Part shown: positions 1 through 11,406 of the stretch, one piece after another
How the letters are laid out: each line of letters opens with the position of its first letter
How positions within the stretch are numbered: the stretch's first letter is position 1
Source: a virus
Lineage: Duplodnaviria; Heunggongvirae; Uroviricota; Caudoviricetes
Length of the DNA stretch: 11,406 bases
IMG/VR virus record: IMGVR_UViG_2548877011_000002
Span: 1 to 11,406 of that record
Strand: one strand, 5' to 3'
The notes under the pieces: generated by a model
Told to the model about the DNA's origin: nothing
What the model saw: only the letters and a program-made list of their open reading frames with translations
Databases searched by the model: none
Translations under genes and position numbers: made by a program

Positions 1-9
1 ATTTGTCAT
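1..9 (-). CDS. First three codons of the gene downstream of cII on the minus strand, probably a replication (O-like) gene; runs off the left edge
   Basis: Minus-strand ATG (reverse complement of 7-9) preceded by AGGAG (reverse complement of 15-19); position after cII as in the lambdoid layout. Too short to identify. Confidence 0.25.
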
Positions 10-41
10 AATGACTCCTGTGGATTGATCCAGTAATTCCC

Positions 42-338
42 TCAGAATTGCATATCAATTTGCTTAGAGTCCCCGGCGGCCACCGGGGATTTTTTCTTTG
101 TGATTTCATCAAGCGCATACTTAAAAGCTCTGCTAATCGGACTGATGTCTGATGCCATGCCAAAAGCACACAAGACCGAAGCTATAAACCTCCAGTCTGT
201 TCTGCTTATCTTCGATTCATGACAGCCAATCATCTTTGCCAGACCGCGCTGGGTAAGCGTTGACAGGTTGATGAGTAAATCAGTTTCAGCGCGATCAATT
301 TCTCGCTGTGATAGTTTGCTGTAACTTGTTTGTTCCAT
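42..338 (-). CDS. cII: CII-like transcriptional activator (lysogeny establishment)
   Basis: 98-aa ORF. C-terminus ..KKKSPVAAGDSKQIDMQF resembles lambda CII ..KKRPAATERSEQIQMEF as recalled; central HTH-like segment (LAKMIGCHESKISR); lies after cro on the same strand. Confidence 0.7.
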   Translation of the reverse strand: MEQTSYSKLSQREIDRAETDLLINLSTLTQRGLAKMIGCHESKISRTDWRFIASVLCAFGMASDISPISRAFKYALDEITKKKSPVAAGDSKQIDMQF

Positions 339-349
339 TTCTTAAGATT
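316..349 (+). promoter_or_regulatory. Candidate pRE-type promoter with CII half-sites (TTGC-N6-TTGT) and TAAGAT -10, antisense to the cII 5' end
   Basis: TTGCtgtaacTTGT at 316-329 inside the first codons of cII, followed about 14 nt later by TAAGAT (344-349); geometry and the TAAGAT-TTCC stretch resemble lambda pRE as recalled. Confidence 0.35.
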
Positions 350-377
350 TCCAATAGTGAATAGCTAGTTGAAAGGT

Positions 378-393
378 ATGCGTGGAAACGCAT
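378..393 (-). repeat. Perfect 6-bp inverted repeat (hairpin) in the cro-cII intergenic region; possible tR1/nutR-associated structure
   Basis: ATGCGT-ggaa-ACGCAT read directly; no T-run follows, so it is not a classical intrinsic terminator. Confidence 0.3.
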
Positions 394-423
394 ATGGCCT
401 TAGTTGGTCAGATATATTGGGAC

Positions 424-438
424 TCGCTTTGTCAGCGA
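424..438 (-). promoter_or_regulatory. nutR boxB-like hairpin (GACAA loop)
   Basis: Minus-strand reading TCGCT-GACAA-AGCGA, the same loop and near-identical stem as the plus-strand hairpin at 3334-3348; lies just downstream of cro. A possible boxA-like CGCTATTTT is the reverse complement of 462-470. Confidence 0.5.
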
Positions 439-476
439 CGTAGGACGAATGTCCATTGTGAAAATAGCGGTGTTAC

Positions 477-710
477 TTATGCAGCCGATGCTCTACGCGA
501 TACGAACACTAGGTTTTCCTTTTTCACAGGTTTATAACCCGTGAAATTACGAGTAGCTTCTTCGATTGCATTCGCTTTATCAGGGGAAGCTCTTCGAAAT
601 CCATATGCAATCTGGTCAAGATAGCCAACTGAAGTTTTCGCTAATGCGGCGAGTCGCTTCCATTCCTCACTAGAAGCCTCTTTTCGCCAGCGTAGTAGTT
701 CATTACTCAT
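477..710 (-). CDS. cro: Cro-like HTH regulator (YdaS/Cro-type)
   Basis: 77-aa ORF divergent from cI across an operator-rich intergenic region; HTH-like core LAKTSVGYLDQIAYGFRRASPDKANAIEEATR resembles YdaS/Cro-type proteins. Confidence 0.6.
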   Translation of the reverse strand: MSNELLRWRKEASSEEWKRLAALAKTSVGYLDQIAYGFRRASPDKANAIEEATRNFTGYKPVKKENLVFVSRRASAA

Positions 711-823
711 TAGTGCCTCCGTTTATCACACAGAACAACTTTACCATTTTGATAAATCATCCGCAATGTAAATTTATCATATTGCGTATTTATCCATTTG
801 CTAAATAGAGGGAAAATTGTGAG
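711..823. promoter_or_regulatory. oR region with divergent pR/pRM promoters and repeated operator motif
   Basis: Divergent cI/cro intergenic region containing TTTATCA at 722-728 and 773-779, TTTATCC at 789-795, and the inverted form GATAAA at 751-756; the 10-mer AATTTATCAT at 771-780 recurs in oL. Confidence 0.6.
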
Positions 824-1528
824 ATGGAAAACAAAGATATTCGCAAATCGAATCTGGCGTTTTTGCTAGATGAGCATAAAAAAATCGCGGGTAACACTAA
901 TGCAAGCTTTGCCGATAAGCTTGGGGTTAGCCCTTCTCAACTCACGCAAGTCTCCGGTGAAAAAAGCACTCGAAACATAGGGGATAAACTAGCAAGAAAA
1001 TTTGAAGCCGCGCTTGGGTTACCTAATGGGTGGCTTGATTTGGTACATGATGTAACACCAATTGCATCATGCTCAGATTCTTTAACTTTTGTCGGTCAGG
1101 TAAGAAAAGGGTTAGTGCGCGTGGTTGGTGAGGCAATTCTTGGTGTTGATGGTGCCATCGAGATGACCGAAGAGCGCGATGGGTGGCTCAAAATTTATAG
1201 CGATGATCCAGATGCCTTTGGTCTTCGTGTGAAAGGAGACAGCATGTGGCCCAGAATAAAATCAGGAGAATATGTACTCATTGAGCCTAACACCAAAGTA
1301 TTCCCGGGTGATGAGGTGTTTGTCAGAACTGTTGAAGGACACAACATGATCAAAGTTCTTGGCTATGACAGAGACGGAGAATACCAATTTACAAGCATCA
1401 ACCAGGACCACAGGCCAATAACGTTGCCTTATCATCAAGTAGCAAAGGTGGAGTATGTGGCTGGTATTCTGAAGCAATCTCGCCATCTGGATGACATCGA
1501 GGCAAGGGAGTGGCTGAAAAGTTCGTGA
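824..1528 (+). CDS. cI: CI-type prophage repressor (N-terminal HTH, C-terminal S24/LexA-like autopeptidase domain)
   Basis: 234-aa ORF; N-terminal HTH-like region (FADKLGVSPSQLTQV); C-terminal domain with a GDSMWP serine motif and a downstream lysine (MIKVLG) typical of LexA/CI self-cleaving repressors; divergent from cro. Confidence 0.9.
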   Translation: MENKDIRKSNLAFLLDEHKKIAGNTNASFADKLGVSPSQLTQVSGEKSTRNIGDKLARKFEAALGLPNGWLDLVHDVTPIASCSDSLTFVGQVRKGLVRVVGEAILGVDGAIEMTEERDGWLKIYSDDPDAFGLRVKGDSMWPRIKSGEYVLIEPNTKVFPGDEVFVRTVEGHNMIKVLGYDRDGEYQFTSINQDHRPITLPYHQVAKVEYVAGILKQSRHLDDIEAREWLKSS

Positions 1529-1610
1529 CTTCATCGTCACATAGCTGGTAACCAGTGGCCTGAAGAGACGTTTGGGTGATGTACATAGCATTTCTGGATA
1601 AAAATACAGA

Positions 1611-1652
1611 TTCCCTTTATGGGAAATGAATCTATAATTCCCAAAAAGGGAA
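1611..1652 (+). promoter_or_regulatory. Candidate promoter/operator for the toxin-antitoxin-chaperone cassette
   Basis: Two palindromes TTCCC-N5-GGGAA (1611-1625 and 1638-1652) flank a perfect TATAAT at 1633-1638; the toxin ATG is at 1665. Confidence 0.45.
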
Positions 1653-1664
1653 CAAAATCGGATT

Positions 1665-1952
1665 ATGAAGGTCTTAAACGTAGAGAAGCTTCACAGTTTT
1701 AGCCGGAAGCACAATCAGGCCAAGGGGGCTTTAGACTCTTGGTATGATGAAGTGATAAGAGAAAACTGGAAAACGACTCAAGACATACGGAATAGATTTA
1801 ATTCTGCCGACTTCCTTCCTAACAACAGGGTAATTTTTAATATAAAAGGCAATAACTATCGGCTCGTTGTCCAAGTTGTTTACCAGGCAGGAATGGTCAT
1901 AGTTGAAAGAGTTGGAACTCATGCAGAGTACGACAAGTGGAGGCTTAAATGA
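1665..1952 (+). CDS. higB: HigB-type toxin (RelE/ParE-fold mRNA interferase family)
   Basis: 95-aa ORF; C-terminal half FNIKGNNYRLVVQVVYQAGMVIVERVGTHAEYDKW parallels E. coli HigB (YgjN) ..FNVGGNELRVVAMVFF..CYIREVMTHKEYD as recalled; 4-nt ATGA overlap with the next ORF. Confidence 0.8.
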   Translation: MKVLNVEKLHSFSRKHNQAKGALDSWYDEVIRENWKTTQDIRNRFNSADFLPNNRVIFNIKGNNYRLVVQVVYQAGMVIVERVGTHAEYDKWRLK

Positions 1953-2605
1953 ATCGAACTAGCTGGCGCATCATTAAAAATAGTGAAGAGCATGCTGCAG
2001 CTATGGAAAGGCTCATTGAACTTGCGTCTAGTGATTTACAACCTGGAACTGAAGATTTTGATGAGTTTGAACTACTAGGCTTGCTTATCGAGCACTATGA
2101 GTCACGCGAGTTCCCTATGGACAAGCCAGATCCCATAGAAGCAATCAAGTTCCGTATGGATCAACAAGGCCTCTCTTATGCCGATATGAAACAATACATT
2201 GGCTCAGCATCTAAAGTATCTGAGGTCTTAAATCGTAAGCGTCCATTAAGTCTTTCAATGATCCGTAGACTACATGACGGACTTGGAATTCCTGCAGATA
2301 TCTTAATTCAAGATATGAGCGCAATTGAATGGAGCCTAGTTGACGCAGAGGAAGAAGAAACAGCCATGACTAGCGTCATTGCTCGGTGTGAGTCAGCCGT
2401 CACATCACCTTCTGCTTATTTCGCTGAAAAGGCTACAGAATCTTACTTTTCAAAAATGTTGTTCAGCGCAGTAAGGGGTAATGGCAAATGCAAAGAAAAA
2501 CGGAATGTTTTTTCTTTGATAAGTAACTTGTCATCAAGTTTCACAGCGGCTAGCAACCTGAATGACGAAATGACTTCTGACGGAAATTACTTATTATTAC
2601 CATGA
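1949..2605 (+). CDS. higA: HigA-type HTH antitoxin with a ~90-aa C-terminal extension (candidate chaperone-addiction region)
   Basis: 218-aa ORF; residues ~60-125 (PIEAIKFRMDQQGLSYADMKQYIGSASKVSEVLNRKRPLSLSMIRRLHDGLGIPADILI) parallel the E. coli HigA (YgjM) HTH region as recalled; it then continues ~90 aa beyond where HigA normally ends, Ser/Ala-rich; ATGA overlaps with both neighbours. Confidence 0.75.
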   Translation: MNRTSWRIIKNSEEHAAAMERLIELASSDLQPGTEDFDEFELLGLLIEHYESREFPMDKPDPIEAIKFRMDQQGLSYADMKQYIGSASKVSEVLNRKRPLSLSMIRRLHDGLGIPADILIQDMSAIEWSLVDAEEEETAMTSVIARCESAVTSPSAYFAEKATESYFSKMLFSAVRGNGKCKEKRNVFSLISNLSSSFTAASNLNDEMTSDGNYLLLP

Positions 2606-3006
2606 AAATTGAACTCATTAGCAAAAAAGTTGAACGCTTGGTTATGACACGGCTAGAAGGCGATTCAACAGCAAAAAAAGCCATAAAAACAACCGTTAAT
2701 CTAAATAATGAACTTTACACTAATGTGAAGGATTCAAAGCTATTTAGAGTGAGATATTTTGCCTCCGTAACTATTGAAGGCAGGCTTGAGATGGACATCA
2801 CATACGACTTTGACTTCCGGTCAGAAGATGATTTTTCTCATGAAATGGCAAAATCATATGAGGTAAGGTCCATTGCTCCCAATATGGCATATCCCTATAT
2901 AAAAACATATGCCGAGCAAATTATCCTCATGTCAAACCTTGGTAGGTTCACTCTGCCTTATTTTGATTTCTTGGCCAATCCCATGGAAACGAACAGTAAT
3001 AAGTGA
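2602..3006 (+). CDS. SecB-like chaperone (third component of the cassette)
   Basis: 134-aa ORF translationally coupled to the antitoxin; C-terminal PNMAYPYIKTYAEQIILMSNLGRF..LPYFDF resembles the SecB segment [28 protein letters not shown] as recalled. The similarity is remote and by eye only. Confidence 0.6.
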   Translation: MKIELISKKVERLVMTRLEGDSTAKKAIKTTVNLNNELYTNVKDSKLFRVRYFASVTIEGRLEMDITYDFDFRSEDDFSHEMAKSYEVRSIAPNMAYPYIKTYAEQIILMSNLGRFTLPYFDFLANPMETNSNK

Positions 3007-3014
3007 AATTCCCC

Positions 3015-3040
3015 ACCCGGCCTCAGCGCCGGGTTTTCTT
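3015..3040 (+). terminator. Intrinsic terminator closing the cI/cassette transcription unit
   Basis: ACCCGGC-ctcagc-GCCGGGT stem-loop followed by TTTCTTT, 9 nt after the stop codon of the chaperone ORF. Confidence 0.7.
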
Positions 3041-3144
3041 TGCCTCACGATCCCCACACCTAAAAACACATAACCAATTGTATTTGTTGAAAAATAAATA
3101 GATACAACTTGCTAAACAACGCAATCCAGATCTCCCTCAAATCT

Positions 3145-3265
3145 CTTTATTTATCCTGTCGAATTCCTACAACAAAATAAAACACCATAAGAATCAATAC
3201 GATATTTGAAAACCAAGAGAATTTATCATTTTGCTATTGCCATTAATTTATCATTCCGATAAAGT
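3145..3265 (+). promoter_or_regulatory. oL/pL region: repeated operator motif and candidate pL promoter
   Basis: AATTTATCATT at 3220-3230 and 3245-3255, TTTATCC at 3150-3156, GATAAA at 3258-3263; candidate -35 TTGCCA (3237-3242) and -10 TAAAGT (3260-3265) with 17-nt spacing, reading toward N. Confidence 0.5.
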
Positions 3266-3333
3266 TCACCCATCAGCAGGACGCACTACTCACCAGGGCG
3301 GTGAATATACAACGATTCGAATATGAATCTACG

Positions 3334-3348
3334 GCGCTGACAAAGCGC
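3334..3348 (+). promoter_or_regulatory. nutL boxB hairpin (P22-type, GACAA loop)
   Basis: GCGCT-GACAA-AGCGC matches the P22-type boxB as recalled; lies between pL and N. Confidence 0.6.
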
Positions 3349-3477
3349 AATAACCAAAGTGAACTTTGGGGTGAATGCAGAAGCTAACCTTCTCGGCGGA
3401 GGCGCTTTGCAATGATTACGCGACCGGAGTTAGTCGCCCGGCTGTATTCACCGCCAAAGTTCATCAGGAGGTTCCAT

Positions 3478-3861
3478 ATGACACGCAGAACTCAGTTCAA
3501 AGGCAATTCTCGTTCTCGTCGTCGTGAGCGTTTAAAGGCAAAGGCATTAGCTAACGGCGTACTGGCCCGCGAAGAAGCAATAAGTTCAGAAGTATTACAC
3601 CGCCCAACTCTAAGTAGAGCGCAGATTCAGGCTAAAGGTACTCACGAAACGCCTGATCGCATAGAAGACGCTAAGCCAATTAAGTTCATGGCACAGGACG
3701 TGATCTGGCAGCAGGAAGAATACAGACGCAATCTGGAGCGAGCGGCCATTGTGTACGCGAATGAGTTTGGACATAAGCAACCAGAAACTGGTGTATGTCT
3801 TCCAAATGTAGCTCTTTACGCGGCAGGCTACCGGAAATCCAAACAACTGACAGCAAGATGA
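3478..3861 (+). CDS. N: N-type transcription antiterminator (P22 gp24-like)
   Basis: Arginine-rich N-terminus (MTRRTQFKGNSRSRRRERLKAK); C-terminus ..VALYAAGYRKSKQLTAR close to P22 N ..VALYAAGHRKSKQITAR as recalled; AGGAGG at 3466-3471 before the ATG at 3478. The track start at 3412 is in frame but lacks an RBS. Confidence 0.8.
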   Translation: MTRRTQFKGNSRSRRRERLKAKALANGVLAREEAISSEVLHRPTLSRAQIQAKGTHETPDRIEDAKPIKFMAQDVIWQQEEYRRNLERAAIVYANEFGHKQPETGVCLPNVALYAAGYRKSKQLTAR

Positions 3862-3919
3862 CTTGTGTTGGTCGCCAGAAAATGAAATTAGGCAGCAAAC
3901 CACTTATTTGAGGTGATAT

Positions 3920-4390
3920 ATGACAAAATCATGGAGCGTACCTTTTCCTGAATCAGAAACTGAACATGATGGAATGCCTGTTTTCTGGAGATTCCAGGCG
4001 ACAGTTGAAGAAGATGGGATAAAAATATTCGCACTTCAATATATAGCTTTTCATCAGACAGAGCATTATGCATGGTTGGTTCCTGCGCATTGGATTGTTA
4101 ATTTTAAACCAGCACCAAATCAGTGGTTACAGGAATGGAAACAAAGGAGAAATAGATATGCAATTAAGAAAGTAGCAAAAAATGCAGAAAGATCTTTTGC
4201 ATTCCCAACGAAGAAACTTGCCATTGAAAGTTTATTGCGCCGGAAGAAATACCATTTAATGAGAATCAAACAAGATTTGGCTGTTGTATCAACTCTTGTT
4301 GATGGTATGAAGAATATTGATACATCAACACCAGATATTGAATATAACTTTGGACACAACCAAGAAACAGAAAATTGGGTATTTTATTAG
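3920..4390 (+). CDS. Hypothetical protein (156 aa) in an AT-rich island between N and ea10
   Basis: Complete ORF with GAGGTGA before the ATG; no family recognised; visibly AT-richer than its neighbours; followed by an inverted repeat and an intrinsic terminator. Confidence 0.5.
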   Translation: MTKSWSVPFPESETEHDGMPVFWRFQATVEEDGIKIFALQYIAFHQTEHYAWLVPAHWIVNFKPAPNQWLQEWKQRRNRYAIKKVAKNAERSFAFPTKKLAIESLLRRKKYHLMRIKQDLAVVSTLVDGMKNIDTSTPDIEYNFGHNQETENWVFY

Positions 4391-4404
4391 TACGAATAAG
4401 CACT

Positions 4405-4432
4405 GTGTATTCATTCCAACGAGTGAATACAC
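4405..4432. repeat. 9-bp perfect inverted repeat GTGTATTCA-N10-TGAATACAC
   Basis: Read directly from the sequence; sits between the 156-aa ORF and the terminator; could be a protein-binding site or RNA hairpin. Confidence 0.5.
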
Positions 4433-4494
4433 GGAGCAATGTCGCTCGTAACTAAACAGGAGCCGACTTGTTCTGATTATTGGAAATCTTCTTT

Positions 4495-4520
4495 GCCCTC
4501 CAATGTGAGGGCGATTTTTT
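4495..4520 (+). terminator. Intrinsic terminator
   Basis: GCCCTC-caatgt-GAGGGC followed by GATTTTTT. Confidence 0.7.
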
Positions 4521-4540
4521 ATCTGTGAGGATATGAACAG

Positions 4541-4909
4541 ATGTCAAACATCAAAAAATACATCATTGATTACGACTGGAAAGCATCAATAGAAATTGAA
4601 ATCGACCATGACGTAATGACAGAGGAAAAACTTCACCAGATTAATAATTTCTGGTCAGACTCTGAATACCGACTCAATAAACACGGCTCTGTATTAAATG
4701 CTGTATTAATCATGCTGGCGCAACATGCTCTGCTTATAGCAATTTCAAGCGACTTAAATGCATATGGTGTTGTGTGTGAGTTCGACTGGAATGATGGAAA
4801 TGGTCAGGAAGGATGGCCTCCAATGGATGGTAGCGAAGGAATAAGAATTACCGATATCGATACATCAGGAATATTTGATTCAGATGATATGACTATCAAG
4901 GCCGCCTGA
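4541..4909 (+). CDS. ea10: Ea10-like protein (lambda ea10 position, upstream of cIII)
   Basis: 122-aa ORF, the same length and position as lambda ea10 and with a sequence I believe matches it; GAGGA RBS upstream. Identity is from memory only. Confidence 0.55.
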   Translation: MSNIKKYIIDYDWKASIEIEIDHDVMTEEKLHQINNFWSDSEYRLNKHGSVLNAVLIMLAQHALLIAISSDLNAYGVVCEFDWNDGNGQEGWPPMDGSEGIRITDIDTSGIFDSDDMTIKAA

Positions 4910-4981
4910 GTGCGGCTTTACCGCATACCAATAACGCTTCACTCGAGGCGTTTTTCGTTATGTATAAATAAGGAGCACACC

Positions 4982-5146
4982 ATGCAATATGCCATTGCAG
5001 GGTGGCCTGTTGCTGGCTGCCCTTCCGAATCTTTACTTGAACGAATCACCCGTAAATTACGTGACGGATGGAAACGCCTTATCGACATACTTAATCAGCC
5101 AGGAGTCCCAAAGAATGGATCAAACACTTATGGCTATCCAGACTAA
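4982..5146 (+). CDS. cIII: CIII (FtsH inhibitor that protects CII)
   Basis: 54-aa product [54 protein letters not shown] matches lambda CIII as recalled; AAGGAG at 4970-4975. The track's GTG start at 4910 is an upstream in-frame extension. Confidence 0.85.
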   Translation: MQYAIAGWPVAGCPSESLLERITRKLRDGWKRLIDILNQPGVPKNGSNTYGYPD

Positions 5147-5258
5147 ATTCACTATCGCCACTTTTATTGGCGATGAAAAGATGTTTCGTGAAGCCGTCGA
5201 CGCTTATAAAAAATGGATATTAATGCTGAAACTGAGATCAAGCAAAAGCATTCACTAA
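5115..5258 (+). CDS. kil: Kil (host cell-division inhibitor peptide)
   Basis: 47-aa product [47 protein letters not shown]; overlaps the cIII 3' end by 32 nt as in lambda; AGGAG at 5101-5105. Confidence 0.75.
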
Positions 5259-5333
5259 CCCCATTTCCTGTTTTCCTAATCAGCCTGGCATTTCGCGGGC
5301 GATATTTTCACAGCCATTTTCAGGAGTTCAGCC

Positions 5334-5630
5334 ATGAACGCTTATTACATTCAGGATCGTCTTGAGGCTCAGAGCTGGGCGCGTCACTACCAGCAGATCG
5401 CCCGTGAAGAGAAAGAGGCAGAACTGGCAGACGACATGGAAAAAGGCCTGCCCCAGCACCTGTTTGAATCGCTATGCATCGATCATTTGCAACGCCACGG
5501 GGCCAGCAAAAAAGCCATTACCCGTGCGTTTGATGACGATGTTGAGTTTCAGGAGCGCATGGCAGAACACATCCGGTACATGGTTGAAACCATTGCTCAC
5601 CACCAGGTTGATATTGATTCAGAGGTATAA
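5334..5630 (+). CDS. gam: Gam (RecBCD inhibitor), short 98-aa form
   Basis: Sequence [51 protein letters not shown].. essentially identical to lambda GamS as recalled. Confidence 0.9.
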
Positions 5631-5635
5631 AACGG

Positions 5636-6421
5636 ATGAGTACAGCACTCGCAACGCTGGCTGGGAAGCTGGCTGAACGTGTCGGCATGGATTCTGTCGA
5701 CCCACAGGAACTGATCACCACTCTTCGCCAGACGGCATTTAAAGGCGATGCCAGCGATGCGCAGTTCATCGCATTGTTGATCGTCGCCAACCAGTACGGC
5801 CTTAATCCGTGGACGAAAGAAATTTACGCCTTCCCTGATAAGCAGAACGGCATCGTTCCGGTGGTGGGCGTTGATGGCTGGTCCCGCATCATCAATGAAA
5901 ACCAGCAGTTTGATGGCATGGACTTTGAGCAGGACAATGAATCCTGTACATGCCGGATTTACCGCAAGGACCGTAATCATCCGATCTGCGTTACCGAATG
6001 GATGGATGAATGCCGCCGCGAACCATTCAAAACCCGCGAAGGCAGAGAAATCACCGGACCGTGGCAGTCGCATCCCAAACGGATGTTACGGCATAAAGCC
6101 ATGATTCAGTGTGCCCGTCTGGCCTTCGGATTTGCTGGTATCTATGACAAGGATGAAGCCGAGCGCATTGTCGAAAATACCGCATACACTGCAGAACGTC
6201 AGCCGGAACGCGACATCACTCCGGTTAACAATGAAACCATGCAGGAGATTAACACTCTGCTGATCGCCCTGGATAAAACATGGGATGACGACTTATTGCC
6301 GCTCTGTTCCCAGATATTTCGCCGCGACATTCGCGCATCGTCAGAACTGACACAGGCCGAAGCAGTGAAAGCTCTTGGATTCCTGAAACAGAAAGCCACT
6401 GAGCAGAAGGTGGCAGCATGA
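5636..6421 (+). CDS. bet: Bet (Red-beta single-strand annealing protein)
   Basis: 261-aa product near-identical to lambda Bet as recalled ([37 protein letters not shown]..). Confidence 0.95.
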
Positions 6422-7098
6422 CACCGGACATTATCCTGCAGCGTACCGGGATCGATGTGAGAGCTGTCGAACAGGGGGATGATGCATGGCACAAATTACG
6501 GCTCGGCGTCATCACCGCTTCAGAAGTTCACAACGTGATAGCAAAGCCCCGCTCAGGAAAGAAGTGGCCTGACATGAAAATGTCCTACTTCCACACCCTG
6601 CTTGCTGAGGTTTGCACCGGTGTGGCTCCGGAAGTTAACGCTAAGGCTCTGGCCTGGGGAAAACAGTACGAGAACGACGCCAGAACCCTCTTTGAGTTCA
6701 CTTCCGGCGTTAATGTTACTGAATCCCCGATCATCTATCGCGACGAAAGTATGCGCACCGCCTGCTCTCCCGATGGTTTATGCAGTGACGGTAACGGCCT
6801 TGAGCTGAAATGCCCGTTTACCTCCCGGGATTTCATGAAGTTCCGGCTCGGTGGTTTCGAGGCCATAAAATCGGCTTACATGGCCCAGGTGCAGTACAGC
6901 ATGTGGGTGACGCGAAAAGATGCCTGGTACTTTGCCAACTATGACCCGCGTATGAAGCGTGAAGGCCTGCATTATGTCGTGATTGAGCGGAATGAAAAGT
7001 ACATGGCGAATTTTGACGAGATGGTGCCGGAGTTCATCGAAAAAATGGACGAGGCACTGGCTGAAATTGGTTTTGTATTTGGGGAGCAATGGCGATGA
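6418..7098 (+). CDS. exo: Exo (Red-alpha 5'-3' exonuclease)
   Basis: 226-aa product near-identical to lambda Exo as recalled ([62 protein letters not shown]..); 4-nt overlap with bet. Confidence 0.95.
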
Positions 7099-7277
7099 AG
7101 CATCCTCACGATAATATCCGCGTAGGCACGATCACTTTCGTCTACTCCGTTACAAAGCGAGGCTGGGTATTTCCCGGCCTTTCTGTTATCCAAAATCCAC
7201 TGAAAGCCCAGCGGCTGGCTGAGGAGATAAATAATAAACGAGGGGCTGTATGCACAAAGCATCTCCTGTTGAGTTAA
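7089..7277 (+). CDS. Small hypothetical protein (lambda orf60a position)
   Basis: 62-aa ORF overlapping the exo stop; same position and size as lambda orf60a. Confidence 0.5.
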
Positions 7278-7441
7278 GAACGAGCATTGAGATGGCACAT
7301 AGCCTTGCTCAAATTGGAGTCAGGTTTGTGCCAATACCAGTAGAAACAGACGAAGAATTTCATACGTTAGCCGCATCCCTTTCACAAAAGCTGGAAATGA
7401 TGGTGGCGAAAGCAGAAGCAGATGAGAGAGACCAGGTATGA
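7250..7441 (+). CDS. Small hypothetical protein (lambda orf63 position)
   Basis: 63-aa ORF overlapping the upstream ORF as in lambda. Confidence 0.5.
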   Translation: MHKASPVELRTSIEMAHSLAQIGVRFVPIPVETDEEFHTLAASLSQKLEMMVAKAEADERDQV

Positions 7442-7521
7442 CAACCACTGAATGCATTTTTCTGGCAGCGGGCTTCATATTCTGTGTGCTTATGCTTGCC
7501 GACATGGGACTTGTTCAATGA
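7438..7521 (+). CDS. Candidate 27-aa hydrophobic peptide (single predicted TM helix)
   Basis: Own translation: MTTTECIFLAAGFIFCVLMLADMGLVQ. ATGA overlap with the upstream stop (7438-7441) and overlap of its stop with the next start (7518-7521). Below the ORF-track size cut-off. Confidence 0.3.
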   Translation: MTTTECIFLAAGFIFCVLMLADMGLVQ

Positions 7522-7733
7522 CACCTCAGCAAGAAAACGCCCTTCGCAGTATTGCCCGTCAGGCTAATTCTGAAATCAAAAAAGCCAGACAGCAGTTTCC
7601 GGATAAAAACGTCGATGACATTTGCCGTAGCGTACTGAAGAAGCACCGCGAAACGGTAACGCTGATGGGATTCACACCGACTCATTTAAGTCTGGCGATC
7701 GGCATGTTAAACGGCGTCTTTAAGGAGCGATGA
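7518..7733 (+). CDS. Small hypothetical protein (71 aa from the internal Met; possible orf61-position homologue)
   Basis: Track ORF 7452..7733; the start MTPQQENALRS.. at 7518 is translationally coupled to the upstream peptide and is preferred. Confidence 0.45.
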   Translation: MTPQQENALRSIARQANSEIKKARQQFPDKNVDDICRSVLKKHRETVTLMGFTPTHLSLAIGMLNGVFKER

Positions 7734-7754
7734 ACATGAAAAGCAAAATCATCA

Positions 7755-7777
7755 GGGAGCTACAGGCTCCTTTTTTA
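7755..7777 (+). terminator. Candidate intrinsic terminator
   Basis: GGGAGC-tacag-GCTCC stem-loop followed by TTTTTTATTATT. Confidence 0.45.
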
Positions 7778-7831
7778 TTATTCGCATTCACCCTCAAGCG
7801 TATTAACCAACAATTCAGGGATTAATGAAAG

Positions 7832-8053
7832 ATGGCGGACATCATTGATTCAGCATCAGAAATTGAAGAATTACAGCGCAATACAGCAATAAAAATGCGT
7901 CGTCTGAACTACCAGACTATATCCGCCACTCATTGTTGTGAGTGTGGCGATCCCATAGATGAACGAAGACGTCTGGCCGTTCAGGGTTGTCGGACTTGTG
8001 CAAGTTGCCAGGAAGATCTGGAGCTTATCAGTAAACAGAGAGGTTCGAAGTGA
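7832..8053 (+). CDS. TraR/DksA-family C4 zinc-finger protein
   Basis: 73-aa ORF with CxxC-N17-CxxC spacing (CCECGDPIDERRRLAVQGCRTCASC), typical of phage TraR-like proteins. Confidence 0.65.
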   Translation: MADIIDSASEIEELQRNTAIKMRRLNYQTISATHCCECGDPIDERRRLAVQGCRTCASCQEDLELISKQRGSK

Positions 8054-8688
8054 GCGAAATTAACTCTCAGGCACTGCGTGAAGCGGCAGAGCAGGCAATG
8101 CATGACGACTGGGGATTTGATGCGGACCTTTTCCATGAGCTGGTAACACCATCGATTGTGCTGGCGCTGCTGGATGAACGGGAAAGAAACCAGCAATACA
8201 TCAAACGCCGCGACCAGGAGAACGAGGATATTGCTCTTACGGTAGGGAAGCTGCGTGTTGAGCTGGAAGCAGCAGAGAACAACCTTATTGATAGTGAATG
8301 CCATGTTGCTGAACTGGAAGAAGCGCTACGCGATAAGCAGGCGTTACTTGAAGCCTCAGAAAAGCGCAACGCAAAATTACAAAGCGAGAATGCATACATC
8401 CGCAACCGGTACAAAGAACTGGACCTGTTAATCGGGAAAAACATTCTTGTCATGCAGGCTGCGATTATCGAATGGCAGGCAACTGGCGACGCTAAAAGCG
8501 GACTGGCATGGATTTATAACACACTGTTTGGCCCAGGCGAATTGCCGGACGAATCTGAGAAAGATGCTCAGGCCTACTTTAATCGCAAATATGCACCGAT
8601 TGACGAAAAGCTTATGGAGCTTCACAAGTGGTTTTGGGAACAAAGTGAAGCCGAGCGCGCCGCTGGCATTCGCATCAAAGGAGAGTGA
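8050..8688 (+). CDS. Ead/Ea22-like coiled-coil protein
   Basis: 212-aa ORF with GTG start overlapping the upstream stop; N-terminus MSEINSQALREAAEQA.. and a central heptad-rich region resemble Ead/Ea22-like prophage proteins; low certainty. Confidence 0.45.
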   Translation: MSEINSQALREAAEQAMHDDWGFDADLFHELVTPSIVLALLDERERNQQYIKRRDQENEDIALTVGKLRVELEAAENNLIDSECHVAELEEALRDKQALLEASEKRNAKLQSENAYIRNRYKELDLLIGKNILVMQAAIIEWQATGDAKSGLAWIYNTLFGPGELPDESEKDAQAYFNRKYAPIDEKLMELHKWFWEQSEAERAAGIRIKGE

Positions 8689-8689
8689 G

Positions 8690-9445
8690 ATGATTCACTA
8701 CCACGGTGGGCCTATTACTCCTGATACGTGCGCAATGAGAGCATGGAAAGGGCGACATGCGTTTATCAGTTTTGCGCATTCAGGCCAGATCAATCTCGCG
8801 GCTGAATACTGTCAGTCGTTCGCGCTGGACAACGGTGCATTCACCGCCTGGAAAGCAGCTGGCAAAAACAAAATCGACTGGAGCGATTACTACGAGTTTG
8901 TTGCTCGCTGGAAGAATCACCCAGGATTCGATTTTGCCATTATCCCGGATGTTATTGATGGCGGAGAGGAGGAAAATGATGCGCTTCTGAATGAGTGGCC
9001 TCACGGAAAACTAGCTGGCGTTCCAGTGTGGCACATGAATGAAAGTGACGAGCGATTTATTCATTTGTGCAATGAGTTTCCGCGAGTGGCTATCGGTAGT
9101 TGTGGCGACTATGACGTAAAGCGCCCAACTCTTGCGGTAGCCAGAATGAAAGACCTGATTCGTCACATTGTTGATGGGCATGGTCAGCCGGTTACGAAAC
9201 TACATGGATTGCGCATGTTAAATCCGCTGATATTCACAAAATTACCCTTAGCCAGCGCAGATAGTACGAACGTCGCTCGAAACATCGGTATTGATAAAGC
9301 CTGGTCTGGGGCTTATGCACCTGCAAGTAAAGAGACACGCGCAGCATTAATGGTAGAACGGATTGAGGCACACAATAGCCCTGGTTCTCTTGCGTATTGT
9401 GAACAACGCGACCGCTTTGAAATGCAATTGCAACTAGCACTTTAA
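8690..9445 (+). CDS. TGT-fold protein, candidate DpdA-like DNA transglycosylase (7-deazaguanine DNA modification)
   Basis: 251-aa product from the ATG at 8690 (AAAGGAGAG RBS; the track's 8447 start lies inside the upstream gene). Collinear motif resemblance to tRNA-guanine transglycosylase: FALDNGAF vs LTDSGGFQ, FDFAIIPDVIDG vs DIVMIFDECTPY, FPRVAIGSCGDY vs GFDGYAVGGLAVGE, LASADSTNV vs GIDMFDCV. By eye only. Confidence 0.4.
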   Translation: MIHYHGGPITPDTCAMRAWKGRHAFISFAHSGQINLAAEYCQSFALDNGAFTAWKAAGKNKIDWSDYYEFVARWKNHPGFDFAIIPDVIDGGEEENDALLNEWPHGKLAGVPVWHMNESDERFIHLCNEFPRVAIGSCGDYDVKRPTLAVARMKDLIRHIVDGHGQPVTKLHGLRMLNPLIFTKLPLASADSTNVARNIGIDKAWSGAYAPASKETRAALMVERIEAHNSPGSLAYCEQRDRFEMQLQLAL

Positions 9446-9455
9446 GGACTAACAA

Positions 9456-10286
9456 ATGACCACTATTACCAAAGAACGTATTGAATTGTTCATTAAAAAT
9501 CCGCTTGAAAACGGGCTTACTCGTGGCGAACAAATGGAACTGGCACGAATTGCACTGGCATCACTGGAACGCGAACTGATTCGCCACGAGCATGCCAAAT
9601 GGTCTGACTCCACATTTGGCTGCGTTGGCCCCATTGGTCCACTGAAACACCTCTCAAAAGAGGCTCTGGAAGCCGCAGCCGAACCAGACGATCTCAGCGA
9701 GTGGGCTGATATGCATTTCCTGTTGTGGGATGCACAGCGCCGTGCTGGCATCAGCGATGCTGAAATTACCGCTGCTATGGAAGATAAATTGAAGATCAAC
9801 ATGGAGCGCCAGTGGCCTGAACCAAAAGATGGTGAGCCTCGCTTGCACATTAAAGAACCCGGCAACTCTCCGGTAATTCCGGATGGTTTATCCACGGTAT
9901 GCGCTGAGGCTTATCAGGTTGTAGGAGTTATGGCAGATGCGCTTGGTGTATTCGGTGATGCAGCAGTACAGAAAGTTCTGGATAACCTGTCACAGCAAAA
10001 ACTTGTTCACAGAGATGTGCTGCCGTTCTCGCTTCCGGCAACTCCGGATGGTTGGATAAGCTGTAGTGAGCGAATGCCTGAAATGGGAGAGCGACAATGC
10101 TATGTGTTAGCAGCTGACTTTAAAAACAACTACCCACCAAACATCCCCAACACTCAGGTCGGCGTATATGGCGACTGGTTTAATGATGGCAAGCCCACTT
10201 GGGATGACGGTGATGGCGAAGACCTGTATCTCAAAGAGGTAACCCACTGGATGCAGCTACCAGAACCGCCGCAGGAGGTGAAATGA
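9456..10286 (+). CDS. DUF550 (dATP/dGTP pyrophosphohydrolase-like) plus DUF551 two-domain prophage protein
   Basis: 276-aa ORF; N-terminal region (HEHAKWSDSTFGCVGPIGPLKHLSKEALEAAAEPDDLSEWADMHFLLWDAQRRAGISDAEI) matches the recalled DUF550 pattern; C-terminal DGWISCSERMPE..VLAADF.. matches the DUF551 pattern. Confidence 0.55.
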   Translation: MTTITKERIELFIKNPLENGLTRGEQMELARIALASLERELIRHEHAKWSDSTFGCVGPIGPLKHLSKEALEAAAEPDDLSEWADMHFLLWDAQRRAGISDAEITAAMEDKLKINMERQWPEPKDGEPRLHIKEPGNSPVIPDGLSTVCAEAYQVVGVMADALGVFGDAAVQKVLDNLSQQKLVHRDVLPFSLPATPDGWISCSERMPEMGERQCYVLAADFKNNYPPNIPNTQVGVYGDWFNDGKPTWDDGDGEDLYLKEVTHWMQLPEPPQEVK

Positions 10287-10369
10287 TGAATTGGCCTGAA
10301 GCATTCACCGCAGTTGGAGTTGCAATAGCGGTGGCATTTATTCTGTATTCGCTTTTCCGCTGGGGATAA
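10283..10369 (+). CDS. Candidate 28-aa hydrophobic peptide (single predicted TM helix)
   Basis: Own translation: MMNWPEAFTAVGVAIAVAFILYSLFRWG. Start overlaps the upstream stop (ATGATG at 10283-10288); the next ORF starts 5 nt after its stop. Below the ORF-track cut-off. Confidence 0.3.
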   Translation: MMNWPEAFTAVGVAIAVAFILYSLFRWG

Positions 10370-10373
10370 AGGA

Positions 10374-10616
10374 ATGTTCGCTCTGATTCAACGTGGTCAG
10401 ATATACACGGACAGAGCCGGATACCCTGTGGTGATTACTCGCAGTACTCAGCACTCAGTGTTCTTTCGACGCATGGACGGGCGCTCCGGACGGGTACGCA
10501 TTGGTGAGTTCAACAACCTGTTCGAACATATTGACCAACAGGAGTACCGCAAAATTCTGGCGGGCACTGAGCAGGAAATGCGCCTGAAAAAATTACGCGC
10601 AATGCAACGGAGGTGA
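10374..10616 (+). CDS. Hypothetical small protein (80 aa; possibly DUF4222-like)
   Basis: Complete ORF with AAGGA before the ATG; family assignment uncertain. Confidence 0.45.
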   Translation: MFALIQRGQIYTDRAGYPVVITRSTQHSVFFRRMDGRSGRVRIGEFNNLFEHIDQQEYRKILAGTEQEMRLKKLRAMQRR

Positions 10617-10619
10617 TAC

Positions 10620-10754
10620 ATGCATACGGCTTTTGAGTTCTGGGTTCGCAAGACATTCGGCAATCGCTACGACCTGACCCGTGATGTCGACGGCTTCTAC
10701 TGCCGTGAAGTTGTGAAACGAATGTTTGACGTGTGGTTCCACTGCCGTGGATGA
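10620..10754 (+). CDS. Candidate 44-aa Cys/Trp-rich small protein
   Basis: Own translation: MHTAFEFWVRKTFGNRYDLTRDVDGFYCREVVKRMFDVWFHCRG. ATG 4 nt after the upstream stop, GGAGGTGA RBS within the upstream gene end. Confidence 0.35.
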   Translation: MHTAFEFWVRKTFGNRYDLTRDVDGFYCREVVKRMFDVWFHCRG

Positions 10755-10772
10755 AAGTTTTATGAGGTTGGC

Positions 10773-11027
10773 ATGCAGACAATCATCTATCAGATAACCC
10801 CCAGCAAATGGTGTACGGAGAGAGTCCTTATTGCATCAACAGGGCTAAAGCCCGGCACCATCGAGCGGGCCAGAAGAAAGTCATGGATGCAGGGAAAAGA
10901 ATACCGCCATTACGCTGTAGAAGGTGATCCTGGGCATTACAGTGAATGCCTGTACAACATCGAAGAAATTATGCGATGGATCGAAAACCAGAAACAACCA
11001 GGTGCCAAAAATGCAAGTTCCGGTTAA
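10773..11027 (+). CDS. xis: Excisionase-like protein
   Basis: 84-aa ORF immediately upstream of the integrase start and co-directional with it; basic, small, with a conserved-looking ITPSKWC segment seen in some prophage excisionases. Call is mainly positional. Confidence 0.5.
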   Translation: MQTIIYQITPSKWCTERVLIASTGLKPGTIERARRKSWMQGKEYRHYAVEGDPGHYSECLYNIEEIMRWIENQKQPGAKNASSG

Positions 11028-11060
11028 CCTGTTAATGCTCCTGGACGTCTGGGAGGTTTA

Positions 11061-11406
11061 ATGAGTAACGCATCATACCCGACAGGCGTTGAAAACCATG
11101 GAGGATCACTCCGTATATGGTTTCACTATAATGGCAAACGTGTCAGAGAAAACCTCGGTGTTCCTGACACAGCCAAAAACCGGAAGATCGCTGGTGAACT
11201 TCGCACTTCCGTTTGTTTTGCAATCAGAATGGGGAGTTTCGACTACGCCGCGCAGTTCCCTAATTCCCCTAACCTGAAACACTTTGGTCTGGGAAAAAGA
11301 GAGATAACCGTTAAGGCACTTTCGGAAAAATGGTTGGACCTTAAGAAAATTGAGATTTGTGCGAATGCACTTAACCGTTACCAGTCAGTAATTAAAAACA
11401 TGTTAC
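11061..11406 (+). CDS. int: Tyrosine integrase, N-terminal (arm-binding) part; 3' end beyond the window
   Basis: Own translation from the ATG at 11061 (GGGAGG at 11051-11056): MSNASYPTGVENHGGSLRIWFHYNGKRVRENLGVPDTAKNRKIAGELRTSVCFAIRMGSFDYAAQFPNSPNLKHFG.., resembling N-terminal domains of prophage integrases. Absent from the ORF track because no stop lies in the window. Confidence 0.6.
   Translation, partial: MSNASYPTGVENHGGSLRIWFHYNGKRVRENLGVPDTAKNRKIAGELRTSVCFAIRMGSFDYAAQFPNSPNLKHFGLGKREITVKALSEKWLDLKKIEICANALNRYQSVIKNML

Follow-up and report, generated by a model that had tools for sequence, protein, structure and literature searches.

A candidate self-repressed promoter with paired HigA operators upstream of the higB-higA-higC cassette of an Stx-type lambdoid prophage

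What drives transcription of a toxin gene located directly downstream of the repressor gene of a lambdoid prophage: read-through from cI, a promoter of its own, or some combination of the two? The question is posed by the window analyzed here, an 11,406-nucleotide stretch of viral DNA (IMGVR_UViG_2548877011_000002:1-11406; all positions are counted from its first base), where two short palindromes bracket a perfect TATAAT immediately upstream of a higB-like gene.

By megablast, the window is an immunity region of the H-19B/BP-4795 type, as carried by Stx lambdoid phages: BP-4795 itself matches at 98.7% over 88% of the window, and ST2-8624 and the Stx1 prophage of O26:H11 11368 match as well. 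The positions of the OR and OL operators (Table 1) place the toxin gene and its two downstream partners between cI and oL/pL, which is the position of rex in lambda. A strong intrinsic terminator falls between the higC stop codon (3006) and the OL operators, closing the cI-higBAC transcription unit before oL/pL; on the + strand between the cI stop and higB (1528-1665), no terminator-like site was found. A small hairpin (GTGACttcatcGTCAC, 1525-1540), lacking a U-tract, overlaps the cI stop codon, and no counterpart of it is obvious in relatives with other repressors. The whole cassette recurs in complete E. coli genomes (88 of 5,426) and has relatives in Klebsiella, Salmonella, Serratia, and Citrobacter. 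Matches to part of 1500-3100 occur in 982 of the same 5,426 genomes, presumably representing the cI 3' end or the terminator/oL side.

Table 1. Features of the window, with positions, strand, and the basis or character of each assignment.
Feature	Position	Strand	Basis or remarks
cII	42-338	-	ORF list and Pfam
cro-like gene	477-710	-	ORF list and Pfam
OR, CI operators	722-805		TTTATCA-N3-TGATAAA type; mapped from annotated GenBank GQ499358
cI repressor, S24 peptidase type	824-1528	+	Pfam PF00717; annotated CI in ST2-8624 and BP-4795
A/T-rich block	1596-1610	+	GGATAAAAATACAGA; directly 5' of operator 1; left edge of conserved module
Operator 1 (distal), predicted	1611-1625	none	TTCCCtttatGGGAA; left arm TTCCCT at the -35 position
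-10 hexamer TATAAT, sigma-70 type, of the cassette's own promoter (predicted)	1633-1638	+	
Operator 2 (proximal), predicted	1638-1652	none	TTCCCaaaaaGGGAA; over the last -10 base and the predicted start
higB, RelE-like ribosome-dependent mRNA interferase toxin, 95 aa	1665-1952	+	Pfam PF09907, E 4.5e-30
higA, antitoxin and putative repressor, 218 aa	1949-2605	+	start overlaps higB stop (ATGA)
higC, SecB-like chaperone (predicted), 134 aa	2602-3006	+	start overlaps higA stop (ATGA)
Intrinsic terminator	3015-3041	+	7-bp stem with 6 GC pairs, then TTTCTTT
OL, CI operators	3190-3263		TTTATCA-N3-TGATAAA type; mapped from annotated GenBank GQ499358
N	3412-3861		ORF list and Pfam
bet and exo	farther along the window		ORF list and Pfam

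Direct reading of the sequence gives TTCCCTTTATGGGAA at 1611-1625 and TTCCCAAAAAGGGAA at 1638-1652, bearing out the first-pass annotation, which had described two palindromes with identical arms, 27 bp apart from start to start, and TATAAT at 1633-1638. The final T of the hexamer is also the first T of palindrome 2 (position 1638). The distance to the toxin gene, given in that annotation as 13 nt, needs a small correction: 12 nt separate palindrome 2 from the higB ATG at 1665. At the other side, 16 nt lie between the left arm of operator 1 (TTCCCT, 1611-1616) and TATAAT, so that the inverted repeats cover the -35 position and the -10/+1 region directly 5' of higB, the first gene. The A/T-rich block adjoining operator 1 may act as an UP-like element; it is kept in the Klebsiella, Salmonella, and Serratia copies of the region, and not in those of Citrobacter or in more distant ones.

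The pair is confirmed as a non-random feature of the window. A pattern search for TTCCC-N5-GGGAA returned no further sites in the 11.4 kb, even with one mismatch allowed; base composition predicts 0.009 exact sites per window; and two or more exact sites appeared in none of 3000 first-order Markov simulations, with any perfect 5-N5-5 inverted-repeat pair of shared arms 15-60 bp apart appearing in 4 of 3000. A second perfect 5-N5-5 pair with shared arms does exist elsewhere in the window: TCCGGtaattCCGGA (9869-9883) and TCCGGcaactCCGGA (10034-10048), 165 bp apart and both within the ORF at 9456-10286. One base of palindrome 2 sets the window apart from its E. coli copies, leaving the arms unaffected: position 1646, the fourth base of the spacer, is A here, where each of the 88 complete E. 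coli genomes carrying the region has G (best match 99.2% over 131 nt), as do all E. coli-type phage and viral copies examined, for which this A is the sole mismatch in 1601 nt.

Which protein might recognize such sites? The cassette itself supplies a candidate. The first-pass annotation had called the downstream gene higB-like and postulated a helix-turn-helix (HTH) antitoxin, and both identifications stand. HigB, in addition to its Pfam assignment, matches the PADLOC profile PD-Lambda-2_A at 2.5e-42 and the HigB structures 5YCL and 5IFG in the PDB, and is a HigB family toxin in RefSeq. For HigA, the nearest sequences and folds are those of E. coli K-12 and Shigella HigA (PDB 5IFG, 6KML, 5YCL): a phmmer search of the PDB gives 5YCL and 5IFG (E 5e-5), and the top folds for its AF2 model are E. 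coli HigA 6KML, 6KMQ, 6JQ4, and 5YCL, with 30% identity over about 121 residues. The Pfam HTH_3 match (E 3.6e-4) scores 20.9 bits, about 2 bits below the curated cut-off of 23. Confidence in the model is high for residues 1-124 (pLDDT about 90) and low for residues 125-218 (below 50), suggesting a folded toxin-binding and HTH domain in 1-124 and a disordered chaperone-addiction (ChAD) tail at about 122-218. Among 24 homologues the HTH is nearly invariant and the tail variable, and short homologues of about 130 aa lack the tail altogether. HigA is the only DNA-binding protein of the cassette, and the near-invariance of its HTH extends over homologues whose loci have the palindrome motif in common.

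A point missed in the first-pass annotation is that the cassette has three genes, toxin, antitoxin, and chaperone. The third ORF is labeled "hypothetical protein" in RefSeq and phage records, and its product has no sequence match in Pfam, NCBIfam, or the PDB (phmmer); the identification comes from structure prediction followed by a fold search. Its AF2 model (pLDDT 87) has as its best PDB match 5MTW (Foldseek TM 0.75, E 5e-7), the SecB-like chaperone Rv1957 of M. tuberculosis with a ChAD peptide, followed by the SecB proteins of E. coli and H. influenzae (1QYN, 1FX3). There is also a PADLOC match to PD-T4-9_C (CmdC) at 3e-11. The ATGA overlaps at both junctions imply a translationally coupled higB-higA-higC operon. 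A HigB-type toxin in first position is thus followed by what the models depict as a ChAD-tailed antitoxin and a protein of SecB fold, a combination which marks the cassette as a tripartite HigBAC defense system of the toxin-antitoxin-chaperone (TAC) kind.

HigBAC has already been published as a defense system. The cassette of E. coli NT1F31 has the same order of toxin, antitoxin, and chaperone genes, lies behind cI in a lambdoid prophage, and, through its sensing of the tail protein gpV, protects against lambda-vir and Bas25; its HigA has 218 aa, with the ChAD at 122-218, and depends on the HigC chaperone for stability and for toxin neutralization (Mets et al., bioRxiv 10.1101/2024.02.24.581848). 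All eight residues named for NT1F31 are present at the matching positions of the window proteins: the ChAD aromatic residues W128, F158, F188, and Y214 of HigA, and Y39, N41, R49, and D71 of HigC. By residue positions, lengths, and location, the window cassette appears to be the same as that of NT1F31, and the residue-level match makes chaperone-dependent neutralization and phage defense the expected properties here too. The NT1F31 work used PBAD and Ptet, with 150 bp of native upstream DNA kept in the Ptet construct (10.1101/2024.02.24.581848). Its subject is phage sensing (lambda gpV) and toxin neutralization rather than the native promoter and operators, which were not analyzed there, and neither "operator" nor "autoregulation" appears in its text (10.1101/2024.02.24.581848). 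The TAC locus of M. tuberculosis (Rv1955-Rv1957, HigB1-HigA1-SecB-like) likewise combines a toxin, a ChAD antitoxin, and a SecB-like chaperone, but differs in having a much shorter ChAD, a chaperone only 16-17% identical to HigC, a different toxin subfamily, a different promoter and operators, and no association with a prophage.

How closely are the palindromes tied to this cassette? Among 2.9 million viral contigs of IMG/VR, a scan for the exact pattern TTCCC-N5-GGGAA-N7-TATAATTCCC-N5-GGGAA returned 31 matches, representing eight sequence variants, and every one of the 31 sits 55 nt before a higB homologue (69-100% identity). The converse, protein-first search gave the same picture, since all 29 viral loci found by HigC similarity are on contigs of the 31-match list. 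When 16 upstream regions are aligned, no column of the regulatory stretch is invariant outside the four arms and TATAAT: the spacers, the inter-site stretch, the 5' leader, and the 7 nt before TATAAT all vary. Twelve of these 16 rows were retrieved by the DNA pattern itself, so the claim of invariance rests on the loci obtained independently of it (L085, L088, L091, L092, L008, L020, and L024) and on the HigC-first retrieval. The protein-retrieved rows agree with it, save for a single arm change in L008. The paired layout is seen in all seven of these independently retrieved loci, including three from marine gammaproteobacteria (L008, L020, L024; HigB identity 63-69%), where TATAAT again adjoins palindrome 2. 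Copies in Klebsiella, Salmonella, Serratia, and Citrobacter, found by exact protein look-up, have unchanged arms and TATAAT within varying spacers and flanks.

The cassette and its regulatory block also appear to travel together. The repressor gene ahead of them differs among copies, with at least four kinds represented, either S24-type cI variants or one of the Phage_CI_repr type (155 aa), and the Serratia copy lies in a context without an immunity region. Among the close copies, homology reaches no farther than about 70 nt upstream of palindrome 1, and some copies share only about 5 nt on that side. The same sites precede stand-alone chromosomal higBA pairs that have no repressor gene upstream.

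Beyond the close relatives, 80 distant loci from many phyla were fetched by HigA protein similarity, 60 of them with a usable higB start. A TCCC-N5-GGGA site lies within 120 nt upstream of higB in 47 of the 60, against a background of 2 matches in 320 kb; the loci include Gamma- and Betaproteobacteria, Bacteroidota, Anaerolineae, and Verrucomicrobiota. Site positions cluster at -26/-27 (the commonest) and -53/-54 from the start codon, which are the two positions occupied in the window, and the family operator consensus is TTCCCA-www-TGGGAA. The full pair, with 27+/-1 bp spacing and TATAAT adjoining the proximal site, occurs in about 14 of 65 non-redundant loci.

Three styles of promoter are represented in this wider set, and in each the distance between the sites and the promoter-like elements is fixed. 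Many single-site relatives, mostly in Betaproteobacteria (among them L018, L022, L026, L030, L031, L036, L047, L051, L060, and L067), have the palindrome aGTCCCAnnnTGGGACt as part of the spacer that separates a TTGnnn -35 from a TAnnnT -10. That -10 ends 6-8 nt short of the start codon, which implies a leaderless higB mRNA; the pattern holds for 14 of 25 such loci. The promoter layout of these betaproteobacterial loci thus differs from that of the window, while the operator is common to both. Loci of a Bacteroidota type (L027, L037, L052, L053, L054, L059, L062, L071, L074, and L077) have, judged by eye, the Bacteroidota -7 promoter box TAnnTTTG (e.g., TATCTTTG) about 10 nt after the palindrome, which suggests a change of promoter type around a retained operator.

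The closest characterized parallel is E. coli K-12 higBA (ygjNM), which shares a PF09907 HigB, a HigA with an N-terminal helical domain and a C-terminal HTH, and a toxin-first gene order. Its upstream region contains TTGCCAatcTGGCAA, with 16 nt from the left arm to TATCAT, and then TTGCCAattTGTCAA; written in full it runs CCGTTGCCAATCTGGCAACGG-atgt-TATCAT-a-TTGCCAATTTGTCAACGG, followed by 15 nt and the ATG. This is the arrangement of the window: a 15-bp repeat with its left arm as the -35, a 16-nt spacer, a -10, and a second repeat over +1. The K-12 repeats differ in being 29 rather than 27 bp apart, a shift of 2 bp in the layout, and in one base of the half-site (TTGCCA versus TTCCCA); identity to the window proteins is 41% in the HTH and 26% in HigB. 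The K-12 locus is chromosomal rather than prophage-borne, its HigA lacks a ChAD tail, and there is no chaperone gene. The K-12 start has been mapped by primer extension and the inverted repeats noted as putative binding sites; the promoter is active only in the absence of the locus, and HigA supplied in trans represses it (PMC2814082). At the Rts1 hig locus of P. vulgaris, operators O1 and O2 overlap the -35 and -10, either or both repress, and one HigA dimer binds per operator, non-cooperatively (PMC12266136). That system differs in operator sequence and in its HigB and HigA subfamilies, its HigA of about 100 aa matching only the HTH part of the model.

The reading favored here, with a probability of roughly 0.8, is that 1596-1664 is an autonomous, self-repressed promoter of higB-higA-higC, a phage-defense cassette at the rex position of Stx prophages. 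An autoregulated toxin-antitoxin promoter with two operators was also what the first-pass annotation had proposed, and the argument for it is a comparative one, drawn from the conserved arms and TATAAT, the cross-phyla motif, and the K-12 layout. RNA polymerase would use the perfect -10, with the weak hexamer at the -35 position doubling as the left arm of operator 1 and with possible help from the A/T-rich upstream tract; from promoter geometry, the start would fall near 1645-1646, inside operator 2. Each 15-bp palindrome (TTCCCA-N3-TGGGAA) would bind one HigA HTH dimer, alone or as a HigB-HigA complex: an occupied operator 1 would block the -35 region and an occupied operator 2 the -10/+1 region, and with both blocked the operon would be held at a low, self-limited level in the lysogen. 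If HigA is stable only with its ChAD tail held by HigC, then the promoter should also be de-repressed once HigA is lost, as when HigC is titrated by a phage tail protein. HigA binding, the start site, repression, and chaperone coupling are all predictions for the window locus.

Several details bear on how such a promoter might behave. A start near 1645 would leave about 20 nt of leader, in which the sole Shine-Dalgarno-like element is a weak and distant GGGA; this fits low translation of the toxin. A consensus promoter scan called no promoter at 1611-1652, because the -35 matches TTGACA at only 3 of 6 positions. The 27-bp spacing, about 2.6 helical turns, would have the two dimers bind to different helix faces, so that cooperative binding is not obvious. 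A leaderless promoter past site 2 (CAAAAT at 1653-1658, with TCTATA as -35), resembling the single-site betaproteobacterial layout, was considered and judged unlikely, since the CAAAAT stretch is not kept in close relatives and TATAAT is invariant.

With no terminator between cI and higB, pRM read-through probably adds to expression. Could it instead be the main source of higBAC mRNA, with the HigA-bound palindromes serving chiefly as a roadblock or insulator against read-in from cI (pRM/pRE)? The uninterrupted passage from the cI stop (1528) to higB and the weak -35 would both fit such a role, as would the example of lambda, where the rex genes at the corresponding position are co-transcribed with cI. 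It is nevertheless improbable as the principal function: it leaves the invariant TATAAT unexplained, the same sites stand before chromosomal higBA pairs lacking any upstream repressor gene, at fixed distance from promoter-like elements, and an obvious Shine-Dalgarno sequence just after site 2 in some relatives fits a start at that site. A roadblock role and a self-repressed promoter are not mutually exclusive and can coexist. The independence from pRM read-through claimed in the first-pass annotation therefore holds in one respect, that the module is self-contained and portable, and is weakened in another by the missing terminator.

Given the location directly downstream of cI, within an immunity region, the sites might be bound by some protein other than HigA, either phage CI/Cro or a host regulator, but this is very unlikely. 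With unrelated repressors upstream, and in many phyla, the motif still tracks the cassette; it occurs nowhere else in the window; and no factor other than the HigA HTH invariably accompanies it. Operators for CI/Cro specifically are excluded, since TTCCC-N5-GGGAA is unrelated to the TTTATCA-N3-TGATAAA 17-mers of OR and OL and the motif follows the cassette rather than the repressor.

Also very unlikely is a role for the palindromes as RNA hairpins, whether in terminating or attenuating the cI transcript or in stabilizing the mRNA. Each can fold into a 5-bp hairpin (-6.6 and -5.8 kcal/mol), and there is a weak terminator-like call on the minus strand at 1625-1611; against this, the stems are only 5 bp and are followed on the + strand by ATGAATC and CAAAATC rather than a U-tract, a start near 1645 would leave hairpin 2 partly untranscribed, and no Rfam family was matched (best E-value 0.21, far under the gathering score). 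Neither palindrome, on the transcribed strand, has the G+C-rich stem and U-tract of an intrinsic terminator. Across relatives, moreover, the arm sequences are kept without compensatory changes while the loops vary, a signature of sequence-specific protein recognition and not of RNA pairing.

A chance pair of short palindromes in A/T-rich intergenic DNA can be dismissed: at least two matches do turn up in 12 of 200 window shuffles if one mismatch is allowed, but the exact pair appears in none of the 3000 simulations, and chance would account neither for conservation across phyla nor for the 31/31 and 29/29 associations.

If the promoter is self-repressed as proposed, the cassette differs in its control from the genes whose place it occupies. 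Lambda rexAB, also located between cI and oL/pL and with a defense role in the lysogen, depends on pRM, plus pLIT for rexB; its proteins are unrelated to those of HigBAC, and it has no autoregulated promoter of the antitoxin type. A closer likeness in protein terms is to PD-lambda-2, whose A and B profiles are matched by HigB and the N-terminal 125 residues of HigA (2.5e-42 and 3.8e-50 by PADLOC; window 1665-2330). PD-lambda-2B joins its HigA-like domain to a peptidase, and the third gene of that system is of a P4-antitoxin-like rather than a SecB-like kind (Vassallo et al., 2022, PMC9519451). One toxin/HTH module has evidently been combined with different third components.

A further, tentative idea, which may well prove wrong, is that through these operators higBAC transcription reads out chaperone availability, and that a shared operator code lets co-resident cassettes repress one another. 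A phage tail protein titrating HigC would lead to degradation of HigA, de-repression of the promoter, and a burst of toxin synthesis; if true, this would add a transcriptional feed-forward layer atop the published post-translational trigger. The HTH and operator are near-invariant across diverged ChAD tails, chaperones, and PD-lambda-2 relatives, so that co-resident cassettes could share an operator code, and cross-repression of the "shared operator, private chaperone" kind would, if real, amount to a second immunity system among prophages.

Two antitoxin operators placed over the -35 and -10 are the textbook design for HigA and other type II toxin-antitoxin systems, and the understanding of their regulation is unchanged by the present analysis, which would not surprise a specialist. 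The operator sequence and its conservation across phyla seem undescribed in the searchable literature: a search for the sequence gave only unrelated primer-like matches, and a preprint on Stx-phage regulatory regions (10.1101/2021.11.24.469858) does not mention the cassette. What is provided is a native control region for a phage-defense cassette of medically important Stx prophages, along with an operator code, TTCCCA-N3-TGGGAA, that appears valid for a whole HigA subfamily across bacterial phyla and that could be used in promoter annotation, in predicting cross-regulation between cassettes, and in constructing reporters of HigBAC triggering.

Follow-up and report, generated by a model that had tools for sequence, protein, structure and literature searches.

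The rexAB slot of an Stx1a-converting lambdoid prophage probably carries HigBAC, a described toxin-antitoxin-chaperone anti-phage system

HigBA was first described as a plasmid-stabilisation system (introduction of bioRxiv 10.1101/2024.02.24.581848). HigBAC of E. coli NT1F31 was described by Mets et al. (2024; bioRxiv 10.1101/2024.02.24.581848), and its journal reference (Cell Host Microbe 32:1059, PMID 38821063) was taken here from the reference list of PMC12671086. In its lambdoid prophage the operon follows cI and occupies the position of rexAB. HigB acts as a specific block of protein synthesis, and HigBA of NT1F31 was toxic without HigC and was rescued by it (Mets et al., 2024). The published HigA has 218 aa, with a chaperone-addiction (ChAD) tail at residues 122-218 and the key aromatic residues W128, F158, F188 and Y214, and deletion of ChAD made HigA independent of the chaperone. 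The pocket of HigC consists of Y39, N41, R49 and D71 (Mets et al., 2024). The NT1F31 operon protected against lambda-vir and Bas25, escape mutants carried the substitution S54P in gpV, and co-expression of gpV, the lambda tail tube protein, set off toxicity. Furthermore, HigC binds ChAD and gpV peptides by analogous aromatic patterns, and gpV competes with ChAD (Mets et al., 2024). These defence assays used constitutive Ptet on a multicopy plasmid, and the published defence activity refers to that level of expression (Mets et al., 2024).

Here we analysed a window of 11,406 nt, the whole stretch of phage DNA under study, which holds three genes in the same arrangement (Table 1). ORF1, ORF2 and ORF3 all lie on the + strand (ORF2 as a whole spans 1949-2605 and encodes 218 aa), and at both junctions (1949-1952 and 2602-2605) the start codon overlaps the preceding stop codon in an ATGA, exactly as in the preliminary description. 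The order is that of a tightly linked toxin, antitoxin and chaperone, as in a toxin-antitoxin-chaperone (TAC) system, and the three genes are translationally coupled in the lysogen. The cassette sits downstream of cI in the rexAB slot, which is the published location. We conclude, with a probability of about 0.9, that it is HigBAC, a TAC anti-phage system that an Stx1a-converting lambdoid prophage carries in place of rexAB. For E. coli NT1F31, a publication of 2024 had already covered the operon, where it sits, how it works and what triggers it, and none of this is new. A TAC module that excludes phages from the lysogen had been proposed from the sequence, and this proposal is borne out by the near-identity to the tested operon and by concordant tests of family and fold. 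Two ORFs on the minus strand (1731-1922 and 2550-2684) that overlap the cassette were regarded as due to chance.

Table 1. Features of the cassette and of its flanks (positions in the window)
Feature	Position	Strand	Basis or remark
cII gene	42-338	-	upstream flank
cro-like gene	477-710	-	upstream flank
cI-type prophage repressor, left neighbour of slot	824-1528	+	Peptidase_S24 E 3.8e-16, weak HTH_3
Relic of lambda-type cI 3' end (QWPEETFG-stop), left slot boundary	1553-1580	+	blastn against lambda
Distal palindrome TTCCCTTTATGGGAA, putative HigA operator	1611-1625		over the -35 position
-10 hexamer TATAAT, putative own promoter of the cassette	1633-1638	+	perfect consensus
Proximal palindrome TTCCCAAAAAGGGAA, putative HigA operator	1638-1652		overlaps the -10 and the likely transcription start
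higB (ORF1), RelE-fold ribosome-dependent mRNA interferase toxin, 95 aa	1665-1952	+	PF09907
higA (ORF2), N-terminal part, aa 1-121, toxin-neutralising region and Xre-type HTH	1949-2311	+	HTH_3
higA (ORF2), C-terminal ChAD tail, aa 122-218 and stop codon	2312-2605	+	published anchors
higC (ORF3), SecB-fold TAC chaperone and phage sensor, 134 aa	2602-3006	+	predicted fold and profile
Intrinsic terminator, right slot boundary	3015-3044	+	7-bp GC-rich stem, T-run
oL operators and pL-like promoter, right neighbour	3220-3266	+	AATTTATCATT at 3220-3230 and 3245-3255
N antiterminator gene	3478-3861	+	downstream flank

The NT1F31 genome (NZ_CP045190.1) contains the locus with the exact accessions used by Mets et al. 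(2024), and comparison with it carries the identification. In total, 444 of the 447 residues of HigB, HigA and HigC were identical, with one substitution per protein (window to NT1F31): I31R in HigB (94/95 identical to WP_112844290.1), R185Q in HigA (217/218, WP_112844289.1) and A27T in HigC (133/134, WP_112844288.1). The three genes (288 + 657 + 405 nt) differed at 7 nt, and window positions 2-3284 were 96.8% identical to the NT1F31 immunity region. The resident cI also matched the one adjoining HigBAC in NT1F31 at 233 of 234 aa (S234L, window to NT1F31). When the synthetic fragments and primers in Dataset S1 of Mets et al. were mapped to the window, 3 differences were found over the 681 coding positions covered. 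All eight mapped functional residues (four in the HigA tail and four in the HigC pocket) are intact. Chance plays no part in this comparison, given 99% identity of the three proteins to those of an operon studied by experiment. From this identity, the window allele would be expected to behave like the tested NT1F31 allele.

The individual proteins were in agreement with this assignment. ORF1 belongs to a recognised type II toxin family: it matched Pfam HigB_toxin (PF09907, E 4.5e-30) over its whole length and above the gathering score, and among PDB sequences it matched the structures of E. coli K-12 HigB (YgjN; 5ycl/5ifg, E 1e-4), as expected of the YgjN-type HigB toxin it had been taken for. 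ORF2 was predicted to combine a HigA helix-turn-helix with a long C-terminal tail, and both parts were found. Its residues 53-119 matched HigA (YgjM) in the PDB (5ycl_A/5ifg_B), and a weak Pfam match to HTH_3 covered residues 67-118. This match to a canonical antitoxin domain ends at about residue 119 of 218, and the last ~100 residues gave no match in family or structure searches. The remaining C-terminal extension corresponds to a ChAD tail of 97 residues, in which W128, F158, F188 and Y214 occur at exactly the published positions; W128, F158 and Y214 are kept in other genera, whose tails otherwise diverge.

Sequence searches with ORF3 returned no match to Pfam SecB (PF02556) at E <= 1 and nothing meaningful in Pfam, NCBIfam and PDB, and its fold was therefore tested by structure prediction. 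The AF2 model (pLDDT 86.9, pTM 0.80) has four strands followed by a long helix. Foldseek against the PDB placed Rv1957 with its ChAD peptide at the top (5mtw, E 5e-7, TM 0.73-0.75), followed by SecB of E. coli and H. influenzae (1qyn, 1fx3, 1ozb; TM 0.65-0.77), with sequence identities of just 12-17% in the structural alignments. Given this low identity and the empty PF02556 and PDB sequence searches, ORF3 is predicted to be a SecB-fold, SecB-like protein but no housekeeping SecB. A SecB fold, the hallmark of the third TAC protein, had been supposed for ORF3 and was thus recovered in the model; the TAC of Mycobacterium tuberculosis (Rv1955-Rv1957), named earlier as the precedent, was also well chosen, Rv1957 being the best structural match. 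However, the SecB-like motif claimed in the preliminary description was invisible to Pfam, and the likeness appeared only in the predicted fold and in a PADLOC chaperone profile, PD-T4-9_C (CmdC, the chaperone of CmdTAC), which was matched over the full length with an E-value of 3.2e-11. An alignment of 20 homologues, all from Enterobacterales and 50-88% identical to ORF3, showed N41, R49 and D71 to be invariant across the family. A profile search of species-representative genomes with this alignment found a single locus, because such genomes rarely hold accessory genes of this kind.

The boundaries of the slot were defined by comparison with lambda. The relic of the lambda-type cI 3' end lies directly past the stop codon of the resident cI and is 96% identical over 28 nt to the last 27 nt of lambda cI (blastn), and homology to lambda resumes exactly at 3015, just past the rexB stop (89% over 120 nt). 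With these two limits, the cargo extends from about 1581 to 3014 and is a clean replacement of rexAB. The cro-like and cII genes are divergent from the repressor. The operator-like motif AATTTATCAT occurs on the oR side, in the cro-cI intergenic region (745-785), and again on the oL side (3220-3230 and 3245-3255) beside a pL-like site found by promoter scan (3237-3265), which places the cassette between cI and oL/pL; the form AATTTATCATT of the oL side was also found in the cro-cI intergenic region. The earlier location of the cassette between cI and oL/pL therefore holds, with the S24 repressor on the left and the operator repeats, the pL-like site and N on the right. The rexAB-slot assignment became precise, from the end of cI to the rexB terminator. 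The claim that the cI-to-pL interval is a site for exclusion cargo agrees with the published placement of HigBAC and with the lambda comparison.

An intrinsic terminator had been noticed after the cassette, and a strong hairpin with a T-run was indeed found there (3015-3034, -13.7 kcal/mol, z = -2.96). However, it is not part of the cargo: it is an element of the lambdoid backbone that also follows rexB in lambda. About 760 E. coli genomes with a partial match were considered as a wider family of the cassette and rejected, having only this 45-nt backbone terminator in common with it.

The upstream region was compared in six loci from five genera, including Klebsiella, Citrobacter, Serratia, Pantoea and one further enterobacterium. 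The TATAAT credited to the cassette as its own lies 32 nt before the higB ATG, occupies the same position in all six loci, and is included in the 150-bp upstream segment that was cloned with the operon (Mets et al., 2024). The hexamer is therefore conserved as described, but a complete sigma-70 promoter was not called at this site by the consensus scan because the -35 is weak. Two palindromes bracket the hexamer, and they are the only matches to TTCCCN5GGGAA in the window (0.38 expected). The distal one keeps its position (-54) in 5/6 loci, with invariant arms and varying spacer and flanks, and the proximal one was found at -27 in 6/6 loci, again with invariant arms and a variable spacer. Invariant arms and variable spacers around a TATAAT are the signature expected of operators for an HTH antitoxin, and the palindromes are putative operators for HigA through which the operon is probably autoregulated. 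Operators or autoregulation are not mentioned in the preprint (bioRxiv 10.1101/2024.02.24.581848). A terminator scan found no + strand terminator between cI and higB, so that read-through from the cI transcript into higBAC may also occur. A GGAGG Shine-Dalgarno sequence is present for higA but absent for higC; translation of higC presumably relies on the ATGA coupling. Another promoter-like site (2570-2597), inside higA and ahead of higC, falls in the non-conserved last codons of higA and was dismissed; the number of promoter-like sites in the region (5 found, 6.5 expected) was at chance level.

In a survey of 5,426 complete E. coli genomes, 88 held the complete cassette, and 84 of these had the window allele in intact form, an allele also present on at least 1000 contigs. 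The cassette occurred in 30 phage records, and the best 25 of the 30 were all Stx-converting: BP-4795, the Stx2 phage of 86-24 (two records), Stx2a_WGPS9 and 21 Stx1a phages. The whole window was 99.9% identical to a prophage of strain 13E0725, in which stxA1a/stxB1a lie about 7.5 kb beyond the cII end of the window; the window is part of an Stx1a-converting prophage. Stx is not mentioned in the preprint (bioRxiv 10.1101/2024.02.24.581848), and a search of the literature for HigB and SecB-like proteins in connection with Stx prophages found nothing of relevance. Beyond E. coli, the order HigB-HigA-HigC and the start/stop overlaps were kept in five other loci (Klebsiella, Citrobacter, Pantoea, Serratia and one further enterobacterium); the genes lie downstream of S24 repressors in the Klebsiella, Citrobacter and Pantoea prophages and in a different slot in Serratia.

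Following the published results, we propose that in the lysogen the operon would be transcribed from its own promoter, possibly with a contribution of cI read-through, and that HigA would neutralise the toxin HigB. The aggregation-prone ChAD of 97 residues would make HigA useless unless it is held by a HigC tetramer, which would grip ChAD through its aromatic residues, spaced at regular intervals. On infection by a phage with gpV of the lambda type, nascent gpV would offer HigC a comparable aromatic pattern (W36, W67 and an acidic loop) and compete with ChAD for HigC, so that HigA would be lost. HigB, freed of HigA, would then shut down translation and phage production would be restricted. The capture of a TAC chaperone by a phage structural protein, which the preliminary description had mentioned in general terms, is true of HigBAC itself, with gpV as the captor.

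With a tail protein of a lambdoid phage as the trigger, carriers might set off their own system, and they were therefore checked for gpV. The prophage of the window has a siphovirus tail module whose major tail subunit (WP_001275508.1 in 13E0725) shows only remote relatedness to gpV (BLASTP E 0.002 over 25 residues), with neither the two DW[S/T] motifs nor the acidic loop of gpV; a tblastn search of BP-4795 with gpV gave no match. The NT1F31 prophage has a lambda-type late region, and its V protein is identical to lambda gpV at 239 of 246 residues; the N-terminal domain is that of lambda except for S23N, and W36, S54, D61-D64 and W67 are intact. Three other complete genomes with HigBAC proteins identical to those of NT1F31 (strains 10034940-2, 15.03CC and J6) likewise have a lambda-type gpV with an intact trigger; they come from different countries, their cI differs in the DNA-binding domain, and their early regions differ in part. 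Sensor and cognate trigger thus reside on the same prophage in all four carriers of the NT1F31-type allele among the complete genomes, a co-residence that is not discussed in the preprint (bioRxiv 10.1101/2024.02.24.581848). Over the complete late regions compared, the association of allele with tail type thus stands at 4 of 4 versus 0 of 2.

NT1F31-type prophages may restrict themselves, may be defective, or may tolerate HigBAC. An interaction in which these prophages limit their own lytic growth, or in which a mechanism of self-tolerance exists, is conceivable but rather doubtful; expression timing or level, or a phage-encoded counter-measure, may be candidate routes to such tolerance. If this were true, the Stx1a prophage of the window would be a conflict-free pairing of the same sensor with an unrelated tail tube protein, and the Stx phage could exclude lambda-tailed competitors in STEC.

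Three other readings of the cassette were weighed against HigBAC as an exclusion system. It could chiefly serve the maintenance of the prophage by addiction, or regulate the prophage's own lytic development, with exclusion being secondary. HigBA was originally known for plasmid stabilisation, and the four prophages that combine HigBAC with a trigger-competent gpV may let the module act on their own lytic cycle; however, defence and escape by gpV mutation were observed directly, the cassette occupies the classical slot for exclusion cargo, and the prophage of the window has no detectable gpV homologue, so that we regard this reading as improbable. Somewhat less probable still is a TAC whose trigger specificity has shifted or been lost in the window allele, which would then give no protection against lambda-type phages or respond to another trigger. 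The window allele differs from the tested one by three amino acids, one of them in HigC and one in ChAD (R185Q, three residues before F188 and within the aggregation-prone patch of the HigA tail), and it travels with Stx prophages of another tail type than the NT1F31-type carriers. However, the mapped residues are all spared by these substitutions. Natural homologues of HigB vary at position 31 (I/K/S/V), HigC A27 belongs to a variable loop (residues 18-29) that is modelled with the least confidence, and the window allele is both intact and the common one.

The last alternative, a PD-Lambda-2-type system, owes its consideration to strong PADLOC matches of ORF1 to PD-Lambda-2_A (E 2.5e-42) and of ORF2 to PD-Lambda-2_B (E 3.8e-50). 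However, the B profile was matched at positions 3-125 of 402 only, ORF2 has no peptidase domain, and ORF3 matches the CmdC chaperone profile instead of the P4-antitoxin-like third component. Despite the E-values, membership was rejected on domain architecture, and this alternative has hardly any probability left.

HigBAC is slight as a discovery and useful as an annotation. RefSeq labels HigC as "hypothetical protein" and HigA as "helix-turn-helix domain-containing protein", PHROGs lists all three proteins as of unknown function, and PADLOC 2.0 splits the cassette between PD-Lambda-2 and PD-T4-9 matches. Between these labels and the Pfam SecB miss, the cassette escapes recognition in the 88 complete genomes and in numerous Stx1a- and Stx2-converting phages such as BP-4795 and the Stx2 phage of 86-24. 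A prophage that encodes Shiga toxin would here be equipped with an exclusion system against lambda-tailed phages, validated for the NT1F31 allele.

Compared with known systems, PD-Lambda-2 (Vassallo et al., 2022) has a related HigB toxin and HigA N-terminal domain and also protects against lambda-vir, whereas its antitoxin ends in a peptidase and not in a ChAD, and its third gene is P4-antitoxin-like and not SecB-like. CmdTAC/PD-T4-9 (Vassallo et al., 2022, 2024) is likewise a three-gene TAC defence with a related chaperone, and the chaperones are reported to substitute for each other as sensors in a hybrid (PMC12671086). However, its toxin is an mRNA ADP-ribosyltransferase and not HigB (ORF1 gave no match to PD-T4-9_A, the CmdT ADP-ribosyltransferase), and it targets T-even phages; the cassette has only the chaperone type in common with CmdTAC and is no member of it. 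The M. tuberculosis TAC (HigB1-HigA1-SecB-like) agrees in all three components, a HigB-family toxin, an HTH antitoxin with ChAD and a SecB-fold chaperone. It differs in that chaperone identity is only 16-17%, the ChAD of HigBAC has more than double the length and is inactivated independently of ClpXP (bioRxiv 10.1101/2024.02.24.581848), and HigBAC is prophage-borne and phage-triggered. Lambda RexAB, likewise exclusion cargo expressed in the lysogen, lies at the same place, with cI on one side and the terminator ahead of oL/pL on the other. It has no sequence similarity to the cassette, and what the two have in common is confined to the flanks, namely the cI 3' relic and the terminator. HigBAC of NT1F31 agrees with the cassette in its three genes and their lengths and overlaps, in the upstream region and the terminator, and in its location between cI and pL, and differs by the three substitutions given above. 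The two differ further in their carriers, the window being from an Stx1a prophage with a non-lambda tail tube protein, whereas NT1F31-type prophages have a lambda-type late region with a trigger-competent gpV.

The genes for the HigC sensor and its published trigger, the lambda tail tube protein gpV, were carried together by the NT1F31-type prophages. In all four complete E. coli genomes with HigBAC proteins identical to those of NT1F31 (NT1F31, 10034940-2, 15.03CC and J6), a lambda-type gpV was encoded on the same prophage as HigBAC. These gpV proteins shared 239-243 of 246 residues with lambda gpV, and the determinants of HigC recognition (W36, S54, DDED61-64 and W67) were all intact, indicating that sensor and trigger co-reside in these prophages. 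Such co-residence is not discussed in the preprint describing HigBAC (Mets et al., 2024, bioRxiv 10.1101/2024.02.24.581848). In the Stx1a prophage to which the window belongs (strain 13E0725), and likewise in phage BP-4795, the major tail subunit was not usably similar to lambda gpV; both the DW[S/T] pair and the acidic loop were absent. Judged from these sequences, the two carriers would probably leave their own HigBAC untriggered. In each of the four NT1F31-type prophages, the annotation shows a frameshifted ORF just after pL and then a short N of 90 aa. Either a quirk in how this N type is annotated or a common defect affecting induction could explain the pattern.

Coordinates of the features discussed (L012, prophage of 13E0725; L014, L015 and L017-L019, prophage loci of NT1F31-type carriers; L004/L005, Serratia loci)
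Feature	Location	Strand	Basis or match
cI pair compared	window 824-1528; L017 35000-35707		
Lambda-type cI relic	window 1553-1580		
Palindromes	window 1611-1625, 1638-1652		
HigBAC operon	window 1665-3006		
Right-hand junction	window 3015-3134		
ORF, 156 aa, directly after N	window 3920-4390	+	phrog_1636, E 3e-112
Lambda_thermo (cIII thermoregulator), overlapping cIII gene start	window 4969-5027	+	Rfam, 88.5 bits
ORF, 251 aa	window 8690-9445	+	PHROG 887 'queuine tRNA-ribosyltransferase', E 2e-103
Serratia HigBAC homologue	L004/L005 4055-5405		
Lambda-type gpV gene	L015 34468-35208	-	
Lambda-type gpV gene	L017 14259-14999	-	
Lambda-type gpV gene	L018 15588-16328	-	
Lambda-type gpV gene	L019 16136-16876	-	
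Frameshifted ORF after pL	L014 7746-8215; equivalent place in L017-L019		annotation
Major tail subunit	L012 24998-25714		

Both edges of the cargo slot were recognizable. On the left, 25 nt past the stop of the resident cI, 28 nt survive from the 3' end of a lambda-type cI (coding QWPEETFG-stop), and this relic marks an old recombination joint. On the right, the terminator and the next ~100 nt were 89% identical to the lambda sequence directly after rexB, and a 45-nt core was common to ~760 complete E. coli genomes; exchangeable exclusion cargo is bounded on its right by this conserved junction. Furthermore, the cI adjoining HigBAC in 10034940-2, 15.03CC and J6 differed from the window cI in its N-terminal DNA-binding domain and was nearly identical to it from about residue 100 onward. 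This pattern points to a recombination joint within cI and implies that HigBAC travels with the C-terminal half of the repressor gene. The Serratia homologue had no adjoining cI; its neighbours were a DUF927 primase-like gene on one side and P22-type ejection-protein genes on the other, and thus the cassette moves among different prophage slots.

The TATAAT of the cassette is bracketed and overlapped by two TTCCC-N5-GGGAA palindromes. These keep their position in other genera, with invariant arms, and are probable HigA operators. The preprint of Mets et al. (2024) does not mention them.

In the early-left operon, the 251-aa ORF had no Pfam match and, from its PHROG assignment, is taken as a DpdA-like protein, suggesting a 7-deazaguanine-type DNA modification, or a relic thereof, in this Stx1a prophage. 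The 156-aa ORF, from a phage family with many members and no known function, was found in another variable position of this operon.

The cassette was poorly served by existing annotation. In RefSeq, HigC appears as a 'hypothetical protein' and HigA as a 'helix-turn-helix domain-containing protein', and PHROGs v4 enters HigB, HigA and HigC as unknown function. PADLOC 2.0 divided the operon between its PD-Lambda-2 and PD-T4-9 profiles, so that HigBAC could be missed or wrongly called.

Follow-up and report, generated by a model that had tools for sequence, protein, structure and literature searches.

The locus described here raises the question of what the C-terminal extension of a HigA-type antitoxin is for. 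The protein matches HigA from E. coli K-12, then continues well beyond the point where the K-12 protein ends, and its gene is followed by a third gene. Such a locus may be an ordinary higBA pair with a neighbouring gene, or it may be a toxin-antitoxin-chaperone (TAC) system in which the extension is a chaperone addiction (ChAD) tail. The window, i.e. the whole stretch of 11,406 nt that was analysed (positions 1 to 11,406 of IMG/VR virus record IMGVR_UViG_2548877011_000002), has the following features in and around the locus:

477–710, minus strand: cro-like gene
824–1528, upstream of higB: S24-peptidase cI-type repressor
1665–1952, plus strand: higB, RelE-fold mRNA-interferase toxin of 95 aa (Pfam HigB_toxin, PF09907, E 4.5e-30)
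1949–2605, plus strand: higA, ORF of 218 aa
1949–2311, plus strand: higA core, residues 1–121, with N-terminal helices and an Xre-type HTH (by K-12 HigA and Pfam HTH_3)
2312–2605, plus strand: higA ChAD tail, residues 122–218 and stop codon (published ChAD bounds)
2602–3006, plus strand: higC (ORF3), SecB-like TAC chaperone of 134 aa (by SecB fold and PADLOC PD-T4-9_C)
3015–3044, plus strand: intrinsic terminator (stem ACCCGGC/GCCGGGT, then a T-run), which closes the three-gene operon
3412–3861, downstream of higBAC: N antiterminator
3920–4390, downstream of N: ORF of 156 aa, hypothetical protein in RefSeq (WP_000167595.1 in O26:H11 11368)

We consider it almost certain that HigA residues 122–218 are the ChAD of a HigB-HigA-HigC TAC anti-phage system, and that an Stx-type lambdoid prophage carries this system as a moron in the place of rexAB. 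The tail is already known: it is the published chaperone addiction segment of HigBAC and not a new finding.

The window covers the early-left and immunity region of a lambdoid phage, with bet and exo located beyond N. The ORF of 156 aa downstream of N had no match in a Pfam search. The three genes lie between the cI-type repressor and N, which corresponds to the rexAB slot of phage lambda. RexAB is a membrane-depolarising two-protein system. It occupies the same slot as HigBAC, between cI and pL/N, and likewise enables a prophage to exclude other phages, but there is no sequence or mechanistic relationship between the two.

H19-B, ST2-8624, and BP-4795 have immunity regions that match this one. 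By megablast, Stx-converting phages carry the 1.5-kb module in their immunity regions with 99.9% identity, among them ST2-8624 (described as 'similar to H19-B'), BP-4795, and many Stx1a/Stx2a phages. Of 5426 complete E. coli genomes, 88 have the module (e.g., O157:H7 86-24 and O26:H11 11368), as do 30 phage records. RefSeq and GenBank list the toxin as HigB family toxin, the antitoxin as 'helix-turn-helix domain-containing protein', and the third protein as 'hypothetical protein'. The latter two proteins of Stx phages can now be named HigA(ChAD) and HigC. The module may shape which lambdoid phages are able to superinfect Shiga-toxin lysogens (STEC, Stx1/Stx2 phages).

The first two genes form a type II HigB/HigA pair, in which a HigB_toxin gene precedes the gene for an HTH antitoxin with homology to K-12 HigA. 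The stop codon of higB overlaps the start codon of higA (ATGA, 1949–1952). Pfam HTH_3 covers HigA residues 67–118. K-12 HigA (138 aa; PDB 5ifg_B and 5ycl_A) matches with E-values between 5e-5 and 7e-5, residues 53–118/119 of the window protein being aligned to residues 68/71–133/135 of the K-12 chains. Because of this alignment, the C-terminus of K-12 HigA falls at query residue ~121–123. The original prediction had the HTH core end near residue 125 at the motif GIPADILIQD, and had K-12 HigA stop at the same place. The motif and the agreement with the K-12 terminus stand, but the core ends at D122. The predicted extension of about 90 residues is real and consists of 96 residues (123–218), with 91 residues to the end of HigA when counted from coordinate 2330, which is the W128 codon.

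When 1.84 billion cluster representatives were searched exhaustively with phmmer, 5525 HigA relatives were returned. Among the best 150 of these 5525, almost all alignments end at query residue ~121–140, and two span the tail. Relatives of 127–150 aa terminate with the core, and a search with the tail by itself matched three fragmentary HigA entries. The extension is absent from two-component HigA homologues, as is characteristic of a TAC. Alignment to two-component HigA, proposed earlier as a check, identifies it as extra with respect to both K-12 HigA and the 135-aa HigA from locus L012 (see below).

For the product of the third gene, searches of Pfam and NCBIfam gave no match at E <= 0.1, including the SecB family (PF02556), and sequence and profile searches of PDB chains returned nothing meaningful. 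Its relationship to SecB surfaced through fold comparison and PADLOC only. The AlphaFold model, computed with 20 homologues (pLDDT 86.9), has four antiparallel strands followed by a long helix. This fold matches Rv1957/ChAD and SecB, the best match being a TAC chaperone bound to its ChAD. PADLOC assigns HigC to the CmdTAC chaperone model PD-T4-9_C (E 3e-11). Thus, the third protein has the SecB fold that is typical of a TAC, and the predicted SecB-like third gene is borne out by fold and PADLOC match, although its score is below the Pfam SecB threshold. The HigC relative from the sister locus L014 (28% identical, blastp E 1e-17) reaches a Pfam SecB score of 28.8 against a cut-off of 26; homologue P0027 scores 21.6. 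The latter, from Pantoea (L005, 4001–4387), also matches the SMODS-associated NUDIX domain (PF18167) with 26.9 bits against a cut-off of 25 and has been named accordingly in UniRef. This match lies across the SecB-like fold region and probably reflects cross-matching of related beta-sheet folds. The 28 database relatives of HigC are almost all 'hypothetical' enterobacterial proteins.

Ten related loci, mostly obtained by exact-protein look-ups, were compared with the window. They are from Klebsiella, Salmonella, Serratia, Pantoea, an unclassified enterobacterium, and metagenomes; a scan of genome contigs with the HigC alignment yielded a single locus. In the window, toxin, antitoxin, and SecB-like chaperone are encoded in this order and co-oriented, with an ATGA overlap at each junction, which is the arrangement of a TAC. 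The gene order is the same in the ten related loci. All ten have HigB, a HigA of 217–241 aa, and a SecB-like gene, the higB gene not having been called in two of them (L006, L010). Most of the loci directly follow an S24 cI repressor, and the repressor types differ. In the two-component relative L012, HigB is 62% identical, HigA has 135 aa and is devoid of a tail, there is no chaperone, and the downstream gene codes for an unrelated protein of 259 aa. (P0044 had been considered as a two-component example, but no HigB was called upstream of this HigA-like gene, which is an orphan; L012 took its place.) The proposal that the tail together with a SecB-like gene separates a TAC from an ordinary higBA pair is in line with these data, as both are present in ten loci and both are missing in L012.

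A HigBAC system has been experimentally dissected in E. coli NT1F31, where it is located downstream of cI in the RexAB locus of a lambdoid prophage and defends against lambda-vir (bioRxiv 10.1101/2024.02.24.581848). The ChAD of the NT1F31 HigA has been delineated as residues 122–218 (96 aa) (Mets et al., bioRxiv 10.1101/2024.02.24.581848). HigBA toxicity is rescued only when HigC is co-expressed, while HigA delta122-218 neutralises HigB without HigC (bioRxiv 10.1101/2024.02.24.581848). Residues W128, F158, F188, and Y214 are predicted to be located in pockets formed by HigC residues Y39/N41/R49/D71 (bioRxiv 10.1101/2024.02.24.581848). In the triple mutant W128A/F158A/Y214A of HigA, rescue by HigC is abolished, and HigC R49A is inactive (bioRxiv 10.1101/2024.02.24.581848). 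A HigA121-148 peptide binds HigC with a KD of 1.3 uM, and W128A abolishes this binding (bioRxiv 10.1101/2024.02.24.581848). HigC raises the abundance of HigA, the full-length form of which was expressed and detected, and no aggregates were seen; HigA ends with Leu-Pro, and ClpXP, Lon, and HslUV are not required for its removal (bioRxiv 10.1101/2024.02.24.581848). The trigger is gpV from phage lambda, which competes for HigC so that HigB is released; by IP-MS, ITC, and HDX, gpV was located on HigC, with the tail as its competitor (bioRxiv 10.1101/2024.02.24.581848).

The correlation between the window and the published system is very close. Peptide HigA121-146 used for ITC (QDMSAIEWSLVDAEEEETAMTSVIAR; Dataset S1 of the paper) is identical to the window, and 22 published primers could be mapped onto it. 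Their mismatches are the designed Ala codons (128, 158, 188, and 214 of higA; 41, 49, and 71 of higC) and three natural SNPs. One of the latter is synonymous, one is G2502A (R185 here, Q185 in NT1F31; site at 2500–2502, three residues before F188), and one is in the terminator. The terminator is the 'native HigBAC terminator' of the paper, as primer MT16_terminator_rev maps to 3026–3045 with one SNP. The published higB fragment from NT1F31 shows a single difference over 288 nt, which results in I31 here (1755–1757) versus R31. The 150-bp leader has 8 SNPs relative to NT1F31, and there are 9 differences over the first 399 nt of the cloned region. RefSeq accessions differ (WP_000866443.1, WP_001082382.1, and WP_000687675.1 in O26:H11 11368 versus WP_112844290/289/288 in the paper), so that the proteins are not 100% identical to those from NT1F31. 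The identity to HigBAC of the NT1F31 type is established with the middle of higA and higC compared at primer sites only.

Shared with NT1F31 are the protein lengths (95/218/134 aa), the ChAD at 122–218, the four aromatic residues, the HigC pocket with Y39, N41, R49, and D71, the Leu-Pro end, the terminator, and the slot. The window allele differs by HigB I31, HigA R185, one synonymous SNP, 8 leader SNPs, and one terminator SNP. The host elements of the window allele are Stx1/Stx2-converting phages of O157, O26, and other STEC, a context which is absent from the NT1F31 HigBAC paper. Judged from the sequence comparison, the window carries a near-identical allele of the published, experimentally dissected system. 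By analogy, we infer that the window allele, with R185 and HigB I31, would behave like the NT1F31 allele. The finding itself adds little, as tail, chaperone, deletion experiment, and phage trigger have been published for a near-identical allele.

The published data bear directly on the claim that the tail makes the antitoxin aggregation-prone and chaperone-dependent. Chaperone dependence is confirmed for the near-identical allele by the deletion of residues 122–218. The aggregation part needs adjusting, as the published data favour proteolysis of HigA. They point to HigC guarding HigA from proteolysis rather than from visible aggregation. Aggregation-proneness is predicted around F188.

The working features of the tail are four aromatic motifs about 30 residues apart:

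2330–2332, plus strand: W128 motif of the higA tail
2420–2422, plus strand: F158 motif of the higA tail
2510–2512, plus strand: F188 motif of the higA tail
2588–2590, plus strand: Y214 motif of the higA tail

The motifs are spaced by 30, 30, and 26 residues in the window and by about 28–37, 30–34, and 26–29 residues across 10 homologues. When ten HigA homologues were aligned, E127, W128, F158, and D211 did not vary, and an aromatic residue was always found at positions 188 and 214. The mean pairwise identity of these ten homologues is 77% for the core and 34% for the tail. On the chaperone side, all four pocket residues are present in HigC from the window, and N41, R49, and D71 are invariant among 20 HigC homologues. 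Behind the fourth motif, HigA ends with Leu-Pro, and its stop codon overlaps the start codon of higC (ATGA, 2602–2605).

The following mechanism is proposed. The disordered tail would make free HigA unstable. A SecB-like HigC tetramer would capture the tail, probably co-translationally because of the overlapping stop and start codons (ATGA), with W128, F158, F188, and Y214 slotting into the equivalent pockets of the four HigC subunits. This capture would stabilise HigA, and the HigB RNase would be neutralised. Once a phage infects, one of its structural proteins (such as lambda gpV), still nascent and with aromatic residues in a similar pattern, would compete for HigC, HigA would be lost, HigB would shut down translation, and the infection would abort.

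Alternatively, the tail might be a degron or spacer that acts independently of a chaperone, with ORF3 being an unrelated moron and the locus an ordinary higBA pair with a passenger gene. The failure of ORF3 to match Pfam, NCBIfam, or PDB sequences would be in keeping with this, as would the published indication that free HigA is subject to proteolysis rather than aggregation. Yet ORF3 has a SecB fold with a ChAD-bound TAC chaperone as best match, it also matches the CmdC model, and its start overlaps the higA stop. Tail and ORF3 occur together in every locus examined and are jointly absent in L012. The published ITC, R49A, and triple-Ala data attest to direct and specific binding, and for the near-identical allele the alternative is refuted by the rescue from HigBA toxicity, which occurs only with co-expressed HigC. 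We thus consider an unrelated passenger gene to be very improbable.

The structure prediction supports the ChAD assignment and is relevant for a second alternative. For HigA alone, AlphaFold returned a pLDDT >90 for residues 11–120 but <50 for residues 125–164 and 177–218, and the tail contains three short helices of low confidence. The tail is thus predicted to be intrinsically disordered, which fits a TAC antitoxin, and the disorder check suggested with the original prediction came out as anticipated. The three helices could be taken to indicate that the tail is folded, or folds upon binding, and by itself senses a phage protein, with HigC as a general holdase. Also, the HigA core of relatives is found with other C-terminal modules, e.g., M78/ImmA-IrrE in PD-lambda-2_B-type proteins of ~400 aa. 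A pLDDT below 50 is at odds with a folded sensor, as is a tail conservation of 20–67% outside the aromatic positions, and gpV has been located on HigC, where it competes with the tail, by the published IP-MS, ITC, and HDX data. There is very little chance that the tail itself is the sensor, and a chaperone addiction segment is the preferred reading.

With respect to composition, the tail had been described as Ser/Ala-rich and of low complexity. The former is correct (Ser 16.7% and Ala 11.5%, compared to 9.0% and 6.6% in the HigA core; sums of 28% versus 16%). The latter is not, as the Shannon entropy is 3.87 bits for the tail and 4.00 bits for the core. In mononucleotide shuffles of the 288-nt tail, the frame stays open in 0.12% of cases, and in 9 diverged homologous loci the tail frame is open for 97–119 codons and either reaches or overlaps the start codon of the chaperone gene. 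It follows that the tail is genuine coding sequence under selection rather than a run-on ORF. PHROG 11202 spans HigA from residue 1 to residue 218, end to end, and the exact 218-aa protein is encoded on at least 1000 contigs. That the extension results from faulty annotation (a frame running on, or a small separate gene joined to HigA by a frameshift), for which the lack of any domain match in the tail might be quoted, has a negligible probability given these data, the experimental detection of full-length HigA (bioRxiv 10.1101/2024.02.24.581848), and the finding that close relatives show no conserved internal stop/start between core and tail.

Two minor additions can be made to what has been published on HigBAC: the faster divergence of tail and chaperone, and twin conserved palindromes upstream of higB. 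Regarding the first, sequence identity to the window (L001–L014) is 59–92% for HigB and 63–96% for the HigA core, compared to 30–75% for HigC and 20–67% for the tail, the length of the tail being 97–100 aa in all of these loci but one. HigB and the HigA core are better conserved than HigC and the tail, so that the sensor half diverges faster than the toxin-antitoxin core. This would fit a tail and a chaperone that co-evolve, a sensor under diversifying selection, or an arms race.

Other known systems differ from HigBAC to various degrees. K-12 HigBA (ygjNM) and other two-component pairs have a toxin from the same family (PF09907) and the same HigA HTH core, but neither a C-terminal tail nor a chaperone gene. 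The TAC from M. tuberculosis (HigB1-HigA1-Rv1957; Bordes 2016, PMC5105189; Guillet 2019, PMC6377645) has a chaperone, Rv1957, to which HigC is 14% identical. The ChAD from the window has over twice the length and four motifs with which it wraps; HigA lacks the ClpXP-type C-terminal degron and ends with Leu-Pro rather than Val-Ala; and the system serves phage sensing from a prophage, not a chromosomal stress response. Aggregation is documented for the mycobacterial TAC. CmdTAC/PD-T4-9 (PMC9519451) is a prophage-carried TAC anti-phage defence with a homologous SecB-like chaperone, but its toxin is an ADP-ribosyltransferase, its antitoxin is unrelated, and the ChAD of CmdA ends with Ala-Ala and is ClpXP-dependent.

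A further relationship exists to PD-lambda-2 (Vassallo 2022). HigB matches PADLOC model PD-Lambda-2_A (E 2.5e-42), and HigA residues 5–127 match residues 3–125 of PD-Lambda-2_B (E 3.8e-50). PD-lambda-2_B carries an ImmA/IrrE (M78) peptidase domain where HigA has its ChAD, and the third gene of that system codes for a P4-antitoxin-like protein, not for a SecB-like one. Fusions of the HigA core (50–58% identity) to an M78/ImmA-IrrE peptidase were observed in P0048, P0050, and ~50 further matches of ~400 aa. The HigB/HigA core was encountered with at least three C-terminal arrangements: none, ChAD with SecB-like chaperone, and peptidase. The C-terminus of HigA appears to be a swap point for accessory modules. 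It may serve in general as a docking point at which phage-sensor modules (ChAD with SecB-like chaperone; M78 peptidase) can be exchanged.

The second addition concerns the region between the cI-type repressor gene and higB, which contains two copies of a palindrome:

1611–1625, upstream of higB: TTCCCTTTATGGGAA (TTCCC-N5-GGGAA)
1638–1652, upstream of higB: TTCCCAAAAAGGGAA (TTCCC-N5-GGGAA)

The centres of the palindromes are 27 bp apart, the pair being located 13–54 nt 5' of higB. They flank a perfect TATAAT (1633–1638). A consensus promoter scan reported no promoter upstream of higB, the TATAAT being devoid of a good -35 element. For TTCCC-N5-GGGAA, 0.01 matches are expected per window; two were found, a number reached in 0 of 200 shuffles. 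The pair is present at the same position upstream of higB in L001–L004, L006–L010, and L016, while L005, L014, and L015 have a single copy. It is kept even behind unrelated cI genes and in a Serratia locus away from cI. There is no mention of these palindromes in the HigBAC paper (bioRxiv 10.1101/2024.02.24.581848). They probably serve HigA as operators, with the module having a promoter of its own. They could provide a HigA-autoregulated promoter that is independent of cI, which would result in a portable sensor cassette.

Any of R185 (close to F188, an aggregation and degron motif), I31, and the 8 leader SNPs could have changed stability or trigger range relative to NT1F31. That the Stx-phage allele is functionally different from NT1F31, that the palindromes represent a HigA-autoregulated promoter, and that the C-terminus of HigA is a sensor docking point is a tentative combination, and we doubt that all three hold jointly.

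In Serratia marcescens (L002–L004, 3055–4405), HigBAC and the twin palindromes are found between genes for a DUF927 protein and for P22 gp7-type injection proteins, away from cI, so the cassette travels as a moron in its own right. In the window, the module (1665–3006) has a G+C content of 37–41%, compared to 45–52% for cI, N, and bet, which is consistent with horizontal acquisition of the cassette.

Follow-up and report, generated by a model that had tools for sequence, protein, structure and literature searches.

The SecB-like protein encoded downstream of cI in a Stx-type prophage is very probably HigC, the chaperone of the anti-phage system HigBAC

We identify the open reading frame at 2602..3006 of an 11,406-nucleotide stretch of phage DNA (here called the window, meaning the whole of the DNA analysed) as higC, the gene for the SecB-like chaperone of the toxin-antitoxin-chaperone (TAC) anti-phage system HigBAC, which a lambdoid prophage of the Stx type carries in its immunity region. 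We put the probability of this reading at about 0.93. Both HigC and HigBAC were already described in 2024, to within one residue of the proteins found here, and the identification holds nothing new for biology. The journal version of that work, by Mets et al., is reportedly in Cell Host & Microbe.

The window covers the early-left/immunity region of this prophage and contains the following features.

42..338, minus strand: cII-like gene
477..710, minus strand: cro-like gene
824..1528, plus strand: cI-type prophage repressor gene (Pfam Peptidase_S24, E 3.8e-16; weak HTH_3 match; PHROG transcriptional repressor)
1611..1652, plus strand: probable promoter of the operon, with a pair of operator palindromes (conserved palindrome/-10 island)
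1665..1952, plus strand: higB, HigB toxin, 95 aa (Pfam HigB_toxin, E 4.5e-30; PADLOC PD-Lambda-2_A, E 2.5e-42)
1949..2605, plus strand: higA, HTH antitoxin, 218 aa (Pfam HTH_3, E 3.6e-4 at aa 67-118)
2602..3006, plus strand: higC, SecB-like TAC chaperone (SecB-TA), 134 aa
2875..2970, plus strand: SecB family signature in HigC (aa 92-123), the motif APNMAYPYIKTYAEQIILMSNLGRFTLPYFDF picked out by the original prediction
3015..3044, plus strand: intrinsic terminator at the operon end (terminator scan; 7-bp stem with 6 G-C pairs, then TTTCTTTG)

The higBAC operon lies directly downstream of the repressor gene (labelled 'repressor protein CI' in Stx2a_WGPS9 and BP-4795), in the slot where lambda has rexAB. 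The two systems share this position immediately downstream of cI, and RexAB likewise provides prophage-encoded exclusion of other phages, but its proteins and mechanism are unrelated to those of HigBAC. The higB product belongs to the RelE-family HigB toxins, a class of ribosome-dependent mRNA interferases. HigA has an N-terminal neutralising and DNA-binding part (aa 1-121), the recognisable domain stopping near residue 121 and the PADLOC PD-Lambda-2_B match being limited to aa 5-127, and this is followed by a C-terminal chaperone-addiction (ChAD) extension at aa 122-218 (nt 2312..2602) with Leu-Pro as its last residues. The higC frame opens with an ATG at 2602 and closes with a TGA stop at 3004-3006. 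ATGA overlaps connect the higB stop with the higA start and the higA stop with the higC start, making this a translationally coupled three-gene operon. A toxin, an antitoxin with a long C-terminal tail and a SecB-like protein, in this order, are the hallmark of TAC systems. The operon ends at a strong terminator, and 3' of this lie N, a cIII thermoregulator RNA, gam, bet and exo.

A sigma-70 scan of the window did not list the TATAAT at 1633-1638, its -35 being poor, and the promoter call is based instead on a conserved palindrome/-10 island. The perfect -10 TATAAT is flanked by TTCCC-N5-GGGAA palindromes at 1611-1625 and 1638-1652, a pattern of which the window has 2 exact copies where 0.01 would be expected by chance, and which occurred in two copies in 0/200 shuffles. 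Both copies are also present upstream of higB in the E. coli, K. aerogenes and Serratia loci, with one exact copy in Pantoea, and an intergenic alignment across these genera shows the palindromes and TATAAT to be the only conserved island of the diverged higB upstream region. We infer that the palindromes around TATAAT probably mark a promoter autoregulated by HigA or HigBA.

The proteins of the window are nearly identical to those encoded by the HigBAC locus that we fetched from the chromosome of E. coli NT1F31 (HigC WP_112844288.1). HigC agrees at 133/134 positions (A27 in the window, T27 in NT1F31), HigA at 217/218 (R185 against Q185), HigB at 94/95 (I31 against R31) and cI at 233/234 (S234 against L234). 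There are 2/405 nucleotide differences in higC, 4/657 in higA and 1/288 in higB, and the upstream intergenic DNA is identical at 390/399 positions, or ~2% divergent. The likeness takes in the operon, its promoter region, the terminator and the slot downstream of cI in a lambdoid prophage. All higC cloning and mutagenesis primers of Mets et al. map to the window with 0 mismatches, and MT16_terminator_rev, another of their primers, matches 3026-3045 at all but 1 position; these authors cloned the operon with this 'native terminator' (bioRxiv 10.1101/2024.02.24.581848). NT1F31 HigA is reported to be 218 aa long, with the ChAD at 122-218, the aromatic residues W128, F158, F188 and Y214 and a C-terminal Leu-Pro, whilst the pocket of HigC is formed by Y39, N41, R49 (which is essential) and D71 (bioRxiv 10.1101/2024.02.24.581848). 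The window proteins have all eight of these published functional residues, with unchanged numbering, so that the ChAD aromatics and the chaperone pocket are common to both loci. From the near-identity and the matching residues and primers it follows that the window carries an allele of the experimentally characterised system.

As to the residues that differ, position 27 of HigC is in the hypervariable, low-confidence beta1-beta2 loop, and position 31 of HigB is naturally variable among homologs, being I, R, K or S. Judged from sequence, the window allele (HigC A27, HigA R185, HigB I31) would be expected to behave like that of NT1F31. The carriers of the two alleles differ, the window allele being found in Stx-type prophages (BP-4795, ST2-8624, O26 Stx1a phages) with a non-gpV tail and the NT1F31 allele in a lambda-like prophage with lambda gpV.

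The original prediction had likened the protein to SecB by eye and had named structure prediction or profile comparison as the check. HigC searched as a single sequence against Pfam, NCBIfam and PDB sequences gave no SecB match, the best matches being at chance level (3Beta_HSD, E 0.13; RPABC3, E 0.09), and HigC lies below the gathering score of Pfam SecB PF02556 (26 bits), the best score among its close homologs being 21.6 bits (E 2.2e-4). A shallow profile of 20 enterobacterial sequences (Neff 1.9) had no PDB match and aligned with SecB at an hhalign probability of 0.3%, with the register already right. Since there was no significant direct match to Pfam SecB, NCBIfam or the PDB, the family was assigned by predicted structure and profile transitivity.

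The AlphaFold2 model of HigC made from the 20-sequence alignment (pLDDT 86.9, pTM 0.80) has four antiparallel strands and then a 25-residue helix, the arrangement of the SecB fold. The best 19 Foldseek matches to this model in the PDB are all SecB or SecB-like chaperones, led by M. tuberculosis Rv1957 with its ChAD peptide (E 5e-7, TM 0.73-0.75), and E. coli SecB is matched with E 1.3e-6. A profile search of 1.84 billion representatives (E<=1e-3) recovered 120 relatives of 116-164 aa, and Pfam SecB is matched by 93 of the 104 that were aligned (best E 1.4e-13). Used against the PDB, the 104-sequence profile matches SecB chains only (H. influenzae SecB, E 1.5e-6), and hhalign aligns it with E. 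coli SecB over 135 columns at 93.9% probability and E 1.5e-7. PADLOC PD-T4-9_C also matches HigC over its full length (E 3.2e-11). The model, the relatives and the profile comparison confirm the resemblance in three independent ways, and we consider the assignment of HigC as a SecB-fold chaperone, made by structure prediction and sequence profiles, to be secure. The pocket residues Y39, N41, R49 and D71 and the neighbouring aromatic residues do not vary in 20 homologs, the most distant of which has 51% identity; the variation lies in the beta1-beta2 loop, in the turns and in the C-terminal tail.

The segment on which the by-eye comparison was made (aa 92-123) covers the start and body of helix alpha1 (86-110 in the model) and then the LPxxxF crossover segment, and the SecB counterpart quoted for it begins at residue 102 of the E. 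coli protein (our reference sequence for which is identical to PDB 5jtl_A). BLASTP of HigC against E. coli SecB finds the same segment, with E 0.02 over 32 residues. Scores as high were obtained with 155/2000 whole-protein shuffles and with 17/5000 shuffles of the hand-picked segment, and the pairwise match by itself is not significant. The eye was nonetheless right about the register: in the hhalign comparison with the 104-sequence profile, HigC aa 92-123 are aligned without gaps with SecB 102-133. The motif is the most conserved stretch of the family in the 104-sequence alignment (consensus NAPAIAFPYLR..IS.L.L.SG.....LP..NF); within the HigC motif P98 is invariant and P93, L118, P119 and F123 are at least 90% conserved. 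The accompanying remark that the protein, at 134 aa, is shorter than E. coli SecB is also correct, the latter having 155 aa.

The function of the system has been worked out for the NT1F31 allele. Without HigC, HigBA is toxic; HigC relieves this toxicity, HigC R49A does not, and deletion of the ChAD renders HigA chaperone-independent (bioRxiv 10.1101/2024.02.24.581848). The ChAD peptide binds HigC with a KD of 1.3 uM, binding is abolished by W128A, and ITC gives a stoichiometry of ~0.5 peptide per monomer; the complex was modelled as a HigC tetramer from AlphaFold-Multimer together with ITC, HDX and genetics, and is not a solved structure (bioRxiv 10.1101/2024.02.24.581848). HigB specifically blocks translation, and HigBAC, assayed by Ptet-driven expression from pBR322, protects against lambda-vir and Bas25 (bioRxiv 10.1101/2024.02.24.581848). 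Escape mutants carry gpV S54P, gpV is enriched with HigC during infection (co-purification/IP-MS), and co-expression of the trigger is toxic (bioRxiv 10.1101/2024.02.24.581848). An unfolded gpV 48-78 peptide binds HigC directly with a KD of 250 nM, in competition with the ChAD peptide, whereas folded gpV 1-160 does not bind (bioRxiv 10.1101/2024.02.24.581848). HigA inactivation and HigBA toxicity are independent of ClpXP, Lon and HslVU (bioRxiv 10.1101/2024.02.24.581848).

Applied to the window, the proposed mechanism would run as follows. A HigC tetramer would hold the ~96-residue disordered C-terminal ChAD tail of HigA, and HigA held in this way would stay stable and so neutralise the HigB RNase. 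On infection by a lambda-like phage, the nascent, unfolded major tail protein gpV, which has a similar aromatic/acidic pattern, would compete for the groove of HigC. HigA deprived of its chaperone would then be inactivated, and the freed HigB would shut down translation, restricting phage production. Chaperone dependence, gpV sensing and translation inhibition are established for NT1F31 in the literature and would extend by analogy to the present allele, from which each protein differs by one residue. The original prediction that a SecB-fold protein at this place would be the phage-sensing component agrees with these data, a 133/134-identical HigC having been published to bind gpV 48-78 and to co-purify with gpV, and gpV S54P to permit escape. 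Its further suggestion, that the chaperone surface defines which phages are restricted, holds only in part: the HigC surface is one determinant of phage range and not the only one, because swapping HigC onto CmdTA did not simply transfer the phage spectrum (bioRxiv 10.1101/2024.02.24.581848).

Might HigC serve only to stabilise HigA, in a HigBAC that is an addiction/prophage-maintenance or stress-responsive module, either lacking native phage sensing or answering to a trigger other than gpV? The first-described TAC systems are stress-responsive, chaperone-controlled toxin-antitoxin systems (PMC3581621 and PMC5105189); the HigBAC defence data come from constitutive multicopy expression; and the intact gpV trigger encoded by the lambda-type carrier prophages fits poorly with a purely anti-lambda, abortive role. 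We nevertheless regard this explanation as very unlikely in view of the gpV peptide binding, gpV escape mutant, IP-MS enrichment and trigger co-expression toxicity obtained with a 133/134-identical HigC, the position of HigBAC in the rexAB-equivalent defence slot beside cI, and the sensing of a T4 capsid protein by the related CmdC.

Two other readings concern the family of the protein itself, and we consider each of them to have hardly any chance of being right. Like the housekeeping SecB known from E. coli and H. influenzae (PDB 1QYN, 1FX3, 5JTL), to which it is detectably homologous, HigC has the SecB fold, and the client grooves of the two overlap; UniRef names the exact sequence 'Preprotein translocase subunit SecB', and HigBA toxicity is partly suppressed when E. 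coli SecB is overexpressed, so that client recognition by HigC and SecB overlaps. These points could suggest a SecB paralogue of housekeeping type, handing preproteins of the (pro)phage or the host over to SecA for export. A second helix at the C-terminus and an acidic tail serve the interaction of housekeeping SecB with SecA. HigC, 21 residues shorter (134 against 155 aa) and only 11-17% identical, has a single long helix in the model, with no further helix after residue 110 towards the C-terminus, and the alignment with SecB ends at about residue 142, leaving the acidic tail without a counterpart. Unlike housekeeping SecB, HigC is dedicated to one antitoxin and is encoded in a prophage toxin-antitoxin operon: higC follows higBA in the immunity region, translationally coupled to a pair whose antitoxin bears a ChAD tail, in a linkage that is conserved across genera, and the host secB is separate, in a yibN-grxC-secB-gpsA operon. 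We reject the housekeeping reading because of the length of HigC, the C-terminal elements that it lacks and the context of its operon, and the protein is better filed as a SecB-TA (TAC) chaperone. The remaining candidate, a NUDIX-type nucleotide hydrolase ('SMODS-associated NUDIX', Sa_NUDIX, PF18167), arises from matches of 8/20 close homologs to PF18167, of which P0027 reaches 26.9 bits (gathering score 25) and is named after SMODS-associated NUDIX in UniRef; NCBI, however, names the same P0027 'protein-export chaperone SecB'. The PF18167 matches of these homologs cover the same residues as their SecB matches, HigC itself has none, and among the broader relatives PF18167 is matched by 0/104 at E <= 0.01 as against 93/104 for SecB. 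There were no NUDIX structures among the Foldseek matches of HigC, the Nudix box (GX5EX7REUXEEXGU) was not seen in it, and a literature search linking the Pfam name Sa_NUDIX with SecB found no paper using the term. With a SecB fold and a broader family that matches SecB and not PF18167, this reading is also rejected.

HigC as a TAC chaperone has two instructive counterparts. Rv1957 of the M. tuberculosis HigB1-HigA1 TAC (PDB 5MTW) is likewise the third gene product of a HigBA-type TAC and binds the ChAD tail through aromatic/hydrophobic pockets, but its sequence identity to HigC is only 14-17% and no phage trigger is known for it. The ChAD of the window HigA (96 aa) is more than twice as long as that of M. 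tuberculosis HigA1. The latter is degraded by ClpXP via a C-terminal Val-Ala degron, whereas the window HigA ends in Leu-Pro and HigBA toxicity is ClpXP/Lon/HslVU-independent. CmdC of CmdTAC/PD-T4-9 (Vassallo et al. 2022; PMC11618068) is a homolog of HigC at the sequence level and, like it, serves as SecB-like sensor in a TAC borne on a prophage or island and is titrated away by a phage structural protein. CmdTAC differs in its toxin, which is an mRNA ADP-ribosyltransferase and not a HigB RNase, in its trigger, which is the T4 major capsid protein Gp23 and not gpV, and in the ClpXP-dependent loss of its antitoxin. HigC neutralises CmdTA, but CmdC fails to neutralise HigBA (bioRxiv 10.1101/2024.02.24.581848).

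The whole cassette is also found in other genera. Klebsiella aerogenes, Serratia and Pantoea keep the three-gene linkage, with HigC identities of 85-50%, and the cassette is downstream of cI in Klebsiella aerogenes and Pantoea and in a different prophage context in Serratia. The HigA tail of these homologs is strongly diverged, though all of them have W128 and F158 and, at position 214, an aromatic residue (Y/F).

Beyond annotation, the residual value of the identification lies in a question of self-triggering in lambda-type carriers, which we approached by comparing two lambda-type carriers (gpV 97-99% identical to lambda) with four of the Stx type. The gpV of the NT1F31 HigBAC prophage is identical to lambda gpV at 239/246 positions and fully identical over residues 24-187, a stretch that spans W36, S54, D61DED64, W67 and the 48-78 binding peptide. 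In a second carrier of the NT1F31 type, strain 10034940-2, 243/246 positions are identical to lambda and the trigger region is intact. No homolog of lambda gpV was found in the Stx-type carriers searched (the first 50 kb of Stx1_JNE122398, BP-4795, a partial WGPS9 and the E2865 prophage). Their major tail subunit is unrelated to gpV, so these carriers would not be able to trigger their own HigBAC. We conjecture, with considerable doubt, that HigBAC and the tail type of the phage that carries it are matched to each other. The intact gpV of the lambda-type carriers would imply either that their own lytic growth is throttled or that self-triggering is avoided by means not yet described. Possible candidates for such avoidance are shut-off of the autoregulated promoter, leaving no nascent HigA to chaperone, the low dosage of a single copy, or an inhibitor encoded by the phage. 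Induction is not mentioned in the paper describing HigBAC, nor are autoimmunity and superinfection (bioRxiv 10.1101/2024.02.24.581848).

Of 5426 complete E. coli genomes, 88 have the full operon. It also occurs in at least 30 records of phages, the majority of them Stx-converting, with O157:H7 and O26 lineages represented; among the carriers are BP-4795, ST2-8624 (O157:H7 86-24), Stx2a_WGPS9 and many O26 Stx1a phages. The exact 134-aa HigC sequence is found on at least 1000 public contigs. Its NCBI/RefSeq name is 'hypothetical protein', GenBank phage records give the three higBAC genes as 'hypothetical' or 'transcriptional regulator', and PHROGs lists all three families as of unknown function. 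The practical value of the present assignment is one of annotation, the RefSeq, GenBank and PHROGs labels being uninformative and some close homologs matching Sa_NUDIX. An anti-lambdoid defence system, validated for the NT1F31 allele, adjoins cI in clinically important Stx phages, and from this position HigBAC could influence which lambdoid phages superinfect those lysogens.

The toxin-antitoxin part of the HigBAC operon is recognisable in profiles of a known defence system, PD-Lambda-2. HigB matches PADLOC PD-Lambda-2_A (E 2.5e-42) and the N-terminal half of HigA matches PD-Lambda-2_B (E 3.8e-50), the latter over profile positions 3-125 of 402 only. PD-Lambda-2 therefore has the same HigBA core with a different, far longer C-terminal part, whereas HigBAC joins this core to the ChAD tail (the C-terminal chaperone-addiction tail of HigA) and a SecB-like chaperone. 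The features of the window considered here are:

1611..1652, two exact TTCCC-N5-GGGAA palindromes, one on either side of a perfect TATAAT that lies 27 nt upstream of higB
1665..2330, HigB and HigA aa 5-127, PD-Lambda-2_A and PD-Lambda-2_B matches
3920..4390, plus strand, conserved early-left gene between N and cIII, function unassigned (phrog_1636, E 2.7e-112)
4541..4909, plus strand, conserved early-left gene between N and cIII, function unassigned (phrog_646, E 3.8e-71)
4969..5027, plus strand, Rfam Lambda_thermo, the cIII thermoregulator RNA (full length, 88.5 bits, E 5e-21)

Eight of the 20 close HigC homologs, including P0022 to P0027, match Pfam PF18167 'SMODS-associated NUDIX' across the same residues as their Pfam SecB matches; one passes the PF18167 gathering score, and its UniRef name is likewise NUDIX. 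A NUDIX identity for the HigC clade was set aside, and the label looks misleading, because fold and family evidence point to SecB.

The two palindromes (0.01 copies expected by chance in the window) and TATAAT are kept ahead of higB at the E. coli, Klebsiella and Serratia loci, and in part in Pantoea, unlike the surrounding DNA, which has diverged between these genera. This segment is probably the HigA operator and promoter. Downstream of the cassette, the Lambda_thermo match confirms the lambda-type pL operon. The counterpart of the phrog_646 gene in Stx2a_WGPS9 is annotated 'single stranded DNA-binding protein'.

Lambda-type prophages carrying the published HigBAC, of which two were compared, encode their own gpV, the major tail protein that triggers HigC:

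NZ_CP045190.1 3141667-3142407 (29668..30408 of locus L010), minus strand, gpV gene of the E. coli NT1F31 prophage, 239/246 identical to lambda gpV
NZ_CP159141.1 3612258-3612998 (28259..28999 of locus L014), minus strand, gpV gene of the strain 10034940-2 prophage, 243/246 identical

In both, the HigC-binding trigger region is that of lambda throughout (W36, S54, D61DED64, W67 and peptide 48-78). Self-triggering upon prophage induction is not discussed in the HigBAC source paper (bioRxiv 10.1101/2024.02.24.581848). No gpV homolog was found in the four Stx-type carriers of the window allele examined, some as partial sequence.

A further homolog lies in a different setting:

L002 and L003, ~3055..4405, Serratia marcescens higBAC, HigC identity 63%

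Here higB is missing from the L002 gene calls, and both palindromes are present. The locus has no adjoining cI repressor, being flanked by a DUF927 primase-like gene on one side and P22 gp7/injection-protein genes on the other, an arrangement which indicates that HigBAC is a cassette that moves between prophage loci.

What the first reader, a model, noticed from the sequence alone, without database searches (positions are those of the whole stretch)
3920..4390. AT-rich orphan ORF between N and ea10, a second candidate cargo gene
The 156-aa ORF has no family I recognise and is visibly more AT-rich than the flanking N and recombination genes. It is followed by a 9-bp perfect inverted repeat and an intrinsic terminator. 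It occupies the variable region after N where lambda carries ral and sieB-type functions. Composition and position suggest horizontally acquired cargo, possibly with an exclusion or anti-restriction role.
Basis: inference. Interest (0 to 1): 0.5.

Follow-up and report, generated by a model that had tools for sequence, protein, structure and literature searches.

The report
Swappable early gene after phage N
The 156-codon ORF is a real but uncharacterised early phage gene (933W L0079) in the exchangeable slot where lambda carries ral, and the hairpin and terminator after it are lambda's conserved PreS small RNA and tL2a terminator, not part of the gene.

Summary
The ORF (3920-4390, 156 aa) is real. 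It has a strong Shine-Dalgarno sequence, the lowest GC in the window (0.357; GC3 0.268), and its protein is under purifying selection. It is 100% identical to Φ24B vb_24B_11c and is the gene annotated L0079 in 933W; every source calls it "hypothetical". It occurs in 598 of 5,426 complete E. coli genomes.

It is one of several unrelated cassettes (ral, ral+sieB, VT2-Sakai orf20) that swap between two conserved junctions. The 5' junction is the post-N linker, including the ribosome-binding site and the ATG. The 3' junction is a 122-nt block starting 9 nt after the stop codon.

It is lambda's Hfq-dependent sRNA PreS/LPR1, ending in terminator tL2a, so it is backbone and not the ORF's own terminator.

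The ORF has no promoter of its own. In Φ24B its transcript rises 43-fold on induction, like gam, bet and ea10 and unlike lysogen-expressed genes.

The protein has a basic core and acidic tails. Its confident model (pLDDT 93) has no analogue among solved structures. Distant relatives lie in early-gene arrays of many phages.

Best reading: an early, pL-driven host- or defence-modulating protein. Function is untested. A sieB-like exclusion role is disfavoured.

The parts
3478..3861 (+). Antiterminator gene N (933W/H-19B type), immediately upstream in the pL operon
   Evidence: Pfam N_peptide E 1.6e-15. PHROG 271. Annotated N in 933W, BP-4795 and Φ24B.
3859..3922 (+). Conserved 5' junction: N stop codon, 58-nt linker, Shine-Dalgarno GAGGTGAT (3910-3917) and the ATG. 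Shared with phages that carry other genes in the slot.
   Evidence: Identical up to and including the ATG in VT2-Sakai (orf20) and near-identical in mEp234. The last 35 nt are shared with HK544 ral. The megablast breakpoint at query 382 equals window 3859.
3920..4390 (+). ORF156 coding sequence (= 933W L0079 = Φ24B vb_24B_11c; PHROG 1636). The cassette-specific DNA is 3923-4399.
   Evidence: ORF list. 100% protein identity to vb_24B_11c. PHROG 1636 E 2.7e-112. pS 0.78-0.90 against pN 0.18-0.27 versus homologs. AF2 model pLDDT 93.2, pTM 0.81.
4405..4432 (+). Hairpin: 12-bp stem (9 bp perfect), loop CAAC. It is the first element of the conserved 3' junction and ends one base before the PreS 5' end.
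   Evidence: Identical in lambda, HK544, mEp234 and VT2-Sakai. Its role in processing is inferred.
4434..4520 (+). PreS/LPR1 Hfq-dependent sRNA of the early-left operon. Its 3' end is the intrinsic terminator tL2a (stem 4493-4514, T run 4515-4520).
   Evidence: The LPR1 cloning primer's 5' end maps at 4434-4453 and the wild-type seed region at 4450-4498. The paper places LPR1 between ea10 and ral with tL2a as its 3' end, about 88 nt. There is one base difference from lambda, in the terminator loop. Terminator scan. RNA fold z = -4.69.
4541..4909 (+). ea10 (DUF2528), the next gene downstream. It is part of the lambda-like backbone.
   Evidence: Pfam DUF2528 E 1.8e-47. Lambda alignment.

Best explanation
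ORF156 is a genuine protein-coding accessory cassette in the exchangeable slot directly after N in the pL (early-left) operon of Stx-type lambdoid phages.

Shown:
- It has no regulatory elements of its own. It uses the ribosome-binding site and ATG of a conserved linker.
- It is followed by the conserved hairpin-PreS-tL2a block.
- Its transcript rises with the pL operon on prophage induction.
- The protein is constrained by selection. It has a predicted alpha/beta fold with no solved analogue.
- It belongs to a phage-restricted family found in early-gene arrays.

Inferred:
- No intrinsic terminator is predicted between N and tL2a, so it is probably made together with N as one of the first phage proteins.
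- It is a cytoplasmic 18.6-kDa protein with a strongly basic core (15 K/R in residues 75-130) between acidic tails.
- It most likely acts in the infected or induced cell by binding a nucleic acid or a host protein. The purpose would be to modulate a host function or neutralise a host defence.
- That would make it a functional counterpart of Ral, but not a homolog of it.
For: Gene reality:
- 40 invariant columns across 20 homologs at 55-85% identity.
- Synonymous sites are saturated while pN is 0.18-0.27.
- The model is confident once 71 diverse sequences are used (pLDDT 93.2).

Slot anatomy:
- Lambda identity starts at window 4400.
- The 5' linker is shared through the ATG with orf20 and ral phages.
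- The 3' block is shared with lambda, HK544, mEp234 and VT2-Sakai.
- Megablast breakpoints recur at the same positions in many records.

Operonic, early expression:
- No promoter-like site lies upstream on the + strand, and no terminator-like site lies between the N stop codon and 4493.
- In homologs the gene starts 3 nt after N (L007) or overlaps the upstream gene (L009).
- It is always on the pL/xis/int strand.
- The identical Φ24B protein vb_24B_11c rises 43-fold on norfloxacin induction. Compare ssb/ea10 79, bet 89, gam 137 and cro 45, against stk 1.8, res 1.2, int 1.7 and bor 1.4.

Lytic-phase role:
- Fold relatives and a weak sequence relative occur in diverse phages such as Erwinia phiEa2809, Achromobacter phiAxp-3 and Pantoea LIET2.

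Charge layout.

Positional analogy:
- The slot's best-known occupant is the anti-restriction gene ral.
- Silas et al. treat this region as an accessory region enriched in counter-defence genes and defence triggers.
- A DNA methyltransferase lies within about 2 kb upstream of distant family members in three independent contexts.
Against: - No functional assay exists for this protein.
- There is no homology to Ral, orf20 or Salmonella ORF15, nor to any Pfam, NCBIfam or PADLOC family.
- The Φ24B fold change carries P = 0.273 in the authors' test, as do exo, bet, gam and ssb.
- Rho-dependent terminators and non-consensus promoters cannot be excluded with these scans.
- The methyltransferase proximity is weak evidence, because early regions often carry methyltransferases.
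- In four of ten contexts the gene lies next to xis/int. That fits a role in phage DNA transactions equally well.
- The protein was not found in the held supplementary text of two accessory-gene screens.
Confidence: 0.5

Rival explanations
1. It is a regulator or accessory factor of the phage's own development or DNA transactions. Examples would be a DNA-binding protein affecting recombination, excision, replication or the lysis-lysogeny decision, like the exo-xis region genes, and not a counter-defence factor.
For: - Basic core with many conserved K/R residues.
- The gene lies immediately upstream of xis/int or AlpA/int in Pectobacterium, Brenneria and metagenomic prophages.
- Elsewhere it lies upstream of recombination genes.
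- It is expressed with the early-left operon.
Against: - It is dispensable and swapped for unrelated genes between identical junctions. That is typical of accessory functions and not of regulatory ones.
- It combines freely with different N, recombination and immunity modules.
- No helix-turn-helix or other known DNA-binding domain was detected.
Confidence: 0.25
2. It is a prophage-expressed superinfection-exclusion or defence gene of the sieB type that protects the lysogen.
For: - It occupies the region where lambda and Salmonella phages carry sieB.
- It is AT-rich like many lysogenic-conversion genes.
- The same window carries defence-like cargo in the rexAB slot.
Against: - It is on the same strand as the pL operon and operonic with N, with no promoter-like site upstream. 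In lambda and in Salmonella phage 118970_sal4, sieB is on the opposite strand.
- The transcript rises 43-fold on induction, while lysogen-type genes stay at about 1-4-fold.
- There is no PADLOC match.
- The fold family occurs in very diverse phages.
Confidence: 0.08
3. The ORF has no protein function. The DNA serves only as the 5' part of the PreS precursor transcript, or is a chance ORF.
For: It lies directly upstream of PreS on the same transcript.
Against: - Strong protein-level conservation with saturated synonymous sites.
- Homologs occur in loci that show none of this N-to-ea10 backbone, for example next to xis/int; PreS itself was not searched for in those loci.
- The fold prediction is confident.
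- The probability of the ORF arising by chance is about 3e-6.
Confidence: 0.02

Closest known systems
Lambda Ral (restriction alleviation protein)
   Same: Same slot and same expression frame. In HK544 ral starts at the same ATG behind the same linker and Shine-Dalgarno sequence, and it is followed by the same hairpin-PreS-tL2a block. Both are early pL-operon accessory genes.
   Different: No sequence or profile similarity (hhalign probability 0.06%). Ral is 66 aa and ORF156 is 156 aa. The ral cassette ends with its own small intrinsic terminator, annotated in mEp234, and the ORF156 cassette lacks one. The function of ORF156 is untested.
VT2-Sakai orf20 / mEp234_034 (83-aa hypothetical)
   Same: An alternative occupant of the identical slot with identical junctions. 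Also uncharacterised.
   Different: Unrelated protein. Less frequent in complete E. coli genomes: 403 against 598.
SieB superinfection-exclusion protein (lambda, P22-like phages)
   Same: Encoded in the same N-proximal variable region.
   Different: sieB is on the opposite strand. ORF156 is on the pL strand, operonic and induced with the lytic program. No homology was detected.
PHROG 1636 and the related PHROGs 13631, 25384 and 28215 (phage proteins of unknown function)
   Same: ORF156 is a full-length member of PHROG 1636 (E 2.7e-112). Distant relatives match the other three. BFVD holds 13 fold matches at E <= 1e-3, all uncharacterised.
   Different: These are catalogue families with no function attached, so membership says nothing about mechanism.
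Lambda sRNA PreS/LPR1 with terminator tL2a (for the downstream hairpin and terminator)
   Same: Window 4434-4520 equals lambda's LPR1 except for one base in the terminator loop. The seed region is intact.
   Different: Nothing substantive. Expression and Hfq binding in this phage were not tested.

Membership tests
PHROG 1636 (uncharacterised phage protein family) | Full-length match to the family profile | tested here: met
   E 2.7e-112; residues 1-156 match profile positions 1-156.
Ral (restriction alleviation) | Sequence or profile homology to lambda Ral | tested here: not met
   hhalign of the 71-sequence profile against Ral: probability 0.06%, 1 aligned column.
Ral (restriction alleviation) | Location in the N-proximal slot of the pL operon, upstream of tL2a | tested here: met
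   Same linker, Shine-Dalgarno sequence and ATG, and same 3' block, as ral in HK544 and lambda.
Ral (restriction alleviation) | Alleviates type I restriction of unmodified phage DNA | not testable with these tools
   Needs plating of unmodified phage on EcoKI+ cells with and without ORF156.
SieB-type superinfection exclusion | Homology to SieB | tested here: not met
   No SieB family among the Pfam or PHROG hits.
SieB-type superinfection exclusion | Expressed in the lysogen, independently of pL | tested here: not met
   No promoter-like site upstream. The identical Φ24B gene rises 43-fold on induction, while stk, res, int and bor stay at 1.2-1.8-fold (authors' P = 0.273).
Moron (autonomous cargo unit of lambdoid phages) | Own promoter upstream | tested here: not met
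   The consensus scan finds none on the + strand between N and the ORF. The linker is shared backbone. A non-consensus promoter cannot be excluded.
Moron (autonomous cargo unit of lambdoid phages) | Own terminator downstream | tested here: not met
   The terminator is tL2a within the conserved PreS block, which is present whatever the cassette.
Moron (autonomous cargo unit of lambdoid phages) | Atypical composition, and presence/absence among close relatives | tested here: met
   GC 0.357 and GC3 0.268. Alternative occupants of the slot.
Known anti-phage defence systems (PADLOC-DB v2) | Match to a defence-protein profile | tested here: not met
   Only a chance-level Cas1_II hit, E 0.018, 12 bits.
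PreS/LPR1 sRNA with tL2a (downstream element) | Sequence identity to lambda LPR1, including the seed, and a GC hairpin plus U tract at the 3' end | tested here: met
   Primer-defined 5' end at 4434, wild-type seed at 4450-4498, terminator at 4493-4520.
PreS/LPR1 sRNA with tL2a (downstream element) | Hfq binding, accumulation in the lytic cycle, regulation of dnaN and alaS | not testable with these tools
   Shown for lambda in bioRxiv 10.1101/2024.10.31.621285. Not tested for this phage.
Tudor/KOW/SH3-like small beta-barrel domains | Significant structural superposition | tested here: not met

The most novel reading that the evidence does not exclude
ORF156 founds a new-fold family of immediate-early phage counter-defence proteins. 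It would be a functional analogue of Ral, made together with N at the very start of infection or induction. It is carried by the main Stx phages (933W, H-19B, Φ24B, BP-4795) and by 11% of complete E. coli genomes, so it could influence which hosts can acquire stx phages.
Probability: 0.25. Interest if true: 0.6.

Novelty: new member of a known kind. Interest (0 to 1): 0.38.

Why it matters
- The gene is transcribed next to N at the onset of Stx-phage induction, the event that leads to Shiga toxin release. It has remained "hypothetical" since 933W was sequenced.
- It is common: 598 of 5,426 complete E. coli genomes, with up to four copies per genome.
- It has a confident predicted fold with no solved analogue.
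- It sits in a slot whose known occupant is an anti-restriction gene, so it is a cheap and well-defined candidate for a new counter-defence or host-takeover function.
- The precise junctions offer a natural design for isogenic cassette swaps (ral, orf20, ORF156).
- Recognising PreS/tL2a directly downstream corrects the "cargo with its own terminator" reading. It also shows that the mRNA of whichever cassette occupies the slot is the precursor of a host-targeting sRNA.

Tried and rejected
1. orf184 of Silas et al. It lies in the same accessory region as ral and triggers the gop-beta-cII system. I suspected it was ORF156, but its deposited model starts MEALVVERSEDGYWT, so it is a different gene.
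2. Motif searches for ORF156 in the held supplements of that preprint and of PMC12373910 found nothing.
3. Ral, VT2-Sakai orf20 and Salmonella ORF15 as distant homologs: rejected by hhalign.
4. Pfam, NCBIfam and PADLOC on the protein, and Pfam on all 71 family members: no family.
6. afdb50 was not available.
7. The first structure prediction, from the 20 close homologs alone, was poor (pLDDT 59.5) and was not used.
8. An AP2- or integrase-arm-like DNA-binding reading of the 'RSFAF-TK--A' motif has no tool support and was dropped.
9. Literature searches by L0079, NP_049479, ST933Wp19, AAD25424, ADN68407, vb_24B_11c and phrog_1636 found no paper on the gene.
10. Minus-strand ORFs overlapping ORF156 are not conserved in homologs.
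11. Rfam has no family for the hairpin or PreS region. The only hit in the window is the cIII thermoregulator.

Full report
**Setting**

The window is the early-left region of a lambdoid Stx-type phage, with the + strand running in the pL direction. Its best match is phage BP-4795 (88% covered at 98.7% identity). The gene order is as follows:

| Feature | Coordinates |
|---|---|
| cII (minus strand) | 42-338 |
| cro (minus strand) | 477-710 |
| cI | 824-1528 |
| three-gene cargo | 1665-3006 |
| N | 3478-3861 |
| the ORF in question | 3920-4390 |
| ea10 | 4541-4909 |
| cIII, kil | between ea10 and gam |
| gam | 5334-5630 |
| bet | 5636-6421 |
| exo | 6418-7098 |

- The ORF runs 3920-4390 and encodes 156 aa, with GAGGTGAT at 3910-3917.
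- At its composition, a 156-codon stop-free run has a probability of about 3e-6.
- GC is 0.357 and GC3 is 0.268, the lowest values in the window. N is 0.484 and gam/bet/exo are 0.505/0.524/0.521. ea10 is also low at 0.388.
- The 9-bp perfect inverted repeat is at 4405-4413 / 4424-4432. As RNA it forms a 12-bp stem.
- The intrinsic terminator has its stem at 4493-4514 and six T at 4515-4520.
- Pfam, NCBIfam and PADLOC give no family. PHROGs places the protein full-length in phrog_1636, of unknown function.

**It is a real gene that is already catalogued but not characterised**

- The DNA is 99.9-100% identical to annotated 'hypothetical protein' genes of BP-4795, 933W (L0079, AAD25424.1 / NP_049479.1), Min27 and many Stx1a and Stx2a phages. 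By tblastn the protein is also encoded in phage 86 and H-19B.
- The protein is 100% identical to Φ24B vb_24B_11c.
- It occurs in 598 of 5,426 complete E. coli genomes, with up to four copies per genome.
- The exact sequence is on at least 1,000 contigs and is always named 'hypothetical' or 'prophage protein'.
- Close homologs (55-85% identity) are confined to Enterobacterales: Cronobacter, Pectobacterium, Brenneria, Rosenbergiella and Symbiopectobacterium. They share 40 invariant columns.
- Against four of these homologs, synonymous sites are saturated (pS 0.78-0.90) while pN is 0.18-0.27, which shows clear purifying selection on the protein.
- Minus-strand ORFs inside the gene are not conserved.
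- No paper in the searchable library names the gene under any identifier I could find.

**The slot and its junctions**

Aligned with lambda, identity begins at window 4400, nine bases after the TAG stop. It continues through the hairpin, the terminator and ea10. Upstream of that point lambda has ral, orf28 and sieB instead.

Megablast of N-to-ea10 against phages shows the same breakpoints in many records. These are query 382 (window 3859, the N stop codon), query 923 (window 4400) and query 1043-1045 (window 4520-4522, the end of the T run).

Fetching examples confirmed the alternative occupants:

| Phage | Occupant(s) of the slot |
|---|---|
| VT2-Sakai | an unrelated 83-aa orf20 (plus orf19) |
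| mEp234 | mEp234_034, annotated as similar to VT2-Sakai orf20 |
| HK544 | ral |
| lambda | ral, orf28 and sieB |
| Salmonella phage 118970_sal4 | sieB (opposite strand) plus ORF15 |

- The 5' junction is shared right through the Shine-Dalgarno sequence and the ATG itself.
- The 3' junction is shared from GCACTG at 4400 onwards.
- The cassette proper is therefore 3923-4399, essentially a bare coding sequence.
- Profile comparison shows no relationship between ORF156 and Ral, orf20 or ORF15.
- In complete E. coli genomes the 3' block is present in 2,237 genomes (3,198 places). ral is in 877 genomes, ORF156 in 598 and orf20 in 403.

**The hairpin and terminator are PreS/tL2a**

A 2024 preprint (bioRxiv 10.1101/2024.10.31.621285) describes the lambda sRNA LPR1, renamed PreS:

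- It lies between ea10 and ral.
- It is about 88 nt long and is processed to about 68 nt.
- It is Hfq-dependent and specific to the lytic cycle.
- Its 3' end is terminator tL2a of the early-left operon.
- It activates dnaN translation and represses alaS.

The authors' cloning primer begins GAGCAATGTCGCTCGTAACT, which maps uniquely to window 4434-4453. The wild-type version of their seed-mutagenesis primer maps to 4450-4498. PreS is therefore window 4434 to about 4520. It is identical to lambda apart from one base in the terminator loop.

The inverted repeat (4405-4432) ends one base before the PreS 5' end, and the whole block folds unusually stably (z = -4.69). I infer, without a test, that the hairpin helps define or insulate the 5' end of PreS from whichever cassette lies upstream.

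They are not part of the cargo.

**Expression**

- No sigma-70-like site is found on the + strand between N and the ORF. No terminator-like site lies between the N stop codon and 4493.
- In homologous loci the gene starts 3 nt after N (L007) or overlaps the preceding gene by 8 nt (L009).
- It is always on the strand of N, xis and int. It lies either right after N (Cronobacter, L007) or right before xis/int (Pectobacterium, Brenneria, L009).
- SI Table 4 of PMC4651098 gives the response of Φ24B genes to norfloxacin induction:

| Gene | Fold change on induction |
|---|---|
| vb_24B_11c (identical to ORF156) | 43.2 |
| ssb/ea10 | 78.7 |
| bet | 89.3 |
| gam | 136.7 |
| cIII | 70.4 |
| cro | 44.9 |
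| stk | 1.8 |
| res | 1.2 |
| vb_24B_13c | 0.65 |
| int | 1.7 |
| bor | 1.4 |

- The authors' P value for vb_24B_11c is 0.273. It is the same for exo, bet, gam and ssb, so I treat the number as consistent with pL-operon behaviour and not as proof.
- I infer that the ORF is co-transcribed with N before the first intrinsic terminator, which would make it immediate-early. Rho-dependent termination cannot be assessed here.

**The protein**

- It is 18.6 kDa with pI 9.1. It has an acidic N-terminus (1-55), a very basic core (15 K/R in 75-130) and an acidic C-terminal tail with invariant aromatic and polar residues.
- A profile search of 1.84 billion representatives found 87 hits. These include a distant family of 130-155-aa proteins at about 20% identity that share G33, E46-T47, K87, an R/S-F-A motif and A101.
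- These relatives match only PHROGs of unknown function (1636, 13631, 25384, 28215) and no Pfam family.
- With the 71-sequence alignment AlphaFold2 gives a confident model (pLDDT 93.2, pTM 0.81). It has three long beta strands (19-30, 33-46, 50-55), two short helices, a fourth strand (83-86), a 33-residue helix (98-130) and an ordered tail.
- It does match 13 uncharacterised viral proteins in BFVD at E <= 1e-3, from phages of Erwinia, Achromobacter, Delftia, Rhizobium, Sinorhizobium, Tenacibaculum and Cellulophaga.
- Distant members lie in dense arrays of small early genes: prophages of Marinobacterium and metagenomic hosts, Pantoea phage LIET2, a Vibrio phage and a Klebsiella phage. A DNA methyltransferase lies within about 2 kb upstream in three independent cases.
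- In every locus the gene is 3-7 GC points below its surroundings.

**Interpretation**

The following points are shown:

- The gene is real.
- It is an exchangeable cassette with exact junctions.
- It has no regulatory elements of its own.
- It behaves like the pL operon on induction.
- It belongs to a phage-restricted family with an unsolved fold.
- PreS/tL2a lies directly downstream.

The following points are inferred:

- It acts early in the infected or induced cell.
- It works by binding a nucleic acid or a host protein.
- It most plausibly modulates a host function or counters a defence, as Ral does in the same slot.

I put this reading at about 0.5. A role in the phage's own DNA transactions or developmental decisions is the main rival at about 0.25. 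It is supported by the basic core and by the frequent position next to xis/int. A sieB-like, lysogen-expressed exclusion function is disfavoured at about 0.08. A non-coding or chance ORF is effectively excluded.

**Novelty and score**

- The downstream element is already known (PreS/tL2a).
- The ORF is a long-annotated hypothetical gene in a known variable slot, so it is a new member of a known kind and not a new kind of system.
- A specialist would not be surprised by an uncharacterised accessory gene here.
- Four things make it a reasonable experimental target: its prevalence, its immediate neighbourhood to N in Stx phages, its unsolved fold and the clean swap design.
- Interest is 0.38.

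Noticed in passing
window 1665-3034: The three-gene cassette between cI and pL occupies lambda's rexAB slot. It consists of a HigB-like toxin (1665-1952), a 218-aa HTH protein (1949-2605) and a 134-aa ORF (2602-3006). These match PADLOC profiles PD-Lambda-2_A (E 2.5e-42), the N-terminal third of PD-Lambda-2_B (E 3.8e-50) and PD-T4-9_C (E 3.2e-11). A terminator-like site follows at 3015-3034.
   Followed up: partly
L012 1285-1311; L013 about 664-693; lambda between the ral stop and the hairpin: The ral and orf20 cassettes end with their own small intrinsic terminator (GGCTGCC-TGAT-GGCGGCC followed by a T run; annotated in mEp234), just upstream of the hairpin-PreS block. The ORF156 cassette lacks it. 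The amount of read-through into PreS could therefore differ between cassette types.
   Followed up: no
window 4969-5027: Rfam Lambda_thermo (RF01804), the cIII thermoregulator element, matches at 88.5 bits. It is the only Rfam family found in the window. PreS has no Rfam family.
   Followed up: no
window 8690-10286: A 251-aa ORF (8690-9445) has no Pfam family. It is followed by a 276-aa protein with dATP/dGTP pyrophosphohydrolase (PF04447, E 1.3e-41) and DUF551 domains. This could be a nucleotide-pool or DNA-modification pair.
   Followed up: no
L008 3374-5305; L009 4068-4982; L017 2465-3181: A DNA methyltransferase gene lies within about 2 kb upstream of distant ORF156-family members in three unrelated phage or prophage contexts. 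This may be coincidence, because early regions often carry methyltransferases.
   Followed up: partly
literature: bioRxiv 10.1101/2023.04.06.535777: Another gene of the same 'ral' accessory region, orf184, is reported to trigger the gop-beta-cII abortive system of P4-like satellites. It is not ORF156. It does show that this slot holds genes that interact with host defences.
   Followed up: yes
L013 about 786 (VT2-Sakai PreS): VT2-Sakai PreS has a T-to-C change (GCCGACCTG against GCCGACTTG) just upstream of the seed region. This window matches lambda there.
   Followed up: no

Follow-up and report, generated by a model that had tools for sequence, protein, structure and literature searches.

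Hutinet et al. (2019) sorted 182 viruses into groups, the third of which is 'DpdA only' (PMC6884629). Supplementary Data 1 of that study lists SfI (YP_009147480), HK106 (YP_007151699) and the Salmonella phages SPN3UB, SEN1 and 7-11 as 'DpdA only', and also lists the Salmonella phages BTP1 and SE131 (PMC6884629). Such singleton DpdAs form similarity-network clusters of their own according to host clade (Mycobacterium, gamma-Proteobacteria), and the same authors considered that they may have diverged in function (PMC6884629). The DNA of 7-11 contains 50 dADG per 10^6 nt (~0.02% of G; no knockout ties the mark to the gene); this mark is dADG rather than dPreQ0, and phages with the full pathway carry 1,000 times as much modification. 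Orion, another phage with a singleton DpdA, showed no modification. For the DpdA1 enzymes of Queuovirinae and relatives (9g, CAjan/Seurat, Iggy, Rosebush, Dp-1/MS1), insertion of preQ0 into DNA has been validated by experiment. In later papers (literature of 2024–2026), we found no functional study of the orphan DpdA clade.

The dpdA-like gene described here is a re-identification of this family catalogued in 2019, and not a new one. The SfI and HK106 entries cited above were confirmed to be the very homologues that its 251-aa product matches, and gp032 of 7-11 (YP_004782407) is 36% identical to it (E = 1e-32) with every motif kept. The original prediction of a candidate DpdA is thus supported as to identity; as a candidate it is not fresh, the clade having already stood in the 2019 listing.

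The window, meaning the whole 11.4-kb stretch of DNA that was analysed (11,406 nt; IMG/VR record IMGVR_UViG_2548877011_000002), is 99.9% identical over its full length to a prophage of E. coli 13E0725 and to eight other complete genomes. The host element is a lambdoid Stx1a-converting prophage of ~59 kb inserted beside mlrA (yehV), in which the genes are ordered cII, cro-like, LexA-family repressor, HigB-like toxin pair, N, cIII, kil, gam, bet and exo, followed 3' of exo by small accessory genes, and then xis and int. The window covers the immunity region and the leftward early (pL) operon, and within this operon the dpdA-like gene stands 3' of a terminator-like hairpin, with exo on one side and xis/int on the other (Table 1).

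The 251-aa open reading frame on which the original prediction was built is a real gene: it possesses a ribosome-binding site, coincides with a RefSeq CDS (WP_000582233.1, labelled 'hypothetical protein'), and evolves with a dN/dS of ~0.02. A single base separates the stop codon of the upstream open reading frame from the dpdA-like ATG; therefore, the two genes are probably translationally coupled. The encoded protein is slightly acidic (pI 6.3), has five scattered Cys residues, and continues for 60 residues after the predicted nucleophile Asp. Inspection of its sequence revealed no CxCxxC...H zinc motif.

Table 1 Features of the dpdA-like gene and its immediate surroundings (window coordinates).
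Feature	Coordinates	Strand	Remarks
Terminator-like hairpin	7754-7772		Upstream of the dpdA-like gene
Shine-Dalgarno AAGGAG of the dpdA-like gene	8678-8683	+	6 nt 5' of the ATG; read from the sequence
Stop codon (TGA) of the upstream ORF	8686-8688		
dpdA-like CDS, stop included	8690-9445	+	251 aa; ATG starts at 8690, last stop base at 9445; ORF list and sequence; RefSeq CDS with the same coordinates
FALDNGAF, residues 44-51	8819-8842	+	D47 codon 8828-8830; F51, predicted aromatic gate
FAIIPDVIDG, residues 82-91	8933-8962	+	D87 codon 8948-8950, predicted base-recognition Asp
KLHGLR, residues 170-175	9197-9214	+	H172 codon 9203-9205, counterpart of 9g DpdA His196
ASADSTNV, residues 188-195	9251-9274	+	D191 codon 9260-9262, predicted nucleophile

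We then examined conservation among 54 diverse homologues (33–94% identity). D47, H172, S189, D191 and S192 were unchanged in all 54 sequences; D87, H115, I89, N96 and A50 were each present in 53; and position 51 was aromatic in 53 of the 54. The three Asp-containing stretches that had been picked out from the sequence (FALDNGAF, FAIIPDVIDG and ASADSTNV) are accordingly all present and did not arise by chance, with one refinement: the conserved Asp of FAIIPDVIDG is D87, and its other Asp, D90, is kept in only 32 of the 54 homologues. Comparison of the gene with its copy in Salmonella phage SPN3UB yielded a pS of 0.70, close to saturation, and a pN of 0.04, corresponding to the dN/dS given above. 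These results clearly indicate that the dpdA-like gene is real, conserved and functional, and under strong purifying selection.

Homology to validated phage DpdA was evident at several levels. The 251-aa protein matched PHROG 887, annotated as 'queuine tRNA-ribosyltransferase', with E = 2e-103. It also matched, by BLASTP, the Iggy-type DpdA of phage Knedl (Iggyvirus; E = 2e-12), a 312-aa protein encoded directly 3' of queE, queC, queD and folE; this Knedl protein shares 99.4% identity with Iggy DpdA and 68% with 9g DpdA. When the 54-sequence family was compared by hhalign with an alignment of seven DpdA1 proteins (9g, Knedl, Seurat, Rosebush, MS1, RHEph04 and ZHS), the match extended over 187 columns with a probability of 99.6% (E = 2e-24). 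A joint MAFFT alignment of the family with DpdA1 contained exactly ten invariant columns, corresponding to D72, A75, D114, I116, H141, G162, H196, S213, D215 and S216 in 9g numbering, and to D47, A50, D87, I89, H115, G136, H172, S189, D191 and S192 in the 251-aa protein. D47 is thereby aligned with D72 of 9g DpdA, which lies within LDSGAF; this DpdA1 motif could in turn be aligned with TDSGGFQ of E. coli Tgt, an alignment that is not significant. The spacing between H172 and D191 (19 residues) is identical to that between H196 and D215 of 9g DpdA, and His196 was described by Hutinet et al. (2019) as a DpdA hallmark that is absent from DpdA2 (PMC6884629). Furthermore, the +4 spacing from D47 to the aromatic F51 is the same as that of Asp95 and Phe99 in bacterial DpdA (PMC10164549).

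The homology of the 251-aa protein to phage DpdA, judged on its sequence, is firm, and its membership of the DpdA family, with a TGT fold and an intact active site, is in our view very probable. Absence of the zinc site does not speak against this identity, because the CxCxxC motif is likewise missing from phage DpdA1 proteins that have been validated (9g, Iggy-type, Seurat, Rosebush and MS1). The Pfam TGT match (PF01702) proposed as a check on the original prediction did not materialize, either for the protein itself or for 50 members of its family. More broadly, Pfam-A, NCBIfam (including NF041059, the model for bacterial DpdA) and PADLOC (including its DpdA model) returned no match to the 251-aa protein at E ≤ 10, neither phmmer nor hmmsearch with three family profiles matched any PDB sequence, and hhalign of the family with Tgt of E. 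coli, a single sequence, gave no significant match. Little should be read into the Pfam and PDB negatives, since both also miss the validated Knedl/Iggy-type DpdA.

Structure prediction was consistent with the family assignment. An AF2 model built from a shallow alignment of close homologues had a pLDDT of 75.6; a second model, built from a diverse alignment, reached a pLDDT of 92.0 and a pTM of 0.89, with all five models above 90. In this second model, eight beta strands alternate with helices, and the conserved residues, including the three invariant or near-invariant Asp residues, are located at or just past the strand ends. The prediction confirms the TIM barrel that had been expected, a modelled fold compatible with the TGT superfamily. 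Foldseek against the PDB returned generic TIM barrels only (TM ~0.45), which is uninformative as to superfamily; we therefore base the superfamily assignment on the profile match to DpdA1 rather than on the structure.

The gene is widespread. It was present in 204 of 5,426 complete E. coli genomes (~4%), and a word-indexed search, which returns close relatives only, placed more than 7,800 proteins in the family; at E ≤ 0.001, the family comprised 813 clusters at 50% identity. Its hosts are phages of Enterobacterales, Vibrio, Aeromonas, Acinetobacter and Caulobacter. When the protein was searched by tblastn against 50,697 phage genomes, 108 records matched, with identities descending from Stx1a_EH2115 (99.6%), through Salmonella SPN3UB, Si3 and others (92.8%), Pantoea AH07 (88%), Klebsiella RothC (69%), Shigella SfI (67.6%), Vibrio phages (61%) and Acinetobacter AB3P2 (52%), to SEN1 (38%), HK106 (36%) and the 7-11-like SeKF_80 (36%). 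Pseudomonas phage Knedl stood at the weak end of these matches (25% identity, E = 5e-6).

We investigated the genomic context of the gene in 17 other settings, namely in phages SPN3UB, Si3, AH07, RothC, SfI, HK106, D453, AB3P2, DMCA, SeKF_80 and 7-11, in prophages of Yersinia, E. coli and Aeromonas, and on one metagenomic contig. In every one, the dpdA-like gene was a single insert amid small accessory genes of early operons; in lambdoid phages it usually lay between the recombination genes and xis-int, and in SPN3UB and RothC it lay 3' of the replication genes in the pR operon. No conserved partner gene was found in the 17 contexts. A general two-gene module of the DpdA/DpdB-like or DpdA/MazZ-like kind was ruled out, since no neighbour was kept across them. 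ParB-like genes precede the dpdA-like gene in AH07 and Si3, and do not match DpdB; indeed, no neighbour of the gene in eight other phages matched DpdB, and genes for DpdB (a ParB-like ATPase) and DpdC were absent from the prophage studied here.

The immediate neighbours in this prophage are an Ea22-like gene upstream and a DUF550-DUF551 gene downstream. The C-terminal domain of the Ea22-like protein matched the PADLOC 'DpdH' model (E = 7e-36), DpdH being part of the restriction half of the Dpd system; such a DpdH-like neighbour was found at none of the other dpdA-like loci examined. The window is homologous to E. coli 86-24 exactly as far as position 8689, and the Ea22/DpdH-like gene of that strain has no dpdA-like gene next to it. 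DUF550, of the dATP/dGTP pyrophosphohydrolase family, is encoded 3' of the gene here and 5' of it in Yersinia prophages, and is absent elsewhere.

A tie between this clade and the 7-deazaguanine pathway is provided by two relatives. In the metagenomic protein P0270, a DpdA-like domain that is 40% identical to the 251-aa protein and has its motifs intact is joined to a complete QueD/PTPS domain (E = 1e-24). In Caulobacter phage DMCA, the gene for the homologue (39% identical) begins at the stop codon that ends a QueD-like open reading frame. Another protein (P0233), which joins a Dam methylase to a DpdA-like domain, was set aside as support for a DNA substrate, both domains being cut at the junction; it may be a chimera or a pseudogene.

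On this basis, we hold it somewhat more probable than even that the gene encodes an orphan phage DpdA which, through the full mechanism set out below and predicted from its sequence, would swap G in phage DNA for a host-made 7-deazaguanine. The likeliest function would be a sparse exchange of G for host preQ0 or a relative of it during lytic growth. In this reading we infer that the substrate is DNA, which base enters it, when the gene is expressed and how the phage benefits. An orphan ('singleton') DpdA would be a minimal member of the tRNA-guanine transglycosylase superfamily, a TIM-barrel enzyme of one domain and without zinc. To judge by the position of its gene, it would be expressed only after prophage induction or infection, under N antitermination; expression would be confined to lytic development because the gene belongs to the pL operon and lies 3' of the terminator-like hairpin.

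By homology, the enzyme would flip guanine out of double-stranded DNA, whereupon D191 would attack C1' and displace guanine, producing a covalent enzyme-DNA intermediate; this role of D191 is modelled on Asp256 of bacterial DpdA and Asp280 of TGT (PMC10164549). D47 would act as the general acid/base, again by homology. The base would be held by D47, D87 and the aromatic residue 51, the last serving as a stacking 'gate', and the intermediate would be resolved by a free 7-deazaguanine base. The absence of preQ0 genes from the window had been noted correctly, and holds for the whole prophage of ~59 kb: no folE, queD, queE, queC, queF or amidotransferase gene is annotated in either. Because the prophage lacks folE, queD, queE and queC, the incoming base would have to be host-made; preQ0 is the most likely, with preQ1 or a derivative possible.

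Supply of the base by the host is feasible. E. coli produces preQ0, and 9g DpdA expressed alone in E. coli inserted 84–790 dPreQ0 per 10^6 nt into plasmid DNA, while nt-1 DpdA2 alone yielded 926–1607 per 10^6 nt, a product that was absent when queD was mutated; taken together, these results make it feasible for a lone DpdA to draw on the host. VH7D DpdA2 alone inserted preQ1. As the host pool of 7-deazaguanine is small, the expected mark would be sparse and probably motif-specific, at roughly 0.01–0.3% of G, far below the ~30% replaced in Queuovirinae. In 7-11, the one phage of the orphan clade with a measured level, the value is likewise low (~0.02% of G). A sparse mark of this kind could afford partial or selective protection against restriction, though we regard such protection as doubtful.

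It is also conceivable, although we judge it unlikely, that a TGT-fold enzyme binding 7-deazaguanine is at work here on a target other than phage DNA. Such a target could be host or phage tRNA, or a protein-linked base as in Cap10, where the enzyme might for example intercept or strip a deazaguanylated defence protein; alternatively, the enzyme could deplete a host 7-deazaguanine pool on which defence systems depend. Cap10 was indeed the closest structural match of the 251-aa model, in a ranking that was consistent, though by a thin margin, and it is also zinc-free and holds a protein-linked base rather than nucleic acid, a point that weighs against base exchange in DNA. Against a Cap10-like role, no link to Cap10 exists at the sequence level, and the prophage carries no CBASS genes: CD-NTase and Cap9 genes were absent from the window and the prophage, and PADLOC gave no CBASS match.

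We likewise attach little probability to the idea that the DpdA is intact yet effectively silent, or of marginal effect, in E. coli, its gene being a mobile single-gene 'moron' spread by mosaic exchange. The enzyme would then insert a base only in other hosts or where there is an unusual abundance of free preQ0, and would confer little or no protection. The exchange unit is the single dpdA-like gene: DNA homology with SPN3UB runs from ~30 nt 5' of the ATG to ~25 nt inside the next gene, a block that is little more than the gene itself, and the operon differs between the two (pL here, pR in SPN3UB). The nil modification of Orion and the low level in 7-11 also fit a marginal enzyme. In addition, the portal and J genes of the prophage are frameshifted in the RefSeq assembly, and the Stx1a prophage may for this reason be defective as a phage. 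This reading is opposed by the low dN/dS at synonymous sites near saturation, by the breadth of the family with its 813 clusters, and by the invariance of all active-site residues; a useless gene would not persist in such a state. It is highly improbable that the protein is an unrelated TIM-barrel metabolic enzyme, or a DNA glycosylase or hydrolase, that acquired TGT-like Asp motifs by convergence, a reading contradicted by the profile match at E = 2e-24 and by the ten collinear invariant positions.

A more speculative view, to which we give only a low probability, is that the orphan DpdAs of temperate phages do not serve for bulk 'camouflage' and are either the 7-deazaguanine counterpart of orphan DNA methyltransferases or anti-defence enzymes resembling Cap10. 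As counterparts of methyltransferases, they may place a rare, motif-specific preQ0 or ADG mark made from host precursors, which may copy the self-mark used by bacterial Dpd systems or leave a particular restriction system blind. As enzymes resembling Cap10, they may act on a target other than DNA and disarm a 7-deazaguanine-dependent defence. If this view is true, the upstream DpdH-like domain would be a second anti-Dpd component and not a coincidence.

Returning to the preferred reading of base exchange in phage DNA, an active enzyme would mark the DNA of an Stx1a-converting phage with 7-deazaguanine drawn from host queuosine precursors. The range of strains open to the toxin phage could be affected, and the phage could become visible to defences that sense 7-deazaguanine, among them Dag glycosylases and type IV enzymes. 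The use of a transglycosylase without its pathway in many 'DpdA only' phages has been a wider question since 2019, for which an inducible prophage of E. coli, with its well-developed genetics, offers a convenient model.

In comparison with known systems, the 251-aa protein differs from Tgt, Cap10 and bacterial DpdA. Tgt (PF01702) carries a zinc site, an N-terminal lid and tRNA-binding insertions, all of which are absent here, and the present protein is one third shorter. Cap10 of type IV CBASS (PDB 9NTN chain B) shares the lack of zinc; at 10% identity and with no sequence-level match, it is alike in fold only. Cap10 is encoded in a defence operon, and its ligand is the N-terminus of a protein that carries 7-amido-7-deazaguanine there (Wassarman et al. 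2025 preprint); the operon includes a CD-NTase with an N-terminal M(G/S)G(G/S)GG tail and the QueC-like gene Cap9, neither of which occurs here. Bacterial DpdA (PDB 7UI4), which is 413–436 aa in length compared with 251 aa, has a CXCX2CX22H zinc site and a large Ins8 helical domain, whereas both are absent from the present protein (PMC10164549), as are the insertions from which the bacterial enzyme builds its DNA-binding crescent (PMC10164549). This last difference and the slightly acidic pI count against the reading of base exchange in DNA.

The validated DpdA1 enzymes share with the 251-aa protein a common catalytic core (D, D, H, G, H and S-x-D-S), and both seem to work as a single polypeptide. 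Identity to DpdA1 is only 22–27%, however, and the present protein is ~60 aa shorter, mainly past the nucleophile Asp. Whereas folE, queD, queE and queC flank dpdA in 9g and Knedl, none of them stands beside the gene here; and whereas up to ~30% of G is replaced in DpdA1 phages, no such level is expected in this case. The correspondence is closest with the 'DpdA only' phages (SPN3UB, SfI, HK106, SEN1, BTP1 and 7-11), whose proteins belong to the same clade, are all ~250 aa, and have identical conserved residues. In these phages, which are mostly temperate, a single gene is situated in an accessory region without que genes, as it is here. The flanking genes of the present locus (Ea22-like with its DpdH-like tail, and DUF550-DUF551) are not kept elsewhere; nothing substantive differs beyond this, and the copy described here is that of an Stx1a-converting prophage.

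The gene directly upstream of the dpdA-like gene (Table, Features of the immunity region and pL early operon) encodes an Ead/Ea22-like protein whose C-terminal domain (aa 101-199) is matched by the PADLOC 'DpdH' model with an E-value of 6.9e-36. In bacteria, DpdH forms part of the Dpd 7-deazaguanine restriction-modification system. The NCBIfam search returned no matching model for this DpdH-like domain, and none of the neighbours of dpdA-like genes in the remaining phage and prophage contexts carries the domain. Homology between the window and E. coli 86-24 stops exactly at 8689, so that in this strain the Ead/Ea22-like gene is present with no dpdA-like gene beside it. That the two genes lie side by side may be a chance product of mosaicism, or may reflect a second Dpd-related function.

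Features of the immunity region and pL early operon
Feature	Position in window	Strand	Remarks
Three-gene insert	1665-3006	+	between LexA-family repressor (824-1528) and N
HigB-family toxin gene	1665-1952	+	first gene of insert
218-aa HTH protein gene	1949-2605	+	second gene of insert
134-aa protein gene	2602-3006	+	third gene of insert
N-like ORF	3412-3861	+	uninterrupted
Strong terminator-like hairpin	7754-7772	+	followed by T-run
Ead/Ea22-like gene	8050-8688 (RefSeq start 8098)	+	abuts dpdA-like gene
DUF550 + DUF551 gene	9456-10286	+	uninterrupted 276-aa ORF, downstream of dpdA-like gene

A sharp mosaic junction was revealed by comparison with phage SPN3UB (window ~8660-9480 against SPN3UB 3970-4790): DNA homology starts ~30 nt 5' of the dpdA-like ATG and ends ~25 nt inside the following gene, and two unrelated downstream proteins therefore have the N-terminus MTTITKE in common. 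The dpdA-like gene lies in the pL operon in the window, whereas in SPN3UB and RothC it lies in the pR operon.

On the downstream side, the 276-aa product combines a dATP/dGTP pyrophosphohydrolase (MazZ-like) domain, DUF550, with DUF551; RefSeq cuts this ORF in two, a fragment labelled 'partial' (9456-9575) and a second CDS starting at 9549. In the Yersinia prophages (L020-L023), too, the dpdA-like gene directly adjoins a DUF550 gene, there on the upstream side instead; most of the remaining dpdA-like contexts inspected have none.

The terminator-like hairpin is located between a small ORF (end at 7733) and a TraR/DksA-like gene (7832-8053), and the Ea22-like, dpdA-like and DUF550 genes all lie downstream of it; N antitermination is probably needed for their expression. 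At the position of the N-like ORF, RefSeq records only a 69-bp pseudogene, 'antitermination protein, incomplete'; the ORF product contains an Arg-rich stretch, MTRRTQFKGNSRSRRRERLKAK, which we take to resemble those of lambdoid N proteins. The N gene is probably intact and mis-annotated in RefSeq. The neighbouring three-gene insert, whose 134-aa product showed no family match, occupies the place of rexAB in lambda, and could represent a toxin-antitoxin or defence cassette carried by the prophage.

In the late region of this prophage (NZ_CP020092, L030), the reference assembly gives the portal and tail-tip J genes as frameshifted (5726-8472 and 18954-22429); this could reflect a defective prophage or, alternatively, homopolymer errors in the assembly, and it bears on any induction of the prophage.

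We found the DpdA-like domain in two natural fusions. P0270, encoded on a 24-kb metagenomic phage-like contig (L011 2840-3847), joins a complete QueD/PTPS domain to the DpdA-like domain; in P0233, a D12-class Dam methyltransferase is fused to it, and this fusion may be an artefact or pseudogene, because both domains are truncated where they join.

Further neighbours were observed in other phages. The gene upstream of the dpdA-like gene in an Aeromonas prophage (L028 3599-3907) encodes DUF4406, presumably akin to nucleoside 2-deoxyribosyltransferases. A 440-aa ParB-family gene overlaps the dpdA-like gene start in Pantoea phage AH07 (L018 1182-2504), and a short ParB-like gene lies two genes upstream in Salmonella phage Si3 (L017 1681-2082). 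Neither is matched by the PADLOC DpdB model; both are reminiscent of DpdB, an ATPase with a ParB fold that partners DpdA in bacteria.
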